A DNA stretch of 64,000 nucleotides from the sequence record PV390659.2. One strand, given 5' to 3'. Each line of letters begins with the position of its first letter. Position 1 is the stretch's first letter. A model generated the notes under the pieces. That model searched no databases. It had not been told where the DNA came from and saw only the letters and a program-made list of their open reading frames with translations. The translations under genes were made by a program, and so were the position numbers. Source of the DNA: Escherichia phage vB_EcoM_P8. Shown here piece by piece: positions 1 through 64,000 of this stretch.

Positions 1-168
1 GAAAAAGGTGATAATATTACTGTAAGTTTACGTCCTTTCGACGTAAAACAGACATTGTTTGATAATATTGTTTGGTTCTTTGGGATGGTATTAGTTCAAT
101 CCGTGTGTGGCGCTTATGTAGTCTGTTCAATCATATTCTGTGTATTTAGTAAAATTGAAATTGAGTGA
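1..168 (+). CDS. 3' end of an upstream ORF (partial, C-terminal 55 codons, hydrophobic tail)
   Basis: Open frame 1 from window edge to TGA at 166-168; no internal stops; product unknown. Confidence 0.3.
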   Translation, partial: EKGDNITVSLRPFDVKQTLFDNIVWFFGMVLVQSVCGAYVVCSIIFCVFSKIEIE

Positions 169-175
169 GGAAAAT

Positions 176-1066
176 ATGTCAGTAGTAATTAATAATGTCA
201 ATGCAGTAATTAAATCATTAGTTAATAAAAAAATGATGAATGAATGGACTGTACTTCGCCGTGGAGAGCCAGATAAATTTTTTCATAGATTTAACCCAAC
301 TTTGGATTTGAATGTTATCGACAAAGATGTTCATGCAGAAATTTTAGATAAGTTTAAAGTTGATATTGGATTTGGATTAGAAAAACATTTGCAGCGAACA
401 AGCGGATCTGGAATGAGTTTATCTAATCGCATTATGAAAGCCCTTAATAAAATTGGAGCATTGTCTCGTATTAATGCGAGTGAAATCCTTCGTAATTATA
501 ATAAAGGATATGACCTTTATGGTCGACTGATGCCAAAATTATCATTCGATCAAATGATAGCGGATTTGTGGGAAAATCAAAGACGATTATTAGCATTAGG
601 CGCTCGATTAGCTAAAGGTCTAGATAAACAAATGATTTTTAAGACCAATAATACAGAAGACCTTAAATGCTTTAAATTTAGTATTCGCGGAGATGATTAT
701 TACATCAGAGCTCGCTCTACAGATTATGTTAATATGGGACATCATCTCTGTTTAGCTTTTGAAGTTTTAAAAGAAGCTGGAACATTAGAATATTCATCTG
801 GTGCAAAATGCCCTATTGGTTCAAGTTGTATTTTAATTTATCGCCCGGATGAATCCAGTTCAACTAAATTGCCTACGAAACCTGTGCTAGTTCGTAGTAA
901 CGAAAAACATTCTGAACAAATTGATTATTTTAATAAGCAGATTGAAGAGCTGAATATTTCTATTCAACAATATGACGATGAAATTTTCAGACTATCTGGA
1001 TTGAGTAGTAAAGCTAAATCTGAGCGTGAAAAGTTAATTAAAATTGTTGATTTACTTAAATCTTAA
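176..1066 (+). CDS. hypothetical protein, member A of four-paralog array, C-terminal coiled coil
   Basis: ORF track 140..1066; ATG at 176 follows GAGG RBS; E/K/L-rich heptad-like C-terminus. Confidence 0.6.
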   Translation: MSVVINNVNAVIKSLVNKKMMNEWTVLRRGEPDKFFHRFNPTLDLNVIDKDVHAEILDKFKVDIGFGLEKHLQRTSGSGMSLSNRIMKALNKIGALSRINASEILRNYNKGYDLYGRLMPKLSFDQMIADLWENQRRLLALGARLAKGLDKQMIFKTNNTEDLKCFKFSIRGDDYYIRARSTDYVNMGHHLCLAFEVLKEAGTLEYSSGAKCPIGSSCILIYRPDESSSTKLPTKPVLVRSNEKHSEQIDYFNKQIEELNISIQQYDDEIFRLSGLSSKAKSEREKLIKIVDLLKS

Positions 1067-1074
1067 GGAACACT

Positions 1075-2103
1075 ATGAAAACTCGTTCTCAAATTGAAGA
1101 TATGGTTCGTAATGCCAGCTATACTCGTGATGTTATGACATTTTTGTGTGAAAATAATTTAGACCCTGATAAAGTTAATCGTGTTATTCATCACTTTAAG
1201 TATACGAATAGCAGTGAATGGGTGCGTAATTTTAGTAAAGCAGGGTATATTACACAAATGACGGCTCGTGAGCAGCTCACCGATTTCTGTAAAACTATTG
1301 ATTATAAAAATCCTCTATTTGTTCAAGGCGTCGGTCAAAGTAAGGTCGATTTATCATCTGGATTTTTCAATCCAAATCATTATCGTATTGAATGGAGATT
1401 TATTGCTCTGTTCCGTAGACAATTAAAGCAAATTTTATCAACTGCGAGTCGATTAAAAGGTTCTGATATTAACTTAAAGAATCTGAAATTTGATGGTTAT
1501 ACTCTTCAGATGGAAGTAAGACCATTAAAAGAAAATAATAGAACTGCACGAATTAGCTTTAAACCTAATACAAAAAATTCTCTTTCAATTTGCGAATGCC
1601 TTAAATCGCAGTTGACAGAAGCATTTAAGTATATGGATGTTGTTGCCGCTGTTCAGTCTAAGATTTTACCTCGTTTTGAGCGATTTAAATTAGACACAAC
1701 AACATATGAACTTGATATGATCGTTTCATTTAAATACGATTTTTTGAGAAAGGACGAAGTCCCGCAAGAGAAAAAGCAGGAAGTGCAAGATAACTTAAAT
1801 TTAAATTTATCCAATTACTCATCAAACGATCCTAAATTTTGGATGTATAGCTCAGGTAATGAAGATGCATGGAAATTCAATAAAGTGAATTTTCTTCCTG
1901 TTGAAAATCCGAGTCTTAAACCTGTTGAAAAATGGCATGCAGATGCGATTGAAAAGTCTATCAAGGCAGTAGATGATGAACTCGTTAAAGCAACTAATGA
2001 AGTGTTAGAAGCTGAAAAGATGCTAGAAAAAGCTCAAGAAAAAGTCAAAAATCTCACGAAGCAACGTTCTAAACTGAACAATGCACTAAATGCACTGAAC
2101 TAG
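1075..2103 (+). CDS. hypothetical protein, member B of four-paralog array, C-terminal coiled coil
   Basis: 342-aa ORF, AAGGA RBS; N-terminus MKTR.. as in member D; coiled-coil C-terminus. Confidence 0.65.
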   Translation: MKTRSQIEDMVRNASYTRDVMTFLCENNLDPDKVNRVIHHFKYTNSSEWVRNFSKAGYITQMTAREQLTDFCKTIDYKNPLFVQGVGQSKVDLSSGFFNPNHYRIEWRFIALFRRQLKQILSTASRLKGSDINLKNLKFDGYTLQMEVRPLKENNRTARISFKPNTKNSLSICECLKSQLTEAFKYMDVVAAVQSKILPRFERFKLDTTTYELDMIVSFKYDFLRKDEVPQEKKQEVQDNLNLNLSNYSSNDPKFWMYSSGNEDAWKFNKVNFLPVENPSLKPVEKWHADAIEKSIKAVDDELVKATNEVLEAEKMLEKAQEKVKNLTKQRSKLNNALNALN

Positions 2104-2132
2104 TTTACTTTACCACAAGGATGTGGTATAAT
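2103..2132 (+). promoter_or_regulatory. T4-type early promoter (GTTTAC -35, 18 bp spacer, TATAAT -10)
   Basis: gtttac at 2103-2108, tataat at 2127-2132; 30 bp identical to 48035-48064. Confidence 0.6.
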
Positions 2133-2160
2133 GTTCTTACTTTCTACTGAGGAGATTAAT

Positions 2161-3162
2161 ATGACTCGTAACGAATATATCAAATCATTCAATAGCGTTA
2201 TTGATGATAAAGTTAAACCTATGTCTAGTCAGAATAGTGTTCTTTCTATTATCAATCAATGGCTCAATAATATTGATGTAAGCATTGTTTCTTCCAGCAG
2301 ATTTATTCACGAAGTTCGTGAAATTTCTAGTCGTACAGATAAAGATGACATTAAGAAAACCTTTAAAGGGTCTCGTCTTCTTTCATACTTAGTCAACAGA
2401 GATATTCTTGGTAAATTTGGGAAAGAAATTAAACGAACTAAAGATGTAGTAGGATATAATTGGTTCGGTGATGTTAATTCTTATCATCTTAATAATAAAG
2501 AAGACCCTGAGAATATTTTTACTCGTCGTTGGATTAGTAATTTCAGGCTTTTCAAAGGACAGATTCTAAAATCAGCTTCTAAATTATGTTATGGCGATTA
2601 TCGTCAAATTCATCCTTTGGCTTCTGATATGGTTATCGTAAAAGAATATGAGCTTGATAAAAATAAAGTAGCTATTTTTGTGAATTATGGATTTTTTACA
2701 CCAAACGCTAACCAAAAGAATATTAATAAATTTTTCTCAATTGCTAGCACTATAACTTATCAATTAGAGGCGGCTTTGGGCTGTATGGAAACCGTAAAAA
2801 GTATTCATACATATCCTTTCAAAAATATGTGTGGTTGGGAAGGATATAAAATTATAATTAGCCTTCGTGAAGTGAAACGTACGTACTCACCGACTGATAA
2901 AGAAATTTACCAACAAAAATGTGATGAAATTGTGAATACTCCTAAAGAAGAAACTACCCTTGAAGAACTAATGGATAATCTTGACGATTCGCCTGAACCG
3001 ATAGAAATTCGTCCAGAAGTTATTGCACTAGAAAAAGCTTATAAAGAAGTTCTAGAAATTTCTAATAAAGCGCAGAAAGAATATGAGAAGGCTAAAAGGA
3101 TTTGGGAAGAATCTGTTAATCGCCTTGATCGTTTGGAACAAGCTTTACAGTTAATTAAGTAA
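2161..3162 (+). CDS. hypothetical protein, member C of four-paralog array, C-terminal coiled coil
   Basis: ORF track 2131..3162; ATG 2161 follows GAGGAG RBS and lies downstream of promoter; N-terminus TRNEYIKSFNSVI resembles member D TRKHYIDYFDSLI. Confidence 0.65.
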   Translation: MTRNEYIKSFNSVIDDKVKPMSSQNSVLSIINQWLNNIDVSIVSSSRFIHEVREISSRTDKDDIKKTFKGSRLLSYLVNRDILGKFGKEIKRTKDVVGYNWFGDVNSYHLNNKEDPENIFTRRWISNFRLFKGQILKSASKLCYGDYRQIHPLASDMVIVKEYELDKNKVAIFVNYGFFTPNANQKNINKFFSIASTITYQLEAALGCMETVKSIHTYPFKNMCGWEGYKIIISLREVKRTYSPTDKEIYQQKCDEIVNTPKEETTLEELMDNLDDSPEPIEIRPEVIALEKAYKEVLEISNKAQKEYEKAKRIWEESVNRLDRLEQALQLIK

Positions 3163-3214
3163 TTTAAAGCCAAGGATGGCTCGGAGCATAAATCATTAAC
3201 CAAGTGAGAAGAAC

Positions 3215-4144
3215 ATGAAAACTCGTAAACATTATATTGATTATTTTGATAGTCTTATTACTAAACATCGTAATTATCAGATAGGACACAGAGCAGTAAT
3301 CAATAATATTCTTCGTGATTTTTTAGACTATATTGGATGGGAAAACCATATTTGTAAAGATACACAAAATGCGTATTCACATTCTCTTGGTTCTTTGCTA
3401 GAGTGGTTCAAACGTTCCCGATTACTATCTTCTGTGATAGCTCGTGATAACATTAAAAACTTTATGAAGCCGAGCTTTATTAAATCTGAGACATCTATAA
3501 CTGATTTGGTTGAATTTACTATTGTTAACGATGTTAAAAAGACCCATTTGGCTGATTGGTTATCTACCATTCCTGAAACTAAATTTGCTGATAAATTTGC
3601 TTGTCAATTCAATGACCAAGTGAATATGCTTTTTAAGCATGCTCGCAGACTATTTACCGCAGGCGATGACCGTACAAATACAGTTCATGTTAAGGATTGG
3701 GTTATTGCTGATGAAGTAACACACAAGCCAGGTGGTTCATCAGTATTAATTAATATCCAGGTTCCTTATTATTACTCACGTAATCTTGGCACCATGACAG
3801 CTAGAGAAATTAATAAGCACAACAAAACTATTCGTTCGTTGTCTTATAAACTCTGCACGATGGTGGAGATGATGGACGTAGTGGAAATGTATGACGAAAC
3901 CGAAGATAATGGTTCAATGTTATACAGCTCACGCATTCTAATTAAACTGAAGAATCCTAATACATATAAGCCAGTTGTAAAAGAACCTAAAGTAGAAAAG
4001 GTTGATAACCTGAGCGAAGAACGTGAATATCTCAATGCTCGTTTGATTGAAGTTGAAGCTCAGATTGCCGAACATACCAAATTGTTAAAAGCTCTTAATG
4101 CAAAAGCAAATGGTTTACGTAATGCTATTGAGGTACTGAAATGA
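3215..4144 (+). CDS. hypothetical protein, member D of four-paralog array, C-terminal coiled coil
   Basis: 309-aa ORF; shared N-terminal motif with member C; coiled-coil C-terminus. Confidence 0.65.
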   Translation: MKTRKHYIDYFDSLITKHRNYQIGHRAVINNILRDFLDYIGWENHICKDTQNAYSHSLGSLLEWFKRSRLLSSVIARDNIKNFMKPSFIKSETSITDLVEFTIVNDVKKTHLADWLSTIPETKFADKFACQFNDQVNMLFKHARRLFTAGDDRTNTVHVKDWVIADEVTHKPGGSSVLINIQVPYYYSRNLGTMTAREINKHNKTIRSLSYKLCTMVEMMDVVEMYDETEDNGSMLYSSRILIKLKNPNTYKPVVKEPKVEKVDNLSEEREYLNARLIEVEAQIAEHTKLLKALNAKANGLRNAIEVLK

Positions 4145-4458
4145 AAAAGCGCTTATTAGAAGATATTGCAGCTTCAAGTAATTCCAGTCTAATTAAAATT
4201 ATTATGGCTGGTGAAGAAGACGATCTAGAAATGCGTGGAAAGATTCATGGCGATGATGATCTAGACTTTAAACCTCCTGCTTGGGATGCCATTATGGTTA
4301 TGGTTGAACGCCGCGAAAGGGCTTCTAAGAATGTTCCGAACTGCCCAAAATGTGGTACTGAACAGGTTCAATTAATTCATTGGCAGACTAGTAATCTTCG
4401 TTATAAATGTCGTCATTGCAAACACCGATTTAACCGAGAAGAAAATGACCAAGCGTAA
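4141..4458 (+). CDS. small zinc-ribbon protein
   Basis: 105-aa ORF, ATGA stop-start overlap; C-terminal CPKCG..17..CRHC motif. Confidence 0.55.
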
Positions 4459-4687
4459 AGAATATATGGAGATTGCTGAAAAGGCAGTCCGTGAATTAGC
4501 AATAGCGTATTATAATGAACACGGTAAATTTCCTGATAGATACAGCGTGCTTAAATCAGCTTTAACTCGTTCATATAAAAATATGCTATCAGAAGTAAGT
4601 GATATTATATACAAACATAAAGAACAAACAGGTCAAAGTCTTGATTACGACGAGACTTTTAAACAAGTACTAGGAATTAAGGAATAA
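4445..4687 (+). CDS. hypothetical protein
   Basis: 80-aa ORF tightly packed upstream of nrdC. Confidence 0.5.
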
Positions 4688-4688
4688 T

Positions 4689-4952
4689 ATGTTTAAAGTA
4701 TATGGTTATGATAGCAACATCCACAAATGTGTGTATTGCGATAATGCAAAACGTCTTTTGACTGTGAAGAAACAGCCGTTTGAATTTATCAACATTATGC
4801 CGGAAAAAGGTGTTTTTGATGATGAGAAAATTGCTGAGCTTCTGACGAAACTAGGTCGTGATACTCAAATTGGCTTGACGATGCCTCAGGTATTTGCTCC
4901 TGATGGAAGTCATATTGGTGGATTTGACCAATTGCGGGAATACTTTAAATGA
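4689..4952 (+). CDS. nrdC: phage thioredoxin/glutaredoxin NrdC
   Basis: 87 aa, CVYC redox motif, sequence matches remembered T4 NrdC. Confidence 0.9.
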   Translation: MFKVYGYDSNIHKCVYCDNAKRLLTVKKQPFEFINIMPEKGVFDDEKIAELLTKLGRDTQIGLTMPQVFAPDGSHIGGFDQLREYFK

Positions 4953-5164
4953 TGCTCGAAGGAACTGATTATATCCATGACTACCGCGGAAGCGCGGTAT
5001 ATGTGGGTGATGAGGTTGCAGTTTATTATGGTTATGGAACTTTGATGACAGCAAAGGTTATTCAAATTAAAAATGGCCGCGCTAAACTCGAAGTTTATTA
5101 TTCTAATGGTGAAAAGTCTATTTCTAAATGGAAATACGGCGATTGTATCGTCAAATTGGGGTAA
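4949..5164 (+). CDS. hypothetical protein
   Basis: 71-aa ORF, ATGA overlap with nrdC stop. Confidence 0.5.
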   Translation: MMLEGTDYIHDYRGSAVYVGDEVAVYYGYGTLMTAKVIQIKNGRAKLEVYYSNGEKSISKWKYGDCIVKLG

Positions 5165-5166
5165 AT

Positions 5167-5337
5167 ATGATTTACGATATTAGTGTATCAAGAACTCCGT
5201 CAATGGTTACTATTCCAGCTGAAGAATTAGATCGTCTTCAGAAAATTGAAGAGCTTCTTTGGGAAATTGAATCTGATTTGCCATCAGGATTAGAATCCTG
5301 GATTGATTATGAAGAACTTAATAAGCTTCGGGGTTAA
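5167..5337 (+). CDS. hypothetical small protein
   Basis: ATG at 5167 just after previous stop; track gives longer overlapping alternative 5128..5337. Confidence 0.4.
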   Translation: MIYDISVSRTPSMVTIPAEELDRLQKIEELLWEIESDLPSGLESWIDYEELNKLRG

Positions 5338-5459
5338 ACCCTGGTGGGCGGTTAGATGGGAAACTGTAGAGCCAGAGCCGGAAGAACCGGTTTACACTGA
5401 TGAAGAAACAGTATATAATGAACCAACGATAAATGACTTAATTGATATGGAGATGGGAC

Positions 5460-5906
5460 ATGATTACAGTAGATAAGTGGTTTAGAATTAATCGTGCTGA
5501 TAAGGGGCTGTGTAATTACTGGCCGGAACTTAGTGCAGGTACTGTCTTTAAAGTTCGTGAACTTGCAAAAGAATGTGAAGATGATATAGAACCTGATACT
5601 AGAATTATTGAAATTGAACTTTCTGATGGAAAGATTATTAACATCTATGATAAGCCAATTACGTATTGGTGCTTGTGGAATACTGAATCAGTAGAAAATG
5701 GCGAAATTGAAGAAGTTGTAGAACGAGTTGATCAAGCTATTCATAAACCTAAAGCAGCTTTTCAAGGTGAACGCATTTCATATGCATTAGCTAAATTAGC
5801 TGCACAAGAAAATAACGATGGCTATGAAGGAAATTTGATGCAAGCTGCAGCAGAATATATTGAATGGCTTGAAACTCAAATTTCTTTTTCTGACCGAGCA
5901 TTTTAA
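5460..5906 (+). CDS. hypothetical protein, possibly Pin (protease inhibitor) by position and size
   Basis: ORF track 5442..5906; first ATG at 5460 after GGAG; sits between nrdC and gene 49 as pin does in T4; sequence not recognised. Confidence 0.4.
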   Translation: MITVDKWFRINRADKGLCNYWPELSAGTVFKVRELAKECEDDIEPDTRIIEIELSDGKIINIYDKPITYWCLWNTESVENGEIEEVVERVDQAIHKPKAAFQGERISYALAKLAAQENNDGYEGNLMQAAAEYIEWLETQISFSDRAF

Positions 5907-6082
5907 TGAAAACTGAATTGATTTATACTGAAAAGTTAAATGGTGGTAAGGTTTGGAAACTTTTTATTAAAGGAAATTCTACAGACCCTAATATGACCAC
6001 TTGTGTAGGAACTTATTCTCGTCCTACTAAAAAGATGATTCGGCAATATAAGCGATTGCATCGAATGTTTTACAATACTTGA
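5906..6082 (+). CDS. hypothetical small protein (58 aa)
   Basis: ATG overlaps preceding stop (TAATG); followed by hairpin accctta..taagggt plus T-run. Confidence 0.3.
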   Translation: MKTELIYTEKLNGGKVWKLFIKGNSTDPNMTTCVGTYSRPTKKMIRQYKRLHRMFYNT

Positions 6083-6124
6083 AAATAATAAATACCCTTA
6101 TCTATTTAAGGTAAGGGTTTTATT

Positions 6125-6598
6125 ATGTTATTGACTGGCAAATTATACAAAGAAGAAAAACAAAAATTTTATAATGCACAAAACGGTAAATGCTTAATTT
6201 GCCAACGAGAATTAAATCCTGATGTTCAAGCTAATCACCTTGACCATGACCATGAATTAAATGGACCAAAAGCAGGAAAGGTACGTGGGTTGCTATGTAA
6301 TCTCTGTAATGCTGCAGAAGGTCAAATGAAGCATAAATTCAATCGTTCTGGCTTAAAGGGACAAGGTGTTGATTATCTTGAATGGTTAGAAAATTTACTT
6401 ACTTATTTAAAATCCGATTACACCCAAAATAATATTCACCCTAACTTTGTTGGAGATAAATCAAAGGAATTTTCTCGTTTAGGAAAAGAGGAAATGATGG
6501 CTGAGATGCTTCAAAGAGGATTTGAATATAATGAATCTGACACTAAAACACAATTAATAGCTTCATTTAAGAAGCAGCTTAGAAAGAGTTTAAAATGA
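6125..6598 (+). CDS. 49: endonuclease VII (Holliday junction resolvase)
   Basis: 157 aa, matches remembered T4 gp49 (MLLTGKLYKEEKQKFY.., Cys-rich zinc site). Confidence 0.9.
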   Translation: MLLTGKLYKEEKQKFYNAQNGKCLICQRELNPDVQANHLDHDHELNGPKAGKVRGLLCNLCNAAEGQMKHKFNRSGLKGQGVDYLEWLENLLTYLKSDYTQNNIHPNFVGDKSKEFSRLGKEEMMAEMLQRGFEYNESDTKTQLIASFKKQLRKSLK

Positions 6599-8412
6599 CA
6601 ATTGAAAAAGAAATTGAAGGATTGATTCATAAAACTAATAAAGACCTTTTAAACGAGAATGCTAATAAAGATTCTCGTGTTTTTCCAACTCAACGGGACC
6701 TTATGGCTGGTATTGTGTCTAAACACATTGCCAAAAATATGGTCCCGTCTTTTATTATGAAAGCGCATGAAAGCGGAATTATCCATTTCCATGATATTGA
6801 TTATTCCCCTGCTCTTCCATTTACTAATTGCTGTTTAGTAGATTTAAAAGGAATGCTTGAGAACGGATTTAAGCTCGGTAATGCGCAGATTGAAACTCCT
6901 AAATCAATTGGCGTTGCTACTGCAATTATGGCACAAATTACTGCACAGGTTGCTTCTCATCAATATGGCGGAACGACTTTTGCGAATGTAGATAAAGTCC
7001 TTTCTCCTTATGTTAAACGCACCTATGCAAAACATATTGAGGATGCAGAAAAATGGCAAATCGCAGATGCATTGAATTATGCCCAATCTAAAACAGAAAA
7101 AGACGTATACGATGCATTCCAAGCTTACGAATATGAAGTAAATACTCTCTTTAGTTCAAATGGACAGACTCCTTTTGTAACAATTACATTTGGTACGGGA
7201 ACTGACTGGACTGAACGAATGATTCAGAAAGCAATTCTGAAAAATCGCATTAAAGGTCTTGGCCGTGACGGGATAACTCCTATTTTCCCTAAGCTTGTTA
7301 TGTTCGTTGAAGAAGGCGTTAATCTTTATAAAGACGATCCGAACTATGATATTAAACAGCTTGCTCTAGAGTGTGCAAGCAAAAGAATGTATCCTGACAT
7401 CATTTCGGCTAAGAACAATAAAGCTATCACCGGTTCATCTATTCCTGTTTCTCCAATGGGTTGTCGTAGTTTCTTGAGTGTATGGAAAGATTCGACTGGT
7501 AATGAAATTCTTGATGGACGCAATAATCTTGGCGTTGTAACACTGAATCTTCCTCGTATTGCGTTAGATTCTTATATTGGAACACAGTTCAATGAACAGA
7601 AATTTGCCGAATTGTTCAATGAACGAATGGATTTGTGTTTTGAAGCTTTGATGTGTAGAATTAGTTCATTAAAAGGAGTTAAAGCGACTGTTGCTCCTAT
7701 TCTTTACCAAGAAGGTGCATTCGGGGTTCGTCTTAAACCTGATGATGACATAATTGAGTTATTTAAAAATGGTAGAAGTTCAGTGTCCCTAGGATACATC
7801 GGTATTCACGAATTGAATATTCTTGTCGGTCGTGATATTGGACAGGAAATTTTAACTAAAATGAATGCTCGTCTTAAGCAGTGGACTGAAAGAACTGGTT
7901 TTGCTTTTAGCTTGTATTCTACACCTGCTGAAAACCTGTGCTATCGCTTCTGTAAACTTGATACCGAAAAATATGGAAGTGTAAAGGATGTTACTGATAA
8001 AGGATGGTACACTAATAGTTTCCACGTTTCAGTAGAAGAAAATATCACTCCGTTTGAAAAGATTTCTCGAGAAGCCCCATATCATTTCATTGCGACAGGT
8101 GGTCACATTTCTTATGTTGAACTTCCTGATATGAAAAATAACCTAAAAGGTCTTGAGGCTGTATGGGATTATGCTGCACAACATTTAGATTATTTTGGTG
8201 TTAATATGCCAGTAGATAAATGTTTTACATGTGGAAGTACCCATGAAATGACTCCAACCGAGAACGGATTTGTTTGTTCTATTTGTGGAGAAACTGATCC
8301 TAAAAAGATGAACACAATAAGAAGAACTTGTGGTTATTTGGGAAATCCGAATGAACGCGGATTTAATCTCGGCAAAAATAAAGAAATCATGCATAGGGTT
8401 AAACACCAATGA
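6595..8412 (+). CDS. nrdD: anaerobic ribonucleoside-triphosphate reductase NrdD, uninterrupted
   Basis: 605-aa continuous ORF with C-terminal CxxC..CxxC glycyl-radical region; no intron-sized interruption. Confidence 0.95.
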   Translation: MTIEKEIEGLIHKTNKDLLNENANKDSRVFPTQRDLMAGIVSKHIAKNMVPSFIMKAHESGIIHFHDIDYSPALPFTNCCLVDLKGMLENGFKLGNAQIETPKSIGVATAIMAQITAQVASHQYGGTTFANVDKVLSPYVKRTYAKHIEDAEKWQIADALNYAQSKTEKDVYDAFQAYEYEVNTLFSSNGQTPFVTITFGTGTDWTERMIQKAILKNRIKGLGRDGITPIFPKLVMFVEEGVNLYKDDPNYDIKQLALECASKRMYPDIISAKNNKAITGSSIPVSPMGCRSFLSVWKDSTGNEILDGRNNLGVVTLNLPRIALDSYIGTQFNEQKFAELFNERMDLCFEALMCRISSLKGVKATVAPILYQEGAFGVRLKPDDDIIELFKNGRSSVSLGYIGIHELNILVGRDIGQEILTKMNARLKQWTERTGFAFSLYSTPAENLCYRFCKLDTEKYGSVKDVTDKGWYTNSFHVSVEENITPFEKISREAPYHFIATGGHISYVELPDMKNNLKGLEAVWDYAAQHLDYFGVNMPVDKCFTCGSTHEMTPTENGFVCSICGETDPKKMNTIRRTCGYLGNPNERGFNLGKNKEIMHRVKHQ

Positions 8413-8879
8413 ATTACGATAGATTTTATCCCTGTGATTTTGTGAATGGCCCTGGATGCAGGGTCGTTCTTTTCGTTACAGGTTGTTTGCATAAATGCGA
8501 AGGGTGTTATAATAAATCAACATGGAACGCTAGAAATGGCGTTCCATTCACTGGTGAAACACTAGAACAATTAATTGAATGTTTGAATAATGATTATATA
8601 GAAGGATTAACTATAACTGGAGGAGACCCTCTCTATCCTGATAACCGAGATGTTATTCATTGCATTGTTCAAACAGTAAAAAATCTTTATCCCAATAAAA
8701 GCATTTGGTTGTGGACAGGATATAAATTTGAAGATATTAAACAACTAGAAATGCTTAAATATGTTGATGTTATTATTGATGGGAAGTATGAGAAAAATCT
8801 TCCGACCAAAAAGTTGTGGCGAGGTTCAGATAATCAGCGACTTTGGTCAAATACCGATGGGGTGTGGAAACATGATTAA
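8409..8879 (+). CDS. nrdG: anaerobic RNR activating enzyme NrdG (radical SAM)
   Basis: 156 aa, CxxxCxxC-like N-terminal cluster, ATGA coupling to nrdD. Confidence 0.9.
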   Translation: MNYDRFYPCDFVNGPGCRVVLFVTGCLHKCEGCYNKSTWNARNGVPFTGETLEQLIECLNNDYIEGLTITGGDPLYPDNRDVIHCIVQTVKNLYPNKSIWLWTGYKFEDIKQLEMLKYVDVIIDGKYEKNLPTKKLWRGSDNQRLWSNTDGVWKHD

Positions 8880-8993
8880 ACTGAATTATATTATTGATAC
8901 TATAAATGATATGATTTTTCATTTTGGTCCAGAATTTTATTCGCAGTATAGTTTAGTACTTATCAATGCTTGGTTAATCAATTAAGGGTAAAT

Positions 8994-9206
8994 ATGTATA
9001 AATTTCGTAAAGGTTTAGCTGATTTTCTTACAACTGTAACGTTCTTTTTGTTTATGGCAGTTGGTGCTATTTTTCTTATTCCTTTTATTGCTATATTTTT
9101 CGTGATTAGTTTGATTTCTCCAGAAAAAGGACTATCTTCTAGCGAGTTCAATGAGCGTCTGGATAAAATTACTAACAAGCTGAATGCTGCTCTTAGTAAG
9201 GAATAG
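8994..9206 (+). CDS. small membrane protein
   Basis: ATG 8994 after AAGGG; long hydrophobic stretch. Confidence 0.5.
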   Translation: MYKFRKGLADFLTTVTFFLFMAVGAIFLIPFIAIFFVISLISPEKGLSSSEFNERLDKITNKLNAALSKE

Positions 9207-9208
9207 TT

Positions 9209-9517
9209 GTGAAACAAAACAAGATTGAAGTCTATGGAATTCCAGATGAAGTAGGTCGTTGTCCTGGATGTCAATCAGTTACAAAACTTCTAAAGGAGCT
9301 CAATGCTCCTTTTACTTTCTATAAAGTTCTTACAAATAATGGTAAGATTGAGTATGATCGTCCACTGATTGTATCTCTTGCTAAACGCGCTGGATTCACA
9401 TCTCTTAACATTCGTTATCCAGTCATTTTCATCAATGATTCTAGACAAAAGAACATTAAACACTTCAAAGAAACTCTCATTTCACTTGGATATGATAGAG
9501 ATATCATAGAAGACTAA
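9209..9517 (+). CDS. nrdH: glutaredoxin-like protein NrdH
   Basis: 102 aa, CPGC redox motif, GTG start after AGGA. Confidence 0.7.
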   Translation: MKQNKIEVYGIPDEVGRCPGCQSVTKLLKELNAPFTFYKVLTNNGKIEYDRPLIVSLAKRAGFTSLNIRYPVIFINDSRQKNIKHFKETLISLGYDRDIIED

Positions 9518-9615
9518 GACGGGCCCTCTGGGCCTTTCTTTCTCGCATTCTGTATATTACCATTCTAAGCTATCGTTCCCTTCTTATCGTTCCCTAAAAT
9601 AATTTTCACAAAGTT

Positions 9616-9645
9616 GTTTACAGGAAGTTCAAACTGTGGTATTAT
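9616..9645 (+). promoter_or_regulatory. T4-type early promoter
   Basis: gtttac 9616-9621, tattat 9640-9645, 18 bp spacer. Confidence 0.55.
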
Positions 9646-9675
9646 TAACATGTGAATTGCCTTTGAGGATTTGAT

Positions 9676-9852
9676 ATGGTTGATAAAGAGATTAAAAAGG
9701 ATCAGTATTATCGTGTTAACGGACATATTGTTATTGTTACAGCAGTAGATGATCTAGATGTTCATTATACTATACTTAAATGGAACAAACACATGATTTG
9801 TGATCGTGCTGTATTTAGTTCAGTTGCTAAGGAAATTAAACTCCATGGGTAA
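9676..9852 (+). CDS. hypothetical small protein (58 aa)
   Basis: ATG after GAGGA RBS downstream of promoter; below ORF-track size cutoff. Confidence 0.35.
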   Translation: MVDKEIKKDQYYRVNGHIVIVTAVDDLDVHYTILKWNKHMICDRAVFSSVAKEIKLHG

Positions 9853-10138
9853 AACGTATCGTCGTAAAGATTTAAAAGTACGTGATTATGACTATTTCGG
9901 AAAGCGTAAAGCTCCTGATGGTGTAAGTCATAAAGATATGGTTGAAAACATTTTTCGCTCTGATAAATGGCGTAGAATGAAAGGCATCGATTCAGAAGTT
10001 AAAGATGAGCTAAATCGCCAATTACGTGGTGAAGTAAGAAAGTTGAAAAAATCAGTTTACATTGACGATGATTTTGATTACAATACTTCTCAACGAGTTG
10101 CTAAGCGCAAATCAAACGAGTGTTATCGTTATAGCTGA
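9845..10138 (+). CDS. hypothetical highly basic protein
   Basis: ORF track 9800..10138; in-frame ATG at 9845; K/R-rich. Confidence 0.5.
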   Translation: MGKTYRRKDLKVRDYDYFGKRKAPDGVSHKDMVENIFRSDKWRRMKGIDSEVKDELNRQLRGEVRKLKKSVYIDDDFDYNTSQRVAKRKSNECYRYS

Positions 10139-10145
10139 GGAAAAT

Positions 10146-10277
10146 ATGAATATCAAACGCATGCTTTTTAAACAGGGATTATATACTTTAAACGTTGCTC
10201 CAAAAGGCGATACGACCAAGTGGTCAGTAAATGACTGGATTAAATTCATTGATGAAAACGGTAACTGGAAAATTTAA
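10146..10277 (+). CDS. hypothetical small protein (43 aa)
   Basis: ATG after GAGGA RBS; track shows longer overlapping alternative. Confidence 0.35.
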   Translation: MNIKRMLFKQGLYTLNVAPKGDTTKWSVNDWIKFIDENGNWKI

Positions 10278-10478
10278 ATGAATCCTGAATCTAAATTATC
10301 GCAACGAATTGCTGAAGCTCGTCGCCAGTTCTTTGAAAATATGATAGCCCAAGGTATTGATGACGAAGTTTTTCTGAACTGGTTTTGGAATCACAAATAT
10401 TCAAAATGCGCAGGAGCAATATTAATATCAGCTGCAATGATGTACGAAGGCTGGAAGGGTGCCAAACAGTTTAGCTAA
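10278..10478 (+). CDS. hypothetical protein
   Basis: 66-aa ORF ending in terminator hairpin. Confidence 0.5.
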   Translation: MNPESKLSQRIAEARRQFFENMIAQGIDDEVFLNWFWNHKYSKCAGAILISAAMMYEGWKGAKQFS

Positions 10479-10495
10479 GGGCTTCGGCCCTTTTT
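10478..10495 (+). terminator. intrinsic terminator hairpin (AGGGC-UUCG-GCCCU + T5)
   Basis: perfect stem, UUCG tetraloop and TTTTT run. Confidence 0.7.
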
Positions 10496-10530
10496 GGATA
10501 ATAAAATTTTAACGTAATTGAGGATAATGT

Positions 10531-10857
10531 ATGACTATTCAAATTAAAAACGCCATCAATTCTTACGCATATGATAAAGTAGTTTCTTTGCTAGAAAAGG
10601 GCGATATTGTAACTCCTCAAATTTTGGATAAATGGGAAAAAGAGCTTCATCAGACGATGAAACAGAATGATCAGAAGATTGGACGAAATACTGTCCGTGA
10701 ATTGTTGGTTCAATATATTTTGTCAGAATTTGATGTTAAAGCTTTTGGTGTAGAATCTAAAGCTTATCAAAAACATGAAATTTCCGATAAAACTATTCGT
10801 CGTATGAAAAATCAACGCAAGAAAAAATTTGCTGACCTGAAAATTGCTAAGGTATGA
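10531..10857 (+). CDS. hypothetical protein
   Basis: 108-aa ORF with GAGGA RBS. Confidence 0.55.
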   Translation: MTIQIKNAINSYAYDKVVSLLEKGDIVTPQILDKWEKELHQTMKQNDQKIGRNTVRELLVQYILSEFDVKAFGVESKAYQKHEISDKTIRRMKNQRKKKFADLKIAKV

Positions 10858-11075
10858 ATATGAACGAAGCTCTTATTAACGATTTACGTCTTGCCGGATA
10901 TGAAGTAAATACAAATGGCATTGGTTTAACTCAAATTGAAGGAAATGGATTCATCCTTGAGTATGAATTTAGCCAATGGTGGTTATACGCTAATTATGGC
11001 GAATTGATTGAATACGTTGACCAATTTGATTCACTAGATGCAGCTCTTGAAGCGGCTAAGTTGATGAATGCATGA
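10854..11075 (+). CDS. hypothetical protein
   Basis: 73-aa ORF, stop-start overlap. Confidence 0.5.
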   Translation: MNMNEALINDLRLAGYEVNTNGIGLTQIEGNGFILEYEFSQWWLYANYGELIEYVDQFDSLDAALEAAKLMNA

Positions 11076-11341
11076 AATTTATTAATATTTCTATTACTAT
11101 TGAAAATTATGGAATTTTCTATGTTGACCAATATATGAAAATTTCATTTTTCCCAAATAAGACTGGTGTTGGATATTGGGAAAGCCATGTTTCTGAATTA
11201 AATGAAAGTGAATATGCTAGCACACATGAAAAGTTTTTAGACTTTTTATATCATGCTGATTTAACTAGTCATTACATAGATATTCATGAATTTAAAAAGA
11301 TGATGGAGAAAGTGTTCCAAGCATACTGTTTACTTAGATAA
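11072..11341 (+). CDS. hypothetical protein
   Basis: 89-aa ORF, stop-start overlap. Confidence 0.5.
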   Translation: MKFINISITIENYGIFYVDQYMKISFFPNKTGVGYWESHVSELNESEYASTHEKFLDFLYHADLTSHYIDIHEFKKMMEKVFQAYCLLR

Positions 11342-11353
11342 CTGATATCCTCT

Positions 11354-11382
11354 ATGCTTTAAGATAGATCTTCAAATATTAT
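11354..11382 (+). promoter_or_regulatory. possible MotA-dependent middle promoter
   Basis: Mot box atgcttta 11354-11361 and tattat 11377-11382; spacer longer than ideal. Confidence 0.35.
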
Positions 11383-11419
11383 GATATAATAGATCTATGA
11401 ATTGAGCTAAGAGGTGAAA

Positions 11420-11977
11420 ATGTCAGAAACTAAGCCTAAATATAATTACGTAAACAATAAAGAGCTTTTACAAGCTATTATTGATTGGAAAACAGAATTA
11501 GCAAATAATAAAGACCCAAATAAAGTAGTTCGTCAGAATGATACTATCGGATTAGCCATTATGCTTATTGCAGAAGGCTTATCTAAACGTTTCAACTTTT
11601 CAGGATACACCCAATCTTGGAAACAAGAAATGATTGCAGATGGTATAGAAGCTTCTATTAAGGGGCTTCATAATTTTGATGAAACGAAATATAAAAACCC
11701 ACATGCGTATATAACTCAAGCTTGTTTTAATGCATTCGTCCAACGTATTAAAAAAGAACGTAAGGAAGTTGCAAAGAAATATAGTTACTTCGTTCACAAT
11801 GTCTATGACAGTCGTGACGACGATATGGTTGCGTTAGTAGATGAAACTTTTATTCAAGACATCTACGATAAAATGACGCATTACGAAGAATCAACCTATA
11901 GAACACCGGGGGCTGAAAAGAAAAGTGTTGTAGATGATTCTCCTAGTTTGGATTTTTTATATGAGGCTAACGATTAA
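11420..11977 (+). CDS. 55: late sigma factor gp55
   Basis: 185 aa from ATG 11420 ([17 protein letters not shown]..), matches remembered T4 gp55. Confidence 0.9.
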
Positions 11978-12179
11978 CCTCTCCGGATTCTTGGAAGAAA
12001 TACCTGAAGTTGAAGCTATTCCCTATTTACTTAAAATGTATCTCAGGGAAGTTTTAGCTCTTGACATTGATATTGATCCAGAAAATCCGTATGATACCGC
12101 TTTTAAATCTAATGGTGTAGAATTAAACTATCGGTATCATTTAACAGATGATGATTTTTATTTTATATTAGAGAAATAA
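11961..12179 (+). CDS. hypothetical protein
   Basis: ORF track 11934..12179; start uncertain, overlaps end of gene 55. Confidence 0.35.
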
Positions 12180-12180
12180 T

Positions 12181-12498
12181 ATGACTGATAAACCCGAAAT
12201 TAATGATGAAGTGGAAAAGCTTATTTCTTCTATTGAAGAAAAGAACCGTCTTGAAGCAGAAAGAAAAGCAAATAAGTTATTGTCTAAAAACAAACGCGAA
12301 CTGAACCGTCTTTATAAACACGCTCAGATTGCAGCTGAAAACAATAATTTTGCTCAATACGAATATGCTATCAAGAAAAGTCGGGATATTCTAAAACAGC
12401 CATATAACGATGAACTTATTAGTATTCTTTGGAAGACTACTAGATCGCAGATTGAGGATATGATTGATGCTTACACGCGTAAAATTCAAGCGTCTTAA
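12181..12498 (+). CDS. hypothetical protein
   Basis: 105-aa ORF. Confidence 0.5.
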   Translation: MTDKPEINDEVEKLISSIEEKNRLEAERKANKLLSKNKRELNRLYKHAQIAAENNNFAQYEYAIKKSRDILKQPYNDELISILWKTTRSQIEDMIDAYTRKIQAS

Positions 12499-12670
12499 AA
12501 TTAATGCAGGATTTACTGAATCTTTGAACGGTCATCTTTGTGTGAAAATTTCTGAAAAAGAATACCATGATAGTTCAATTAAAGAAGTTAATCCTCCTAT
12601 TGTAAGAGCAGACCCTAATATGAAAGTGTGGGTTGATTCTTATCAAGTCAAAAAATGGTGGCAACTGTGA
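12464..12670 (+). CDS. hypothetical protein
   Basis: 68-aa ORF overlapping previous. Confidence 0.4.
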   Translation: MMLTRVKFKRLKINAGFTESLNGHLCVKISEKEYHDSSIKEVNPPIVRADPNMKVWVDSYQVKKWWQL

Positions 12671-12843
12671 AAGATGAACACCCAGACTTCTGAAATAGAT
12701 TATAATAAAATTCGTTCCTCTAAAGTAGAAATGATGAGGCGCTTTAAAGAGTCTCATGATAAAGCTAAAGCAGAAGGAACTATAGCATATAAACGTATAA
12801 AATTTAGAAGCTCTAATGAGCCTCTGTATGGTGTATTATGCGG

Positions 12844-12863
12844 ATAGGAGCTTCGGCTCCTAT
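12844..12863 (+). terminator. hairpin UAGGAGC-UUCG-GCUCCUA
   Basis: perfect 7-bp stem with UUCG loop; weak T tract. Confidence 0.5.
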
Positions 12864-12865
12864 AT

Positions 12866-12889
12866 TGCTTTATAAATTTTTGGTAAAAT
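12866..12889 (+). promoter_or_regulatory. MotA-dependent middle promoter upstream of a-gt
   Basis: Mot box tgcttta 12866-12872, 11 bp spacer, taaaat 12884-12889. Confidence 0.5.
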
Positions 12890-12913
12890 AAACCAAAACA
12901 ATGAGGATATTAA

Positions 12914-14116
12914 ATGAAAGTATGCATTTTTATGGCTCGAGGTCTTGAAGGTTGTGGCGTAACTAAATTTTCTCTTGAGCAACGTGATTGGTTTATTAAA
13001 AATGGTCATGAAGTAACTTTGGTTTATGCTAAAGATAAATCATTTACTCGTAATTGCGCGCATGATTATAAATCATTTTCAATTCCGGTTTTATTGGCAA
13101 AAGAATACGATAAAACCCTTAAGCTGGTAAATGATTGTGATATTCTAATTATCAATTCAGTTCCTGCTACTTCAGTAGAAGAAGACACCATTAATAACTA
13201 TAAAAAAATTATTGATAACATTAAACCTTCGGTTCGTGTTGTAGTTTACCAGCATGACCATTCTTCTCTTTCTTTACGCCGAAATTTGGGATTAGAAGAA
13301 ACTGTTCGTCGAGCTGATGTTATTTTTAGCCATTCTGATAATGGTGATTTTAATAAAGTTCTGATGAAAGAATGGTATCCAGAAACAGTTTCTCTGTTTG
13401 ATGATATTGAAGAAGCACCGACCGTATATAACTTTCAGCCTCCTATGGATATTGCGAAGGTTCGATCAACCTACTGGAAAGATGTTTCTGAAATTAACAT
13501 GAATATCAACCGTTGGATTGGTCGTACTACTACATGGAAAGGCTTTTATCAGATGTTTGATTTTCATGAAAAACATCTTAAACCTGCAGGACTAAGTACT
13601 ATTATGGAAGGTCTGGAACGTTCTCCAGCTTTCATTCCTATTAAAGAAAAGGGAATTCCATACGAGTATTATCGTCTTCATCAAGTAGACCAAATTAAAA
13701 TTGCTCCTAATTTGCCAACGCAAATTCTTGACCGTTATGTAAATAGTGAAATGCTTGAACGCATGAGTAAATCCGGATTTGGTTATCAGCTGAGTAAATT
13801 AGATAAAAAATATCTACAACGTTCTTTAGAATATACTCATCTAGAGCTTGGTGCATGCGGAACAATTCCAGTATTTTGGAAATCTACTGGCGAAAATTTA
13901 AAATTTCGTGTTGATAATACTCCGTTAATTTCTCATGATAGCGGTATCGTTTGGTTTGATGAAAATGACATGGAATCAACATTTGAACGTATTAAAGAAC
14001 TGTCATCTGACCGAGCTCTTTATGACCGCGAACGCGAAAAAGCTTATGAATTTTTGTATCAGCATCAAGATTCAAGCTTCTGCTTTAAAGAACAATTTGA
14101 CATTATTACAAAATAA
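12914..14116 (+). CDS. a-gt: DNA alpha-glucosyltransferase
   Basis: 400 aa, matches remembered T4 alpha-gt. Confidence 0.85.
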   Translation: MKVCIFMARGLEGCGVTKFSLEQRDWFIKNGHEVTLVYAKDKSFTRNCAHDYKSFSIPVLLAKEYDKTLKLVNDCDILIINSVPATSVEEDTINNYKKIIDNIKPSVRVVVYQHDHSSLSLRRNLGLEETVRRADVIFSHSDNGDFNKVLMKEWYPETVSLFDDIEEAPTVYNFQPPMDIAKVRSTYWKDVSEINMNINRWIGRTTTWKGFYQMFDFHEKHLKPAGLSTIMEGLERSPAFIPIKEKGIPYEYYRLHQVDQIKIAPNLPTQILDRYVNSEMLERMSKSGFGYQLSKLDKKYLQRSLEYTHLELGACGTIPVFWKSTGENLKFRVDNTPLISHDSGIVWFDENDMESTFERIKELSSDRALYDREREKAYEFLYQHQDSSFCFKEQFDIITK

Positions 14117-14133
14117 AGGGCTTCGGCCCTTTA
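14115..14133 (+). terminator. terminator hairpin AAAGGGC-UUCG-GCCCUUU
   Basis: perfect stem, UUCG loop. Confidence 0.65.
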
Positions 14134-14157
14134 GCTTTATACGGAGTTTGATATAAT
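14133..14157 (+). promoter_or_regulatory. possible middle promoter (Mot-like box AGCTTTA, TATAAT)
   Basis: agcttta 14133-14139, 12 bp spacer, tataat 14152-14157; same module recurs at 46166-46190. Confidence 0.4.
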
Positions 14158-14296
14158 GATATTTCTTGGATATGTGATACTTTTTCTTGCATTTTATCTA
14201 TTTACTAGAGCATGTTGGATTGGGTTCTTTAGTACTCCAGATGGATTTATTTCAATAATTTTATTTTGCATTTCAATGACGGTTCTTGATATATGA
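14156..14296 (+). CDS. small membrane protein (46 aa)
   Basis: hydrophobic ORF with ATGA overlap to gene 47. Confidence 0.4.
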   Translation: MIFLGYVILFLAFYLFTRACWIGFFSTPDGFISIILFCISMTVLDI

Positions 14297-15312
14297 AAAT
14301 TTTAAATTTAGGTGATTGGCATTTAGGTGTTAAAGCCGATGATGAGTGGGTTCAATCAATCCAGTTGGATGGAATTAAGCAGGCGATAGAATATTCTAAG
14401 AAAAATGGAATTACTACATGGATTCAATACGGTGATATTTTTGATGTGCGAAAAGCAATCACGCATAAAACTATGGAGTTCGCCCGTGAAATAGTTCAAA
14501 TGCTTGATGATGCTGGTATTACCCTGCATACTGTTGTAGGAAACCATGATATGCACTTTAAAAATACTTTAACTCCAAATGCTTCTACTGAGCTTTTGGC
14601 TAAATATCCTAATGTTAAAGTATATGATAAGCCTACTACAGTAGATTTTGACGGATGTTTGATTGATTTAATTCCTTGGATGTGCGAAGAAAATACTGGT
14701 GAAATTCTTGAACACATCAAAACTTCATCTGCTTCTTTTTGTGTCGGTCACTGGGAGCTGAATGGATTTTATTTTTATAAAGGAATGAAATCTCACGGTC
14801 TTGAACCTGATTTCCTTAAGACTTATAAAGAGGTGTGGTCTGGTCACTTCCATACTATCTCTGAGGCTGCTAACGTCAGATATATTGGGACACCATGGAC
14901 ACTAACTGCAGGTGACGAGAATGACCCTCGTGGGTTCTGGATGTTTGATACAGAAACAGAACGAATGGAATTTATTCCAAACAACACCACCTGGCATCGT
15001 CGAATTCAATATCCATTTAAGGGAAAAATTGACTATAAAGATTTTACAAATCTATCAGTACGTGTTATAGTAACTGAAGTAGACAAAAATCTAACGAAGT
15101 TCGAATCTGAACTAGAAAAAGTTGTGCATTCATTACGAGTTGTGTCAAAGATTGATAACTCTGTCGAGTCAGATGATAGTGAAGAAGTTGAAGTTCAATC
15201 TCTTCAGACATTGATGGAAGAATACATTAATGCAATTCCAGACATCACTGATTCTGATCGCGAAGCACTTATTCAATATGCAAATCAGTTATATGTAGAG
15301 GCAACACAATGA
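14293..15312 (+). CDS. 47: recombination nuclease subunit gp47 (Mre11-like phosphoesterase)
   Basis: 339 aa; metallophosphoesterase motifs GDWH, GNHD. Confidence 0.9.
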   Translation: MKILNLGDWHLGVKADDEWVQSIQLDGIKQAIEYSKKNGITTWIQYGDIFDVRKAITHKTMEFAREIVQMLDDAGITLHTVVGNHDMHFKNTLTPNASTELLAKYPNVKVYDKPTTVDFDGCLIDLIPWMCEENTGEILEHIKTSSASFCVGHWELNGFYFYKGMKSHGLEPDFLKTYKEVWSGHFHTISEAANVRYIGTPWTLTAGDENDPRGFWMFDTETERMEFIPNNTTWHRRIQYPFKGKIDYKDFTNLSVRVIVTEVDKNLTKFESELEKVVHSLRVVSKIDNSVESDDSEEVEVQSLQTLMEEYINAIPDITDSDREALIQYANQLYVEATQ

Positions 15313-15572
15313 CTTTTGATGAATTTAAAAATGTTATGATGAGTCAGCATTTTGAATGCGAAGTAAAAGATGATATTGGGCATAAAGAAATTATTGAATA
15401 TTGGTTTGAACCGCTAGAGGTTGAAGATAATTGTATTAAAAAGGTTACGGTCTGCACTGACTGGGCTGTATCTTTTAACTTCAACATTTTAGATAATGAT
15501 ACACCTAAATCATTACAAGATATGGCTGTATCTTGTATTAAGGATGCATACTGTGAAGTTTTCGACATTTGA
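15309..15572 (+). CDS. hypothetical protein
   Basis: 87-aa ORF with ATGA overlap. Confidence 0.5.
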   Translation: MTFDEFKNVMMSQHFECEVKDDIGHKEIIEYWFEPLEVEDNCIKKVTVCTDWAVSFNFNILDNDTPKSLQDMAVSCIKDAYCEVFDI

Positions 15573-15759
15573 CATTAACGATGAATTCATAGCAAATATT
15601 GATTACACCGAAGAAGATTCTAGATATGTTGGAATAATTTATATCACATCAAAAGCAGCACAAGGCGTTGTTTGCATGGCTGAATTTGATGAATACTTTT
15701 TAGATTATGATGATATGATAGAATGGTCTAAAAGATACATTAAAAGGAATCTTTTGTGA
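15547..15759 (+). CDS. hypothetical protein with N-terminus homologous to start of downstream HNH ORF
   Basis: ATG 15547; VKFSTFDINDEFI resembles KNFKLDINDEFL at 15756. Confidence 0.4.
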   Translation, partial: HTVKFSTFDINDEFIANIDYTEEDSRYVGIIYITSKAAQGVVCMAEFDEYFLDYDDMIEWSKRYIKRNLL

Positions 15760-16610
15760 AGAATTTTAAACTTGACATTAATGATGAATTTTTAATAAAG
15801 GAATTAGTTGAAAAATTAGCGTTGAGTGAAGAAGACGCCAAGTCTTACATTAATTTTATTTCTATGAATTCAACTGTTAAAACTCCAGGTAAAACGGAAG
15901 CACACCACGTGCTTCCTAAATCAATATTTCCTGAATATTTAAAATCTACATGGAATTTAGTTAATTTAAGTCATTTTAATCATTTTAAAGCACACTTCTT
16001 ATTAGCAAAAGGTAAAAATGGAAAAATGCTAAATGCTTTAAATAGAATGATGTCAGGAAAAACATATAAAAATTTATCTTTAGCCGAAGTTGATTTAATA
16101 GCTGCTGAATATAGTTTTATAAAACAAGATGTAAGTGACACAATATCAAAAAGGCTTCAACAGTATTATTCAAATCCGCAAAATAGAAATGCTGCTAGAG
16201 AAAGGGCATTAAAATATTTTTCAGTAGCAAAAAATAGGAAAGATAACAAAGAAAGATTAAATAATTTTAAAACAAAACAAAAAATTTCAATGGCTTCAAG
16301 GGAATGGTTTAATAACGAAGAAAATAAAATTAAACACCAAAAGGCTGTTCGTGCTGCTTTATCAAAACCTGAATATAAAATAGCTATATCAAATTCAGTA
16401 GCTGCTAGTTGGAAAAATCCGGAGATTAGAAAAGCTCATATAGCATCTCGACGAAAAGGCTATCATTGGGATAATAAAGATAAATTGTATGAATTGTGGA
16501 TATCATATAATCGTCCTAAACATGTGATGTTTAGGAAAATGCTAGTTAAGAATGGATATCCAATAGAGGCTTCATTACAGGCTTTAGTTAAAGAATTTTC
16601 TTCATTGTGA
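15756..16610 (+). CDS. free-standing HNH homing endonuclease (Mob-like)
   Basis: 284 aa, GTG start; HH..N..H motif (EAHHVLPKS..NLVNLSHFNH); repetitive basic C-terminus; AT-rich codon usage. Confidence 0.7.
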   Translation: MKNFKLDINDEFLIKELVEKLALSEEDAKSYINFISMNSTVKTPGKTEAHHVLPKSIFPEYLKSTWNLVNLSHFNHFKAHFLLAKGKNGKMLNALNRMMSGKTYKNLSLAEVDLIAAEYSFIKQDVSDTISKRLQQYYSNPQNRNAARERALKYFSVAKNRKDNKERLNNFKTKQKISMASREWFNNEENKIKHQKAVRAALSKPEYKIAISNSVAASWKNPEIRKAHIASRRKGYHWDNKDKLYELWISYNRPKHVMFRKMLVKNGYPIEASLQALVKEFSSL

Positions 16611-16625
16611 ACAATTGGATACAAA

Positions 16626-18308
16626 ATGAAATCATTTAAACTTAATAGAGTAAAATATAAAAATATAATGTCAGTTGGTCAAAATGGAGTTGACATTCAA
16701 CTAGATAAGGTTCAAAAAACTCTTATTACTGGACGAAATGGCGGTGGTAAGTCTACTATGTTAGAAGCCATCACATTTGGGCTTTTTGGCAAGCCATTCC
16801 GTGATGTAAAGAAAGGTCAATTAATAAACAGCACGAATAAGAAAGAACTTTTAGTTGAATTGTGGATGGAATATGATGAAAAAAAGTACTATATCAAAAG
16901 AGGACAAAAACCGAATGTTTTTGAAATCACCGTTAACGGTACACGTCTTAATGAATCTGCCAGCAGTAAAGATTTCCAAGCAGAATTTGAACAGCTTATC
17001 GGAATGTCATACGCCAGTTTCAAACAAATCGTCGTACTCGGCACGGCTGGATATACCCCTTTTATGGGCCTATCCACTCCTGCAAGAAGAAAACTCGTCG
17101 AAGACCTGCTCGAGGTAGGAACATTAGCTGAAATGGATAAGCTTAATAAAGCACTAATACGTGAATTAAATTCACAAAACCAAGTGCTTGATGTTAAAAA
17201 AGATAGTATTATCCAACAAATTAAAATATATAATGATAACGTTGAACGCCAGAAAAAATTAACTGGTGATAACCTTACTCGTCTACAGAATATGTATGAT
17301 GATTTGGCAAAAGAAGCTAGAACGCTAAAATCGGAAATAGAAGAAGCTAATGAAAGATTAGTTAATATTGTTTTGGATGAAGACCCGACTGATGCATTTA
17401 ATAAAATCGGTCAAGAAGCATTTTTAATTAAATCAAAAATTGACTCGTATAATAAAGTCATTAATATGTATCACGAAGGTGGATTATGTCCAACCTGTTT
17501 GTCACAATTAAGTTCCGGTGATAAAGTTGTTTCTAAAATTAAAGATAAAGTTTCTGAATGTACGCATTCGTTTGAACAGCTTTCAACGCATCGTGATAAT
17601 TTAAAAGTTCTTGTTGATGAATACCGAGATAATATTAAAACCCAGCAGACGTTGGCAAATGATATTCGCAATAAAAAGCAATCCTTAATCACGACGGTAG
17701 ATAAAGCTAAAAAGGTTAAAGCGGCTATAGAAAAAGCATCATCTGAGTTTATTGACCATGCTGATGAAATAGCATTGCTTCAAGAAGAACTTGATAAAAT
17801 TGTTAAGACAAAAACTAATTTAGTAATGGAAAAATACCACAGAGGAATTTTGACTGACATGCTCAAAGATTCTGGTATTAAAGGTGCTATTATTAAAAAG
17901 TACATTCCATTATTTAATAAGCAGATTAACCATTATCTTAAAATAATGGAAGCGGATTATGTGTTTACATTAGATGAAGAATTTAATGAGACAATTAAAT
18001 CTCGTGGTCGTGAAGATTTTAGTTATGCTTCATTTAGTCAAGGTGAAAAAGCACGAATTGATATTGCTCTTTTATTTACTTGGCGTGATATTGCTGAAAA
18101 AGTTTCAGGTGTTAAAATAAACACACTAATTCTTGATGAAGTTTTTGATTCAGCAACCGATGTTGAAGGTGTAAAAGCTATTTCAACTATTTTAGATAGT
18201 TTAAAAAATACTAATGTTTTTGTTATTTCACATAGAGACCATGACCCACAAGCATATGGTCAGCATCTTCAAATGAAGAAAGTTGGTCGATTTACTGTAA
18301 TGGTTTAA
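16626..18308 (+). CDS. 46: recombination nuclease subunit gp46 (Rad50/SbcC-like ATPase)
   Basis: 560 aa; Walker A GRNGGGKST, zinc hook CPTC, signature and D-loop motifs. Confidence 0.9.
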   Translation: MKSFKLNRVKYKNIMSVGQNGVDIQLDKVQKTLITGRNGGGKSTMLEAITFGLFGKPFRDVKKGQLINSTNKKELLVELWMEYDEKKYYIKRGQKPNVFEITVNGTRLNESASSKDFQAEFEQLIGMSYASFKQIVVLGTAGYTPFMGLSTPARRKLVEDLLEVGTLAEMDKLNKALIRELNSQNQVLDVKKDSIIQQIKIYNDNVERQKKLTGDNLTRLQNMYDDLAKEARTLKSEIEEANERLVNIVLDEDPTDAFNKIGQEAFLIKSKIDSYNKVINMYHEGGLCPTCLSQLSSGDKVVSKIKDKVSECTHSFEQLSTHRDNLKVLVDEYRDNIKTQQTLANDIRNKKQSLITTVDKAKKVKAAIEKASSEFIDHADEIALLQEELDKIVKTKTNLVMEKYHRGILTDMLKDSGIKGAIIKKYIPLFNKQINHYLKIMEADYVFTLDEEFNETIKSRGREDFSYASFSQGEKARIDIALLFTWRDIAEKVSGVKINTLILDEVFDSATDVEGVKAISTILDSLKNTNVFVISHRDHDPQAYGQHLQMKKVGRFTVMV

Positions 18309-18321
18309 TTTATAAGAGATT

Positions 18322-18346
18322 ATGCTTTAATTTATTAGAGTATAAT
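18322..18346 (+). promoter_or_regulatory. MotA-dependent middle promoter
   Basis: Mot box atgcttta 18322-18329, 11 bp spacer, tataat 18341-18346. Confidence 0.5.
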
Positions 18347-18363
18347 CTCTATGGAGGAAAAAC

Positions 18364-18552
18364 ATGGAATATTCAACCGGACAGCATCTATTAACTATTC
18401 CTGAAATAAAACGATATATTCTGAGAAATAATTTTTCTAATGAAGAGCATATAGTTACTGAATCTATGCTTAGGAATGCATTTAAATCAGAATATACGAA
18501 AATAATGTCCAACAGAAATGAAGCTTGGACTGTTACTGATTATTATGACTAA
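18364..18552 (+). CDS. hypothetical protein
   Basis: 62-aa ORF after GGAGGA RBS. Confidence 0.5.
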   Translation: MEYSTGQHLLTIPEIKRYILRNNFSNEEHIVTESMLRNAFKSEYTKIMSNRNEAWTVTDYYD

Positions 18553-18561
18553 AGGTGTATT

Positions 18562-18951
18562 ATGACTAAAATTACTGTGAATTATACTGTTGATGTAAAA
18601 GATATTCAGCCAAAACACGTGCGTTCTGAATCAAATCCACAAAACCAAAATAAAATTCGTCGAGCATGGGTTTTGTCTCTTTCTGATAACGCAATGGAAG
18701 TTATTCAGAACAAAATTAAATCTGCGCCTGCTCGTCATGCATATTATGAAGCTATCGATCGTGAAGTGAGTGATAAATGGATTGAACTGATGCGCAAACA
18801 TACGGCAGAATCTCTAAATGCCGGTGCTAAATTTATTATGACTTCATGCGGTGAACGCCTTGAAGATGGTTATTGCGGTAATGCAGATGAACGTCTAATT
18901 GTTGCTGCTCAAATTGTTGCGGAAACAATTGCTGCTGATTTTAATCGTTAA
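18562..18951 (+). CDS. rpbA: RNA polymerase binding protein RpbA
   Basis: 129 aa, position between 46 and 45 as in T4. Confidence 0.75.
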
Positions 18952-19006
18952 TTGCTTTATTAAATTAGTTATAAAATTAAATCTCATTTGAATTGAAGGA
19001 AATTAC

Positions 19007-19693
19007 ATGAAACTGTCTAAAGATACTACTGCTCTGCTTAAAAATTTCGCTACTATTAACTCTGGTATTATGCTTAAATCTGGTCAATTTATTATGACTC
19101 GCGCGGTTAATGGTACAACTTATGCAGAAGCAAATATTTCTGACACTATTGATTTTGATGTAGCGATTTACGATTTGAACGGTTTTCTCGGTATTCTGTC
19201 TCTAGTTAATGACGATGCAGAAATTTCCCAGTCAGAAGATGGAAATATTAAAATTGCTGATGCCCGTTCAACAATTTTTTGGCCAGCAGCTGATCCGAGT
19301 ACAGTAGTTGCTCCTAATAAACCAATTCCATTTCCGGTAGCATCTGTTGTTACTGAAATTAAAGCTGAAGACCTTCAACAGTTGTTGCGTGTATCTCGCG
19401 GTCTGCAGATTGATACAATTGCTATCACAGTAAAAGAAGGTAAAATCGTAATTAACGGTTTTAATAAAGTAGAAGATTCTGCTTTGACCCGTGTTAAATA
19501 TTCTTTGACTCTTGGTGATTATGATGGTGAAAATACATTTAATTTCATTATCAATATGGCAAATATGAAAATGCAACCAGGAAATTATAAACTTCTGCTC
19601 TGGGCAAAAGGTAAACAAGGTGCTGCTAAATTTGAAGGTGAACACGCGAATTATGTAGTAGCTCTTGAAGCTGATTCTACCCACGACTTTTAA
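19007..19693 (+). CDS. 45: sliding clamp gp45
   Basis: 228 aa, matches remembered T4 gp45. Confidence 0.95.
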   Translation: MKLSKDTTALLKNFATINSGIMLKSGQFIMTRAVNGTTYAEANISDTIDFDVAIYDLNGFLGILSLVNDDAEISQSEDGNIKIADARSTIFWPAADPSTVVAPNKPIPFPVASVVTEIKAEDLQQLLRVSRGLQIDTIAITVKEGKIVINGFNKVEDSALTRVKYSLTLGDYDGENTFNFIINMANMKMQPGNYKLLLWAKGKQGAAKFEGEHANYVVALEADSTHDF

Positions 19694-19694
19694 T

Positions 19695-19712
19695 AAAGGG
19701 CTTCGGCCCTTT
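19695..19712 (+). terminator. terminator hairpin AAAGGGC-UUCG-GCCCUUU
   Basis: perfect stem and UUCG loop directly after gene 45 stop. Confidence 0.65.
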
Positions 19713-19744
19713 ATAATTTACACTAAAACTTGAATGAGGAAATT

Positions 19745-20704
19745 ATGATTACTGTAAATGAAAAAGAACACATTCTTGAACAGAAATATCGTCCATCTAC
19801 TATCGATGAATGTATTCTTCCCGCCTTTGATAAAGAAACCTTTAAATCTATTACAAGTAAAGGTAAGATTCCACATATTATTCTTCATTCTCCTTCTCCA
19901 GGAACAGGTAAAACAACCGTAGCAAAAGCATTGTGCCATGATGTAAATGCTGATATGATGTTTGTGAATGGGTCAGATTGTAAAATTGATTTCGTTCGCG
20001 GTCCTTTGACTAATTTTGCTAGTGCAGCTTCATTTGATGGTCGTCAAAAAGTAATTGTTATTGATGAATTTGACCGTTCAGGATTAGCAGAGTCTCAGCG
20101 ACATCTTCGTTCCTTTATGGAAGCTTATAGTTCAAACTGTAGTATTATTATTACTGCTAACAATATTGATGGTATTATTAAACCGCTTCAGTCACGCTGC
20201 CGAGTTATTACGTTCGGTCAACCGACCGATGAAGATAAAATTGAAATGATGAAGCAGATGATTCGTCGATTGACTGAAATCTGCAAGCATGAAGGAATTG
20301 CTATAGCTGATATGAAAGTTGTAGCAGCTTTGGTTAAAAAGAATTTTCCTGATTTTCGTAAAACTATTGGTGAGCTCGATAGTTATTCGTCTAAAGGTGT
20401 TTTGGATGCTGGTATTTTATCACTGGTTACTAACGATCGTGGTGCTATTGATGATGTTCTTGAATCTCTCAAAAATAAAGATGTTAAACAACTCAGAGCT
20501 TTAGCACCAAAATATGCAGCTGATTATTCGTGGTTCGTAGGTAAACTTGCCGAAGAAATCTATACACGCGTAACTCCACAAAGTATTATTCGTATGTATG
20601 AAATTGTTGGTGAAAATAACCAGTATCATGGAATTGCGGCTAATACGGAATTACATTTAGCATATCTTTTCATTCAATTGGCATGCGAAATGCAGTGGAA
20701 GTGA
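19745..20704 (+). CDS. 44: clamp loader large subunit gp44 (AAA+)
   Basis: 319 aa from ATG 19745 ([11 protein letters not shown]..), Walker A GTGKTT. Confidence 0.9.
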
Positions 20705-20705
20705 T

Positions 20706-21269
20706 ATGAGCTTATTTGAAGATGATATTCAATTAAACGAGCATCAAGTTGCTTGGTATTCAAAAGATTGGACAGCTGTCCAATCTTCTGCTGATTCTTT
20801 TAAAGAAAAAGCTGAAAATGAGTTTTTTGAAATAATTGGAGCTATTAATAATAAAACTAAATGCTCTATTGCTCAAAAAGATTATTCAAAATACATGGTT
20901 GAGAATGCATTATCACAATTTCCTGAATGCATGCCAGCTGTATATGCTATGAATTTAATTGGATCAGGTTTAAGCGATGAAGCCCATTTTAATTATCTGA
21001 TGGCTGCTGTTCCTCGGGGTAAAAGATATGGTAAATGGGCAAAACTGGTTGAAGATTCTACCGAAGTATTGATTATTAAGTTACTTGCTAAGCGGTATCA
21101 AGTTAATACAAATGATGCAATTAACTATAAATCAATTCTTACTAAAAATGGAAAACTTCCTTTAGTATTAAAAGAACTAAAAGGTTTAGTCACGGATGAT
21201 TTTTTGAAAGAAGTGACTAAGAACGTAAAAGAACAGAAACAACTTAAAAAACTAGCATTGGAATGGTAA
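20706..21269 (+). CDS. 62: clamp loader small subunit gp62
   Basis: 187 aa, position after 44. Confidence 0.9.
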
Positions 21270-21270
21270 A

Positions 21271-21639
21271 ATGATTGAAATTACTCTTAAAAAACCTGAA
21301 GATTTTCTGAAAGTAAAAGAAACCTTGACTCGTATGGGAATTGCTAATAATAAAGATAAAGTTCTGTATCAGTCCTGCCACATTCTTCAGAAAAAAGGAC
21401 TATACTATATCGTTCATTTTAAAGAAATGCTTCGTATGGATGGTCGCCAAGTTGAAATGACAGAAGAAGATGAAGTTCGTCGTGATTCGATTGCATGGCT
21501 GTTAGAAGATTGGGGATTGATTGAAATCGTTCCTGGTCAAAGAACTTTTATGAAAGATTTAACTAATAACTTCCGAGTTATTTCTTTTAAACAAAAACAT
21601 GAATGGAAACTCGTTCCTAAATATACGATTGGAAATTAA
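21271..21639 (+). CDS. regA: translational repressor RegA
   Basis: 122 aa, matches remembered T4 RegA. Confidence 0.9.
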   Translation: MIEITLKKPEDFLKVKETLTRMGIANNKDKVLYQSCHILQKKGLYYIVHFKEMLRMDGRQVEMTEEDEVRRDSIAWLLEDWGLIEIVPGQRTFMKDLTNNFRVISFKQKHEWKLVPKYTIGN

Positions 21640-21641
21640 GC

Positions 21642-21661
21642 AAGGGGCTTCGGCCCCTTAT
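21642..21661 (+). terminator. terminator hairpin AAGGGGC-UUCG-GCCCCUU
   Basis: perfect stem and UUCG loop after regA. Confidence 0.6.
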
Positions 21662-21717
21662 TTGGAGTATAATATATCAAGAGCCTAATAACTCGGGCTA
21701 TAAACTAAGGAATATCT

Positions 21718-24414
21718 ATGAAAGAATTTTATATCTCTATCGAAACAGTCGGAAATAACATTGTTGAGCGTTACATTGATGAAAACGGAAAGGAACGTAC
21801 TCGTGAAGTAGAATATCTTCCGACTATGTTTAGGCATTGTAAGGAAGAGTCAAAATACAAAGACATTTATGGTAAAAATTGCGCTCCTCAAAAATTTCCA
21901 TCAATGAAAGATGCACGAGACTGGATGAAGCGAATGGAAGACATCGGTCTCGAAGCTCTCGGTATGAACGATTTTAAACTCACTTATATCAGTGATACAT
22001 ATGGTTCAGAAATTGTTTATGACCGAAAATTTGTTCGTGTAGCTAACTGTGACATTGAGGTTACTGGCGATAAATTTCCTGACCCAATGAAAGCAGAATA
22101 TGAAATTGATGCTATCACTCATTATGATTCAATTGACGACCGTTTTTACGTTTTTGATTTGTTGAATTCAATGTATGGTTCAGTATCAAAATGGGATGCA
22201 AAGTTAGCTGCTAAGCTTGACTGTGAAGGTGGTGATGAAGTTCCTCAAGAAATTCTTGACCGAGTAATTTATATGCCATTTGATAATGAGCGTGATATGC
22301 TCATGGAATATATTAATCTCTGGGAACAGAAACGACCTGCTATTTTTACCGGTTGGAATATTGAGGGATTTGACGTTCCGTATATCATGAATCGTGTTAA
22401 AATGGTTCTCGGCGAACGTAGTATGAAACGCTTCTCTCCAATCGGTCGAGTAAAATCTAAATTAATTCAAAATATGTACGGTAGCAAAGAAATTTATTCT
22501 ATTGATGGCGTATCTATTCTTGATTATTTAGATTTGTATAAGAAATTCGCATTTACTAATTTGCCGTCATTTTCTTTGGAATCAGTTGCTCAACATGAAA
22601 CCAAAAAAGGTAAATTACCATATGATGGTCCTATTAATAAACTTCGTGAGACTAATCATCAACGATACATTAGTTATAACATCATTGACGTAGAATCAGT
22701 TCAAGCAATTGATAAAATTCGTGGGTTTATCGATCTAGTTTTAAGTATGTCCTATTACGCTAAAATGCCTTTTTCTGGTGTAATGAGTCCTATTAAAACT
22801 TGGGATGCTATTATTTTTAACTCGTTGAAAAGTGAACATAAGGTTATTCCTCAACAAGGTTCACACGTTAAACAGAGTTTTCCGGGTGCATTTGTGTTTG
22901 AACCTAAACCGATTGCTCGTCGATACATTATGAGTTTTGACTTGACGTCTCTGTATCCTAGCATTATTCGTCAGGTTAACATTAGTCCTGAGACTATTCG
23001 TGGACAGTTTAAAGTTCATCCAATTCATGAATATATCGCAGGAACAGCTCCTAAGCCAAGTGATGAGTATTCATGTTCTCCGAATGGATGGATGTATGAT
23101 AAGCATCAAGAAGGTATCATTCCAAAGGAAATCGCTAAAGTATTTTTCCAGCGTAAATATTGGAAAAAGAAAATGTTCGCCGAAGAAATGAATGCCGAAG
23201 CTATTAAAAAGATTATTATGAAAGGTGCAGGGTCTTGTTCAACTAAACCAGAAGTTGAACGATATGTTAAGTTTAATGATGATTTCTTAAACGAATTATC
23301 GAATTACACCGAATCTGTTCTTAATAGTCTGATCGAAGAGTGCGAAAAAGCAGCTACACTTGCTAATACAAATCAGCTGAACCGTAAAATTCTTATTAAC
23401 AGTCTTTATGGTGCTCTTGGTAATATTCATTTCCGTTACTATGATTTGCGAAATGCTACTGCTATCACAATTTTTGGTCAAGTTGGTATTCAGTGGATTG
23501 CTCGTAAAATTAATGAATACCTGAATAAGGTGTGTGGAACTAATGGTGAAGATTTCATCGCAGCAGGTGATACTGATTCGGTATATGTTTGTGTAGATAA
23601 AGTAATTGAAAAAGTAGGTCTTGACCGCTTTAAAGAACAAAATGATTTAGTTGAATTCATGAATCAGTTTGGTAAGAAAAAGATGGAACCTATGATTGAT
23701 GTTGCATATCGTGAGTTATGTGATTATATGAATAACCGCGAGCATCTGATGCATATGGACCGTGAAGCTATTTCTTGTCCTCCGCTTGGTTCAAAGGGTG
23801 TCGGTGGATTTTGGAAAGCGAAAAAACGTTATGCTCTGAACGTTTATGATATGGAAGATAAGCGATTTGCTGAACCACATCTAAAAATCATGGGTATGGA
23901 AACTCAGCAGAGTTCAACACCAAAAGCAGTGCAAGAAGCTCTCGAAGAAAGTATTCGTCGTATTCTTCAGGAAGGTGAAGAGTCTGTCCAAGAATACTAT
24001 AAGAACTTTGAGAAAGAATATCGTCAACTTGACTATAAAGTTATTGCTGAAGTAAAAACCGCGAATGATATAGCGAAATATGATGATAAAGGTTGGCCAG
24101 GATTTAAATGTCCGTTCCACATTCGTGGGGTGCTAACTTATCGTCGAGCTGTTAGTGGTTTAGGTGTAGCTCCAATTTTGGATGGAAATAAGGTAATGGT
24201 TCTTCCATTACGTGAAGGAAATCCATTTGGTGACAAGTGCATTGCTTGGCCATCAGGCACAGAACTTCCAAAAGAAATTCGTTCTGATGTACTGTCTTGG
24301 ATTGACTACTCAACTTTGTTCCAAAAATCGTTTGTTAAACCGCTTGCGGGTATGTGTGAATCGGCAGGTATGGACTATGAGGAAAAAGCTTCGTTAGACT
24401 TCCTGTTTGGCTGA
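21718..24414 (+). CDS. 43: DNA polymerase gp43 (family B)
   Basis: 898 aa, matches remembered T4 gp43 including exo and pol motifs. Confidence 0.95.
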   Translation: MKEFYISIETVGNNIVERYIDENGKERTREVEYLPTMFRHCKEESKYKDIYGKNCAPQKFPSMKDARDWMKRMEDIGLEALGMNDFKLTYISDTYGSEIVYDRKFVRVANCDIEVTGDKFPDPMKAEYEIDAITHYDSIDDRFYVFDLLNSMYGSVSKWDAKLAAKLDCEGGDEVPQEILDRVIYMPFDNERDMLMEYINLWEQKRPAIFTGWNIEGFDVPYIMNRVKMVLGERSMKRFSPIGRVKSKLIQNMYGSKEIYSIDGVSILDYLDLYKKFAFTNLPSFSLESVAQHETKKGKLPYDGPINKLRETNHQRYISYNIIDVESVQAIDKIRGFIDLVLSMSYYAKMPFSGVMSPIKTWDAIIFNSLKSEHKVIPQQGSHVKQSFPGAFVFEPKPIARRYIMSFDLTSLYPSIIRQVNISPETIRGQFKVHPIHEYIAGTAPKPSDEYSCSPNGWMYDKHQEGIIPKEIAKVFFQRKYWKKKMFAEEMNAEAIKKIIMKGAGSCSTKPEVERYVKFNDDFLNELSNYTESVLNSLIEECEKAATLANTNQLNRKILINSLYGALGNIHFRYYDLRNATAITIFGQVGIQWIARKINEYLNKVCGTNGEDFIAAGDTDSVYVCVDKVIEKVGLDRFKEQNDLVEFMNQFGKKKMEPMIDVAYRELCDYMNNREHLMHMDREAISCPPLGSKGVGGFWKAKKRYALNVYDMEDKRFAEPHLKIMGMETQQSSTPKAVQEALEESIRRILQEGEESVQEYYKNFEKEYRQLDYKVIAEVKTANDIAKYDDKGWPGFKCPFHIRGVLTYRRAVSGLGVAPILDGNKVMVLPLREGNPFGDKCIAWPSGTELPKEIRSDVLSWIDYSTLFQKSFVKPLAGMCESAGMDYEEKASLDFLFG

Positions 24415-24427
24415 TAGAATAAATCTA

Positions 24428-24448
24428 GGGACCTCCGGGTCCCTTTTT
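24428..24448 (+). terminator. intrinsic terminator (GGGACC-UCCG-GGUCCC + T5)
   Basis: perfect 6-bp GC stem and T run after gene 43. Confidence 0.7.
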
Positions 24449-24531
24449 CATACAAGTAATATAAATCTATACTTAGGAAAAATAGATGATTCTGGACCTC
24501 TGGAATTCATTAAAAAATTTTTCACAAAATG

Positions 24532-24561
24532 GTTTACAAGACTGTTCCTCTGTGGTACTAT
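24532..24561 (+). promoter_or_regulatory. T4-type early promoter with A/T-rich upstream element
   Basis: gtttac 24532-24537, tactat 24556-24561; member of conserved cassette family (also 52529, 53045, 56171). Confidence 0.6.
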
Positions 24562-24595
24562 ACAACTATCAACCAATACAGATTTGGAGAATGAA

Positions 24596-24976
24596 ATGAA
24601 AATCGCTATTTTAGTTATTGCATTGGGTCTTACTGGTTGTGTAGCTCAAGGACCAGTAGTAAATCAGTCTGATGCAGGAAAAATTGTAAACTGTTCAAGC
24701 AAATTTTATAATCCTAACGTCAAGTGTTATAAAGAAGCTCCAAAACAGACAGTAGAAGAAATGCAGGCGAATTTTGACGAAGCTATTCGTCCAGATGAAT
24801 CTGCTCAAGCATATCGTAATTCAGATGTGATTACGCGTGAAGAAAAAATTGAAAACTACTGCGCTGAACTTTGGGCTAATTGGGCTAATAATTACCAATG
24901 GCGTACTGGTAAAAATGCTCCGATGGAGTATGTAGTAAATTCTTACAATTCATGCGTAAAAAATTTGACTAAGTGA
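24596..24976 (+). CDS. predicted lipoprotein (signal peptide with lipobox LTGC)
   Basis: ATG 24596 after GGAG; MKIAILVIALGLTGC; track ORF 24407..24976 is an N-terminal over-extension across the promoter. Confidence 0.55.
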   Translation: MKIAILVIALGLTGCVAQGPVVNQSDAGKIVNCSSKFYNPNVKCYKEAPKQTVEEMQANFDEAIRPDESAQAYRNSDVITREEKIENYCAELWANWANNYQWRTGKNAPMEYVVNSYNSCVKNLTK

Positions 24977-24982
24977 GGAAAC

Positions 24983-25234
24983 ATGGAAACTTTAGTAGCA
25001 GGTTCAATTTTTATGGTTTTAGTTTCAGGCGTGTTGGCTATTATTATATACATGCTTCCGTGGTTCATCGCCTTGATGCGTGGGTCAAAATCGACAGTAG
25101 GAATCTTTTTCACATCTTTACTGTTTAACTGGTCAATTATTGGTTGGTTTATTACATTTATTTGGTCAATTGCGGGTGAAACTAAAAAGTCAACACAGCC
25201 AAATCAAGTAATTATCATCAGAGAGAAGGAATGA
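24983..25234 (+). CDS. imm: immunity to superinfection membrane protein Imm
   Basis: 83 aa, two TM segments, matches remembered T4 Imm. Confidence 0.85.
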   Translation: METLVAGSIFMVLVSGVLAIIIYMLPWFIALMRGSKSTVGIFFTSLLFNWSIIGWFITFIWSIAGETKKSTQPNQVIIIREKE

Positions 25235-25380
25235 AAAGCAAAATTATAACAGTGTTGCTTTTAATCTTGATGATTATAATAAGTATATACTATAGTGTAA
25301 CGGTTCCTCTTATGATTCCAACTATTATTTTAGGTTGGGGTTTATTACTGTTACAAGTTAAATATGAATGTATCAATTGA
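25231..25380 (+). CDS. small membrane protein (49 aa)
   Basis: ATGA overlap with imm stop; entirely hydrophobic. Confidence 0.35.
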   Translation: MKSKIITVLLLILMIIISIYYSVTVPLMIPTIILGWGLLLLQVKYECIN

Positions 25381-25387
25381 GGTTTAA

Positions 25388-26128
25388 ATGATTAATGACT
25401 CTATGACAGTTGAAGAAATTCGTCTTCATTTGGGAATTGCATTAAAGGAAAAAGATTTTGTAATTGACAAAACCGGGGTTAAAACTATTGAAATTATTGG
25501 TGCATCATTTGTAGCAGATGAACCTTTTATTTTTGGTGCTCTTAATGATGAATACATTCAGCGTGAACTTGAATGGTATAAGTCTCAAAGTCTGTGTGTT
25601 AAAGATATTCCAGGTGAAACACCAAAGATTTGGCAGCAGGTAGCATCTTCTAAAGGCGAAATTAACTCGAATTATGGTTGGGCCATCTGGTCAGAAGATA
25701 ACTATGCTCAGTATGACATGTGTTTAGCTGAACTTGGTCAAAATCCTGATTCTCGACGTGGTATCATGATTTATACTCGTCCATCCATGCAGTTTGACTA
25801 CAATAAAGATGGTATGTCAGATTTCATGTGTACGAATACAGTACAGTACCTGATTCGTGATAAGAAAGTCAATGCAGTGGTTAATATGCGCTCAAATGAC
25901 GTAGTCTTCGGATTCCGTAATGATTATGCATGGCAAAAATACGTACTAGATAAATTAGTATCTGATTTGAATGCAGGTGATTCAACTCGTCAGTATAAAG
26001 CAGGTTCCATTATATGGAATGTCGGAAGCCTTCATGTGTATTCCCGTCATTTTTATTTGGTTGACCATTGGTGGAAAACTGGCGAAACTCATATTGCGAA
26101 AAAAGATTATAACGGTGAGTGGAAATGA
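25388..26128 (+). CDS. 42: dCMP hydroxymethylase gp42
   Basis: 246 aa, thymidylate-synthase-like. Confidence 0.9.
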   Translation: MINDSMTVEEIRLHLGIALKEKDFVIDKTGVKTIEIIGASFVADEPFIFGALNDEYIQRELEWYKSQSLCVKDIPGETPKIWQQVASSKGEINSNYGWAIWSEDNYAQYDMCLAELGQNPDSRRGIMIYTRPSMQFDYNKDGMSDFMCTNTVQYLIRDKKVNAVVNMRSNDVVFGFRNDYAWQKYVLDKLVSDLNAGDSTRQYKAGSIIWNVGSLHVYSRHFYLVDHWWKTGETHIAKKDYNGEWK

Positions 26129-26967
26129 TTCAATTCGTAATTCCAAGCTATCAGCGCGTAGGGGCAGTTTCTGCCCTTGATATGTTTCCGACTGATTATG
26201 AACCTCATATTGTAGTACGTGAACACGAAGAAAAAGCTTATTATGACGCTTACGGGTCTAGAGCTAAAATTATAACTATTCCTGATGATGTTAATGGAAT
26301 TGCTGGTACTCGTAAAGCAATTACTGATATGTATGCAGGTCAACGAATCTGGATGATCGATGATGATACTACTATTCGTATGAGTTCAATGCGAAAGAAA
26401 GATGATCGTCGCTGTGTAGATAAAATTAATCAGTTAACCCGTGAACAGTTCTATGAATTGATTCAATACGTTGAAGATGCTATGGATTGCGGGTATTATC
26501 ATGGTCATGCTCGCCTACCAATTTTTAAAATTACTTCATCTTGGGGTAATTATCGTGAAAATTCATATGGATTCACGAATACATGGTATGACCTTGGAAA
26601 ACTTACGACAGAACAAATTGGGTATGGAAAAATTGATTTGTGCGAAGATATGTATGCATTTCTCAATTTAATTAATCAAGGTTATCCGCATTTGGCCTTG
26701 TTCAAATATCTGGTTGTATCTGGAAAAGCACAAGCTCCCGGTGGATGCAGCTCAATTCGTAGTAATTCAAAACATAATAGAGCTCTCGAGCAAATCAATA
26801 GAGAGTTTCCAGAGCAAACTCGTTGGAAAACTTCTAATATTGAAAAACGAAAATCATTAGGTGAAGAAGACGAGCCATTAAAGGTTCTTCGCATGTGTGT
26901 TTCGCGCAAAGAAAAATCAGAAGCGTTTCATAAGTTTAATGCTATTCATCCAATAGCAGTTGATTAA
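26119..26967 (+). CDS. DNA glycosyltransferase (GT-A-like, DxD), probable beta-glucosyl-HMC-alpha-glucosyltransferase of T2/T6 type
   Basis: 280-282 aa in the slot held by 351-aa beta-gt in T4; IDDDTT motif. Confidence 0.55.
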   Translation: MEMIQFVIPSYQRVGAVSALDMFPTDYEPHIVVREHEEKAYYDAYGSRAKIITIPDDVNGIAGTRKAITDMYAGQRIWMIDDDTTIRMSSMRKKDDRRCVDKINQLTREQFYELIQYVEDAMDCGYYHGHARLPIFKITSSWGNYRENSYGFTNTWYDLGKLTTEQIGYGKIDLCEDMYAFLNLINQGYPHLALFKYLVVSGKAQAPGGCSSIRSNSKHNRALEQINREFPEQTRWKTSNIEKRKSLGEEDEPLKVLRMCVSRKEKSEAFHKFNAIHPIAVD

Positions 26968-27044
26968 TGCCTAAATTTATTGTGTTATAATTACCCTATC
27001 TTTAACCAGTGAGGAAAATATAATGATGCCTATGGAAAAAATGA

Positions 27045-28226
27045 ATGTCTATTGCAGATTTAAAATCCCGTTTGATTAAAGCTTCCACTTCTAAAATGAC
27101 TGCTGAACTGACTACATCTAAATTCTTTAATGAAAAGGATGTAATCCGTACAAAAATCCCAATGCTTAATATCGCTATTTCCGGTGCGATTGATGGTGGA
27201 ATGCAGTCTGGTTTAACTATTTTTGCAGGTCCTTCTAAACACTTTAAATCAAATATGTCTTTGACTATGGTTGCGGCGTATTTGAACAAATATCCTGATG
27301 CGGTTTGTTTATTCTATGATAGCGAATTTGGTATCACTCCAGCTTATTTGCGATCCATGGGAGTCGACCCGGAACGAGTAATTCATACACCAATTCAGTC
27401 AGTTGAACAGCTGAAAATTGATATGGTGAATCAGCTTGAAGCCATTGAGCGCGGTGAAAAGGTTATTGTATTCATCGACTCAATCGGTAATATGGCTTCT
27501 AAGAAAGAAACGGAAGATGCCTTGAATGAAAAATCTGTGGCAGATATGACTCGTGCTAAATCGCTGAAGTCATTATTCCGTATTGTTACTCCTTATTTTA
27601 GCATTAAAAATATTCCATGTGTTGCGGTTAACCATACAATTGAAACAATTGAAATGTTTAGTAAAACCGTGATGACAGGTGGTACAGGCGTAATGTATTC
27701 AGCTGATACTGTATTCATTATCGGTAAGCGTCAGATTAAAGATGGTTCTGATCTTCAGGGGTATCAATTTGTTCTAAATGTAGAAAAATCTCGTACCGTC
27801 AAAGAAAAAAGTAAATTCTTTATTGATGTTAAATTTGACGGTGGTATCGATCCTTATTCTGGATTGTTAGATATGGCTCTTGAATTAGGATTTGTAGTAA
27901 AACCTAAAAATGGTTGGTATGCTCGTGAATTTCTTGACGAAGAAACCGGCGAGATGATTCGCGAAGAAAAATCTTGGCGTGCAAAAGATACCAACTGTAC
28001 TACATTCTGGGGTCCTTTATTTAAGCATCAACCATTCCGAGATGCTATTAAACGCGCTTATCAGTTAGGTGCTATTGATAGTAATGAAATTGTTGAAGCT
28101 GAAGTTGATGAATTGATTAACTCAAAGGTTGAAAAATTTAAATCTCCAGAAAGTAAAAGTAAATCAGCAGCTGATTTAGAAACTGACCTAGAACAGTTAA
28201 GTGATATGGAAGAATTTAATGAATAA
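27045..28226 (+). CDS. uvsX: RecA-like recombinase UvsX
   Basis: 393 aa, matches remembered T4 UvsX. Confidence 0.95.
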   Translation: MSIADLKSRLIKASTSKMTAELTTSKFFNEKDVIRTKIPMLNIAISGAIDGGMQSGLTIFAGPSKHFKSNMSLTMVAAYLNKYPDAVCLFYDSEFGITPAYLRSMGVDPERVIHTPIQSVEQLKIDMVNQLEAIERGEKVIVFIDSIGNMASKKETEDALNEKSVADMTRAKSLKSLFRIVTPYFSIKNIPCVAVNHTIETIEMFSKTVMTGGTGVMYSADTVFIIGKRQIKDGSDLQGYQFVLNVEKSRTVKEKSKFFIDVKFDGGIDPYSGLLDMALELGFVVKPKNGWYAREFLDEETGEMIREEKSWRAKDTNCTTFWGPLFKHQPFRDAIKRAYQLGAIDSNEIVEAEVDELINSKVEKFKSPESKSKSAADLETDLEQLSDMEEFNE

Positions 28227-28557
28227 AGATGATTTAGATTTAGAAATTATCGATGAATCCCCCTCTTCGGAGGGGGAAGAAGAAAGAAAAGAACGTCTTT
28301 TTAATGAATCTCTTAAGATAATTAAATCTGCCATGGAAAATGTTATCCAGGAGATTGTCATTAAACTAGAAGATGGTTCTACACACATTGTGTATGTGAC
28401 AAAATTAGATTGGGTTGATGGAAAAGTCGTAATGGACTTTGCTGTTCTTGACCAAGAAAGAAAAGCTGAGTTAGCTCCTCATGTAGAAAAATGTATTACA
28501 ATGCAACTACAAGATGCATTTAATAAAAGGTCAAAGAAAAAATTTAAATTCTTTTAA
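28219..28557 (+). CDS. 40: head vertex assembly chaperone gp40
   Basis: ORF track 28201..28557; ATG 28219 overlaps uvsX stop; position as in T4. Confidence 0.65.
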   Translation: MNKDDLDLEIIDESPSSEGEEERKERLFNESLKIIKSAMENVIQEIVIKLEDGSTHIVYVTKLDWVDGKVVMDFAVLDQERKAELAPHVEKCITMQLQDAFNKRSKKKFKFF

Positions 28558-28566
28558 GGAGTAAGT

Positions 28567-29994
28567 GTGGTAGAAATTATTCTTTCTCATCTCATATTTG
28601 ATCAAGCTTATTTTTCAAAAGTTTGGCCATATATGGATTCAGAATATTTTGAAAGTGGTCCAGCTAAAAATACATTCAAATTAATTAAATCTCATGTCAA
28701 TGAGTACCATAGCGTTCCATCTATTAATGCGTTAAATGTTGCATTAGAAAATAGTTCATTTACTGAAACAGAATATTCTGGTGTAAAAACACTTATTTCA
28801 AAACTGGCCGATTCTCCGGAAGACCATAGCTGGTTAGTAAAAGAAACAGAAAAATATGTTCAGCAAAGGGCGATGTTTAACGCCACATCTAAAATAATTG
28901 AAATTCAAACCAATGCTGAGCTTCCTCCGGAAAAACGCAATAAGAAAATGCCAGATGTAGGTGCTATTCCTGACATCATGCGCCAAGCATTATCAATTTC
29001 ATTTGATAGTTACGTTGGTCATGATTGGATGGATGACTACGAAGCACGTTGGCTATCTTATATGAATAAAGCTCGTAAGGTTCCATTTAAACTCAAAATT
29101 CTAAATAAAATTACTAAAGGCGGAGCTGAGACTGGAACACTGAACGTTTTAATGGCTGGTGTTAACGTTGGTAAGTCATTAGGTCTGTGTTCATTGGCAG
29201 CAGATTATTTACAGCTCGGTCATAATGTTCTTTACATTTCAATGGAAATGGCAGAAGAAGTCTGTGCTAAACGTATTGATGCTAATATGCTTGACGTTTC
29301 TCTTGATGACATTGATGATGGGCATATTTCTTACGCTGAATATAAAGGAAAAATGGAAAAATGGCGTGAGAAATCTACTCTTGGACGTTTAATCGTTAAA
29401 CAGTATCCTACTGGTGGAGCAGACGCTAATACATTTCGTTCTCTTTTGAACGAATTGAAGCTCAAGAAGAATTTTGTTCCAACAATCATTATTGTCGACT
29501 ATCTAGGTATTTGTAAATCTTGTCGCATCAGAGTTTATTCAGAAAATAGTTACACAACTGTTAAAGCTATCGCAGAGGAATTGCGTGCTCTGGCTGTTGA
29601 AACCGAAACTGTTCTTTGGACTGCAGCGCAGGTTGGTAAGCAAGCTTGGGATTCTTCTGATGTTAACATGAGCGATATTGCAGAATCTGCCGGTCTTCCA
29701 GCAACAGCCGATTTTATGCTTGCGGTCATTGAAACCGAGGAGTTAGCAGCTGCTGAACAACAACTAATTAAGCAAATCAAATCACGATATGGTGATAAGA
29801 ATAAATGGAATAAGTTTTTGATGGGTGTTCAAAAAGGAAATCAGAAATGGGTAGAAATTGAACAAGATTCTACTCCAACTGAAGTGAACGAAGTAGCAGG
29901 TTCACAACAGATACAAGCTGAGCAGAATCGCTATCAAAGAAATGAATCTACTCGAGCCCAGTTAGATGCTTTGGCAAATGAATTAAAATTTTAG
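28567..29994 (+). CDS. 41: replicative helicase gp41 (DnaB-like)
   Basis: 475 aa, GTG start, Walker A GVNVGKS. Confidence 0.95.
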   Translation: MVEIILSHLIFDQAYFSKVWPYMDSEYFESGPAKNTFKLIKSHVNEYHSVPSINALNVALENSSFTETEYSGVKTLISKLADSPEDHSWLVKETEKYVQQRAMFNATSKIIEIQTNAELPPEKRNKKMPDVGAIPDIMRQALSISFDSYVGHDWMDDYEARWLSYMNKARKVPFKLKILNKITKGGAETGTLNVLMAGVNVGKSLGLCSLAADYLQLGHNVLYISMEMAEEVCAKRIDANMLDVSLDDIDDGHISYAEYKGKMEKWREKSTLGRLIVKQYPTGGADANTFRSLLNELKLKKNFVPTIIIVDYLGICKSCRIRVYSENSYTTVKAIAEELRALAVETETVLWTAAQVGKQAWDSSDVNMSDIAESAGLPATADFMLAVIETEELAAAEQQLIKQIKSRYGDKNKWNKFLMGVQKGNQKWVEIEQDSTPTEVNEVAGSQQIQAEQNRYQRNESTRAQLDALANELKF

Positions 29995-30023
29995 TTTACA
30001 AGCTGACAAGACTATGGTATAGT
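29994..30023 (+). promoter_or_regulatory. T4-type early promoter
   Basis: gtttac 29994-29999, tatagt 30018-30023. Confidence 0.55.
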
Positions 30024-30052
30024 AGTCTTGTTGGTTAAATGAGGAGATTGTT

Positions 30053-30235
30053 ATGGAATTGGTAAAGGTAGTTTTTATGGGGTGGTTTAAGAATGAAAGC
30101 ATGTTTACTAAAGAAATTACAATGATGAAAGATGACGTTCAATGGGCTACTACTCAATATGCTGAAGTTAATAAAGCTTTAGTTAAAGCTTTCATTGATG
30201 ACAAGAAAGTATGCGAAGTGGATTGCCGAGGATAA
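30053..30235 (+). CDS. dmd: Dmd, antitoxin against host RnlA/LsoA
   Basis: 60 aa, matches remembered T4 Dmd. Confidence 0.85.
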   Translation: MELVKVVFMGWFKNESMFTKEITMMKDDVQWATTQYAEVNKALVKAFIDDKKVCEVDCRG

Positions 30236-30236
30236 T

Positions 30237-30458
30237 ATGCATATCGTTTTATTTAAACCTACTCCATATAATGTCAGGAAAAATACTCAATTCAAGGCAC
30301 TTATTGCGGATACGTGGGAATTGGTGTTAGATATTCCAGCAGAAGAAAGCCCTCCATTTGGTCGAGTGGAATTTATTAAGTTTGCTGTGCGCCCTACGAA
30401 GCGACAGATTCGTCAATGCAAAAGATACTTTCGTAAAATCGTCAAGTTAGAGAAATAG
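30237..30458 (+). CDS. hypothetical protein (61.x region)
   Basis: ATG 30237 two nt after dmd stop; track alternative 30195. Confidence 0.5.
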   Translation: MHIVLFKPTPYNVRKNTQFKALIADTWELVLDIPAEESPPFGRVEFIKFAVRPTKRQIRQCKRYFRKIVKLEK

Positions 30459-30481
30459 TTATTGATGCTAGTAAAATAGTA

Positions 30482-30511
30482 GTTTACAAGCTGATAGAGT
30501 TGTGTTATAGT
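30482..30511 (+). promoter_or_regulatory. T4-type early promoter
   Basis: gtttac 30482-30487, tatagt 30506-30511; near copy of promoter at 29994. Confidence 0.55.
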
Positions 30512-30542
30512 AATTCTATCAGCTAATCGCGGAGAAAAGAAA

Positions 30543-30785
30543 ATGATGCTAGTTAATAGAGAATATCAGTTTAAATCAGAAGAAGATTTGGAAAAATTCG
30601 CAAGTGGTTGTGAACTGAATAGACGCACAGCTAAAGTCATAGGATTAAAACCCTTTACAGTTCTAGATTGTGAAGTTTCTAAATTCCGCAGAGGGTGTTC
30701 TATTAGCGGTCATGCTCTGGTTGATGGGAACACATTTTTCTTTGTTTTTAGCGTCAGAGAACTTTTATTGATTAACGAACTCTAG
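30543..30785 (+). CDS. hypothetical protein (61.x region)
   Basis: 80-aa ORF. Confidence 0.5.
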   Translation: MMLVNREYQFKSEEDLEKFASGCELNRRTAKVIGLKPFTVLDCEVSKFRRGCSISGHALVDGNTFFFVFSVRELLLINEL

Positions 30786-30854
30786 GAAATAAAATAGTTT
30801 ACTTTTGTTGGAAATTGAGATACTATATAAACATAAACTACTGAGGAGATTATC

Positions 30855-31148
30855 ATGAAAAAATTTGTTTTTGCTGCAATTTTTGCTTTAGCTTCTTGTG
30901 CTGCTCAGCCTGCTATGGCAGGTTATGATAAAGATTTGTGCGAATGGTCTATGACTGCAGATCAGACTGAGGTTGAAACTCAGATTGAAGCAGATATTAT
31001 GAATATCGTTGAGCGTGATCGCCCTGAAATGAAAGCTGAAGTACAAAAACAGCTTAAGTCTGGTGGTGTAATGCAGTATAATTACGTTCTGTATTGTGAT
31101 AAAAACTTCAATAATAAAAATATCATCGCTGAAGTGGTAGGTGAATAA
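30855..31148 (+). CDS. sp: Spackle (Sp) periplasmic superinfection exclusion protein
   Basis: 97 aa with signal peptide; GAGGAG RBS. Confidence 0.8.
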   Translation: MKKFVFAAIFALASCAAQPAMAGYDKDLCEWSMTADQTEVETQIEADIMNIVERDRPEMKAEVQKQLKSGGVMQYNYVLYCDKNFNNKNIIAEVVGE

Positions 31149-31774
31149 TGCTTTATCAAATGCACAAGTGCAAAGACACGTACAAATATAAAGGTGCCCA
31201 GTGTTATATCATTAATCGTGAAAACGCAGGTCCAGGTCATTCGCATCAATCACGGTTTGTATTCGTTAAAAACAACGAAATTATAGCAGTTGCTAATTAC
31301 GTGCTTGTGACTAATGATGTTAATCCGGTGCCTTTTACATATTATAATCTAATGGACTTGGCGTACGATTATAATTGGTTTAATCATGATACTTTGGCTC
31401 ATATTGAAGGTGTAGGATTTGACATCTCTTATTCTAGTTACTCGTTGTGTCCTATGAGCCGAGCTCATAAAGAGCCTGAATATTTTTCATTTCGTCGGCG
31501 TGTAGACTTTAAACGCAGCGCAGAGTATGTCGGTGGAATCTTTGTTAAAGGTAATCGAATTACTCGCATTATTTATCCTTTGGGTTGCGGTCAAAAAGAT
31601 ATTGATGTTGATTTAGACTTTACTGAAAACATCATTAATCATATTGCTTCTGTGTATTTTGATATTGATCACAAAATTGTAATATGTGGATATGAATTAC
31701 CATCAGAAAAACAATCTAAAGTGAAAGTTTCTATTGACGATCAAATTTTTAACGCTTTTATGAATAGAGGTTAA
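31148..31774 (+). CDS. hypothetical protein (61.2-like position)
   Basis: 208-aa ORF with ATGA coupling to sp. Confidence 0.6.
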   Translation: MLYQMHKCKDTYKYKGAQCYIINRENAGPGHSHQSRFVFVKNNEIIAVANYVLVTNDVNPVPFTYYNLMDLAYDYNWFNHDTLAHIEGVGFDISYSSYSLCPMSRAHKEPEYFSFRRRVDFKRSAEYVGGIFVKGNRITRIIYPLGCGQKDIDVDLDFTENIINHIASVYFDIDHKIVICGYELPSEKQSKVKVSIDDQIFNAFMNRG

Positions 31775-31775
31775 T

Positions 31776-31940
31776 ATGAAAACATATAAAGAATTTATCA
31801 AAGAAGATATGGTAGCTGGAGATTCAGGTGGTAATCCTGAAAATATCTCTACTGGAACAACGTCAGGCGCTGTAGTAAATAAAGGTCCTGAACAGATTCC
31901 TAAAAAGAAAAAAGAGGAATCTAAAGAAAAAGAAGAGTAA
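31776..31940 (+). CDS. hypothetical small protein (54 aa)
   Basis: ATG after GAGG; lysine/glutamate-rich tail. Confidence 0.4.
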   Translation: MKTYKEFIKEDMVAGDSGGNPENISTGTTSGAVVNKGPEQIPKKKKEESKEKEE

Positions 31941-31943
31941 AAA

Positions 31944-32972
31944 ATGTCATCAATACCTTGGATTGATAATGAGTTTGCATATCGTGCGCTAGCTCATTTA
32001 CCTAAATTCACACAAGTAAATAATAGTTCAACTTTTAAATTACGGTTTAGATGCCCTGTTTGTGGAGATTCAAAAACCGACCAAAATAAAGCTCGTGGAT
32101 GGTATTATGGCGATAATAATGAAGGAAATATTCATTGCTATAACTGTAACTATCATGCACCAATCGGAATATATTTAAAGGAGTTTGAACCTGATTTATA
32201 TCGTGAGTATATCTTTGAAATAAGAAAAGAAAAAGGTAAAAGTCGTCCAGTAGAAAAACCTAAAGAACTTCCTAAACAACCCGAGAAGAAAATAATTAAA
32301 TCTCTTCCGTCATGCATTAGATTAGATAAACTGACGGAAGACCATCCAATTATAAAATACGTAAAAGCTCGTTGTATTCCAAAGGATAAATGGAAATATC
32401 TTTGGTTTACAACCGAATGGCCTAAATTAGTTAATAGTATAGCACCAGGAACATATAAAAAGGAAATACCTGAGCCTCGTCTTGTTATTCCAATTTATAA
32501 TGCTAATGGAAAAGCTGAGTCTTTTCAAGGACGTGCATTAAAGAAAGATGCTCCTCAAAAATATATCACCATCAAAGCTTATCCTGAGGCAACAAAAATC
32601 TATGGTGTTGAACGAGTTAAAGATGGTGATGTATATGTTCTAGAAGGACCTATAGATTCACTTTTTATTGAAAATGGTATAGCTATTACAGGCGGTCAAT
32701 TAGACCTAGAAATTGTTCCATTTAAAGATAGACGAGTATGGGTTTTGGATAATGAACCTCGTCATCCTGATACTATTAAACGAATGACTAAATTAGTTGA
32801 CGCAGGAGAAAGGGTTATGTTTTGGGATAAATCTCCCTGGAAATCAAAAGATGTTAATGATATGATTAGAAAGGAAGGTGCAACCCCTGAACAAATTATG
32901 GAATATATGAAAAATAATATTGCCCAAGGGTTGATGGCTAAAATGCGGCTATCTAAATATGCTAAGATTTAA
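31944..32972 (+). CDS. 61: DNA primase gp61
   Basis: 342 aa, zinc ribbon CPVCGD..CYNC, TOPRIM-like core. Confidence 0.9.
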   Translation: MSSIPWIDNEFAYRALAHLPKFTQVNNSSTFKLRFRCPVCGDSKTDQNKARGWYYGDNNEGNIHCYNCNYHAPIGIYLKEFEPDLYREYIFEIRKEKGKSRPVEKPKELPKQPEKKIIKSLPSCIRLDKLTEDHPIIKYVKARCIPKDKWKYLWFTTEWPKLVNSIAPGTYKKEIPEPRLVIPIYNANGKAESFQGRALKKDAPQKYITIKAYPEATKIYGVERVKDGDVYVLEGPIDSLFIENGIAITGGQLDLEIVPFKDRRVWVLDNEPRHPDTIKRMTKLVDAGERVMFWDKSPWKSKDVNDMIRKEGATPEQIMEYMKNNIAQGLMAKMRLSKYAKI

Positions 32973-33169
32973 ATTAATCCAACTAAAGCAAATGCTAAAT
33001 CTACGAATGTATCGAGAGTAATTACTGGAATACTAACGCCATGAGCAATAGCAATTGGCGATAAAATAAAGTTCCATAGTAAAATTCCTATCATAGCAGA
33101 AATAGTAAAAGCTATACGTTTTTTATTACCTTTTATGGCATTAACAAGTGCCATTAATTTTTGTACCAT
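32969..33169 (-). CDS. small membrane protein on the opposite strand (66 aa, two predicted TM helices)
   Basis: strong AGGAGG RBS 7 nt before ATG; convergent 4-nt overlap with gene 61 stop; + strand here is otherwise a 300-nt non-coding gap. Confidence 0.5.
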   Translation of the reverse strand: MVQKLMALVNAIKGNKKRIAFTISAMIGILLWNFILSPIAIAHGVSIPVITLDTFVDLAFALVGLI

Positions 33170-33218
33170 GCGTCGTCCTCCTTTAAATTAAATATTTATC
33201 GCAAATTTTACAAAATTT

Positions 33219-33248
33219 GTTTACTTTCTCAGCTTGCTGTGGTATTAT
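33219..33248 (+). promoter_or_regulatory. T4-type early promoter driving 186-aa ORF and dam
   Basis: gtttac 33219-33224, tattat 33243-33248; GAGGA RBS before ATG 33274. Confidence 0.6.
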
Positions 33249-33273
33249 AAAATAAACTGCTGAGGATAATATA

Positions 33274-34613
<1,340 letters not shown>

Positions 34614-34673
34614 CTGCTTATATATTCAAATGATATAATTATTTAACTTATTAATGAATTGAAAGGAAAAATA

Positions 34674-35192
34674 ATGGCATACTTTAATGAATGTTCACAG
34701 CTGATCGAAGGCGCTGATAAAGCTCAAAATGAATACTGGGATATTCTCGGTGATGAAAAAGACCCGCTGCAGGTTATGCTTGATATGCAGAAATCTCTGC
34801 AGGTTCGTTTAGCTAAAGATAAACCTGAATATAACCGTCATCCTGATGATTTGGCTACTGCAGGTGAAGTTGTTGATTGGCTGCGTAATCAGAAAGATTA
34901 TATTGACGATGAATTCCGTGAACTTCTAACTTCTCTTGGCGGTATGAGCAATGGCGAAAAAGATGCATCTGCTGTATGGAAGCCTTGGAAGTCACAGCAT
35001 GGTGAACGCCGTGAAACTCTAATTACTGATTTGTCTCCACAAGACCAGTTGGAAATTAAATTCGAAATGATTGATATTCTTCATTTCGTTCTGAACATGT
35101 TCCAAGGTCTCGGCCTTACTGCTGAAGAAATCTTTAAACTTTATTATCTGAAGAATGCTGAAAACTTCGCTCGTCAAGACCGAGGTTATTAA
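34674..35192 (+). CDS. 56: dCTPase/dUTPase gp56
   Basis: ORF track 34659..35192; ATG 34674 gives MAYFNECSQ.. as in T4 gp56. Confidence 0.85.
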   Translation: MAYFNECSQLIEGADKAQNEYWDILGDEKDPLQVMLDMQKSLQVRLAKDKPEYNRHPDDLATAGEVVDWLRNQKDYIDDEFRELLTSLGGMSNGEKDASAVWKPWKSQHGERRETLITDLSPQDQLEIKFEMIDILHFVLNMFQGLGLTAEEIFKLYYLKNAENFARQDRGY

Positions 35193-35236
35193 TAGCTCGT
35201 TTATTTAAACGACGACTTAAAAGCCGCGAGAATTAT

Positions 35237-35244
35237 TATAAATA
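35237..35244 (+). promoter_or_regulatory. late promoter TATAAATA for soc
   Basis: exact TATAAATA about 30 nt upstream of soc ATG. Confidence 0.6.
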
Positions 35245-35274
35245 ATCATGTAATTTAAATAAAAGGAGAATTAC

Positions 35275-35520
35275 ATGGCTAGTACTCGCGGTTATGTTAA
35301 TATCAAAACGTTTGAGCAGAAATTAGATGGAAATAAGAAAATTGAAGGAAAGGAAATTTCTGTAGCTTTCCCTCTTTATTCTGACGTTCACAAAATTTCT
35401 GGCGCTCATTACCAGACATTCCCTTCAGAAAAAGCAGCATATACTACTGTATATGAAGAAAATCAACGTACTGAATGGATTGCCGCAAACGAAGATTTGT
35501 GGAAAGTAACTGGTGGTTAA
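35275..35520 (+). CDS. soc: small outer capsid protein Soc
   Basis: 81 aa, matches remembered T4 Soc. Confidence 0.9.
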   Translation: MASTRGYVNIKTFEQKLDGNKKIEGKEISVAFPLYSDVHKISGAHYQTFPSEKAAYTTVYEENQRTEWIAANEDLWKVTGG

Positions 35521-35528
35521 TAATTCAA

Positions 35529-35552
35529 GGACTCCTTCGGGAGTCCTTTTTT
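35529..35552 (+). terminator. intrinsic terminator (GGACUCC-UUCG-GGAGUCC + T6)
   Basis: perfect 7-bp stem, UUCG loop, TTTTTT. Confidence 0.75.
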
Positions 35553-35562
35553 CATTTTACTG

Positions 35563-35592
35563 GTTTACTTTCCAAAATGAGTATGGTATAAT
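35563..35592 (+). promoter_or_regulatory. T4-type early promoter
   Basis: gtttac 35563-35568, tataat 35587-35592. Confidence 0.6.
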
Positions 35593-35618
35593 AAAATTAT
35601 CTTATAGAGGAGAGCACT

Positions 35619-35831
35619 ATGTTAAATCGCTGGATTAAACCAAATGAAGACCTTCAGAAGGTTCTTGATAAAGCTATCTCTGATAAATGGGGTATGAAAA
35701 GCTGGGATTGTGATATCGTCACGCATTCATTCATGATGCATGCAGATGGTTCAGTCGAGTTCAATGCTGAAATGCGATACACTGACTGGGGTGGATTTCA
35801 AAGAGTCGAATTTCAAAGAGGCTTTTTGTAA
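35619..35831 (+). CDS. hypothetical protein
   Basis: 70-aa ORF after GAGGAG RBS. Confidence 0.5.
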   Translation: MLNRWIKPNEDLQKVLDKAISDKWGMKSWDCDIVTHSFMMHADGSVEFNAEMRYTDWGGFQRVEFQRGFL

Positions 35832-36172
35832 TGTTTATCTTCAATTGGTTTAAAAGTTTCTTTACGGATTTTTTCTCTACGACTCCTGGAGAAGGTGTAG
35901 TTCCTATTTCAAATGACTACCTTCCTTTAACTGTAGTTGAATATGTTTATATGGGAGATGGAACAGTAGAAGCAGTTACTATGACTTATGAAGAAGCCCA
36001 GGAATATTATAAAAATCCCTGGCGCTGGTCAACACCTACTACATCATCTAATACACAGAATATACAGTCTAATTCTGATTCATATGATACTAATGTTCCT
36101 GTTCATGTATGGACGGGTGATTCATGTGGAAGTTCTTGTGATTCTAGTTGTTCATCTACATCTTGTGATTGA
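35831..36172 (+). CDS. hypothetical protein with Cys/Ser-rich C-terminal tail
   Basis: 113 aa; C-terminus [18 protein letters not shown]. Confidence 0.5.
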
Positions 36173-36180
36173 GGAAAATT

Positions 36181-36666
36181 ATGGAAGCGATTTTGTTTGA
36201 AATGTATATTAGCAGTAATAGTTTGTCGTTTGCTAAAGATATTCCAATTACAGTAGCAGTAATGATTGATAAGGGTTATTGTGACCCAATGTATCTAGTA
36301 GAAAATTTCGTTTCAATGCCAGTTCCAGAAGATGCTGAAATAAAGCTTAAAAAGATTGGTATTATTGAAACTGTACCAAATATTCCGTTTAGAGCAATTG
36401 AAGCATTTACTAAATCCGAATACATTAATGTTAGTGCAGAACAATATAATGATAAACCTTTATCTTTCTATTCGTATGATTCATTATATAGTTGGAAAAT
36501 AGATAAAGGAAATAAATTTATAATTGCGAGTGAAGATGCTTTATCATACTTTATTTCTTCTGTATGGAATAGTTTACATCCAAATTTGCTAAAAATTCAT
36601 GAATTTGATGATGCTCCTACTGTTGTTTTAGGTAAAACAAATGAAAGTTCTGAAGAAAATGTTTGA
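36181..36666 (+). CDS. hypothetical protein, possibly Mrh by size (161 aa) and position
   Basis: ORF track 36169..36666; ATG 36181 after GAGGA. Confidence 0.45.
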
Positions 36667-36844
36667 ATGGTTCAATAGACCAAACTCAATGTACATTGAT
36701 GATGGTTGGGTTGAACAGGCAAATAAAGAAATGCAGAACGAATCAGAAGAATGGATGAAATCAATGATTAGTGCCGAGAAAGAAAAGAAATTAGAACGCT
36801 CAGCGCTTAAATTGATGAGAGACATCTATGGGGATAAATCGTGA
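36641..36844 (+). CDS. hypothetical protein
   Basis: 67-aa ORF overlapping previous. Confidence 0.4.
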
Positions 36845-36997
36845 ACAGAGATATGACGCTAGAAGAGGCCAAGGCTAAAGCAAATGAAGCATTGGATTTG
36901 CTTCTTAAAATCGGTAGTAAAATGATGGAAGAAAATGAAAAATATATCCAGGAAAACAAAATTCCTGACGGTCCATTAGTAGGCAAGAGGAAATCGA

Positions 36998-37468
36998 ATG
37001 ATTGAAGTAGCAAAACATTATTCAATAGAATTTATGTCTAAAGAAGGTAAATCAGTAAATACACTTGATAAAAAATGCTCATTAATTATTCCTTTAGCAG
37101 AAAATCCAGATATTTTAATTAAAGATATAAAAGAAAGAAAATATCCAGAAAATGTTATTCTAATTATAAAGCATACTGAAGATATTTTGCAGAATACTGA
37201 TTCACCATTTTCTTCTTCTGAAGCTTTAACTATTAAAGGCTATAAAAGAGCTCATGAATATGGTCTTTTTGACCTGTTTGAAGACGATAAAGTTAAATTA
37301 GCGAGTCAACCTTCTAAAAGTAAAACATTCATTATTGAAGATATTAAAGATATAAATGCATTTGTTAAGATGGTCTGGGCTCATTTTGATGTTGGACTAC
37401 GCTGGAGAATGTCCGAAGAAGAAAGAAAGATTATTGAAGCTAATCGTTATTTTGGTTTTTACCGCTAG
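36998..37468 (+). CDS. hypothetical protein
   Basis: 156-aa AT-rich ORF. Confidence 0.5.
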
Positions 37469-37476
37469 GAATTAAT

Positions 37477-37659
37477 ATGGATTTATTTGAGATGTTAGAA
37501 GATAATCATTCTACGAATATCCAGAATGATTCTAGTGATTATAAGAAAGAGTACCGTATAGTATTACAGAATTATGGAATTGAAGCCCCAGATGCTCTTC
37601 TAGAAGAACTAGCTTCATACCATCTTGACCCTCCGCCCTGGGCTCCCTGGGCAAAATAA
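37477..37659 (+). CDS. hypothetical protein
   Basis: 60-aa ORF. Confidence 0.4.
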   Translation: MDLFEMLEDNHSTNIQNDSSDYKKEYRIVLQNYGIEAPDALLEELASYHLDPPPWAPWAK

Positions 37660-37670
37660 TTCAAAAAGTT

Positions 37671-37700
37671 GTTTACTTTCCTTCCTAACAATGATATGAT
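37671..37700 (+). promoter_or_regulatory. T4-type early promoter
   Basis: gtttac 37671-37676, tatgat 37695-37700. Confidence 0.55.
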
Positions 37701-37726
37701 AGTTTCTGAAGTATATGGAGGCTATC

Positions 37727-38350
37727 ATGATTATTAATCTCGCAGATGTTGAACAGTTATCTATAAAAGCTGAAAGTGTCGATTTTCAATATGATATGTA
37801 TAAAAAGGTCTGTGAAAAATTTACTGACTTTGAACAGTCAGTTCTTTGGCAGTGTATGGAAGCCAAAAAGAATGAAGCTCTTCATCGGCAGTTGAATAAA
37901 ATCGTTAAAAAGCATTTAACTAAATCGCCGTATCAGCTATATCGTGGTATATCAAAATCGACAAAAGAACTCATTAAAGATTTACAAGTTGGAGAAGTGT
38001 TTTCAACGAACAGAGTAGATTCATTTACTACTAGTTTGCATACAGCGTGTTCTTTTTCTTATGCTGAATATTTCACTGAAATAGTACTTCGCTTAAAAAC
38101 TGATAAAGCTTTTAATTACTCTGACCATATCAGCGATATTATACTTTCTTCTCCTAATACTGAGTTTAAGTATACATATGAAGATACTGATGGATTAGAT
38201 TCAGAACGTACTGATAACTTAATGATGATTGTGCGTGAACAAGAATGGATGATTCCAATTGGAAAGTATAAAATAACTTCTATTTCAAAAGAAAAATTAC
38301 ACGATTCATTTGGAACATTTAAAGTGTATGATATTGAGGTAGTTGAATGA
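37727..38350 (+). CDS. modB: mono-ADP-ribosyltransferase ModB
   Basis: ORF track 37715..38350; R-S-E motif (YRG, STN, EQEWMIP). Confidence 0.7.
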   Translation: MIINLADVEQLSIKAESVDFQYDMYKKVCEKFTDFEQSVLWQCMEAKKNEALHRQLNKIVKKHLTKSPYQLYRGISKSTKELIKDLQVGEVFSTNRVDSFTTSLHTACSFSYAEYFTEIVLRLKTDKAFNYSDHISDIILSSPNTEFKYTYEDTDGLDSERTDNLMMIVREQEWMIPIGKYKITSISKEKLHDSFGTFKVYDIEVVE

Positions 38351-38949
38351 AATATTCAGCAATGCAATTAAAAGATTTTAAAATCAAATCAATGGATGCA
38401 TCGGTGCGTGCTTCTATTCGTGAAGAATTACTTTCTGAAGGATTTAATTTATCCGAAATTGAACTTTTAATTCATTGTATTACTAATAAGCCAGACGATC
38501 ATTCTTGGTTAAATGAAATAATCAAATCTCGTTTGGTTCCAAACGATAAACCTCTTTGGAGAGGTGTTCCAGTTGAGACTAAACAGGTGTTAAATCAAGG
38601 AATTGATATTATTACATTTGATAAAGTAGTATCAGCTTCATATGATAAAAATATAGCTCTGCATTTTGCTTCTGGATTAGAATACAACACGCAAGTTATT
38701 TTTGAATTCAAAGCTCCTATGGTATTTAATTTTCAGGAGTATGCTATAAAAGCTCTACGTTGTAAAGAATACAGTCCAAGTTTTAAGTTTCCGGATAGTC
38801 ATCGCTATCGTAATATGGAATTAGTTTCAGATGAACAAGAAGTAATGATACCAGCTGGAAGTGTATTTAGAATTGCAGATAGATATGAGTATAAAAAGTA
38901 TTCAACATACACTATCTATACTCTTGATTTTGAAGGATTTAATCTATAA
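38347..38949 (+). CDS. modA: mono-ADP-ribosyltransferase ModA
   Basis: 200 aa, R-S-E motif (WRG, SAS, EQEVMIP), paralog of preceding gene. Confidence 0.7.
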   Translation: MKYSAMQLKDFKIKSMDASVRASIREELLSEGFNLSEIELLIHCITNKPDDHSWLNEIIKSRLVPNDKPLWRGVPVETKQVLNQGIDIITFDKVVSASYDKNIALHFASGLEYNTQVIFEFKAPMVFNFQEYAIKALRCKEYSPSFKFPDSHRYRNMELVSDEQEVMIPAGSVFRIADRYEYKKYSTYTIYTLDFEGFNL

Positions 38950-39005
38950 TGGAAGGACTTAGATTCATTATACCATGAAAGTTTTAAAGCATTTTTCATA
39001 AAGTT

Positions 39006-39035
39006 GTTTACAAGCTGAAGTAAAAATGTTATAGT
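39006..39035 (+). promoter_or_regulatory. T4-type early promoter
   Basis: gtttac 39006-39011, tatagt 39030-39035. Confidence 0.55.
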
Positions 39036-39065
39036 ATAAGTAGTTAACCCGTCCGTGAGAAAAAT

Positions 39066-39812
39066 ATGAAACTGTCTAAAAATCAAATTCGTAAAATTAC
39101 ACGTCGTTTAGAGCATACTCAGGCATCTGCCAAAAGACGTTCTAAAGATTTTAACTTAGACTTCAATTACATTAAGAACATTTTAGATCAGAAAGTTTGT
39201 GCTTACTCGGGAGAACCTTTTGATAATCGTATTGAAGGAGAGAAATTATCATTAGAACGTTTTGATAATAACGTTGGATACATTAAAGGGAATGTTATTG
39301 CAGTAAAGAAAAAGTACAATACATTTCGTTCTGATTATACTTTAGAAGAGTTGATTGAAAAGCGTGATTTATTTGCTTTGCGAATTGGTCGTTCATCTGC
39401 GAAAAAAGTTCATAAACTAAATTTAGATGAAAAGAAATGGGCTAAAATCAAAAAGACTTATAATCAAATTAAAGCTATACAGAAAAAACGTGAAAACCGA
39501 ATTGAGCACATTTCTCAGCTTTCTAAATCAAAACAAACTTCTGACGTTAAGCTAACGATTATAGCACTCAAAGCTCGTATTGATGGTTCACGTATAGCAG
39601 AAGGCGCTGAAGTTGTTAAACTGAACGTTCTTCTTAAAGGCTCGGATTGGAAAACTGTGAAAAAGTTGTCAGAAGCAGAAATGCAATATGATATGTGTGA
39701 TAAAATTATTCAAGGTGTAGAGCGGTATCAAAACTTGTCTTTTATTGATAAACTTAAACTGAAAAGAGGATACCCGCTAAATTGTTCAATTTTTAAACTT
39801 ATCCGAGGATAA
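39066..39812 (+). CDS. hypothetical protein, possibly Srd by position
   Basis: 248-aa basic ORF between modA and dda. Confidence 0.45.
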   Translation: MKLSKNQIRKITRRLEHTQASAKRRSKDFNLDFNYIKNILDQKVCAYSGEPFDNRIEGEKLSLERFDNNVGYIKGNVIAVKKKYNTFRSDYTLEELIEKRDLFALRIGRSSAKKVHKLNLDEKKWAKIKKTYNQIKAIQKKRENRIEHISQLSKSKQTSDVKLTIIALKARIDGSRIAEGAEVVKLNVLLKGSDWKTVKKLSEAEMQYDMCDKIIQGVERYQNLSFIDKLKLKRGYPLNCSIFKLIRG

Positions 39813-39813
39813 T

Positions 39814-40125
39814 ATGTTTTATGTATATGCGATAGTGTATAGAGATAAAGATGGATTTGCGGTGCCTGTTCCTCTTGATGAACATCGTCCTGCTGTATTT
39901 TTTGAAAGGGAGATTGCTGATAAAGTATTTACTACTCTTAAAGAGCAGTATCGACTAGCTTTAGGTATGGGAATTCCGAGATTAGTTGAGACTCCACGCA
40001 AGTTTTGGTTTAATAAAATAGAAGTTAAACATGTTAAGCCTGATGTAGACACGCAAAGATTATATCGGCGAATTTTAGATACTGGGCGTATTGTTAGTAT
40101 ACCAATTGCAGGGAATTTACGATGA
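39814..40125 (+). CDS. hypothetical protein
   Basis: 103-aa ORF with ATGA coupling to dda. Confidence 0.5.
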   Translation: MFYVYAIVYRDKDGFAVPVPLDEHRPAVFFEREIADKVFTTLKEQYRLALGMGIPRLVETPRKFWFNKIEVKHVKPDVDTQRLYRRILDTGRIVSIPIAGNLR

Positions 40126-41441
40126 CATTTGATGATTTGACAGAAGGCCAGAAAAATGCCTTTAACATCGTTATGAGGGCTATTAAAGAAAAGAAACATC
40201 ATGTAACTATTAATGGACCTGCTGGTACCGGTAAGACTACTCTTACTAAGTTCATCATTGAAGCTTTAATATCTACAGGCGAAACTGGAATTATTTTAGC
40301 AGCTCCTACACATGCAGCTAAAAAGATTCTTTCAAAACTGTCAGGGAAAGAAGCGAGTACTATTCACAGTATTCTTAAAATTAACCCAGTAACATACGAA
40401 GAAAACGTTCTTTTTGAACAAAAAGAAATACCTGATTTAGCTAAATGCAGGGTATTAATCTGCGATGAAGTGTCAATGTATGATAGAAAGCTATTTAAAA
40501 TTTTGCTTTCAACTATCCCGCCGTGGTGTACTATAATTGGAATAGGCGATAATAAGCAAATTAGACCTGTTGACCCAGGAGAAAACACTGCTTATATCAG
40601 TCCATTCTTTACGCACAAAGATTTTTATCAATGTGAACTCACTGAAGTTAAACGCAGTAATGCTCCTATTATTGATGTAGCTACTGATGTTCGTAACGGT
40701 AAGTGGATTTATGATAAAATTATTGACGGACATGGAGTACGTGGATTTACCGGTGATACCGCTTTACGCGATTTTATGGTAAATTATTTTTCAATCGTAA
40801 AATCACTAGATGATTTGTTTGAAAATCGTGTAATGGCATTTACGAATAAATCTGTTGATAAGTTAAATAACATTATTCGCAAAAAGATTTTTGAAACTGA
40901 TAAAGATTTTATCGTTGGTGAAATTATTGTAATGCAGGAACCATTAATTAAAACATATAAAATTGATGGAAAGCCTGTGTCAGAAATTATTTTTAATAAC
41001 GGACAATTAGTTCGTATTATAGAAGCGGAGTATACATCGACGTTTGTTAAAGCTCGTGGTGTTTCTGGAGAATATCTAATTCGTCATTGGGATTTAACAG
41101 TAGAAACTTACGGCGATGATGAATATTATCGTGAAAAGATTAAAATAATTTCATCTGATGAAGAGCTGTATAAGTTTAACTTATTTTTAGGTAAAACGGC
41201 AGAAACTTATAAAAATTGGAATAAAGGTGGAAAAGCTCCGTGGAGTGATTTTTGGGATGCTAAATCGCAGTTTAGTAAAGTGAAAGCACTTCCTGCATCA
41301 ACATTCCATAAAGCTCAGGGCATGTCTGTAGACCGTGCTTTTATCTATACGCCTTGTATCCATTATACAGATGCTGAACTAGCTCAGCAGCTTCTTTATG
41401 TTGGTGTCACTCGTGGTCGTTATGATGTGTTTTACGTATGA
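40122..41441 (+). CDS. dda: Dda DNA helicase (SF1)
   Basis: 439 aa, Walker A GPAGTGKT. Confidence 0.9.
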   Translation: MTFDDLTEGQKNAFNIVMRAIKEKKHHVTINGPAGTGKTTLTKFIIEALISTGETGIILAAPTHAAKKILSKLSGKEASTIHSILKINPVTYEENVLFEQKEIPDLAKCRVLICDEVSMYDRKLFKILLSTIPPWCTIIGIGDNKQIRPVDPGENTAYISPFFTHKDFYQCELTEVKRSNAPIIDVATDVRNGKWIYDKIIDGHGVRGFTGDTALRDFMVNYFSIVKSLDDLFENRVMAFTNKSVDKLNNIIRKKIFETDKDFIVGEIIVMQEPLIKTYKIDGKPVSEIIFNNGQLVRIIEAEYTSTFVKARGVSGEYLIRHWDLTVETYGDDEYYREKIKIISSDEELYKFNLFLGKTAETYKNWNKGGKAPWSDFWDAKSQFSKVKALPASTFHKAQGMSVDRAFIYTPCIHYTDAELAQQLLYVGVTRGRYDVFYV

Positions 41442-41462
41442 TTAAATTCGAGGAAGCTATTC

Positions 41463-41708
41463 GTGGAAATAACTAAAGACCAGTTTTATCTACTTCAAGA
41501 TAAAGTGAGCGAAATTTATGAAATAGCTTATAGTAAAAATCGCAAAAACGTGAAAATTGAATCGGGAAAGTTAATGCTTCAATTGGAAGAAATTGAACGA
41601 GATTTGATTGCATTAGAATTCTTTTGCGGTGAAGTGAAAACTGTTACAATCAGTGATTATGTTTTAGGTGAAATTAGCCATCTTTATAAGGCGGTTATTA
41701 ATGATTGA
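41463..41708 (+). CDS. hypothetical protein, tandem paralog 1
   Basis: 81 aa, GTG start; C-terminus ISDYVLGEISHLYK resembles next ORF. Confidence 0.45.
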   Translation: MEITKDQFYLLQDKVSEIYEIAYSKNRKNVKIESGKLMLQLEEIERDLIALEFFCGEVKTVTISDYVLGEISHLYKAVIND

Positions 41709-41943
41709 ATTAAGTTTGCATCAGTTTAAATCTCTTATGGCAAATGTTAAAGCTGTCATTCAAGAAAATTCAGGACCTGATAATGTTACTATTCGCGAAA
41801 AAGCTTTAAAGATAGTATACAGTCTTGAAGAGATACAAAAAGATATTGAATCTATGGCAAAATTTATTGATGAGCCCATTAATAAAGTTTATATCCAAGA
41901 TTATACTGTAGGTCAAATTCGTGATTTAGCGAGGAAAATTTAA
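41701..41943 (+). CDS. hypothetical protein, tandem paralog 2
   Basis: ORF track 41668..41943; ATG 41701; C-terminus IQDYTVGQIRDLARK. Confidence 0.45.
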   Translation: MIELSLHQFKSLMANVKAVIQENSGPDNVTIREKALKIVYSLEEIQKDIESMAKFIDEPINKVYIQDYTVGQIRDLARKI

Positions 41944-42626
41944 TGTTTGATTTTATTATAGATTTTGAAACAATGGGAAGCGGTGAAAAGGCAGCTGTTA
42001 TTGATTTGGCTGTTATTGCCTTTGACCCTAATCCAGAAGTAGTTGAAACATTCGATGAATTAGTTTCACGCGGCATTAAAATCAAGTTTGATTTAAAAAG
42101 CCAAAAAGGACATCGTCTTTTTACTAAAAGCACTATCGAATGGTGGAAAAATCAGTCTCCTGAAGCTCGAAAAAATATTGCGCCATCAGATGAAGATGTA
42201 AGCACTATCGATGGTATTGTAAAATTTAATGATTACATCAATGCGCATAATATCGATCCTTGGAAATCTCAGGGTTGGTGCCGTGGAATGTCGTTTGATT
42301 TTCCAATTTTAGTCGATCTCATTCGCGATATTCAACGTCTTAACGGCGTTTCCGAGAATGAGCTTGACACGTTTAAGTTAGAACCATGTAAATTCTGGAA
42401 TCAGCGTGATATTCGTACCAGAATTGAAGCACTTCTTCTTGTTCGTGATATGACCACATGTCCTCTTCCAAAGGGAACTTTAGATGGATTCGTTGCACAT
42501 GATTCTATTCATGACTGTGCGAAAGACATCCTGATGATGAAGTATGCTTTGCGATATGCTATGGGTCTTGAAGATGCTCCGTCAGAGGAAGAGTGCGATC
42601 CTCTGTCTCTTCCAACAAAACGATAA
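41943..42626 (+). CDS. dexA: exonuclease A DexA (DEDDh 3'-5' exonuclease)
   Basis: 227 aa, matches remembered T4 DexA. Confidence 0.85.
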   Translation: MFDFIIDFETMGSGEKAAVIDLAVIAFDPNPEVVETFDELVSRGIKIKFDLKSQKGHRLFTKSTIEWWKNQSPEARKNIAPSDEDVSTIDGIVKFNDYINAHNIDPWKSQGWCRGMSFDFPILVDLIRDIQRLNGVSENELDTFKLEPCKFWNQRDIRTRIEALLLVRDMTTCPLPKGTLDGFVAHDSIHDCAKDILMMKYALRYAMGLEDAPSEEECDPLSLPTKR

Positions 42627-42632
42627 AAAGTT

Positions 42633-42662
42633 GTTTACTTCCTCGGTTAGTTGTGGTATTAT
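42633..42662 (+). promoter_or_regulatory. T4-type early promoter
   Basis: gtttac 42633-42638, tattat 42657-42662. Confidence 0.6.
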
Positions 42663-42689
42663 AACATCATAGCTACTGAGGATAATAAA

Positions 42690-43190
42690 ATGAAAATTTA
42701 TCGTGTTGAATCATCTTTTAGTATTCTTAATTATGAAGATGCTATAACAATACGTCGAAATCTTTGTGTTCAAATAACGCCGTACAGGAGTATAATAGAT
42801 TCATGGAGCGAAGAGTGGTTATTACACGTAGGTTATGATAGACCTAATTTTATGCATCATAGCGATAATAATAAAAGAATTCCTTTACCACACGAAGATA
42901 AACTATTAGTTAAAAACGCTAATATAGTAATTAATACTAAGTTCAAGAAAGATTATGTTGGAGTAGAATATCATATTCCAGGATGGTTTATAGCTCTTTA
43001 TCATTTTGCTTTCGCTAGTGAATATGATATGATGAGATGGTTCACACGAGAAGAACGTGAAGAATTATCTTCTAAAGGATTTTATCTTGCTGTATATGAA
43101 GTTCCTGAAGATGAAGTTATCATTGGCGGGCACCAAGTAATGTTCCGCAAATCGCATGCTGAACTCGTAGATTTTATTGAAATGAGATAA
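42690..43190 (+). CDS. hypothetical protein, possibly MotB by position
   Basis: ORF track 42651..43190; ATG 42690 after GAGGA. Confidence 0.4.
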   Translation: MKIYRVESSFSILNYEDAITIRRNLCVQITPYRSIIDSWSEEWLLHVGYDRPNFMHHSDNNKRIPLPHEDKLLVKNANIVINTKFKKDYVGVEYHIPGWFIALYHFAFASEYDMMRWFTREEREELSSKGFYLAVYEVPEDEVIIGGHQVMFRKSHAELVDFIEMR

Positions 43191-43192
43191 AT

Positions 43193-43735
43193 ATGAAATT
43201 TAATTATAATCCTGAATACACACCAAACCCGGTAGCTAAACTGATTGATTTTGATGTTGTAAGCACTTATGTATGCCCTGTTAAACCACTGGAAATTAAG
43301 GAACCTACTATGACTACCGCTATTGAAATCGGCAAAACCTACAAATTGGTTGAACCTGAAATTAAAACTAAGGCCTTGATTTCTGGTTATAAAACTCTGA
43401 CTGATGTTTTTGGCGAAGGCGAATTTATTGTTGAAGAATTTGCCAAAAGTGGCTGGTTTGCCAAATCTTACGTCATTCACGGTCGTCGTTTAGACAATAA
43501 CAAAATAGAGAAAATCCTGGTTTATGAAGCAGAGTTCATCCTGTTCCAAGAAGTTGAAGAACAAGACCCTACCGACCTTTTAACTCGTGCTGTAGCTATC
43601 AAGACCCCATTTATTTCGGTCTATGGTTGGGTAACAGACCAATGGATTGAAGATGGCGTTGAACTTCTGAATGTTGTGCATGCAGGCGATTTTAGTGTAG
43701 TACCTCGTAGTGCGGTGGTAGCTATTTTAAATTAA
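43193..43735 (+). CDS. hypothetical protein, paralog pair member 1
   Basis: 180 aa; C-terminal TDQWIEDGVELLN shared with next ORF. Confidence 0.5.
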   Translation: MKFNYNPEYTPNPVAKLIDFDVVSTYVCPVKPLEIKEPTMTTAIEIGKTYKLVEPEIKTKALISGYKTLTDVFGEGEFIVEEFAKSGWFAKSYVIHGRRLDNNKIEKILVYEAEFILFQEVEEQDPTDLLTRAVAIKTPFISVYGWVTDQWIEDGVELLNVVHAGDFSVVPRSAVVAILN

Positions 43736-43737
43736 TA

Positions 43738-43767
43738 GTTTACAAACTCTTGGGATCAGAGTATAAT
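43738..43767 (+). promoter_or_regulatory. T4-type early promoter
   Basis: gtttac 43738-43743, tataat 43762-43767. Confidence 0.55.
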
Positions 43768-43811
43768 GGTCCCGTGGAGTATAAAATCTTTTTAACAAGT
43801 GAGAGATAACT

Positions 43812-44309
43812 ATGATTATTAATATTGGTGAAATTGCTCGTGTATCTGATAAATCCCGTTCTAAAGCAGCAGGAAAATTGGTCGAAATTGTAAGCATTCA
43901 GCTTAAACATGGCGTTAAAGATGAAGATTCTGAAGTAAAAGTGCGTATCATTCCTAAAGATGGAAAGTCTAAACCTCAGTTTGGCTATGTTCGTGCGAAA
44001 TTTCTTGAGTCTGCTTTTTTGAAAGCTGTTCCTGCTAAAGGAATTGAAACGATTGATACTTCGCATGTAGGCGTAGACTTTAAGTGGAAACTCGGTCAAG
44101 CTATTAAGTTCGTCGCTCCTTATGAATTTGAATTTACCGAAGACGAAGAAGGGGTTGTTCAAAAACGTCGTACTCGCGCTATGTGTGCATACATTACCGA
44201 TCAATGGGTAGAAGATGGCGTTAAGTTGTACAACGCGGTATTTTTAGGAACATACAAAGCCATTCCTGAAAGTTGGATTAAACACTATAGCAAAGCCCGC
44301 TGTGCATAA
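43812..44309 (+). CDS. hypothetical protein, paralog pair member 2
   Basis: 165 aa; C-terminal TDQWVEDGVKLYN. Confidence 0.5.
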   Translation: MIINIGEIARVSDKSRSKAAGKLVEIVSIQLKHGVKDEDSEVKVRIIPKDGKSKPQFGYVRAKFLESAFLKAVPAKGIETIDTSHVGVDFKWKLGQAIKFVAPYEFEFTEDEEGVVQKRRTRAMCAYITDQWVEDGVKLYNAVFLGTYKAIPESWIKHYSKARCA

Positions 44310-44406
44310 AGTTTAAAATTTTTTCATAAAACTATATACATCAGTAGTTGATTATGGTACTATATCAATATCAACTACTGATACAGAAAATAACTTGGAG
44401 AATAAA

Positions 44407-44676
44407 ATGGAAAACTTAATTATCATCGAACAATCTTTCAACGATTATGGTATGGCTTATGGTTATCGTGCGATAATGGAAGATTCTCGTGGATGTGTTA
44501 TCGATATTGCTGAATGTAAAGATTTACTGCAGCTTTTGAAGATTGTTCGCAAAAATTGGGATTGTGAAAACATTAAAGTTCGTGTTGTAACGGAAGAAGA
44601 AACTGTTTTTCATGATGTAAAATTTGCCAAAGGTGCTGCTACTCTTCTGAAACGCATCACTCCAATGTTCAATTAA
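44407..44676 (+). CDS. hypothetical protein
   Basis: ORF track 44395..44676; ATG 44407. Confidence 0.45.
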   Translation: MENLIIIEQSFNDYGMAYGYRAIMEDSRGCVIDIAECKDLLQLLKIVRKNWDCENIKVRVVTEEETVFHDVKFAKGAATLLKRITPMFN

Positions 44677-44689
44677 CGAGGAAATTGTA

Positions 44690-44905
44690 ATGAAACGTAA
44701 AATTGTTCAGAACTGCACTAATGACGAATTTGAAGATGTGTTATTCGATCCAGATTTGGTAGTAGTTCAAAAGGAACACACTGCTAAGTTTACTCACTTG
44801 ACTTCGGTTTATGTGTATGAAAAGGTTGGGGATAAACAACCAATTTACGGTGTATTTCGTGAAATCACTGAAGACGGTACGACTTACTGGAAGGAAATTT
44901 ATTAA
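44690..44905 (+). CDS. hypothetical protein
   Basis: 71-aa ORF. Confidence 0.45.
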
Positions 44906-45330
44906 TGGCTATTAAATTTGAAGTTAATAAATGGTATCAATTTAAAAATAAACAAGCTCAAGAAAAATTTATTAAATATCATACTGAAAACGGAATTTAT
45001 GCACGACGTTTAGGTATGGAACCTTTTAAAGTTATAGATATTGACTATCTTGGTCGTCCTACTAAAATTGTGACATCTACTGGAATATTGGCATTATCCT
45101 CCGGTAAAGATATTTTGGATGAAGATTTTATTTGGCTTTCTACTAGCGAAGCTGAATTCTTTGATGAAGTTGAAAATCCATACCAGGCAGCTGAAGAGCA
45201 AGAGCAGGAAGAGAAAGAGCAAGAACAAATAGAAGATTTCACAGAATTTCCTGTCATGAAAGTTACTATTGAAAATAATGAACAGGCATGGTCCTTGTAT
45301 CAGATGTTGAAAGCACACTTTAAGGAATAA
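44905..45330 (+). CDS. hypothetical protein with acidic [11 protein letters not shown] tract
   Basis: 141-aa ORF. Confidence 0.5.
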
Positions 45331-45332
45331 TT

Positions 45333-45509
45333 ATGCCAATGTATGATTATAAATGCCAATCCGAAGATTGCGGGCATGAATATGAAAAAATTAAAAAGAT
45401 TTCTGAACGAGAAAATGATGTTTGCCCTAAATGTCATCGTTTGTCTACTCGTCGGCCTTCTGCTCCTAAGCATGTGAATGGTGGATTTTACGACTTACTT
45501 AAAGGGTAA
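45333..45509 (+). CDS. small zinc-ribbon protein (58 aa)
   Basis: CxxC..17..CPKC motif. Confidence 0.4.
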   Translation: MPMYDYKCQSEDCGHEYEKIKKISERENDVCPKCHRLSTRRPSAPKHVNGGFYDLLKG

Positions 45510-45511
45510 TT

Positions 45512-45883
45512 ATGTTTAAAATCGGTAAGAAATATCGTGTTCGCGAAGGCAAAGAAAAGAAATATCTACTTTCTTCTATTTATAGGAATAGTTCTATTAA
45601 TACTGTAATATCTACAAGCGAATTTATCGTTGAAGATATGAAAGGTCATAATGTTACAATGATTAGTACAGCATCTGGAAATGATGGAAAAATTCTTCAT
45701 AGTTTTCAGAGTAATGTTCTAATTTATGATGAAGAATTTGACTTCTTCGAAGAAGTTACAGAAGATTTTGATTTTGAATGCACTATCACTATGAAATCTG
45801 GCGACCCTCTTTCTTTTACAGTTAAAGATGAAAGAAGTCGCTTGAGAATTATTAGTCTTCTTCAAGCCATTAAATTTGAGTGA
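45512..45883 (+). CDS. hypothetical protein
   Basis: 123-aa ORF. Confidence 0.5.
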   Translation: MFKIGKKYRVREGKEKKYLLSSIYRNSSINTVISTSEFIVEDMKGHNVTMISTASGNDGKILHSFQSNVLIYDEEFDFFEEVTEDFDFECTITMKSGDPLSFTVKDERSRLRIISLLQAIKFE

Positions 45884-45887
45884 AATT

Positions 45888-46148
45888 ATGAAATATGTTA
45901 ATCGTTCTATCGCGGCATTAGTATTAGCAGTATCTTTAGTAGGATGTACTGATGCTGATAATGCAACCAAAGTTTTGTCTTCAAGTGGGTTTACTAATAT
46001 TGAAATCACTGGATACAATTGGTTTGGTTGCTCTGAAAATGATTTCCAACACACTGGATTTCGTGCTATTGGACCTACTGGGCAGAAAGTAGAAGGAACC
46101 GTGTGTTCTGGTCTATTCTTCAAGGATTCGACTATCCGTTTTAAATAA
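45888..46148 (+). CDS. predicted lipoprotein (lipobox LVGC)
   Basis: ORF track 45876..46148; ATG 45888; MKYVNRSIAALVLAVSLVGC. Confidence 0.5.
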   Translation: MKYVNRSIAALVLAVSLVGCTDADNATKVLSSSGFTNIEITGYNWFGCSENDFQHTGFRAIGPTGQKVEGTVCSGLFFKDSTIRFK

Positions 46149-46165
46149 AAGGCCTTCGGGCCTTT
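46148..46165 (+). terminator. terminator hairpin AAAGGCC-UUCG-GGCCUUU
   Basis: perfect stem, UUCG loop. Confidence 0.65.
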
Positions 46166-46190
46166 AGCTTTATGATTACCGGAGTATAAT
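46166..46190 (+). promoter_or_regulatory. possible middle promoter for gene 39
   Basis: agcttta 46166-46172, 12 bp spacer, tataat 46185-46190. Confidence 0.4.
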
Positions 46191-46217
46191 ATTCCCAAAA
46201 CCAAACGAGGATAAGTG

Positions 46218-48035
46218 ATGATTAAGAATGAAATTAAAATTCTGAGCGATATTGAACATATCAAAAAGCGTAGCGGCATGTACATTGGTTCTTCTGCTAA
46301 TGAAATGCATGAGCGCTTTCTGTTTGGTAAATGGGAAAGTGTTCAGTATGTACCTGGTCTTGTTAAGCTTATTGATGAAATTATCGATAACTCGGTAGAT
46401 GAAGGTATTCGTACTAAGTTTAAATTCGCAAATAAAATTAATGTTACTATCAAAAACAATCAAGTAACAGTTGAAGATAACGGTCGTGGTATTCCACAGG
46501 CGATGGTTAAAACACCTACTGGTGAAGAAATTCCTGGTCCAGTTGCTGCATGGACTATTCCAAAAGCAGGTGGTAACTTTGGTGATGATAAAGAACGCGT
46601 CACTGGCGGTATGAACGGTGTTGGTTCTAGTTTAACTAACATTTTTTCTGTGATGTTTGTCGGTGAAACTGGCGACGGTCAAAATAATATTGTGGTTCGT
46701 TGTTCAAATGGCATGGAAAATAAATCATGGGAAACTATTCCTGGAAAATGGAAAGGAACTCGCGTTACTTTCATTCCTGATTTTATGTCATTTGAAACTA
46801 ATGAGCTATCTCAAGTTTATCTTGACATTACACTAGATCGTCTCCAGACACTTGCAGTAGTTTATCCTGATATTCAATTTACCTTTAATGGTAAAAAGGT
46901 TCAGGGTAATTTTAAGAAATATGCACGCCAATATGATGAACATGCTATCGTTCAAGAACAAGAAAACTGTTCTATTGCGGTTGGTCGTTCACCCGATGGT
47001 TTTCGTCAATTAACATACGTCAATAACATTCATACTAAGAATGGTGGCCATCACATTGACTGTGTTATGGATGATATTTGTGAAGACCTTATTCCACAAA
47101 TCAAACGTAAATTTAAAATTGACGTAACTAAAGCACGTGTTAAAGAATGTTTGACTATCGTTATGTTTGTTCGTGATATGAAAAACATGCGATTTGATTC
47201 TCAAACTAAAGAGCGTCTGACTTCTCCATTTGGTGAAATCCGTAGTCATATTCAGCTTGATGCTAAAAAGATTTCACGTGCTATTTTAAATAATGAAGCA
47301 ATTTTAATGCCAATCATTGAAGCTGCCTTGGCTCGTAAATTGGCGGCAGAAAAAGCAGCAGAAACTAAAGCAGCTAAAAAGGCTTCTAAAGCTAAGGTTC
47401 ATAAACATATTAAAGCGAATCTTTGTGGTAAAGATGCTGACACTACTCTTTTCTTGACTGAGGGTGATTCCGCTATCGGATATCTTATTGATGTTCGTGA
47501 TAAAGAACTTCATGGTGGTTATCCATTACGTGGTAAAGTTCTCAACAGTTGGGGTATGTCATATGCTGATATGCTTAAAAACAAAGAACTGTTTGATATT
47601 TGCGCAATCACTGGATTAGTTCTTGGTGAAAAAGCCGAAAACTTGAATTATCATAATATTGCTATTATGACTGACGCTGACCACGATGGTCTAGGAAGCA
47701 TTTATCCTTCTCTGCTCGGATTTTTCAGTAATTGGCCAGAACTGTTTGAACAAGGAAGAATTCGCTTTGTCAAAACTCCTGTAATCATCGCTCAGGTCGG
47801 TAAAAAACAAGAATGGTTTTATACAGTCGCTGAATATGAGAGTGCTAAAGATGCTCTACCTAAACATAGCATCCGTTATATTAAGGGACTTGGCTCTTTG
47901 GAAAAATCTGAATATCGTGAGATGATTCAAAACCCAGTATATGATGTTGTTAAACTTCCTGAGAACTGGAAAGAGCTTTTTGAAATGCTTATGGGAGATA
48001 ATGCTGATCTTCGTAAAGAATGGATGAGCCAGTAG
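46218..48035 (+). CDS. 39: topoisomerase II large subunit gp39 (GyrB-like ATPase), unsplit
   Basis: 605-aa continuous ORF; no separate gene 60 or bypass element downstream. Confidence 0.9.
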   Translation: MIKNEIKILSDIEHIKKRSGMYIGSSANEMHERFLFGKWESVQYVPGLVKLIDEIIDNSVDEGIRTKFKFANKINVTIKNNQVTVEDNGRGIPQAMVKTPTGEEIPGPVAAWTIPKAGGNFGDDKERVTGGMNGVGSSLTNIFSVMFVGETGDGQNNIVVRCSNGMENKSWETIPGKWKGTRVTFIPDFMSFETNELSQVYLDITLDRLQTLAVVYPDIQFTFNGKKVQGNFKKYARQYDEHAIVQEQENCSIAVGRSPDGFRQLTYVNNIHTKNGGHHIDCVMDDICEDLIPQIKRKFKIDVTKARVKECLTIVMFVRDMKNMRFDSQTKERLTSPFGEIRSHIQLDAKKISRAILNNEAILMPIIEAALARKLAAEKAAETKAAKKASKAKVHKHIKANLCGKDADTTLFLTEGDSAIGYLIDVRDKELHGGYPLRGKVLNSWGMSYADMLKNKELFDICAITGLVLGEKAENLNYHNIAIMTDADHDGLGSIYPSLLGFFSNWPELFEQGRIRFVKTPVIIAQVGKKQEWFYTVAEYESAKDALPKHSIRYIKGLGSLEKSEYREMIQNPVYDVVKLPENWKELFEMLMGDNADLRKEWMSQ

Positions 48036-48064
48036 TTTACTTTACCACAAGGATGTGGTATAAT
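48035..48064 (+). promoter_or_regulatory. T4-type early promoter
   Basis: gtttac 48035-48040, tataat 48059-48064; identical 30 bp to 2103-2132. Confidence 0.6.
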
Positions 48065-48089
48065 TAATTGGGCAAATGAGGACATTGAA

Positions 48090-48293
48090 ATGAAATCATA
48101 CAGAGTAAATTTAGAACTTTTTGATAAAGCAGTTCATCGAGAATATAGAATCATTCAACGCTTTTTCGATATGGGAGAAGCCGAAGAGTTTAAAAACCGC
48201 TTTAAGGATATTAGAGATAAAATTCAATCCGACACCGCAACTAAAGATGAACTACTAGAAGTTGCTGAAGTTATTAAACGCAATATGAATTAA
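48090..48293 (+). CDS. hypothetical protein
   Basis: 67-aa ORF upstream of rIIA. Confidence 0.5.
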
Positions 48294-48303
48294 TGAGGAA
48301 ATT

Positions 48304-50481
48304 ATGATTATCACCACTGAAAAAGAAACAATTCTTGGCAATGGTTCTAAATCAAAAGCATTTAGCATCACAGCATCTCCTAAAGTATTTAAAATTCTGT
48401 CATCTGATTTGTATACAAACAAGATTCGCGCAGTAGTCCGTGAATTGATTACCAACATGATTGATGCCCATGCTCTTAATGGAAATCCTGAAAAATTTAT
48501 CATTCAAGTTCCAGGACGATTAGATCCGCGATTTGTTTGCCGAGATTTTGGTCCAGGTATGAGCGATTTTGATATTCAGGGTGATGATAATTCTCCTGGG
48601 TTGTATAATTCATACTTTAGTTCATCTAAGGCTGAATCTAATGATTTCATTGGTGGATTTGGTTTAGGTTCTAAATCTCCGTTTAGTTATACTGATACAT
48701 TTAGTATTACTTCATATCATAAAGGTGAAATTCGTGGTTATGTAGCTTACATGGATGGTGACGGTCCGCAGATTAAACCTACATTCGTAAAAGAAATGGG
48801 TCCAGACGATAAAACTGGCATTGAAATCGTAGTTCCGGTTGAAGAAAAAGACTTTAGAAACTTTGCTTATGAAGTTTCTTATATCATGCGACCATTCAAA
48901 GATTTGGCTATTATTAATGGTCTTGACCGCGAAATTGATTATTTTCCGGATTTTGATGACTATTACGGTGTAAATCCAGAAAGATACTGGCCAGATCGTG
49001 GTGGATTGTACGCTATCTATGGTGGTATTGTTTATCCTATTGATGGTGTTATTAGAGACCGTAACTGGTTAAGCATTCGCAATGAAGTGAATTATATTAA
49101 GTTTCCAATGGGTTCACTTGATATTGCTCCATCGCGTGAGGCTCTTTCGCTGGATGATCGTACTCGTAAAAATATTATTGAGCGTGTTAAAGAGCTCAGT
49201 GAGCAGGCATTTAATGAAGATGTAAAACGATTTAAAGAATCTACATCTCCTCGTCATACATACCGTGAATTGATGAAGATGGGGTATTCTGCTCGAGATT
49301 ATATGATTAGTAATTCAGTCAAATTTACGACTAAAAATCTGTCATATAAAAAGATGCAGAGCATGTTTGAACCTGACAGTAAGTTATGCAATGCAGGGGT
49401 TGTGTATGAAGTAAATCTTGACCCTCGACTGAAACGCATTAAGCAAAGTCATGAAACTTCAGCCGTTGCATCAAGCTATCGTCTGTTTGGTATTAATACG
49501 ACAAAAATTAATATTGTTATTGATAATACTAAAAATCGTGTTAATATTGTCCGTGGATTAGCACGCGCGTTAGATGATAGTGAATTTAATAACGCATTAA
49601 ATATTCATCACAATGAGCGGCTTCTGTTTATTAATCCAGAAGTAGAATCGCAGATTGATTTGCTTCCTGATATTATGGCAATGTTTGAAAGTGATGAAGT
49701 TAACATTCATTATTTGTCAGAAATCGAAGCTTTAGTTAAAAGTTATATTCCAAAGGCAGTAAAAAGTACAGCTCCTCGTCCTAAAACTGCTACTGCATTT
49801 AAGTTTGAAATTAAAGACGGGCGCTGGGAAAAAGAGGAATTGTTTACACTTACGTCAGAAGCAGATGAAATTACTGGTTATGTAGCATACATGCATCGTT
49901 CTGATATTTTCTCTATGGATGGTACTACATCGCTTTGTCATCCATCTACGAATATTTTGATTCGTATGGCTAATCTTATTGGCATTAATGAATTTTATGT
50001 TATTCGTCCACTTTTACAGAAAAAGGTAAAAGAACTTGGTCAGTGTCAATGTATTTTTGAAACTTTGCGTGATTTATATGTAGATGCTTTTGATGATGTA
50101 GATTATGATAAGTATGTAGGTTATTCAAGTTCAGCTAAACGATATATTGATAAAATTATCAAGTATCCTGAGTTAGATTTTATGATGAAGTACTTCAGTG
50201 TAGATGAAGTTTCCGAAGAATATACACGACTCGCTAATATGGTTAGTTCATTACAGGGTGTATATTTCAACGGTGGAAAAGATACCATCGGTCATGACAT
50301 CTGGACGGTAACTAATCTTTTTGATGTATTATCAAATAATGCTTCAAAAAACAGTGATAAAATGGTTGCTGAGTTTACCAAGAAATTCCGTATTGTTTCC
50401 GACTTCATCGGTTATCGCAATTCTTTAAGTGATGATGAAGTTTCCCAAATCGCTAAAACTATGAAGGCCCTTGCGGCCTAA
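48304..50481 (+). CDS. rIIA: rIIA membrane-associated protein
   Basis: 725 aa, GHKL-like N-terminal motifs, position and length as T4 rIIA. Confidence 0.9.
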
Positions 50482-50492
50482 TAAGGAAAATT

Positions 50493-51431
50493 ATGTACAA
50501 TATTAAATGCCTGACCAAAAACGAACAAGCTGAAATTGTTAAATTGTATTCAAGTGGTAATTATACCCAACAGGAATTGGCTGATTGGCAAGGTGTATCG
50601 GTTGACACAATCCGTCGTGTTTTGAAAAATGCTGAAGAAGCTGAGCGCTCCAAAGTTACCATTAGCGGTGACATTACAGTTACAGTTAAGAGCGATGCAG
50701 CTATTGCTCCAGTTGCTAAATCTGACATTATTTGGAATGCATCTAAAAAATTCATTTCAATTACTGTTGACGGTGTAACTTATAACGCAACTCCTAATAC
50801 TCATTCAAACTTCCAAGAAATTCTTAATCTGCTTGTTGCAGATAAATTGGAAGAAGCAGCGCAAAAAATTAACGTTCGTCGCGCTGTTGAAAAATATATT
50901 TCCGGTGATGTTCGAATTGAAGGTGGAAGCTTGTTCTATCAAAATATTGAATTGCGATCTGGTTTAGTTGATCGTATTCTTGATTCGATGGAAAAAGGCG
51001 AAAACTTTGAATTTTATTTTCCGTTCTTGGAAAATCTGCTGGAAAACCCAAGCCAAAAAGCAGTATCTCGACTCTTTGATTTTTTGGTAGCAAACGATAT
51101 TGAAATTACAGAAGACGGTTACTTCTATGCTTGGAAAGTAGTTCGCAGTAATTACTTTGACTGTCATTCAAATACTTTTGATAACAGTCCTGGCGAAGTA
51201 GTTAAAATGCCACGTACTCGTGTGAATGACGATGATACACAAACTTGTTCTCGTGGTCTGCATGTGTGTTCTAAATCTTATATTCGTCACTTTGGCAGTT
51301 CAACCAGCCGAGTTGTAAAAGTTAAAGTACATCCTCGCGATGTAGTATCAATTCCGATTGATTACAACGATGCTAAAATGCGTACCTGCCAATACGAAGT
51401 AGTTGAAGACGTTACTGAACAATTTAAATAA
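50493..51431 (+). CDS. rIIB: rIIB protein
   Basis: 312 aa, follows rIIA. Confidence 0.9.
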   Translation: MYNIKCLTKNEQAEIVKLYSSGNYTQQELADWQGVSVDTIRRVLKNAEEAERSKVTISGDITVTVKSDAAIAPVAKSDIIWNASKKFISITVDGVTYNATPNTHSNFQEILNLLVADKLEEAAQKINVRRAVEKYISGDVRIEGGSLFYQNIELRSGLVDRILDSMEKGENFEFYFPFLENLLENPSQKAVSRLFDFLVANDIEITEDGYFYAWKVVRSNYFDCHSNTFDNSPGEVVKMPRTRVNDDDTQTCSRGLHVCSKSYIRHFGSSTSRVVKVKVHPRDVVSIPIDYNDAKMRTCQYEVVEDVTEQFK

Positions 51432-51445
51432 GGGCTTCGGCCCTT
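51431..51445 (+). terminator. hairpin AGGGC-UUCG-GCCCU after rIIB
   Basis: perfect stem with UUCG loop; no long T run. Confidence 0.5.
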
Positions 51446-51459
51446 AACTAAGGAAAATT

Positions 51460-51654
51460 ATGTTAGGTTATCAAGCACGAGTAAAAGAAGAATACGATCA
51501 ATTAATGCTCAAAATTAATGCACTGAGCAAATTTTTAGAAAGCACAAAGTTTCTAACGATTAATGAAGTTGAACAAGAATTACTGCTTTCACAGTTCATC
51601 TCAATGAAATCTTACGCAGATTGTTTAGAAAAAAGAATTGCACAATTCAAATAA
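51460..51654 (+). CDS. hypothetical protein (64 aa)
   Basis: ORF bracketed by two hairpins. Confidence 0.45.
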   Translation: MLGYQARVKEEYDQLMLKINALSKFLESTKFLTINEVEQELLLSQFISMKSYADCLEKRIAQFK

Positions 51655-51692
51655 AATAAGGTGCTTCGGCCCTTTTGTTTTAAGGAAAAAAT

Positions 51693-52022
51693 ATGATTTA
51701 TTGTATGAATATCGGTGATTCCGACATAAAAGAGATTAAACTGCACGGAAATCATCACGCTAATATTGTGTACTGCAATAAATTTGAGTTTGGTCACGAA
51801 AAACTTGGGTTTCTTTACTGTAATGATGTTATAGTCATGGATAAAAAGGAACTCGATGATCTCGACCATGAGTCTTTAGATGAAAATGATCGAATTTATT
51901 ATGGCACTCTTAAAATATATAACGCTTATCTCAGCGGTAAAAAGGAAAGTCTAAATGCAGAAAACGAATCCGGGTTTACAGAGACTATTTCAGATTCCGA
52001 CATTTACCCTATCGAACAATGA
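51693..52022 (+). CDS. hypothetical protein
   Basis: 109-aa ORF; 3' end overlaps next ORF by 68 nt, so one of the two starts may be wrong. Confidence 0.35.
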   Translation: MIYCMNIGDSDIKEIKLHGNHHANIVYCNKFEFGHEKLGFLYCNDVIVMDKKELDDLDHESLDENDRIYYGTLKIYNAYLSGKKESLNAENESGFTETISDSDIYPIEQ

Positions 52023-52512
52023 TTTGACTAGTGAAATGAAGGTCAAAATTGCTGATACAGCAAGATACTCTTTAAAACAAAATCCAAATCAGGATAAAGC
52101 AGAAGTTATCGAAAGATGCCGTATCGCGGTGTACGCAGAGTTTTTTGTAGCAGATTGGTTAAGCGGGTATGTTAACAAAGGCCAAGAGGATGTTAATGAC
52201 CCGTATACATACGCATGGGATGTATTGGCGCATCCAAGATATTGCGGGCTTCGTGTAGAAGTTAAGACACACCAAACTGACTCACGTTGGATTTCGGTAA
52301 CAACCGGATGCAGCGGAGAGTATCCATACGGTTCTGGAATAAATCTAGGGCCCATTCTGAATCATCAAGTCGCTGACTGTATAATTATATTCAACGCTAA
52401 AGAAATTCATCCAGGTGTCATCCAGTACACTCCGAAGTTCATCGGTGATAGAGAAGACCTTCGTAAGGTTGTAAGAAAAAGCAACTACAACGGATGGTAT
52501 CTTTCCATTTAA
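51955..52512 (+). CDS. denB: probable endonuclease IV DenB
   Basis: 185 aa, length and position match T4 denB; sequence not independently recognised. Confidence 0.55.
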   Translation: MQKTNPGLQRLFQIPTFTLSNNDLTSEMKVKIADTARYSLKQNPNQDKAEVIERCRIAVYAEFFVADWLSGYVNKGQEDVNDPYTYAWDVLAHPRYCGLRVEVKTHQTDSRWISVTTGCSGEYPYGSGINLGPILNHQVADCIIIFNAKEIHPGVIQYTPKFIGDREDLRKVVRKSNYNGWYLSI

Positions 52513-52528
52513 AAATTTTCACAAAACG

Positions 52529-52558
52529 GTTTACATACCACAAGGACTGTGGTACTAT
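52529..52558 (+). promoter_or_regulatory. T4-type early promoter (cassette family)
   Basis: gtttac 52529-52534, tactat 52553-52558. Confidence 0.6.
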
Positions 52559-52585
52559 ACAACTATCAGCTACGGAGGAGTAAAA

Positions 52586-52849
52586 ATGAAATTTAAATTT
52601 TATTACGCTAAACATAAAATAACTGATGAGTTTGTGTCAGTTGAATATTCTAGCGATGATGAAGGTATGATTTATACTCGCTTAGGGTTATCGCGCTGGG
52701 AGTCTGATACGCCTTATTTTTCAACTCCCGAAGAAATTACACGTTTAGTTAATGGTCATATGAATGACCACTGGGATGTAATTCTTTCAGATAGTCTTAA
52801 AGCAGCTATTAATAGTAATGAAATGAAAATCGCTGAGATTGAACTATGA
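52586..52849 (+). CDS. hypothetical protein
   Basis: 87-aa ORF after GGAGGAG RBS. Confidence 0.45.
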   Translation: MKFKFYYAKHKITDEFVSVEYSSDDEGMIYTRLGLSRWESDTPYFSTPEEITRLVNGHMNDHWDVILSDSLKAAINSNEMKIAEIEL

Positions 52850-53044
52850 GTTCATTATGGTGGTGTTTTGTTTGGTTAATTAGTATTCCATTAATTTGTT
52901 TAACATTTACTTTTGTGATGAGGTTATTATGAAAATTTTGAATTCTGTACTTATTGCTTGTGCGTGGTGGGTTGCACAAGTTTCGGCAGTAGTGATTGGT
53001 ATTCACATTTATTACGAATATTTTTAAAAAAGTTGTTTACAAGA

Positions 53045-53074
53045 CTGTTCCTCTGTGGTATTATTACCCTATCA
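53045..53074 (+). promoter_or_regulatory. T4-type early promoter (cassette family)
   Basis: gtttac 53045-53050, tattat 53069-53074. Confidence 0.6.
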
Positions 53075-53213
53075 ACTACGGAGGAACAGAAAATGAAAAA
53101 GATTGTTAAAGCTATATGGAATGTAGTTATAATACTAGTAGTTTTGAGTATATTCCCAATCGTTTTAATGATTGATGTATTAAACGCTTACTTTGGATTT
53201 ATGTGAGGAAAAT

Positions 53214-53411
53214 ATGAAGCGTAAACGTAGTGCTTTTACATTTATGGAATGGTTTTTCGATAATATTTTTCCAGCTTTATTCATTTTCATGCTGATTTTC
53301 GCCTTGGGTTCAGTTGTGGTTGGAATCTATTTGATGGCGGTTGTCGGAATGGACATTCATCAAAATGGCTTAAAATCTGTGGTTGAAACAATTTGGAATG
53401 GTGTAAAATGA
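53214..53411 (+). CDS. small membrane protein
   Basis: 65-aa ORF after GAGGA RBS. Confidence 0.4.
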   Translation: MKRKRSAFTFMEWFFDNIFPALFIFMLIFALGSVVVGIYLMAVVGMDIHQNGLKSVVETIWNGVK

Positions 53412-53526
53412 TGAATTTGCTGAGTGGTTGGTTTTATATTCTTATGTTTTACATTGGTGCAAATTTCCCATACTGGATGGGATGGTCAACAACTGCGTTT
53501 GGATTTTATACTCCTTGAGGTGAATT

Positions 53527-53742
53527 ATGAAAATTTTTAAAGATGTAAAGGTCGGTGAAATTTTCTGTTTAGATAATGGTGATCAGTTAATTCGTATTTC
53601 ACCTCTTAAAAGCACTAGCGAGAAAATGACAGTTAACGCTACTTTAGCAAATAACAGTAATGAACGTTTCTGTATTGAAAATGATACTGAAACTTATACC
53701 GTAGAAGAGTTCTGGGAATTGAGCGTCGACTGCGACGATTAA
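53527..53742 (+). CDS. hypothetical protein
   Basis: 71-aa ORF. Confidence 0.45.
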   Translation: MKIFKDVKVGEIFCLDNGDQLIRISPLKSTSEKMTVNATLANNSNERFCIENDTETYTVEEFWELSVDCDD

Positions 53743-53801
53743 TTTATCGGCCGTGTGTATTCATGCGGCCTTGGAGTAGAAAATAATTAGAGGAAAATAA
53801 C

Positions 53802-54257
53802 ATGAAATATATGACTGTTACTGATTTGAATAATGCAGGCGCAACTGTTATTGGTACAATCAAGGGCGGTGAATGGGTTTTTGGAACTCCACATAAAGAC
53901 ATTTTGTCTAACCCTGGATTTTACTTTTTAGTAAGCAAATTTGGTGGTCCATTTGATAGTCCGTGTGTATCTGCGCGATTTTATGTAGGTAATCAGCGTT
54001 CTAAGCAAGGATTCAGTGCAGTTCTAAGTCATATTCGCCAGCGTCGATCTCAGCTTGCGCGTACTATTGCAAATAACAATGTTCCATACACGGTATTTTA
54101 TCTACCTGCTTCTAAGATGAAACCTCTGACGACGGGATTTGGAAAAGGTCAGTTAGCTTTAGCGTTTACTCGTAATCATCATTCTGAGTATCAAACGCTT
54201 GAAGAAATGAATCGTCTGTTGGCTGATAACTTTAAATTTGTTTTGCAGGCATACTAA
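53802..54257 (+). CDS. ndd: nucleoid disruption protein Ndd
   Basis: 151 aa, matches remembered T4 Ndd. Confidence 0.75.
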
Positions 54258-54337
54258 TGAGTAATTTCCATAACGAACATGTAATGCAGTTCTATCGTAA
54301 CAATCTTAAAACTAAAGGCGTCTTCGGACGCCAGTGA
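54257..54337 (+). CDS. stp: Stp peptide (26 aa), activator of host PrrC anticodon nuclease
   Basis: [26 protein letters not shown]; 3' end contains GGCGUC-UUCG-GACGCC hairpin. Confidence 0.75.
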
Positions 54338-54344
54338 GGAAAAT

Positions 54345-54500
54345 ATGAATATTGCAAAACTATTAGGAGTTATTTCATTTATTTGTTGGATAGTAGCATG
54401 TGTTTTAACTATCTGTATCGATGCTAGCAGTGTGTTTTCACAAGCTTTAGCTCAGGGTATGTGTGCATATTTAACATTTGTGTTGTTATCTACCAATGAT
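54345..54500 (+). CDS. ac: small membrane protein, probable Ac
   Basis: 51-aa hydrophobic ORF between stp and 52. Confidence 0.5.
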
Positions 54501-54636
54501 TAAGAAAATCTTGGGCTATTCATTAGCCCTTGCTACTTTATTGGTAGCACTATATTATGGAGTAATGTTCGGATTAATTCAAGTCGTGCTTTTCATTTCT
54601 GATGTTATTATGGCACTACATTCACTAGTATGGTAA
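54496..54636 (+). CDS. small membrane protein (46 aa)
   Basis: ATGATTAA overlap. Confidence 0.35.
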   Translation: MIKKILGYSLALATLLVALYYGVMFGLIQVVLFISDVIMALHSLVW

Positions 54637-54640
54637 ATTT

Positions 54641-55969
54641 ATGCAACTGAATAATCGCGATTTAAAAAGTATCATTGATAATGAAGCATTGGCTTATGCT
54701 ATGTACACGGTTGAAAATCGTGCTATTCCAAATATGATTGATGGATTTAAGCCAGTTCAACGGTTTGTTATTGCTCGAGCCCTTGATTTAGCACGAGGAA
54801 ATAAAGATAAGTTTCACAAACTTGCTTCTATTGCAGGTGGTGTAGCTGACCTCGGATATCATCATGGTGAAAACTCTGCACAAGATGCGGGGGCTTTGAT
54901 GGCTAACACTTGGAATAATAACTTTCCTTTGTTAGATGGTCAAGGAAACTTTGGTTCTCGTACCGTTCAAAAAGCAGCGGCAAGTCGTTATATTTTTGCT
55001 CGTGTAAGTAAAAATTTCTATAGCGTATATAAAGATACTGAATATGCTCCGGTACATCAAGATAAAGAACACATTCCGCCTGCTTTCTATTTGCCTATTA
55101 TTCCTACTGTTCTTCTTAATGGTGTTTCCGGTATTGCAACTGGTTATGCAACTTACATTCTTCCTCATAGTGTTTCTTCTGTCAAGAAAGCTGTACTACA
55201 AGCTCTTCAAGGAAAGAAAGTAACTAAACCGAAGGTAGAATTCCCAGAATTTCGTGGTGAAGTCGTTGAAATTGACGGTCAATATGAAATTCGTGGAACG
55301 TACAAGTTTACTTCACGAACTCAAATGCATATCACTGAGATTCCGTATAAGTATGATCGTGAAACTTATGTGAGTAAAATCTTAGACCCGCTTGAAGATA
55401 AAGGCTTCATTACGTGGGATGATGCTTGTGGTGAGCATGGTTTTGGCTTTAAAATTAAATTCCGCAAAGAATACTCTTTGAGCAATAACGAAGAAGAACG
55501 CCATGCAAAAATTATGAAAGACTTTGGGTTGATTGAGCGTCGTTCCCAAAATATTACAGTCATCAACGAGAAAGGAAAGCTACAAGTTTACGATAACGTA
55601 GTTGATTTAATCAAAGACTTCGTTGAAGTTCGTAAAACTTATGTCCAAAAACGAATTGATAACAAAATCAAAGAAACTGAATCAGCATTTCGTTTAGCCT
55701 TTGCCAAGGCACATTTCATTAAGAAAGTAATTTCAGGTGAAATTGTTGTGCAAGGTAAAACTCGCAAAGAACTGACCGAAGAACTTTCTAAAATTGATAT
55801 GTATTCTTCTTATGTTGATAAACTAGTTGGAATGAATATTTTTCATATGACTTCCGACGAAGCAAAGAAACTTGCTGAAGAAGCTAAAGCTAAAAAAGAA
55901 GAAAACGAATATTGGAAAACTACTGATGTAGTTACAGAATACACCAAAGATTTAGAGGAAATCAAATGA
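54641..55969 (+). CDS. 52: topoisomerase II medium subunit gp52 (GyrA-like)
   Basis: 442 aa, length and GyrA-like N-terminus. Confidence 0.9.
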   Translation: MQLNNRDLKSIIDNEALAYAMYTVENRAIPNMIDGFKPVQRFVIARALDLARGNKDKFHKLASIAGGVADLGYHHGENSAQDAGALMANTWNNNFPLLDGQGNFGSRTVQKAAASRYIFARVSKNFYSVYKDTEYAPVHQDKEHIPPAFYLPIIPTVLLNGVSGIATGYATYILPHSVSSVKKAVLQALQGKKVTKPKVEFPEFRGEVVEIDGQYEIRGTYKFTSRTQMHITEIPYKYDRETYVSKILDPLEDKGFITWDDACGEHGFGFKIKFRKEYSLSNNEEERHAKIMKDFGLIERRSQNITVINEKGKLQVYDNVVDLIKDFVEVRKTYVQKRIDNKIKETESAFRLAFAKAHFIKKVISGEIVVQGKTRKELTEELSKIDMYSSYVDKLVGMNIFHMTSDEAKKLAEEAKAKKEENEYWKTTDVVTEYTKDLEEIK

Positions 55970-56115
55970 GTCCATTCATAGGTATTACAAGCGCGGCATT
56001 AGTATCTGGTAGCATTTTACTGGCGGGTTTAGGTGTTGTTCCAGCCGTAGCAGGAGGTCTTCTTGCGTTCGGCATTCAACGTGTTATCATGACAGTTATC
56101 ACAGTCATGCAGTAA
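55966..56115 (+). CDS. small membrane protein (49 aa)
   Basis: ATGA overlap with gene 52 stop; glycine/alanine-rich hydrophobic. Confidence 0.35.
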   Translation: MSPFIGITSAALVSGSILLAGLGVVPAVAGGLLAFGIQRVIMTVITVMQ

Positions 56116-56120
56116 TTTTA

Positions 56121-56145
56121 GGGAGAGCCTCGGCTCTCCCTTTTT
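56121..56145 (+). terminator. intrinsic terminator (GGGAGAG stem + T5)
   Basis: stem gggagag/ctctccc followed by TTTTT. Confidence 0.7.
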
Positions 56146-56170
56146 ATTTTAAAATTTTTTTCACAAAACG

Positions 56171-56200
56171 GTTTACAACCAAAGCATACTGTGGTACTAT
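56171..56200 (+). promoter_or_regulatory. T4-type early promoter (cassette family)
   Basis: gtttac 56171-56176, tactat 56195-56200. Confidence 0.6.
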
Positions 56201-56241
56201 ACAACTATCAACTACTGATACAGAATTACGGAGATTAGAAA

Positions 56242-56877
56242 ATGTCTAAAGTAACTTACATCATCAAAGCTTCTAACGATGTTCTGAATGAAAAAACTGC
56301 TGCGATTTTAATTACCATTGCTAAGAAAGATTTCATTACAGCTGCAGAAGTTCGTGAGGTGCATCCAGATTTAGGTAATGCAGTAGTTAATAGTAATATT
56401 GGGGTATTGATTAAAAAAGGCCTGGTAGAGAAATCGGGTGATGGATTAATCATTACTGGTGAAGCTCAGGATATTATTTCAAATGCAGCAACTTTATACG
56501 CACAGGAAAATGCTCCGGAACTGCTGAAAAAACGAGCAACTCGTAAAGCTCGCGAGATTACTTCTGATATGGAAGAAGATAAAGACTTCATGCTAAAACT
56601 TTTAGATGAAAATGGATTTGTTCTTAAAAAGGTTGAAACTTATCGTAGTAACTATCTTGCTATTTTAGAAAAACGCACCCACGGAATTCGTAATTTTGAA
56701 ATTAATAACAATGGAAATATGCGAATTTTTGGATACAAAATGATGGAACATCATATTCAGAAATTTACTGACATTGGTATGTCATGTAAAATCGCTAAAA
56801 ACGGTAATGTGTATCTTGACATTAAACGCTCAGCAGAAAACATTGAAGCTGTAATCGCCGTAGCATCTGAACTGTGA
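56242..56877 (+). CDS. motA: middle transcription activator MotA
   Basis: 211 aa, matches remembered T4 MotA. Confidence 0.9.
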   Translation: MSKVTYIIKASNDVLNEKTAAILITIAKKDFITAAEVREVHPDLGNAVVNSNIGVLIKKGLVEKSGDGLIITGEAQDIISNAATLYAQENAPELLKKRATRKAREITSDMEEDKDFMLKLLDENGFVLKKVETYRSNYLAILEKRTHGIRNFEINNNGNMRIFGYKMMEHHIQKFTDIGMSCKIAKNGNVYLDIKRSAENIEAVIAVASEL

Positions 56878-56887
56878 GGAATAAATA

Positions 56888-57217
56888 ATGAACAAGTTAG
56901 AAATTATCAATGAACTTCGTCGTTGTGCAGAACCCACTCAAGAGGGGTGGGATATTTGGTACCATGGAGCTTATCTTGGAACCATCGTAAAGATTAAGAC
57001 TGGCAAATACATGATTATTCGTGAAAGTAAAGATGCTCCAGTAGGTATTCGCAATAATTTCATGGCAGCGATAAGTTCCTTTACAGATTCAGCTTACGAA
57101 ATTTACCTTGCTGATTATAAAGAATTCCAGGAATCTCAACCAGTTATTCGCTCAATTGGTGTTAACAAAGCTCAACAGAAAACTTTGTGGCAGCGTATTA
57201 AAGGATGGTTTAAATGA
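56888..57217 (+). CDS. hypothetical protein
   Basis: 109-aa ORF. Confidence 0.5.
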
Positions 57218-57675
57218 ATCCATTTATTAATCGTTTAAAAATGCTGAATGTTCCTTTATATCGTGAAACTCCAGAAAGTCTTGTTCAAAAATTTAAAGCG
57301 CATGGTTATAAATGCACAGAAGAAGATATTCTGAAAGAAGTTCCTGAAATCTGTTGGCAGACTGCGTACTGGGATGAAAACCAAAAGTATCAACGACGAA
57401 TTGTCTGTGCAGCTAATCGTTTTAAATTAAAAGATGGACGAACTCTTGTTATTCCAGGTGCTCGTCATTATTCTAAAGATATGGCAGAAGTTTTAGATGT
57501 AGTTAAACCTCAATTAGTTACTCAGCAAGTTTGTGATGATGACCAAGGGTTTATTGACCAATATAGTAATTATTGGACACGTGAAGAAGCAATGATTATT
57601 GCAACTTATGCTGGACAAGTGCGTATTGAACGTGGTGGTAGTGAAAAAGAACTTTACTCTGAGGACCTTTACTAA
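57214..57675 (+). CDS. hypothetical protein
   Basis: 153-aa ORF. Confidence 0.5.
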
Positions 57676-57971
57676 TGAATATTAAAAAGTTTCAAATTGA
57701 TGGAATTATGAATCAAATCCAGGCATTGGAATATGCCAATAAAATGATGTCAACTAATTGGGGAATTTATGCCAATGAACCGGGATTTAAGTTCTGTAAT
57801 ATGGAATTCACTAAAAAGCTCGTAGGAAAAGATTATGTATGTCCATTTAGTTCTCCAGTAAATGGAATGTTAAAACCTGCTTTACGCGATCTTTATATTG
57901 CGATGAACGAAGAAATGATAAAAGAACTAAAACGTCAACTGAAGGTGATTCAATTTGGCCAGGGAAATTAA
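57675..57971 (+). CDS. hypothetical protein
   Basis: 98-aa ORF. Confidence 0.5.
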   Translation: MNIKKFQIDGIMNQIQALEYANKMMSTNWGIYANEPGFKFCNMEFTKKLVGKDYVCPFSSPVNGMLKPALRDLYIAMNEEMIKELKRQLKVIQFGQGN

Positions 57972-58173
57972 TTCAAAATCCGATTATTTTAACTCTCTCA
58001 ATGATAAAGATAAAAATCTAATACGGCATTTTATTGTTGAGATGGGATATACTGACACACGTGATTTAAGAGAACATATATTTGAATGTGGTGTAGCTAA
58101 AAAGTTTTCATTCACATGCAAATGTTTAAGAGAGGTAATTCAGCACTATGAACAATTTAGTCGCAAAACATAA
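57955..58173 (+). CDS. hypothetical protein
   Basis: 72-aa ORF. Confidence 0.4.
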   Translation: MAREINSKSDYFNSLNDKDKNLIRHFIVEMGYTDTRDLREHIFECGVAKKFSFTCKCLREVIQHYEQFSRKT

Positions 58174-58256
58174 TTTTAATAAAGCTTCTGTCCATAAAGA
58201 TAAGAAGAAAGCGTTTAAAGAATCTAATCGCAAACAGAAACATAAGGGGAAGGTCT

Positions 58257-58535
58257 ATGATTATTGATTCTCAATCTGTGGTTCAATATACAATCAAAAT
58301 TGATATTCTAGAAAAGCTATATAAGCTTCTACCAAATTTATACCACTCAATTGTTAATGAATTAGTTGAAGAATTACATCTCGAGAATAATGATTTCTTG
58401 GTTGGAACTTATAAAGACCTCTCAAAAGCAGGATATTTTTACGTAATTCCAGCTCCAGGAAAAAGTATTGATGATGTATTAAAAACTATAATGATTTATG
58501 TCCATGATTACGAAATTGAAGATTATTTTGAATGA
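58257..58535 (+). CDS. arn: Arn, anti-restriction (McrBC inhibitor) protein
   Basis: 92 aa, acidic, position before asiA. Confidence 0.65.
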   Translation: MIIDSQSVVQYTIKIDILEKLYKLLPNLYHSIVNELVEELHLENNDFLVGTYKDLSKAGYFYVIPAPGKSIDDVLKTIMIYVHDYEIEDYFE

Positions 58536-58696
58536 GTCATAATCTTGAAATGGTAATCGAGCATAATGTAGCTCAGGAACGTAAGTCGTTCAAGGAATTC
58601 GTAGAAAAAATTTTTGAAGAAAATAACACAGACCAGTTTACAAATCAAGTGTCTGATGATATTATAATAAAGTCAACTAATTGAGTGGTATAGTTA

Positions 58697-58969
58697 ATGA
58701 ATAAAAACATTGATACAGTTCGTGAAATTATTACTGTTGCGTCTATTTTGATTAAATTTTCCAGAGAAGATATTGTTGAGAATCGTGCTAATTTTATCGC
58801 ATTTCTGAATGAGATTGGAGTAACGCATGAAGGTAGAAAGTTAAATCAGAATTCATTCCGTAAAATTGTTTCTGAATTAACCCAAGAAGATAAGAAAACC
58901 CTCATCGACGAATTCAACGAGGGTTTTGAGGGTGTATATCGATATCTAGAGATGTATACGAACAAATAA
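58697..58969 (+). CDS. asiA: anti-sigma70 factor AsiA
   Basis: 90 aa, matches remembered T4 AsiA. Confidence 0.9.
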   Translation: MNKNIDTVREIITVASILIKFSREDIVENRANFIAFLNEIGVTHEGRKLNQNSFRKIVSELTQEDKKTLIDEFNEGFEGVYRYLEMYTNK

Positions 58970-59626
58970 TTATTTAGCCCTTCCTAATATTCTGGCCGCC
59001 TGAGAACATATTGATTCAAGGCGGTCATTACTTATATGATCATTTCTATACCAGTACATGGTTATTGTTCCAGCATAGATATTATCCAAGTTAAAATATG
59101 GACAACTGTACATGTAATTTATTTCGGGAGTAGGCTTTTTAGTTGGTAAAAAAGCAAATTTTGAGTTGGAATAATAATGACGTCCATTTAAATGAACTGC
59201 ATATTCATCCATAGTTTTATCAACAGGATATCCTCCAAGTGATTTTTCGCTTATTGTTGAAGGTAATTTTCCTTCATATGCTATAATATCAACAAAATAG
59301 TTTAAGTTTTTAGGGCGGAAAGAATACACCGCACTAAAGTCTGCCTCAGATGATATGTGAACTATCTGGAGTTGTTCCAGGGCGACAGATTCAAAGCGTG
59401 CATTTCTTTCCTTTTCAATAATTTCACTGTATGTTTCATACTTTGATTGCTTATAGTACTCAAAGAAACTATCTCCCCTATACCAAACAATCGCCATTAT
59501 AAACAAAAGAATTACGACAGCTACCCGGGAAGCAAGAACTTTCCCGGTAGCGTTATCTTTGAACAAGCGATCTAGAACACCCAACAGAATATCAGAGGGC
59601 GAAAATGATATTCTAGGTGCTGCCAT
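58970..59626 (-). CDS. t: holin T
   Basis: 218 aa, single N-terminal TM, matches remembered T4 holin. Confidence 0.9.
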   Translation of the reverse strand: MAAPRISFSPSDILLGVLDRLFKDNATGKVLASRVAVVILLFIMAIVWYRGDSFFEYYKQSKYETYSEIIEKERNARFESVALEQLQIVHISSEADFSAVYSFRPKNLNYFVDIIAYEGKLPSTISEKSLGGYPVDKTMDEYAVHLNGRHYYSNSKFAFLPTKKPTPEINYMYSCPYFNLDNIYAGTITMYWYRNDHISNDRLESICSQAARILGRAK

Positions 59627-59656
59627 AGACCCTCCTTTTAAGGATATTTATTCAAA

Positions 59657-60433
59657 TTATACTCTTGGACCATATATTGCTCCAACGTTTTGCCACGTTG
59701 GCGTAGACCCTATGACGGCATAACCAGCAGCTCCGCCATCGTATTCATATCCTTGACCACGAATATTACATCTACCTCCTGCGGAGCCAACTTCACCACC
59801 AGACCCGCCGCTATAGATACCGTTCACAGACCCTGCGCCAGGCGCAGAAATAGTACCGGCAGTTGCTCCTGATTGCATATCAATAGATCCGCCCGGCGCG
59901 CCAAACGGACGACCGCCACCACCGCCAAATGTCAATCTCATTTGTGAAAAAGGAGAATAATATCCGCCACCGCCGCCGCCACCGCCGCCAGCAATAGCTC
60001 CGCCATTATTAATTCTTAGTCTCCCACCAATATCATTTTGAATACAATGACCTCCAGCTGAGCCAGGACTATTGCTACCGCCATTCCCGCCACGGCCATA
60101 CATCGTTACACCGTGTATATTCAGTTGAACATATTCATTTGGTGTATCTCCGTACATGAAGAATAAAGGAACATCTTTAGAATATGATACTAAATCTCCG
60201 GTGATATTAAACACTATAGGTGCACTACCTGCCTCAAAACATCTATCTCGGAACCATTGACCATTGAAGTTATGGTCTGCTCCAAGCGTGTGAATTATTT
60301 CAACAGATCGACCTATCATATTACTCATCCAAAACGGAATGCCCATTCTTAATCGTTGGGCCGCGCCACCCATCCAATTTTGTCCTGTATTAACTACTGC
60401 AGACGATCCTACCCACGGTCCTGTTACTGCCAT
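59657..60433 (-). CDS. 38: gp38 receptor-recognising tail fibre tip adhesin (T2-type, polyglycine-delimited segments)
   Basis: ORF track 59657..60445; ATG at 60433; runs [22 protein letters not shown]. Confidence 0.8.
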
Positions 60434-60444
60434 ATAAACCCCCA

Positions 60445-60460
60445 AGGGGCCGAAGCCCCT
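60445..60460 (-). other. intergenic RNA hairpin (GGGGC-UUCG-GCCCC) between genes 37 and 38
   Basis: perfect stem and UUCG loop in the 31-nt 37-38 spacer; no T run. Confidence 0.45.
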
Positions 60461-60464
60461 CTTA

Positions 60465-63400
60465 TTATTTTAACAATGATTTAACTAATGCTTTAAGTTC
60501 TTCGATTTCTGATTTAAGTTCTGCAATTTCTGCAGTATGCTCATTGATTGCAGCTGTATTTAAACCAATTACACCGTTATAGTTCAAACGAAGTAAAGCT
60601 TCACCATCAGGGTCACCTTCAACTAATTCAGGTAAAATAGCTTGAACTTCTTGAGCTATCAAACCGGCGTTAGGTTCCCATTTCTGATTTCCTTCTTCAT
60701 CTAGGCCTCGCTTCTGCATATAAGTGTAACCGTTAATTTTAGAAAGCTTCTCAGAAGCATTTTCAAATTTAACAAGGTCTTTTTTAACACGAATATCAGA
60801 ACGGACATAAACATCGCGGACAAATGTGGAATAGGCATCGCTTTGTTGGACTAAATGACCAAAAGAAATAATAGCTCTTCCTTGTTCAGTCCACAAAGCA
60901 CCAGTGGTATCCCAAAGACCTTCATGGAGATGGTAAGCGGACGACCATGAAGCAATATGCATTCCATTTGCAACCATGTTAATACGACCGTCACCGCCAT
61001 GAACTAACCCAGTGTCATTATCACCAATAACAACACATGCGCCTGTCCATGCAGGGTCACCTCCACCAGCTGATATTCTTACTCCAGCTTTAACCATGTC
61101 AGGAACGTACATGTTTCCATTATGGTGGAATTCGAAGATAGCTTGCGGATCGCTAGCATTTTCCTGGTTACCAACACGGATAATAGCCTGAGCCCATTGG
61201 TTAGTGATACGGCGCATACCGAAATCAACACCAGATACGTATCCTTCATTCGTAATAACAGATTTTCCTTTAATAATAGGATAATAGCAGTCATTGCCGA
61301 CGTAGCCAAAATCTACAAATATCGGCGCTTCTTGTCGCCATTGGTTTGCCCAATCGCCAGCTTGGTGCGCAGTCCACTGTGTACCGTTTATATGAAGGCG
61401 GTCTCTATTAAAATTAAATGTTCCTTGACCTTGAGGAGAAAGCGATATTTCGCCGTTATTTGTTATGTATACACCGCCTTGTGTAATGTAACTGTAAAAA
61501 CCTAGACCATTATCGCCGCCGCCTTTGCCTATATACCAGTTACCTGTACCACCTACATCACTACGGATGTGCGATGAAGCACCCACGCCTGCAGTTAAAA
61601 CAAGAGCATCATTGCCTGCCGATAAAGTCAATTTACCGGTCATCGTGTCGCCTTCTTTCGAAACACGAGTCGCAATAGCATCGCGAATATTTGTAGTATC
61701 ACCGGCAGAAGTAAACGGTTTCCAAATATCAGACCAGATATTACCATTTCGAGCAATAGTAGCTTCACCACCACCGACCTGAACGTTATCCGGGAAGTTA
61801 ACAGTACCGTCTTGATTAAAACGAGACGTATGGCCTTGTGATCCATCTTCTTTGATATGGTGTAAAACAAATGTACCCGAATTAATTTCAGTACCTAAAG
61901 ACCAAACCGCTTTACTGTTTAAAAACTTCTGTTTAACAATAGGATAATATTTGTTTATAGCATCATCATCATCAATTTCCTGGAAAATAGGAGCTGCTTG
62001 AACATACTGAATATCATAACCACCAGCGCCTGCACCGTGACCAGTAAATTTAATATAGCCGTTTGCTGCGAACGTATTGTAACTTGATTGTAAATCTGGA
62101 ATAGTAACTTTACCAGTATCTAAAGCCATACTAAACGGGCGAAGTGGACCGATATCGCCATGTTTACCTTCACCGTAAGCAGTTGGAATAATATGAAGAC
62201 TGCCTTCTGAACGTCTAAAAATGGCTCCATAATCTGCATTCCAAATGCGAAGCGCATTCACTGCTCCAGATGAAATTTCGCCTGTTGTGTGAACTCCTCT
62301 ATTTCCAGCAGTAACACCGGATGATTCAAATGAACCATTGACGTTCATTTCTACTTCACCGGTAGTAAGTCTTTGAATATAACTCATCCAGCTAGTTGCG
62401 TCAGAAATTTCCATGACATTTTTACGATTACCTACACTAGGATTAGTAAACGTATTACCCCATACAGAAATTGTCATATTATCAACTGAACTGCTACCAG
62501 TTGTGTTACCTCTAAACATCAGCGTAGAAGCATTATTACGACCATCAATATTAACAGAACCACCAATAACGTCAATATTACCGGGAGTAACTAACAAACC
62601 GCCGTGAGTATTAATGTTTGTAGTACCTTTACCACGGAAATAGTGATGATAATTACCACCTTGATAATAACCTAAAAGAGTCTGACCGTCGCCATACGCG
62701 TTATTATCATGATAAGTAACAACAGTGGCTAATGCATAGTTTTCTGTCGGTGGCGTTGTCATAAGAATCCCATCCGGAGAATAACCCATAACCATTTTTC
62801 TAAGGCTTTGTGTTTCCGCAGGACCGTAAATGAAAGTTCTTGTTCCGTTGTTTACTGTATGAAAATATCCGTCCTGATGCCATTTAAATCCGGTATCATT
62901 ATCACCAAGAGCAATTGAAGCAGTCCCTAATTCAGAATATCCTTTAGAGCCGCCCGGAAGACCTATAGAAATAGAATGGCCTGCTTTCAATCCACCGGAC
63001 CAGGTAAACGACCAAAGATAGGCATCTAACCCGTCACCGGCGTACCAGGTTATCCCGTCGTTATCTTTAACTTCATGGAATATACCAGATCCTACGGCAT
63101 TTCGCATAACACGGAGGTGGTTAATAGCCGTTTCGCTTTCTGCCAACGGAGTGTTATTTGCTAATGAATAGATATCATAATCGCCTGTCTTCTTCCCATT
63201 TGTAATAACTTTATCGGTCAGAATTTGTGGAGACGAAATAGATTTCCATGCTGATACTTCAGGTGAAGTAAATAGGCCACTGCCTGAAAATGCATAGGTG
63301 CTTTCATCACCAGCGGCGTAGTCTTGAACGCGGATATTAACTACTTGCGTAGTTAATCCATCATTAGCCGGGGCATAAATGATTCCACGTTCGCGGCTAT

Positions 63401-63779
63401 TGCCATCGAAAAAACGAACATGCGATGTACCTGAACTTTTTGTAATAAGTTCTCCACCCTCAGTCATAATCTGCCCGGCGGCAATAATATCGCGAGTTAC
63501 TCGAGCAATACCAGTTAAATTGAAATCACCGGTTTGAGTGAAGGTACCATTTAAAGTATAATCACCAGTTTGATTATAGTTTCCTATATGAATAACATTC
63601 CCGTCAATGCTACCGCCTTTAGCAAAACCAAGATCAATGATATTTCCTTGGTCATCTTTAGTAAAAAGTACGCGGTCTTTTAAGTTTATAGCCAATTCAC
63701 CTTCGGCTAATACTGAAGCGGCAGGACGTGCTCCTGCAGTTTTGCTTCTTTTAAATTGTATTTGTTTTAAAGTAGCCAT
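60465..63779 (-). CDS. 37: long tail fibre distal subunit gp37
   Basis: 1104 aa; N-terminus [13 protein letters not shown] as T4 gp37; C-terminal coiled-coil segment unlike T4. Confidence 0.9.
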
Positions 63780-63787
63780 AAGTCCTC

Positions 63788-64000
63788 TTAATAATAGCCG
63801 AAATCTTGAACAGAATCCTTAATAACAATTTGATCAAATCGTGGAACATGTGAGGGTTGAGATGCAGGATTCTGTGAAAAAAGGTTTGGCGCAGTTAAAT
63901 TTCCTGTCATAGTATCTCCAGAGCGTAATACCCTAGAGTTTGCGTTTGCTGTAACAATATTTATTGCTCCATCAACATAATCTTTCCGTGTAAGGTCATA
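63788..64000 (-). CDS. 36: tail fibre protein gp36, 3' part (partial at window edge)
   Basis: 70 codons open to window end on - strand, stop TAA at 63790-63788. Confidence 0.55.
   Translation of the reverse strand, partial: YDLTRKDYVDGAINIVTANANSRVLRSGDTMTGNLTAPNLFSQNPASQPSHVPRFDQIVIKDSVQDFGYY

Follow-up and report, generated by a model that had tools for sequence, protein, structure and literature searches.

The interval between genes 41 and 61 of phage T4, with dmd, tifA, and adfA, was named the "anti-TA island" by Srikant et al. in 2022, and its other genes were called attractive antitoxin candidates (PMC9391042). Dmd binds and blocks the RNase toxins RnlA and LsoA (PMC9391042, PMC3014915). 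TifA is an experimentally established ToxN-binding inhibitor, with neutralization shown for the T4, T2, T6, and RB69 alleles (PMC9391042), and AdfA (anti-DarT factor A) is an anti-DarT1 factor (PMC9391042, PMC11257639). Spackle acts in the periplasm, where it inhibits the gp5 tail lysozyme of a superinfecting phage (PMC7677548). Promoter-early stem-loop (PeSL) cassettes have been described in T4-type phages (Arbiol et al. 2010, PMC2839356; Comeau et al. 2014, PMC4122927). [quoted passage not shown] 2025, PMC12152347).

We analyzed a window of 64,000 nt from Escherichia phage vB_EcoM_P8 (PV390659.2), focusing on its 41–61 interval. The Tequatrovirus BMB16 was 100% identical to the window, and 646 related records matched the region. 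The gene order was identical to that of the T4 island, the proteins were 95–100% identical to their T4 counterparts (Table 1), and the dmd and sp promoters as well as the translational coupling were the same. T4 differs in having no cassette between tifA and sp, where the window carries a promoter (P2) and an 80-aa gene (ORF C), and in encoding a TifA of 85 aa instead of 73 aa. In the gene-by-gene comparison, ORF C had no T4 counterpart at this locus. The arrangement of the window was common to about one ninth of the related records. The interval is the already published anti-TA island of T4, a hyperplastic region, in another T4-type phage.

The initial annotation had placed six ORFs and two early promoters here, all of which were present at their coordinates, and it was right in regarding the interval as an anti-defense and exclusion island. 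Its statement that only dmd and sp could be recognized was wrong, since the 73-aa ORF is TifA and the 208-aa ORF is AdfA, both of them characterized; the uncharacterized remainder of its four "unknown" ORFs is limited to ORF C and the 54-aa gp61.1. The profile searches proposed for these four gave DUF7279 for TifA, PF23813 for AdfA, and phrog_2980 for ORF C, and the gp61.1 profile led to gp23. We assign a probability of about 0.88 to the overall explanation that the locus is an anti-TA island organized in three early units, with ORF C carried on a cassette and gp61.1 as a partner of the primase gene. The first unit would run from P1 through dmd and tifA, the second from P2 through ORF C, and the third from a promoter designated Psp through sp, adfA, and 61.1, with probable readthrough into gene 61.

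Table 1. Features of the 41–61 interval and the goF gene in the window.
Feature	Position	Strand	Description
gene 41	3' end at 29994		
early promoter P1	29994-30036	+	-35 TTTACA (29995-30000), -10 TATAGT (30018-30023), TG-extended
dmd (61.5)	30053-30235	+	60 aa; Pfam PF17587, 1.6e-46 over residues 1-60; 100% identical to T4 Dmd
tifA (61.4), short allele	30237-30458	+	73 aa; Pfam DUF7279, 1.6e-20; corresponds to T4 TifA residues 1-73, 100% identical over 73 aa
cassette (P2 and ORF C)	30456-30796	+	341 nt in place of 41 nt of T4
early promoter P2	30482-30524	+	-35 (30483-30488), -10 (30506-30511)
ORF C	30543-30785	+	80 aa; phrog_2980, 3.4e-19
early promoter Psp	30797-30826	+	TTTACT-N17-TACTAT; predicted to drive sp-adfA-61.1
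sp (Spackle)	30855-31148	+	97 aa; Pfam PF25676, 4.8e-45; 97% identical to T4 Sp
adfA (61.2)	31148-31774	+	208 aa; Pfam PF23813, 1.5e-134 over residues 1-208; 95% identical to T4 61.2
61.1	31776-31940	+	54 aa; 96% identical to T4; directly upstream of gene 61, stop 3 nt before the gene 61 ATG
gene 61 (primase)	start at 31944		
goF	44905-45327		goF proper

Both P1 and P2 have the structure TTTACA-N17-TATAGT with TG upstream and were the top two matches in the promoter scan (10/12). The extended motif GTTTAC..TAnnnT had 21 plus-strand occurrences in the window and a single one on the minus strand; thus, P1 and P2 genuinely belong to the T4 early-promoter class and are not chance matches. For the dmd–tifA operon of T4, an early promoter has been reported as the driver (PMC9391042). 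The two sites had been described as near-duplicates. Their likeness was confirmed (69–70% identity over 64 nt), but near-duplication was not: among 210 pairs of early-promoter-like sites in the window, with a mean identity of 45% and standard deviation of 10%, this pair ranked fifth, and other pairs reached 75–78%. The similarity of P1 and P2 reflects the family consensus and not a local duplication. Nor do these two promoters drive all six genes, as had been supposed: the third early promoter, Psp, serves sp, adfA, and 61.1. According to the alignment with T4, its sequence is identical to that upstream of T4 sp, and it fits the PST/T4 early-promoter consensus TTTACW-N17-TAYWAT (PMC4122927). 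P1, P2, and Psp are all preceded by AAAAT tracts.

Stable hairpins enclosing the -10 hexamer were found at P1 (15 bp, 30001–30036; MFE of -18.9 kcal/mol, z of -6.2, none of 200 shuffles as stable) and at P2 (14 bp, 30489–30524; MFE of -18.0, z of -5.0). They overlap the promoters and have no U-tract. Comparison of four copies demonstrated covariation, with 96% of cells paired and compensatory changes in 6 of 14 pairs; slid controls were at most 59% paired. No hairpin was found at Psp, where the fold was no better than in shuffles.

As the protein is identical to that of T4, Dmd of the window would block the RNase toxins RnlA and LsoA. The start codon of tifA lies 1 nt past the dmd stop in the same operon; the TTG start listed for this ORF, giving 87 aa, is not the start annotated in T4 or BMB16. 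TifA of the window lacks the 12-residue C-terminal extension of the T4 protein and stops at K73 (CAG to TAG at the cassette junction). TifA of RB69 is also devoid of the extension and is the more potent inhibitor (PMC9391042), so the extension is not required for TifA membership. The window protein ends three residues beyond the 70-aa RB69 allele, and all residues that T4 and RB69 have in common are conserved in it, among them the central basic cluster RPTKRQIRQ.KR.FRK. The 73-aa TifA is predicted to be a ToxN inhibitor and would block this RNase.

An N-terminal signal peptide of Sp, MKKFVFAAIFALASCAAQPAMA/G, ending in AMA/G, was readable straight from the sequence; Spackle would be exported to the periplasm, inhibiting the gp5 lysozyme of superinfecting phages. 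The start codon of adfA overlaps the sp stop codon (TAATG), in agreement with the previously noted coupling of the 208-aa ORF to sp. His165 of AdfA aligns with position 164 of the RB69 protein (..NIINHIAS.. in the window and T4, ..NNINRIAS.. in RB69), at which His marks the DarT1-neutralizing allele (PMC11257639), and AdfA of the window would bind DarT1. Deletion of adfA from T4 had no phenotype against DarTG1, even with adfN also missing (PMC11257639); therefore, the natural target of AdfA may be another DarT. The mechanisms of Dmd, TifA, Spackle, and AdfA are carried over from the T4 and RB69 proteins by sequence identity and would be the same in the phage studied.

It is highly improbable that, as the initial annotation had it, the four ORFs besides dmd and sp are all uncharacterized and equally good new anti-defense candidates. 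All four are located where anti-defense genes cluster, and the BMB16 record labels each of them "hypothetical protein". However, TifA and AdfA have published mechanisms, and for both of them this version is already refuted by identity to characterized proteins. Furthermore, gp61.1 is conserved across genera by the primase gene and persists in an otherwise empty island, unlike variable counter-defense cargo. The description "untested accessory gene of the island" fits only ORF C, whose family is the GoF N-terminal domain; it fails for TifA and AdfA, which are known inhibitors, and for gp61.1, which is linked to primase.

The cassette carrying ORF C extends, in the alignment with T4, from codon 74 of tifA as far as the -35 element of Psp, with breakpoints at approximately 30456 and 30797, and takes away the last 12 TifA residues and the spacer before the sp promoter. 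Of the two junction types, that of T4 was present in 441 phage records and that of the window in 74. Homologues of ORF C in L013 and L014 have the same promoter and hairpin upstream. In other contigs, the promoter, the hairpin, and the ribosome-binding site travel with ORF C, which is located there upstream of tifA, and a copy with 56% identity comes directly after gene 41 in Gaprivervirus SP18. P2 and ORF C would constitute a self-contained promoter–gene cassette of the PeSL type. Like PeSL cassettes, it combines a sigma-70-type early promoter preceded by AT-rich sequence with a stable conserved stem-loop, and these flank a small accessory ORF that some close relatives have and others lack, with the breakpoint at a promoter. 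The stem-loop of PeSL cassettes, as drawn for PST/T4, is located upstream of the promoter, whereas in the window it holds the -10 hexamer. Terminator activity and mini-circle formation of PeSL cassettes have been assessed by reporter assays and inverse PCR (PMC2839356); for the cassette of the window, both would be putative.

Profile comparison indicates that ORF C is a stand-alone homologue of the whole GoF N-terminal domain (ORF C 3–81 against GoF 6–90; hhalign 97.2%, E of 3e-11); BLASTP gave 37% over 41 aa. The linker and the C-terminal domain of GoF are absent from ORF C, its relatives are 84 aa in length, and the two-domain architecture was not found. Both the GoF family and ORF C are early genes confined to T4-like phages. 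The barrel of the GoF family is a bent five-stranded antiparallel beta-sheet; the fold of ORF C was predicted with low confidence, and its weak structural neighbors were SH3-like barrels (FeoA, IdeR), the same as those of the GoF family. Cys23, Cys43, Cys52, and His57 are invariant in the ORF C subfamily and absent from GoF, and this Cys3-His set is suggestive of a novel site for binding or for a metal. ORF C, tentatively predicted to be a small LSm/SH3-like barrel, would act early in infection by binding RNA or a protein that handles RNA.

Two roles for ORF C are proposed tentatively. It may be a counter-defense barrel that, similarly to Dmd and TifA, binds and blocks a host toxin of the RNase type or some other defense effector. 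This reading, possible though on the unlikely side, is consistent with the occurrence of ORF C exclusively in the 41–61 island (in three arrangements, twice adjoining tifA), its patchy distribution (83 phage records versus 646 matching the region), its own early promoter, purifying selection (dN/dS of 0.10–0.17), and the Cys/His set that GoF does not have. [quoted passage not shown] ORF C might instead be a GoF-like RNA-binding modulator of phage transcripts, for example, stabilizing or processing the early and middle 41–61 mRNAs, a reading that we likewise regard as rather doubtful. In its favor are the homology to the entire GoF N-terminal domain, the location just 3' of gene 41 amid transcripts with conserved hairpins, and the stabilization of RNA with the gene 41 5' untranslated region by GoF(D25Y) (PMC12152347). 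Against it, the reporter assay responded little to wild-type GoF or MotB.1 (PMC12152347), ORF C has no GoF C-terminal domain and carries Gly in place of Asp25, and the fold prediction is not confident.

Homologues of gp61.1 were found in 1,396 phage records, corresponding to approximately 1,400 Straboviridae genomes. The gene adjoined gene 61 upstream in seven of eight contexts; the exception was a Cronobacter phage, with one 73-aa ORF between the two genes. In Aeromonas phage 31.2, 61.1 was the sole gene between 41 and 61. Variable counter-defense cargo does not behave in this way; 61.1 is not island cargo but a conserved gene that accompanies primase.

Three parts were distinguished in gp61.1: a leader resembling the capsid-targeting sequence (CTS) of the internal proteins (residues 1–10), a gp23-like module (residues 2–38), and a tail rich in Lys and Glu. 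The module is homologous to residues 57–93 of gp23, across the cleavage site of the prohead protease gp21 (43% identity over 37 residues), and gp23 was the sole match of the family profile in the PDB (E of 4e-8). I8-K9-E10/D11 of gp61.1 aligns with L63-T64-E65/A66 of gp23, with the L/I-x-E motif in register. What is conserved in gp61.1 is the protein sequence of this module, including the [LIVM]-x-E site. Approximately 45 residues are shared with gp23, the body of which is replaced in gp61.1 by the Lys/Arg-rich tail. The long forms of gp61.1 in other genera have an unrelated helical N-terminal domain of approximately 105 residues, followed by the L-x-E site and the gp23-like module; they lack the CTS leader, which was found in Tequatroviruses.

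One explanation, which we consider improbable, is that gp61.1 has its role in the replisome or in gene 61 expression, either as a primase/helicase accessory peptide or as a coupled upstream ORF, and that its likeness to gp23 is an evolutionary relic. The position immediately 5' of gene 61 in most contexts, the short distance to the gene 61 start codon in the window, and the retention of 61.1 alone in Aeromonas phage 31.2 agree with it. However, a gp23-like module conserved as protein is unexpected for a mere coupling ORF, the CTS leader has no obvious role in replication, and the two genes are parted by gaps of 39–47 nt in RB69, Aeromonas 31.2, and Acinetobacter Lazarus and by the intervening ORF of the Cronobacter phage.

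The leader MKTYKEFIKE shares 8 of 10 residues with MKTYQEFIAE of IPII and IPIII, with Y4, F7, I8, and E10 conserved, and agrees with the published description of a CTS of 10 residues with targeting positions 4 and 7 and processing positions 8 and 10 (PMC9026906). The coding DNA of the leader matched that of the internal proteins at 22 of 23 nt, and a six-frame translation of the whole window contained the motif a single time. No proteomic data on the presence of gp61.1 in the virion or prohead or on its cleavage by gp21 were found in the searchable literature. IPI, IPII, and IPIII differ from gp61.1 in being encoded in an ip locus, whereas 61.1 adjoins the primase gene in an early/middle unit, and in being folded inhibitors, whereas the predicted mature gp61.1 is a 44-residue peptide resembling the N-terminus of gp23*.

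With its leader, gp61.1 would enter the prohead, and gp21 would cut it after Glu10. The early/middle timing of its unit and the missing leader of the long forms speak against this. It is conceivable, though we consider this unlikely, that gp61.1 is an unrecognized packaged peptide, cut at a site copied from gp23 to give a gp23* mimic of approximately 44 residues that is carried in the head and injected with the DNA, and that the long forms are ancestral. Since internal proteins with the same leader are counter-defense proteins, such a mimic might act in counter-defense as well. If gp61.1 is indeed packaged in this way and the long forms behave alike, a head-associated, protease-processed protein family would be encoded next to the primase gene in approximately 1,400 sequenced Straboviridae.

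The gene map of the interval between genes 41 and 61 was based on an ORF listing, direct reading, and the annotations of T4, IME537, and Escherichia phage vB_EcoM_BMB16 (PV102577.1, Tequatrovirus). The region was 100% identical to that of BMB16; of the 646 phage records that matched it, 230 covered at least 80% of its length. By this map and the BLASTP comparison with T4 proteins, the features claimed in the initial annotation were confirmed at every coordinate.

Coordinates of the features of the 41–61 interval and of related features elsewhere in the window
Feature	Position	Strand	Evidence
gene 41	28567-29994		
dmd	30053-30235		100% to T4 Dmd (BLASTP); Pfam PF17587
tifA (61.4), 73-aa ORF	30237-30458		100% to T4 61.4 residues 1-73 (BLASTP); Pfam DUF7279
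ORF C, 80-aa ORF	30543-30785		
sp	30855-31148		97% to T4 Sp (BLASTP); Pfam T4_Spackle PF25676
adfA (61.2), 208-aa ORF	31148-31774		95% to T4 61.2 (BLASTP); Pfam AdfA PF23813, 1.5e-134
61.1, 54-aa ORF	31776-31940		96% to T4 61.1 (BLASTP)
gene 61	from 31944		
66-aa hydrophobic ORF	32969-33169	-	phrog_2024, 1.2e-30
186-aa ORF	33274-33834	+	full-length match to phrog_8706 (no function assigned)
promoter hairpin	42633-42682	+	MFE -20.5 kcal/mol, z -5.5; just upstream of motB.2 (42690-43184)
promoter hairpin	43738-43787	+	MFE -17.1 kcal/mol, z -4.5; just downstream of motB.1-like match (43502-43648)
goF	44905-45327		86% to T4 GoF

The earlier idea of an anti-defence and exclusion island was right in general but already in print, since Srikant et al. 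2022 described TifA and proposed an "anti-TA island" in this part of the T4 genome (PMC9391042). In that work, 61.4 was renamed tifA, its product binding and inhibiting the ToxN endoribonuclease, and the product of 61.2 was noted to be AdfA, the anti-DarT factor (PMC9391042). Thus, the view that four ORFs of the interval were untested fails for two of them, the 73-aa ORF being TifA and the 208-aa ORF being AdfA according to BLASTP, Pfam, and the published work. Profile searches of these four ORFs returned DUF7279 and AdfA in Pfam and, for the 80-aa ORF (ORF C), phrog_2980 in PHROGs, while none of the six proteins of the interval had a match in NCBIfam. No T4 counterpart of ORF C in the 41–61 interval was found by BLASTP against T4 proteins, and an Rfam scan of 29500-32500 at an E-value threshold of 1 gave no match. 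The initial interpretation is supported in part, most of it had been anticipated in published work, and the system is already known. The locus should be labelled dmd-tifA-(goF-like)-sp-adfA-61.1 and not as four unknowns; this label correction is the chief value for a genome scan, as the record of BMB16 and those of many relatives still say "hypothetical".

The DarT1-neutralising allele of AdfA carries His at RB69 position 164 (PMC11257639), and His was present at the aligned position of AdfA in the window. T4 lacking adfA had no phenotype against DarTG1, even when AdfN (gp30.3), the major anti-DarTG1 factor identified in the same study, was also absent (PMC11257639). Spackle inhibits the gp5 tail lysozyme (PMC7677548).

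The content of the 41–61 interval differs widely between genera. In RB69 (NC_004928, 4012-4690), imm and imm.1 (superinfection immunity) are inserted beside sp, and two ORFs lie ahead of dmd; a 105-aa ORF ahead of dmd is common to RB69 and SP18. In the metagenomic T4-like contig L014, the C-terminus of a 144-aa protein resembles that of AdfA (28% over 111 aa). Such variation would fit a hotspot where exclusion and counter-defence genes gather. Just past gene 61, the 186-aa ORF has its own early-promoter-like site at 33219. Its Pfam matches to three restriction-endonuclease families stay below threshold (DpnII, 0.005; BanI, 0.005; HsdR_N, 0.02); it may be a PD-(D/E)xK-type nuclease. The 66-aa ORF converges on gene 61 with a 4-nt overlap with its 3' end; the BMB16 and IME537 annotations both call it "hypothetical", and RB69 has a similar ORF.

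TifA in the window ends at K73, and T4 TifA runs 12 residues further. RB69 TifA (70 aa), also without this extension, is the more potent ToxN inhibitor (PMC9391042), and the aligned TifA of the window retained all residues common to the T4 and RB69 proteins, the basic cluster among them. In the alignment with T4, 341 nt (~30456-30796) stood in place of the 41 nt that T4 has between tifA codon 74 and the sp promoter's -35 element. They comprise P2, which is a complete early promoter, together with a ribosome-binding site and ORF C; T4 homology restarts exactly at GTTTAC of the sp promoter. Searches specific to each junction placed 441 records in the T4 type and 74 in the window type. ORF C was found by tblastn in 83 records, 70 at ≥95% identity and 13, from SP18-like phages, at about 56%; in one of the latter, Gaprivervirus SP18, ORF C comes directly after gene 41. 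Two metagenomic T4-like contigs (L013 and L014), both without dmd, encoded ORF C homologues of 78–80% identity, located after a 253-aa ORF and upstream of tifA. These homologues have the same promoter, hairpin, and ribosome-binding site; therefore, the mobile unit is the promoter-gene cassette (P2 and ORF C), which remains inside the 41–61 interval. Close to the left junction, ATGATGCTAGT occurs twice (30464, 30543); considered as a trace of a circular intermediate, this repeat was not significant, with ~2 exact 10-mer repeats expected by chance in 2.1 kb.

ORF C, the island's one real untested candidate, represents the GoF family in minimal form. It falls in phrog_2980, "goF mRNA metabolism modulator" (3.4e-19), and a profile of six short proteins matched the GoF profile with 97.2% probability (E 3e-11), ORF C residues 3–81 aligning on GoF 6–90. 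The aligned part of GoF is the whole N-terminal domain as described by Kim et al. (PMC12152347). The window also encoded goF proper. Where dS was unsaturated, the dN/dS of ORF C was 0.10–0.17, indicating purifying selection. All members of the short subfamily had Cys23, Cys43, Cys52, and His57, none of which occurs in GoF. RNA with the gene 41 leader is stabilised by GoF(D25Y) only, and no function has been demonstrated for wild-type GoF (PMC12152347); an RNA-directed role of ORF C and a counter-defence role are about equally likely. ORF C has 80 aa in BMB16 because a GAG->TAG change drops the last four residues present in IME537. The same TAG stop was found in the window (30780-30785), the IME537 ORF with GAG being four codons longer (84 aa); the two may differ by a nonsense change specific to the strain or by a sequencing discrepancy.

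P1 and P2, the early promoters before dmd and ORF C, ranked at the top of the sigma-70-type matches in the region. Both are real members of a strongly strand-biased class (21 sites on the plus strand and 1 on the minus strand of the window). Their description as near-duplicates is too strong: their identity (69–70% over 64 nt) is high but unexceptional for T4 early promoters. A local duplication of the promoter was rejected, as the two ranked fifth of 210 pairs of early-promoter-like sites and the GTTTACAAGCTGA start was common to a site at 39006. The third promoter, ahead of sp, had the same sequence as that of T4.

Hairpins of 14–15 bp with the -10 hexamer in the loop were found at P1 and P2 (z -6.2 and -5.0, respectively) and not at the sp promoter; such hairpins occurred at only 4 of the 21 early-promoter-like sites of the window. 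Covariation was analyzed in four copies, namely P1 and P2 of the window and the two promoters that precede ORF C homologues on contigs L013 and L014: 96% of the alignment cells paired, compared with at most 59% in slid controls, and compensatory double changes were present at 6 of the 14 pairs. Due to many G-U pairs, the plus-strand RNA is far more stable than its complement, and the plus-strand folds at 42633 and 43738 likewise far exceed their reverse complements in stability; this stability points to a role of the hairpins in read-through transcripts from upstream. The promoter/stem-loop (PeSL) cassettes of T4-type phages, which mediate modular shuffling (PMC2839356, PMC4122927), match the window in the general idea; however, the PeSL stem-loop as described precedes the promoter and has a terminator function, whereas the window hairpins enclose the -10 element. 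In the motB.1 region, the match to T4 MotB.1 was confined to the C-terminal 51 residues (49%); therefore, the N-terminal LSm-like domain may be replaced or highly diverged here.

The last ORF of the interval, 61.1, is a conserved gene and not island cargo; few small ORFs of T4-like phages are conserved as widely. The gp61.1 protein was found by tblastn in 1,396 phage records, with hosts including Escherichia, Klebsiella, Acinetobacter, Aeromonas, and Enterobacter; one match lay inside gene 23 of Acinetobacter phage 133. The primase gene comes immediately after 61.1 in T4, the window, SP18, RB69, Aeromonas 31.2, Acinetobacter Lazarus, and contig L014, and one ORF separates the two genes in a Cronobacter phage; in Aeromonas phage 31.2, 61.1 alone occupies the space from 41 to 61. 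The protein is longer in most other genera, at 140–165 aa: a helical N-terminal domain of ~105 residues precedes the same L-x-E site and gp23-like module, and the C-terminal tail is rich in Lys/Arg. One such long form was modelled with a helical N-terminus and a disordered gp23-like module, and a structural-neighbour search with this model gave nothing informative. In RB69 (2318-2784), the annotated gp61.1 (92 aa) corresponds to residues 64–155 of a 155-aa long form, with the 63-aa ORF032c immediately upstream overlapping its start; the RB69 gene may be split or mis-annotated.

Residues 2–38 of gp61.1 were 43% identical to T4 gp23 57–93 in direct comparison, and gp23 was the only significant match of the 61.1 family profile in the PDB (E 4e-8 for full-length chains such as 6uzc, residues 48–101; about 1.5e-5 for mature gp23* chains such as 5vf3). 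I8-K9-E10|D11 of gp61.1 aligned on L63-T64-E65|A66 of gp23, and a hydrophobic-x-Glu motif was kept at this position across the family. The published gp23 cleavage site is between E65 and A66; the third residue of the mature gp23* chains aligns with I68, supporting cleavage after E65. The L63-T64-E65 site conforms to the I/L-x-E rule of gp21 (PMC12991175). [quoted passage not shown] The leader DNA of 61.1 matched ipII/ipIII at 22 of 23 nt in the window and ipI at 22 of 22 nt in T4, and the motif occurred only once in the six-frame translation of the window.

An alternative role of gp61.1, as a decoy in Gol/Lit exclusion, is unsupported: the shared segment, gp23 57–93 (reaching about 101–106 in a few family members), ends ahead of the Gol core at about residues 93–122, and the part corresponding to this core is replaced by a basic tail in the 61.1 family. 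The review PMC3014915 gives no coordinates for the core. Lineage-specific co-variation between 61.1 and the gp23 of the same phage was not seen in the few pairs available. Entry of gp61.1 into the prohead and its cleavage by gp21 is the best-supported concrete hypothesis, for which the searchable literature contained neither proteomic evidence nor a paper discussing it; on the sequence likenesses, a packaged, gp21-processed peptide seems a possible but rather unlikely outcome, at about one chance in four. The matches to the gp23 cleavage site and the internal-protein leader make this hypothesis cheaply testable.

The mimicry of gp23 and of the capsid-targeting sequence by gp61.1 and the covarying promoter hairpins may be new. 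The short TifA with the GoF-domain cassette, as in this phage, is a minority arrangement; with TifA shortened by a promoter-plus-gene cassette in about one-ninth of T4-like phages, it represents a natural experiment on the TifA C-terminus, and the cassette is a clean case of promoter-mediated shuffling within a counter-defence island.

Follow-up and report, generated by a model that had tools for sequence, protein, structure and literature searches.

We estimate at about 96% the probability that gene 39 of Escherichia phage vB_EcoM_P8 encodes an intact large (GyrB/ParE-like) topoisomerase subunit from which the MobA element is simply absent, the gene standing in the parental, uninvaded arrangement also seen in T2 and T6. 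We found no evidence against this parental-gene explanation. In textbooks the unsplit gene serves as the contrast to the split genes 39 and 60 of T4 with their bypass, and it is known from comparisons of T2 and T4 made in the 1980s and 1990s. The state is ordinary and already known, having been described, assayed and solved structurally, and nothing about it is new. Its significance goes little past correct annotation: the gene should carry the label gp39 ('60plus39').

The analysis covers a 64,000-nt stretch of record PV390659.2 (hereafter, the window). The features discussed are collected in Table 1.

Table 1. Positions of the features discussed, in window coordinates
Feature	Position	Strand	Evidence or remark
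Beta-glucosyl-HMC-alpha-glucosyltransferase, 280 aa	26125–26967	+	phrog_842, E = 4e-88
Shine-Dalgarno sequence GAGGA	46205–46209	+	6 nt 5' of ATG 46218; read from the sequence
Gene 39, unsplit ('60plus39'): large subunit of phage type IIA DNA topoisomerase, 605 aa	46218–48035	+	ORF, Pfam, identity to T2/T6 gp39
Codons 1–473, part homologous to T4 gene 39	46218–47636	+	blastp 98.3%; T4 MobA element starts right past codon 473
64-nt parental segment: last base of codon 473 to codon 494, including Toprim DxDxDG	47636–47699	+	blastn, junction reading
Codons 495–605 and stop, homologous to T4 gene 60 past the bypass	47700–48035	+	blastn 97.5%
Promoter-like site: (G)TTTACT, 17-nt spacer, TG-extended TATAAT	48036–48064	+	Best consensus match, 10/12 plus TG; starts at the first base past the gene 39 stop
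rIIA.1, 67 aa, the 'rIIA-proximal ORF'	48090–48293	+	PF24210 T4_RIIA1, E = 2.2e-33; same position as T4 rIIA.1; preceded by GAGGA
rIIA	48304–50481	+	After rIIA.1; followed by rIIB
Gene 52, 442 aa, GyrA/ParC-like partner subunit with DNA-cleavage tyrosine	54641–55969	+	PF00521 DNA_topoisoIV, E = 5.9e-77; RY dipeptide at residues 116–117
gp38-type tail-fibre adhesin, 259 aa	59669–60445	-	phrog_2056, E = 1e-108
gp37 tail fibre, 1104 aa	60465–63779	-

Reading frame, domains and downstream signals of gene 39

In the ORF listing of the window, gene 39 is one continuous frame that opens with ATG 46218 and closes with a TAG codon at 48033–48035, in agreement with the first-pass annotation, which had described an unsplit gene of 605 codons at this position. 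We regard this ATG as the better, and a credible, start, because GAGGA lies 6 nt 5' of it, the annotated T4, T2 and T6 proteins begin MIKNEIK, and the solved T6 protein begins there too. In T4, the stretch that holds the gene 39 Shine-Dalgarno sequence matches that of vB_EcoM_P8 save for one base further upstream. The listing also contains a longer version of the frame (46215–48035, plus strand, 606 aa) with a GTG start; this GTG was rejected, being merely 3 nt from the Shine-Dalgarno sequence and at odds with all homologues.

Three Pfam models match gp39 above their cut-offs. More specifically, HATPase_c (PF02518; E = 1.9e-9, 38.4 bits against a cut-off of 26.4) marks an N-terminal GHKL ATPase domain, DNA_gyraseB (PF00204; E = 1.5e-13, 51.1 bits against 27) marks the transducer, and TOPRIM_C (PF16898) is matched as well. 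Residues 1–380 align to the crystal structure of the T6 ATPase domain (9IMJ). The Toprim model PF01751 gave no match to gp39 at E ≤ 0.001. Read directly, the Toprim E...DxD signature is intact in a single frame, with E415 in TEGDSA and D486, D488 and D490 in TDADHDG, so that the Toprim domain is uninterrupted; R438, K440 and K556 are also in place. The roles of these residues are assigned from work on the T6 enzyme (PMC11461880). A frame of this kind does not arise by chance, because its Pfam matches exceed the gathering scores and it matches solved phage topoisomerases at E = 0.

The NCBIfam equivalog models for GyrB and ParE (TIGR01059, TIGR01055 and TIGR01058) gave gp39 best scores of 218–234 bits, below their cut-offs of 723–900 (234 against 740). 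Judged by its sequence, gp39 is best classed as a phage-lineage type IIA B subunit, homologous to bacterial GyrB and ParE and without equivalog status. Its cognate A subunit is encoded in the same genome by gene 52, the counterpart of which is labelled 'DNA topoisomerase' in the record of Escherichia phage vB_EcoM_BMB16 (PV102577.1). In T2 and T6 the enzyme consists of gp39 and gp52, and this two-subunit form is active in relaxation assays; a three-subunit type IIA topoisomerase is found in T4 alone (PMC11461880). The T6 subunits assemble into a domain-swapped A2B2 complex that relaxes supercoiled DNA in an ATP-dependent manner and is inhibited by m-AMSA (PMC11461880). By analogy, vB_EcoM_P8 gp39 and gp52 would be expected to assemble as A2B2 and, during phage replication, to carry out ATP-dependent relaxation and decatenation of DNA.

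Gene 39 had also been described as directly followed by a promoter and the ORF proximal to rIIA, and this order is what we observe: the spacer between gene 39 and rIIA.1 is 54 nt long, and the promoter-like site sits exactly within it. T4, T2 and T6 share this spacer; the single base that differs lies between the Shine-Dalgarno sequence and the ATG, outside the hexamers. Because the spacer is conserved, the same promoter-like element stands 3' of gene 60 in T4. A consensus scan of the region returned nine promoter-like matches where 9.1 were expected, that is, no enrichment. The case for a promoter consequently rests not on statistics but on how well the site matches, on its placement exactly between the two genes and on the fact that T4, T2 and T6 conserve it; on these grounds the site is probably a working promoter, which would drive rIIA.1 and rIIA.

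Two labels in the BMB16 record appear to be annotation slips. The rIIA.1 frame carries the label 'rIIA lysis inhibitor', and a 312-aa ORF in the rIIB position right past rIIA (50493–51431) is labelled 'hypothetical protein'.

Comparison with the split genes of T4 and search for the MobA cassette

Gene 39 of vB_EcoM_P8 was compared with T4 (NC_000866; gene 39 at 3778–5328, gene 60 at 2458–2990, annotated bypass at 2803–2852). By blastp, residues 1–473 of gp39 are 98.3% identical to residues 1–473 of T4 gp39, and residues 472–605 align without gaps to residues 27–160 of T4 gp60 at 95.5% identity, so that the single frame corresponds to these parts of the two T4 proteins joined together. The C-terminal part of gp39 is thus related to gp60, as had been assumed when the gene was first read; only its extent changes, from the roughly 100 residues given then to the last 134.

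At the DNA level (blastn), the alignment falls into three blocks. The first runs from 46000 to 47635 (T4 5546–3911, 95.5%) and the third from 47700 to 48293 (T4 2793–2200, 97.5%). Between them, positions 47644–47689 match T4 2899–2854 at just 80.4%, compared with 95–97% in the flanks. The breakpoints relative to T4 are therefore at 47635/47636 and 47699/47700, with the 80.4% segment, termed HomR in T4, in between. Reading the junction directly, identity with T4 ends past codon 473 (GGT GAA AAA GC|). The point at which the bypass is inserted in T4 corresponds to 47690/47691, past the Gly491 codon (47688–47690), and the nine bases past the landing site differ, being CTAGGAAGC in vB_EcoM_P8 and TTAGGTTCT in T4.

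These breakpoints agree with the anatomy published for the MobA element (Manning and Atkins, bioRxiv 10.1101/2022.08.31.505936). In that account, which cites Bonocora et al. (2011), a homing-endonuclease element of about 1.1 kb with a bypass cassette invades an intact Topo2L gene; it inserts at amino acids 466–473 with its 3' end at D490/G491, 64 nt of parental sequence are deleted, and HomR shows 67–81% DNA identity to the parental sequence, with 9 extra HomR nucleotides in clade 1 (10.1101/2022.08.31.505936). HomR is homologous to the 64-nt segment, and holds the site of MobA nicking in T2 (10.1101/2022.08.31.505936).

Set against vB_EcoM_P8, T4 differs in each of these respects. In T4 the 64-nt segment has given way to a diverged copy brought in by the cassette (HomR) together with a 50-nt coding gap, and about 1.0 kb of additional DNA (the mobA pseudogene and 60.1) has no counterpart in vB_EcoM_P8. 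Likewise, the 43-aa C-terminal extension of T4 gp39 and the unique N-terminal 26–30 aa of T4 gp60 have no counterpart in vB_EcoM_P8 gp39. Under the proposed mechanism, a MobA element of about 1.1 kb would have inserted within the Toprim coding region in T4 and a minority of its relatives; the insertion would have cut the gene into 39 and 60, each gaining a short terminal extension, swapped 64 nt for the element's diverged copy, and added the 50-nt gap that ribosomes bypass.

To look for any part of this element, the T4 C-terminal extension (43 aa), N-terminal extension (30 aa), gp60.1, mobA fragment, bypass and 1.1-kb cassette DNA were searched against the whole 64 kb with tblastn and with blastn at word size 7. 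Besides the 80% HomR match, the T4 cassette parts gave only chance-level matches across the window (best E = 0.06, over 12 aa). Neither a mobA or 60.1 homing-endonuclease ORF nor a remnant of one was detected inside gene 39 by these searches. The element-derived C-terminal extension of gp39 and N-terminal extension of gp60 likewise had no significant match in the 64 kb, and the protein has exactly the length of its T2 and T6 counterparts. At the position of the T4 bypass, the 50-nt coding gap with its GGA take-off codon, UAG and matched GGA landing codon is absent, and GAT GGT CTA GGA AGC is read in frame at 47685–47699. Because the search returned only HomR and chance matches, there is no recognisable 'hit-and-run' scar in the window.

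Direction of change and competing histories

To count the unsplit state among relatives, a 261-nt query spanning the junction was matched to 498 closely related phage records, and the junction is contiguous in 454 of them (~91%). An alternative count of 495 records with at least 80% coverage was set aside in favour of this recount, since T4-type records may there have been joined over the 1.1-kb insert. With a 101-aa protein query spanning the junction, 1919 of 1997 phage records, drawn from many genera, are contiguous, the hosts including Escherichia, Klebsiella, Acinetobacter, Aeromonas, Vibrio, Shewanella, Agrobacterium and Prevotella. Only 43 records have the T4-type cassette, about one third of them T4 isolates; this MobA-bearing minority includes T4 proper, RB55, RB59, HY01, HY03 and others.

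The T4 split point falls within the Toprim domain, between E415 and the DxD motif (D486 and D488). Across it, one unbroken alignment links gp39 of vB_EcoM_P8 to S. pneumoniae ParE (residues 6–603), and the same holds for human TOP2A and TOP2B (10–603). From this collinearity and from the distribution of the two states, the split is therefore the derived, minority condition and the unsplit gene the parental one. The proposal that vB_EcoM_P8 shows the state before insertion is accordingly upheld: it agrees with the published model (Manning and Atkins; Bonocora 2011), with the lack of cassette remnants, with the alignments to ParE and TOP2, and with the contiguity found by protein query. The vB_EcoM_P8 lineage was probably never invaded by the MobA element.

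The alternative that survives best, although we consider it very unlikely, is secondary restoration by 'hit and run': the MobA/bypass cassette would have been present in an ancestor and later removed, either through precise deletion or through gene conversion from a co-infecting relative whose gene was unsplit, making the present gene 39 a post-insertion allele. T-even phages recombine freely, and the mosaicism beside gene 39, with indels common variously to T2 or T6, is compatible with such an exchange. Losses of the cassette have indeed been reported in clades of Aeromonas and Campylobacter phages; in these documented losses, however, the terminal-extension sequences persist (10.1101/2022.08.31.505936), and nothing like them is present in vB_EcoM_P8. 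Furthermore, in its 64-nt segment vB_EcoM_P8 has the parental sequence type of T2 and T6 and not that of HomR, and the 454 contiguous junctions against some 43 with the cassette among close relatives make a lineage that was never invaded the more parsimonious history. Because complete gene conversion leaves no trace, the two histories would look alike in sequence.

Within 47620–47720, vB_EcoM_P8 differs from T2 at three silent positions (GCC/GCT, GAC/GAT and CAC/CAT), in or adjoining the 64-nt segment that MobA replaces. We give only slight weight to the possibility that gene conversion cleanly removed a cassette once present in the lineage, or that these three differences alter susceptibility to MobA homing. 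If either were true, gene 39 would be a restored or naturally resistant allele rather than a naive MobA target.

'Gene-fusion or gene-separation' have been named as formal alternatives (PMC11461880), and under the former the three-subunit T4 arrangement of 39, 60 and 52 would be ancestral and the 605-aa gene a fusion of 39 and 60. This is already effectively refuted by the collinearity of the 605-aa protein, in one stretch across a split point inside Toprim, with ParE, GyrB and human TOP2, and by the unsplit junction in nearly all phage records matched by the protein query; moreover, the T4-specific segment encodes the remnant of a homing endonuclease, and the intervening segment is abnormally divergent in its T4 copy, which is what imported DNA would show. 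That the continuous frame is an artefact of mis-assembly, or a collapsed T4-like split locus, can be dismissed, since hundreds of genomes sequenced independently of one another (T2, T6, RB32 and RB10 among them) show this contiguous sequence, the BMB16 record matches with 3 mismatches in 50 kb, and the T6 protein of unsplit form has been expressed and solved.

Placement of the phage and comparison with known relatives

The region around gene 39 (46000–48400) is 100% identical to that of BMB16 (Straboviridae, Tequatrovirus), and the two records differ at 3 positions in the 50,000 nt from 14001 to 64000; this near-identity settles the placement of the phage. The unsplit gene had itself been offered as a help in placing it. 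This holds in so far as vB_EcoM_P8 is not among the Tequatrovirus records with the MobA cassette (~9%), but the gene is a weak marker, since about 91% of close relatives are unsplit. Better lineage markers, pointing the same way, are the gp38-type adhesin and the beta-glucosyl-HMC-alpha-glucosyltransferase, both of which we take to be features of the T2/T6 type rather than of the T4 type.

Much of the window consists of T-even early genes, running from 47 and 46 through 43, uvsX, 41, 61, dam, modA/B, dda, motB, cef and goF to 39, rIIA, rIIB, ndd, ac, 52 and motA. Beyond motA the coding strand switches, and the late genes t, 38 and 37 follow. Where the early genes of the plus strand yield to the late genes of the minus strand (holin t, gp38 and gp37), at about 58000–64000, the sign of the GC skew flips and the GC content rises from about 0.35 to 0.40–0.42.

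Several small differences from other T-even phages lie upstream of gene 39. A 123-aa ORF on the plus strand (45512–45883), between the homologues of 39.2 and 39.1, belongs to phrog_622 (unknown function), with weak similarity to goF-type PHROGs and no Pfam match. T6 has this ORF (123 aa), as does T2 (105 aa), and T4 lacks it (junction at T4 5657/5661); the difference looks like ordinary indel variation of the hyperplastic early region. The adjacent 39.2 homologue (45333–45509, plus strand) is 58 aa long and has a Zn-ribbon domain (PF09723), the T4 annotation being 45 aa (T4 5702–5839). Further upstream, about 200 nt (44415–44614) are present in T2 and absent from T4 and T6, an instance of local mosaicism beside gene 39; they lie inside a 93-aa ORF (44395–44676, plus strand) of phrog_3720 (unknown function).

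Taken together with its closest named relatives, vB_EcoM_P8 gene 39 is of a well-characterized kind. Gene 39 of T2 (AP018813) and of T6 (AP018814) is likewise 1818 nt long, at 2447–4264 in both records, between rIIA.1 and 39.1, and its DNA is 95.7% identical in T2 and 96.3% (1751/1818) in T6. Differences at the protein level are few: T2 gp39 (605 aa) is identical at 603 of 605 residues, with the two substitutions F70L and T173D and the same gene order, and T6 gp39 (605 aa) at 604 of 605. The sole change from T6 is at residue 526, which is Q in vB_EcoM_P8, H in T6 and, as in vB_EcoM_P8, Q in T2. The map position, the Toprim residues E415, D486 and D488 and the two-subunit partner gp52 are also the same in T6. 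The protein of vB_EcoM_P8 is, in the same proportion (604 of 605), identical to chain C of the cryo-EM structure of T6 topoisomerase II (PDB 8YLU), one of the set 8YLU, 8YO1, 8YO5, 8YO7, 8YOD and 8YON (Nat Commun 2024, PMC11461880).

T2, in which gp39 is unsplit as in vB_EcoM_P8, has served experimentally as a recipient for MobA homing. In Manning and Atkins (10.1101/2022.08.31.505936), citing Bonocora et al. (2011, PNAS 108:16351), MobA from related phages is described as active, copying the split-plus-bypass region into T2 in mixed infection, and the bypass, once copied, as guarding against renewed cutting by MobA. vB_EcoM_P8 is likewise a predicted potential recipient of the cassette in mixed infection. 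The same unsplit architecture recurs in RB32, ime09 and Acinetobacter phage 133, where the gene is annotated 'gp60plus39' and none is different in kind, and it is that of the 'parental Topo2L' of Manning and Atkins (2022).

Follow-up and report, generated by a model that had tools for sequence, protein, structure and literature searches.

A probable T2/T6-type receptor-recognition module in the long tail fibre of Escherichia phage vB_EcoM_P8, with Tsx as the predicted primary receptor

The window analysed here is a stretch of 64,000 nucleotides of Escherichia phage vB_EcoM_P8 (PV390659.2), and the combined use of ORF calling, Pfam and the deposited record places in it genes 37 and 38 of the long tail fibre with the holin gene t downstream of both (Table 1). 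The gene order 36-37-38-t-asiA is that of T6, T2 and RB27, and gene 38 lies directly after gene 37 and before the holin gene in these three phages as well as in RB32 and RB51. The record of Escherichia phage vB_EcoM_BMB16 (Tequatrovirus) shows 100% identity to the window; it labels gp38 as a "hypothetical protein" and gp37 as a "tail fiber", and the literature on BMB16 consists of a dfrA study (PMC12466917) without receptor or fibre data. Our ORF lister opened gene 38 at a TTG (position 60445, 262 aa) located just 3' of the stem of an intergenic hairpin; the start in the deposited BMB16 record is an ATG. Both proteins have the lengths given in a first-pass annotation of the sequence, and gp37 ends with the residues quoted there.

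Table 1. Features of the gene 37-38 region (positions in the window; HVS boundaries are approximate)
Feature	Position	Strand	Remarks
Gene 38	59657..60433	minus	258 aa from ATG, MAVTGPW...; receptor-recognising tail-fibre tip adhesin by homology
gp38 aa 1-40	60314..60433	minus	N-terminal attachment domain (Pfam Gp38_N); W7, W20, W35
gp38 aa 41-110	60104..60313	minus	Conserved linker and beta-helix part; named by S16 gp38 homology (PMC6851490)
gp38 aa 111-258	59660..60103	minus	Specificity domain: GRM1-HVS1-GRM2-HVS2-GRM3-HVS3-GRM4-HVS4-GRM5 and conserved C-terminus
HVS1	60005-60079	minus	
HVS2	59930-59962	minus	
HVS3	59807-59887	minus	
HVS4	59738-59776	minus	
Glycine-codon tracts	59913..60092		Four near-identical 15-nt tracts, CCGCCACCNCCGCCA on the plus strand, in GRM1, GRM2 and GRM3; repeat search, 80-100% identity
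Shine-Dalgarno of gene 38	60439..60443	minus	GGGGG; relatives have GGAGG
C(UUCG)G tetraloop hairpin	60444..60461	minus	Within the 31-nt spacer of genes 37 and 38
Gene 37	60465..63779	minus	1104 aa; long tail fibre distal subunit precursor
gp37 aa 1-50	63630..63779	minus	Conserved N-terminus common to T4, T2 and T6; presumed gp36 joint
gp37 aa 450-550	62130..62432	minus	Gp34_trimer-like shaft domain (Pfam PF21446, E=1.1e-07, above cut-off)
gp37 aa 900-993	60801..61082	minus	Predicted distal end of the mature fibre, last residues ...DVYVR993; predicted gp38 docking face
gp37 aa 994-1104	60468..60800	minus	Intramolecular chaperone at the C-terminus (Peptidase_S74); virions are predicted to lack it after auto-cleavage
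SDIRVK, gp37 aa 994-999	60783..60800	minus	Predicted Ser-Lys catalytic motif; predicted cut R993/S994
gp37 aa 1076-1104	60468..60554	minus	Amphipathic heptad helix, terminal helix of the chaperone domain

The profile search of gp38 returned Gp38_N (PF21721; E=1.5e-21, 76.6 bits) at aa 1-40 against positions 1-40 of the 40-position model, and GP38 (PF05268; E=2.4e-71, 240.5 bits at a cut-off of 25) at aa 45-258 against positions 1-218 of 218. The protein also matches PHROG 2056 ("tail fiber protein; host specificity", E=2e-110), and in the PDB its aa 1-255 match S16 gp38 (6F45_D, E=6.7e-52), the best match being the receptor-binding domain of PP01 gp38 (9V85, E=4.5e-81). Judged as sequence matches, these assignments to the adhesin family lie far beyond chance expectation. 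Within the attachment domain W7, W20 and W35 are invariant in an alignment of seven phages, and a role has been described for the Trp prongs of the S16 gp38 N-terminus (PMC6851490). This domain is identical to that of RB51 (40/40) and differs from those of T6 (23/42) and T2 (19/42), while the following linker region is closest to RB27, FL23 and RB51 (67-69 of 70-71), then to T6 (61/71) and T2 (30/71).

The specificity domain is built from five glycine-rich motifs (GRMs), in which the glycines and the RPFG sequence are invariant in the same alignment, and from the variable segments (HVSs) between them. Glycine runs separating variable segments had been noticed in the first-pass annotation, and they are found at G149-G157 (nine glycines, then YY) and G170-G174 (then RPFGAPGG). 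Glycine makes up 24% of gp38 and 33% of aa 110-258, and because of the glycine codons the local GC content rises to 0.52, compared with 0.35 for the whole window. The glycine-codon tracts listed in Table 1 would fit the published idea that GRMs supply microhomology for the exchange of HVSs (PMC3157838). A single-sequence AlphaFold2 model of gp38 (pLDDT 28.9) could not support a fold search; a polyglycine-II sandwich and beta-helix fold is suggested by the homologues 6F45_D and 9V85.

The allele class of the specificity domain was assessed by tblastn, which gave a bimodal distribution among 204 phage records: 125 at 90% identity or more, 4 at 80-90% and 75 at 60-80%. The window allele sits in the upper mode. 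It is closest to RB27 (146/148), FL23 (140/148) and T6 (138/148), as opposed to RB32 (86/160; an OmpA phage), T2 (77/154) and RB51 (72/152; an OmpF phage), and differs from RB27 at two positions (G211S, S229Y) and from T6 at ten. The separate segments follow the same division, with identities to T6 of 25/25 (HVS1), 10/11 (HVS2), 22/27 (HVS3) and 12/13 (HVS4), versus 12/26, 0/11, 6/27 and 5/16 to T2; the four HVSs combined match RB27 at 75 of 76 positions. On these alignments the variable segments are T6-like and not T2-like, and neither the HVS sequences nor the attachment domain fall into the T2 subtype. The label "T2-type" given earlier to the module is thus apt for the architecture, which is common to T2 and T6, but it does not extend to the specificity loops, which are of the T6 (Tsx) class.

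That the segments between the glycine motifs set the host range, as the first-pass annotation had proposed, is already established (PMC3157838, PMC12032242, preprint 10.64898/2026.04.02.716166), and swapping gene 38 between CM8 and EV240 switched the host range. Within the class with at least 90% identity, all members whose E. coli receptor has been mapped use Tsx: RB3, RB5, RB6, RB7, RB14 and RB27 (PMC3157838), FL04, FL15, FL23 and FL44 (PMC12032242) and, according to an RB-TnSeq table, T6, CM8, Bas35, Bas36 and Bas37. Overall, about 15 phages of this class have been mapped on E. coli K-12 and are Tsx-dependent, PST being the only one that also needs OmpA; the next allele class, at ~77% identity (JK38), uses Tsx too. 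Since the loop set of the window belongs to the T6/RB27 allele class, the prediction for the primary receptor of the phage in E. coli is Tsx, the nucleoside channel. We consider it very probable that the locus encodes the receptor-recognising distal end of the long tail fibre of a T2/T6-type Tequatrovirus, with this receptor assignment. Loss of tsx would then be the main route of host resistance.

It appears unlikely that the same module has a primary receptor other than Tsx, or one in addition to it, because the few residues that differ from T6 and RB27 redirect or broaden binding, for example towards OmpA or LPS. Such changes are on record. PST, with 90.8% identity in the specificity domain, is three residues apart from T6 and has gained its OmpA dependence, and in RB68 the single HVS3 change Q206L relative to RB51 shifts the receptor from OmpF to OmpW. 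The Yersinia phage fPS-65 (95% identity in the domain) stems from work in which OmpF and LPS are reported as the receptors used in Yersinia (PMC7917993). The window gp38 has S229Y in HVS4, and 5 of its 27 HVS3 positions are unlike T6. On the other hand, its close relatives RB27 and FL23 are among the Tsx-dependent phages mapped on K-12, the Tsx assignment holds even in the JK38 class, and at the HVS2 positions that Trojet reported as PST-specific the window retains the T6 residues Q-M. More doubtful still, and rather speculative, is a receptor use beyond the K-12 Tsx that arises because T6-class loops (with S229Y and G211S) are combined with a mosaic gp37 tip and an attachment domain of the RB51/RB27 type; by likeness to the one-to-three-residue switches in PST and RB68, such a combination might reach Tsx variants of O157 strains or a second outer-membrane protein.

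The C-terminal part of gp37 (aa 912-1104) aligns to the S16 gp37 chain of the solved gp37-gp38 complex (6F45_A, E=1.7e-43). A Peptidase_S74 match (PF13884; E=1.1e-12, 48.5 bits at a cut-off of 22) covers aa 994-1053 against positions 1-57 of the 58-position model, and the domain, which is near-colinear with the S16 intramolecular chaperone (IMC), is also found in T2, T6, RB32 and RB51; in the alignment both the domain and its S-D-x-R-x-K motif are absent from T4 gp37. The motif reads SDIRLK in T2, SDSRLK in T6, SDRRLK in RB32 and SDRRIK in S16, and is kept in RB51 as well. Its Ser and Lys presumably form the dyad of MEROPS family S74. The S16 IMC is cleaved at DLNVS^SDRRIKK, and this auto-cleavage uncovers the docking surface for gp38 (PMC7917993); the window sequence DVYVR is aligned with S16 DLNVS, directly before that site. 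In T2 and T6, gp37 has long been known to be processed proteolytically (PMC3157838). By analogy, we predict auto-cleavage of the window gp37 between R993 and S994, with exposure of the gp38 docking face.

The first-pass annotation had described the end of gp37 as coiled-coil-like. The last 45 residues do have L, I or V at eight core positions in a heptad a/d register, the pattern extending over the last ~30 aa, and the terminal helix (pLDDT 86-90) is the sole confidently predicted one in a single-sequence AlphaFold2 model of aa 900-1104, whose mean pLDDT of 38.8 was too poor for a fold search. As a feature of the finished fibre, however, the coiled coil did not hold up, because the S74 chaperone of which it forms the terminal helix is predicted to be cleaved off. 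The clean heptad pattern and the predicted helix would also suit a trimerisation element kept in the mature fibre, with gp38 binding elsewhere, as cleavage in this phage is argued from homology; we regard this as very unlikely, given that the helix lies within a domain that Pfam names "chaperone of endosialidase" and whose SDxRxK motif is intact, that it aligns with the C-terminus of the S16 IMC as part of an end-to-end alignment with this auto-cleaved domain, whose removal makes the gp38 binding face, and that gp37 is processed in T2 and T6.

The structure and synteny of the genes, their protein families, the conserved motifs and the allele class are shown by the sequence itself. With removal of the chaperone as the preferred reading, homology to S16, T2 and T6 points to the following scheme for cleavage, 3:1 docking, polyglycine-II folding and Tsx binding. 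The gp37 chain would first be synthesised as the 1104-aa precursor, and its last 111 residues (aa 994-1104) would serve as the intramolecular chaperone, the terminal amphipathic helix bundling three gp37 chains and nucleating the folding of the trimer. Once folding is complete, the Ser994/Lys999 motif would cut its own chain at R993/S994 and the chaperone would depart. The exposed trimeric face, ending in ...DVYVR, may then take up one gp38 monomer through the 40-residue N-terminal domain of the latter with its conserved tryptophans. The glycine-rich motifs of gp38 would pack as polyglycine-II helices and display the hypervariable loops at the extreme tip, where loops of the T6/RB27 class would recognise Tsx as the primary E. 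coli receptor.

The whole of gp37 matches PHROG 1699 ("long tail fiber protein distal subunit") over its full length (E=0). A T4-like N-terminus, as claimed earlier, is present in a narrow sense: aa 1-50 share 90% of their residues with T4 (T2, 94%; T6, 84%) and presumably form the junction with gp36, residues 1-35 being invariant in an alignment of nine phages save for T14, A17 and the edges of the D35 region. Identity collapses past aa 50, and aa 1-641 as a whole reach 35% with T4 gp37. In the shaft, PDB matches were obtained with the T4 gp34 fragments 4UXE and 5NXF (E~1e-11). The T4 tip is missing, in agreement with the first-pass annotation: no significant HSP extends past window aa 641 (T4 aa 743) into the T4 C-terminal region (~aa 744-1026), T4 is gapped across window aa 850-1104, and the PDB matches include no T4 gp37 chain. 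T4 shares with the window the locus, the gp37 N-terminus, the hairpin between genes 37 and 38 and a distantly homologous shaft; it differs in that its gp37 has no S74 domain and binds the receptor with its own C-terminal domain, and in that its gp38, a chaperone of unrelated sequence, is released (PMC12892980). That the window gp38 is likewise a T4-style assembly chaperone left out of virions is hardly credible, even though its genomic position is identical and the T6 record and a few other GenBank records use the product name "distal long tail fiber assembly catalyst". BLASTP against T4 gp38 yields nothing significant (best E=1.8, spanning 12 residues), and the T4-type chaperone family is absent among the Pfam profile matches. 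The adhesin family matches are full-length, the homologues include gp38 proteins whose structures were determined in complex with gp37 or that served as receptor-binding domains, and the T4 record itself states that the "gp38" of the T2 subfamily is unrelated to its own and is the adhesin. By sequence, the window gp38 is a full-length Gp38_N plus GP38 adhesin, as the first-pass annotation had it, and unrelated to the T4 chaperone.

Overall identity of gp37 is 92% to RB27, 90% to GEP001, 89% to RB51 and 36% to T4. Its aa 701-800 are RB51-like (96%, versus 54-64% to RB27), and aa 301-350 match alleles of the PP01/ESh32/SP1 type. The latter segment, 68% identical to four close relatives, was considered as a unique one and rejected; several other phages carry it with 100% identity, and it therefore reflects ordinary mosaicism. 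On these alignments, gp37 is a mosaic pieced together from alleles in circulation.

Among known systems, the modules of RB27, GEP001, PD112 and BP32 are the nearest, with the same gp37 length (1103-1104 aa), IMC and spacer hairpin. The gp38 of GEP001 is 100% identical to that of the window and that of the Tsx phage RB27 (PMC3157838) 97.7% identical; the window departs from this group in the two gp37 segments just described and in the Shine-Dalgarno sequence of gene 38. T6 gp38 has all four HVSs of the same class but an unlike attachment domain. T6 gp37, at 994 aa, is the shorter one, lacks an equivalent of most of aa 901-985 in the window tip and carries a diverged IMC (~28-30% identity). These differences fit the published lock-and-key pairing between the N-terminus of gp38 and the C-terminus of gp37. 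T2 shares the attachment domain, the five glycine-rich motifs, the four HVSs, the conserved C-terminus and the cleavable gp37 S74 domain, but its gp38 is 50% identical overall, with a different attachment subtype and receptor (FadL/OmpF). The S16 gp37(3)-gp38 complex (6F45) has the Trp prongs, the GRM order and the SDxRxK motif in common with the window; S16 binds Salmonella OmpC with unrelated loops, and relative to it the window gp37 tip has a 12-residue insertion. PP01 gp38 (9V85) is nearly identical at aa 37-135 and conserved in the GRMs, whereas its HVS2-4 are unlike those of the window and its receptor is the OmpC of O157 (PMC12892980). The IMCs of endosialidases and T5 pb1 (MEROPS S74) agree in PF13884, the C-terminal position, the SDxRxK motif and the terminal helical bundle; there the domain simply serves spike or fibre maturation, while in the window it sits on a T-even fibre shaft and its removal would make a dock for a separate adhesin.

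The module is ordinary and well characterised, its architecture, cleavage mechanism and link between loop allele and receptor having all been published, and the same gp38 allele is found in many sequenced phages. No new biology is added, and the practical value lies in annotation and prediction: a Tsx-class adhesin for gp38, a self-processing fibre precursor for gp37 and, for retargeting the phage by gene 38 swaps, the region from HVS2 onwards.

Scans of the whole window for tRNAs and Rfam families gave no matches, and a 188-aa minus-strand ORF (45719-46285) was rejected as spurious because it has no family match and overlaps real plus-strand genes. In the region 58800-64000, promoter-like sites were in slight excess (20, against 15.7 ± 3.9 in shuffles), and the one notable terminator-like match was the antisense reading of the hairpin in the 37-38 spacer. 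This hairpin carries its UUCG loop on a 7-bp stem (-17.8 kcal/mol for the 56-nt context, z=-2.0), and its core GGGC-TT-G-CCC is invariant across eight T-even phages, T4 included. The A-to-G change in the adjacent Shine-Dalgarno sequence of gene 38 occurs only in the window and BMB16.

Genes 37 and 38 and the holin gene t are consecutive minus-strand ORFs (see the table), and the window ends within gene 36. Across its 4.1 kb this region does not differ from Escherichia phage vB_EcoM_BMB16 (100% identity; genus Tequatrovirus, PV102577.1), and the records ranking after it reach ~91-92%; the BMB16 record annotates gene 38 as "hypothetical protein" and gene 37 as "tail fiber".

Features of the tail fibre tip locus and of the early region
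Feature	Position	Strand	Description
gene 37	60465-63779	-	ORF, 1104 aa
gp37 insertion	60918-60953	-	aa 943-954, 12 residues
37-38 spacer hairpin	60444-60461	-	GAGGGGC-UUCG-GCCCCUU, C(UUCG)G tetraloop, within 31-nt spacer
gene 38 Shine-Dalgarno	60439-60443	-	GGGGG in window and BMB16
gene 38	59657-60433	-	ORF, 258 aa counted from ATG
gene 38-t spacer	59627-59656	-	
holin gene t	58970-59626	-	ORF
topoisomerase ORF	46215-48035	+	single ORF, 606 aa
antisense ORF	45719-46285	-	ATG ORF, 188 aa

The glycine runs that the first-pass annotation had read in gp38 are present (nine consecutive glycines at G149-G157 followed by YY, and GGGGG at residues 170-174 followed by RPFGAPGG). Glycine makes up 24% of the whole protein and 33% of residues 110-258, which accounts for a local GC spike (~0.5 versus 0.35 window-wide). 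A complete Gp38_N domain (aa 1-40, E=1.5e-21) is followed by Pfam GP38 (aa 45-258, E=2.4e-71), and the PHROGs match is "tail fiber protein; host specificity" (E=2e-110). Among solved structures, gp38 matched the receptor-binding domain of PP01 gp38 (9V85, E=4.5e-81) and, over its whole length, S16 gp38 in its gp37-trimer-bound structure (6F45_D, E=6.7e-52), while BLASTP against T4 gp38 detected no similarity. Therefore, gp38 is an adhesin rather than a T4-type chaperone, as the first-pass annotation had held. Every defining feature of the Gp38 adhesin family that can be tested in silico was found in it.

The alignment of gp38 with T6, T2, RB27, FL23, RB32 (OmpA) and RB51 (OmpF), the first-pass annotation having called for T2 and T6 among others, bore out the glycine-delimited variable segments: no variation was seen in the glycine-rich motifs (GRMs), RPFG, W7/W20/W35 near the N-terminus or the C-terminal tail, and the segments in between vary. 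Identity to T6 and T2, respectively, was 25/25 and 12/26 in the hypervariable segment HVS1, 10/11 and 0/11 in HVS2, 22/27 and 6/27 in HVS3, and 12/13 and 5/16 in HVS4. Over the specificity domain (aa 111-258) the closest sequences were RB27 (146/148), FL23 (140/148) and T6 (138/148), with RB32 at 86/160, T2 at 77/154 and RB51 at 72/152. For the attachment domain (aa 1-40) the picture was reversed, with high identity to RB51 (40/40) and RB27 (37/40) and low identity to T6 (23/42) and T2 (19/42). This reversed pattern indicates that gp38 carries T6-class loops on an attachment domain of the RB27/RB51 type. Hence "T2-type" holds as the name of an architecture (in the usage of PMC12892980) and fails as a guide to specificity, given the T6-class loops and an HVS2 sharing no residue with T2. 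Four near-identical 15-nt glycine-codon tracts in gene 38, within GRM1-3, fit the published view of glycine motifs as recombination linkers for loop exchange.

A tblastn search of phage records with the specificity domain alone gave a bimodal distribution of identity: at least 90% in 125 of the 204 matching records, 80-90% in 4 and 60-80% in 75. Wherever the E. coli receptor of a phage in the at-least-90% class has been mapped by experiment, infection depends on Tsx. The phages so mapped are RB3, RB5, RB6, RB7, RB14 and RB27, described as having "T6-like adhesin sequences" (PMC3157838), FL04, FL15, FL23 and FL44, assayed on MG1655 deletion mutants (PMC12032242), and T6, CM8, Bas35, Bas36 and Bas37, assigned by genome-wide RB-TnSeq (preprint 10.64898/2026.04.02.716166). 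The receptor is likewise Tsx in the next allele class (JK38, ~77% identity). On the other hand, PST (91% identical in this domain) needs OmpA in addition to Tsx, a single substitution suffices to shift RB51 from OmpF to OmpW, and Yersinia phage fPS-65, whose domain is 95% identical, was described in a study in which OmpF and LPS are the receptors reported for Yersinia. Overall, homology of the loops makes Tsx the very probable receptor of this gp38.

The closest relatives are the RB27/GEP001 module, with the same allele class and architecture, T6, which shares the loops but has another attachment subtype and another gp37 tip, and two phages with solved structures, S16 and PP01. The module is already known, since its sequence is deposited, an identical gp38 allele occurs in another phage and the mechanism is published; the yield of the analysis is a corrected annotation and a concrete receptor prediction open to test. 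The features tested for a T4 gp38 chaperone, a T2 loop subtype and a T4 gp37 tip were not found in the window proteins.

The terminal segment of gp37, initially described as coiled-coil-like, has the sequence given in the first-pass annotation. It does show a clean a/d heptad pattern, and in a single-sequence model that is poor elsewhere it alone is predicted as a helix with confidence. It is probably not the end of the finished fibre. Pfam Peptidase_S74 ("chaperone of endosialidase") matches aa 994-1053 (48.5 bits, cut-off 22), residues 912-1104 match the gp37 construct in the S16 structure 6F45 (E=1.7e-43), and the last 120 residues align to S16 nearly gap-free, terminal helix included. The domain opens with SDIRVK (aa 994-999); S-D-x-R-x-K is kept in T2, T6, RB32, RB51 and S16, and T4 gp37 lacks the entire domain. 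Every defining feature of the S74 chaperone family testable in silico was present. In S16, the last 113 residues of gp37 reportedly form an intramolecular chaperone, auto-cleaved after trimerisation at DLNVS^SDRRIKK to expose the gp38 docking surface (PMC7917993), and proteolytic processing of T2 and T6 gp37 is long known (PMC3157838). By alignment, the window gp37 would be cut at DVYVR^SDIRVKK (R993/S994), releasing 111 residues; together with these precedents, this suggests that the segment is an assembly device. Single-sequence models of gp38 and gp37 were both unusable, and the fold membership predicted for gp38 and the S74 domain is by homology to solved structures.

The T4-type N-terminus noted earlier for gp37 holds in a narrow sense, identity to T4 being 90% over residues 1-50. 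Residues 1-641 align to T4 gp37 (35% identity) with no significant alignment to it beyond, as expected of a non-T4 C-terminus. Overall, gp37 is in one family with RB27, RB51, FL23 and GEP001, to which it is 88-92% identical. Residues 701-800 are RB51-like (96%) and not RB27-like (54-64%), and residues 301-350 are 68% identical to RB27, RB51, FL23 and GEP001 but are found unchanged (100%) in PP01-like, ESh32/34 and SP1 phages. Over window positions 60801-63779 (minus strand), the protein is thus a mosaic of circulating alleles, RB27-like outside these two segments. A Gp34_trimer-like shaft domain lies at aa 450-550. An internal repeat was also observed, aa 807-906 being weakly similar to T4 aa 686-786, which overlaps the T4 part aligned with window aa 585-641. 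An H-x-H motif lies in the insertion at aa 943-954, relative to S16 gp37; the equivalent place reads HEH in RB51, and FL23 has no such motif. In the T4 gp37 needle, iron is coordinated by H-x-H motifs, and the insertion is a candidate metal site.

The core of the 37-38 spacer hairpin does not vary among eight T-even phages, T4, T2, T6, RB27, RB32, RB51 and FL23 among them. It is kept although T4 gene 38 has no homology to its counterpart in the other phages, which suggests a conserved RNA-level role, e.g. in mRNA stability or processing. The gene 38 Shine-Dalgarno sequence is GGAGG in GEP001, RB27, FL23, RB51, T6 and RB32. The gene 38-t spacer contains AATAAATA, one mismatch away from the T4 late-promoter consensus TATAAATA, followed by a strong t ribosome-binding site, AAGGAGG.

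Within window positions 1-64000, which span the T-even early region and the fibre tip without the tRNA cluster, no tRNA genes and no Rfam families at gathering threshold were found. Most likely spurious is the 188-aa ORF, which is antisense to early genes, had no PHROG match and overlaps plus-strand ORFs with phage family matches (phrog_622, phrog_902). The 606-aa ORF gave a full-length match to the large subunit of DNA topoisomerase II, within which lie aa 453-606, the part covered by PHROG 7229. In T4 this gene is in two parts, genes 39 and 60, with translational bypass; in the window it appears unsplit.
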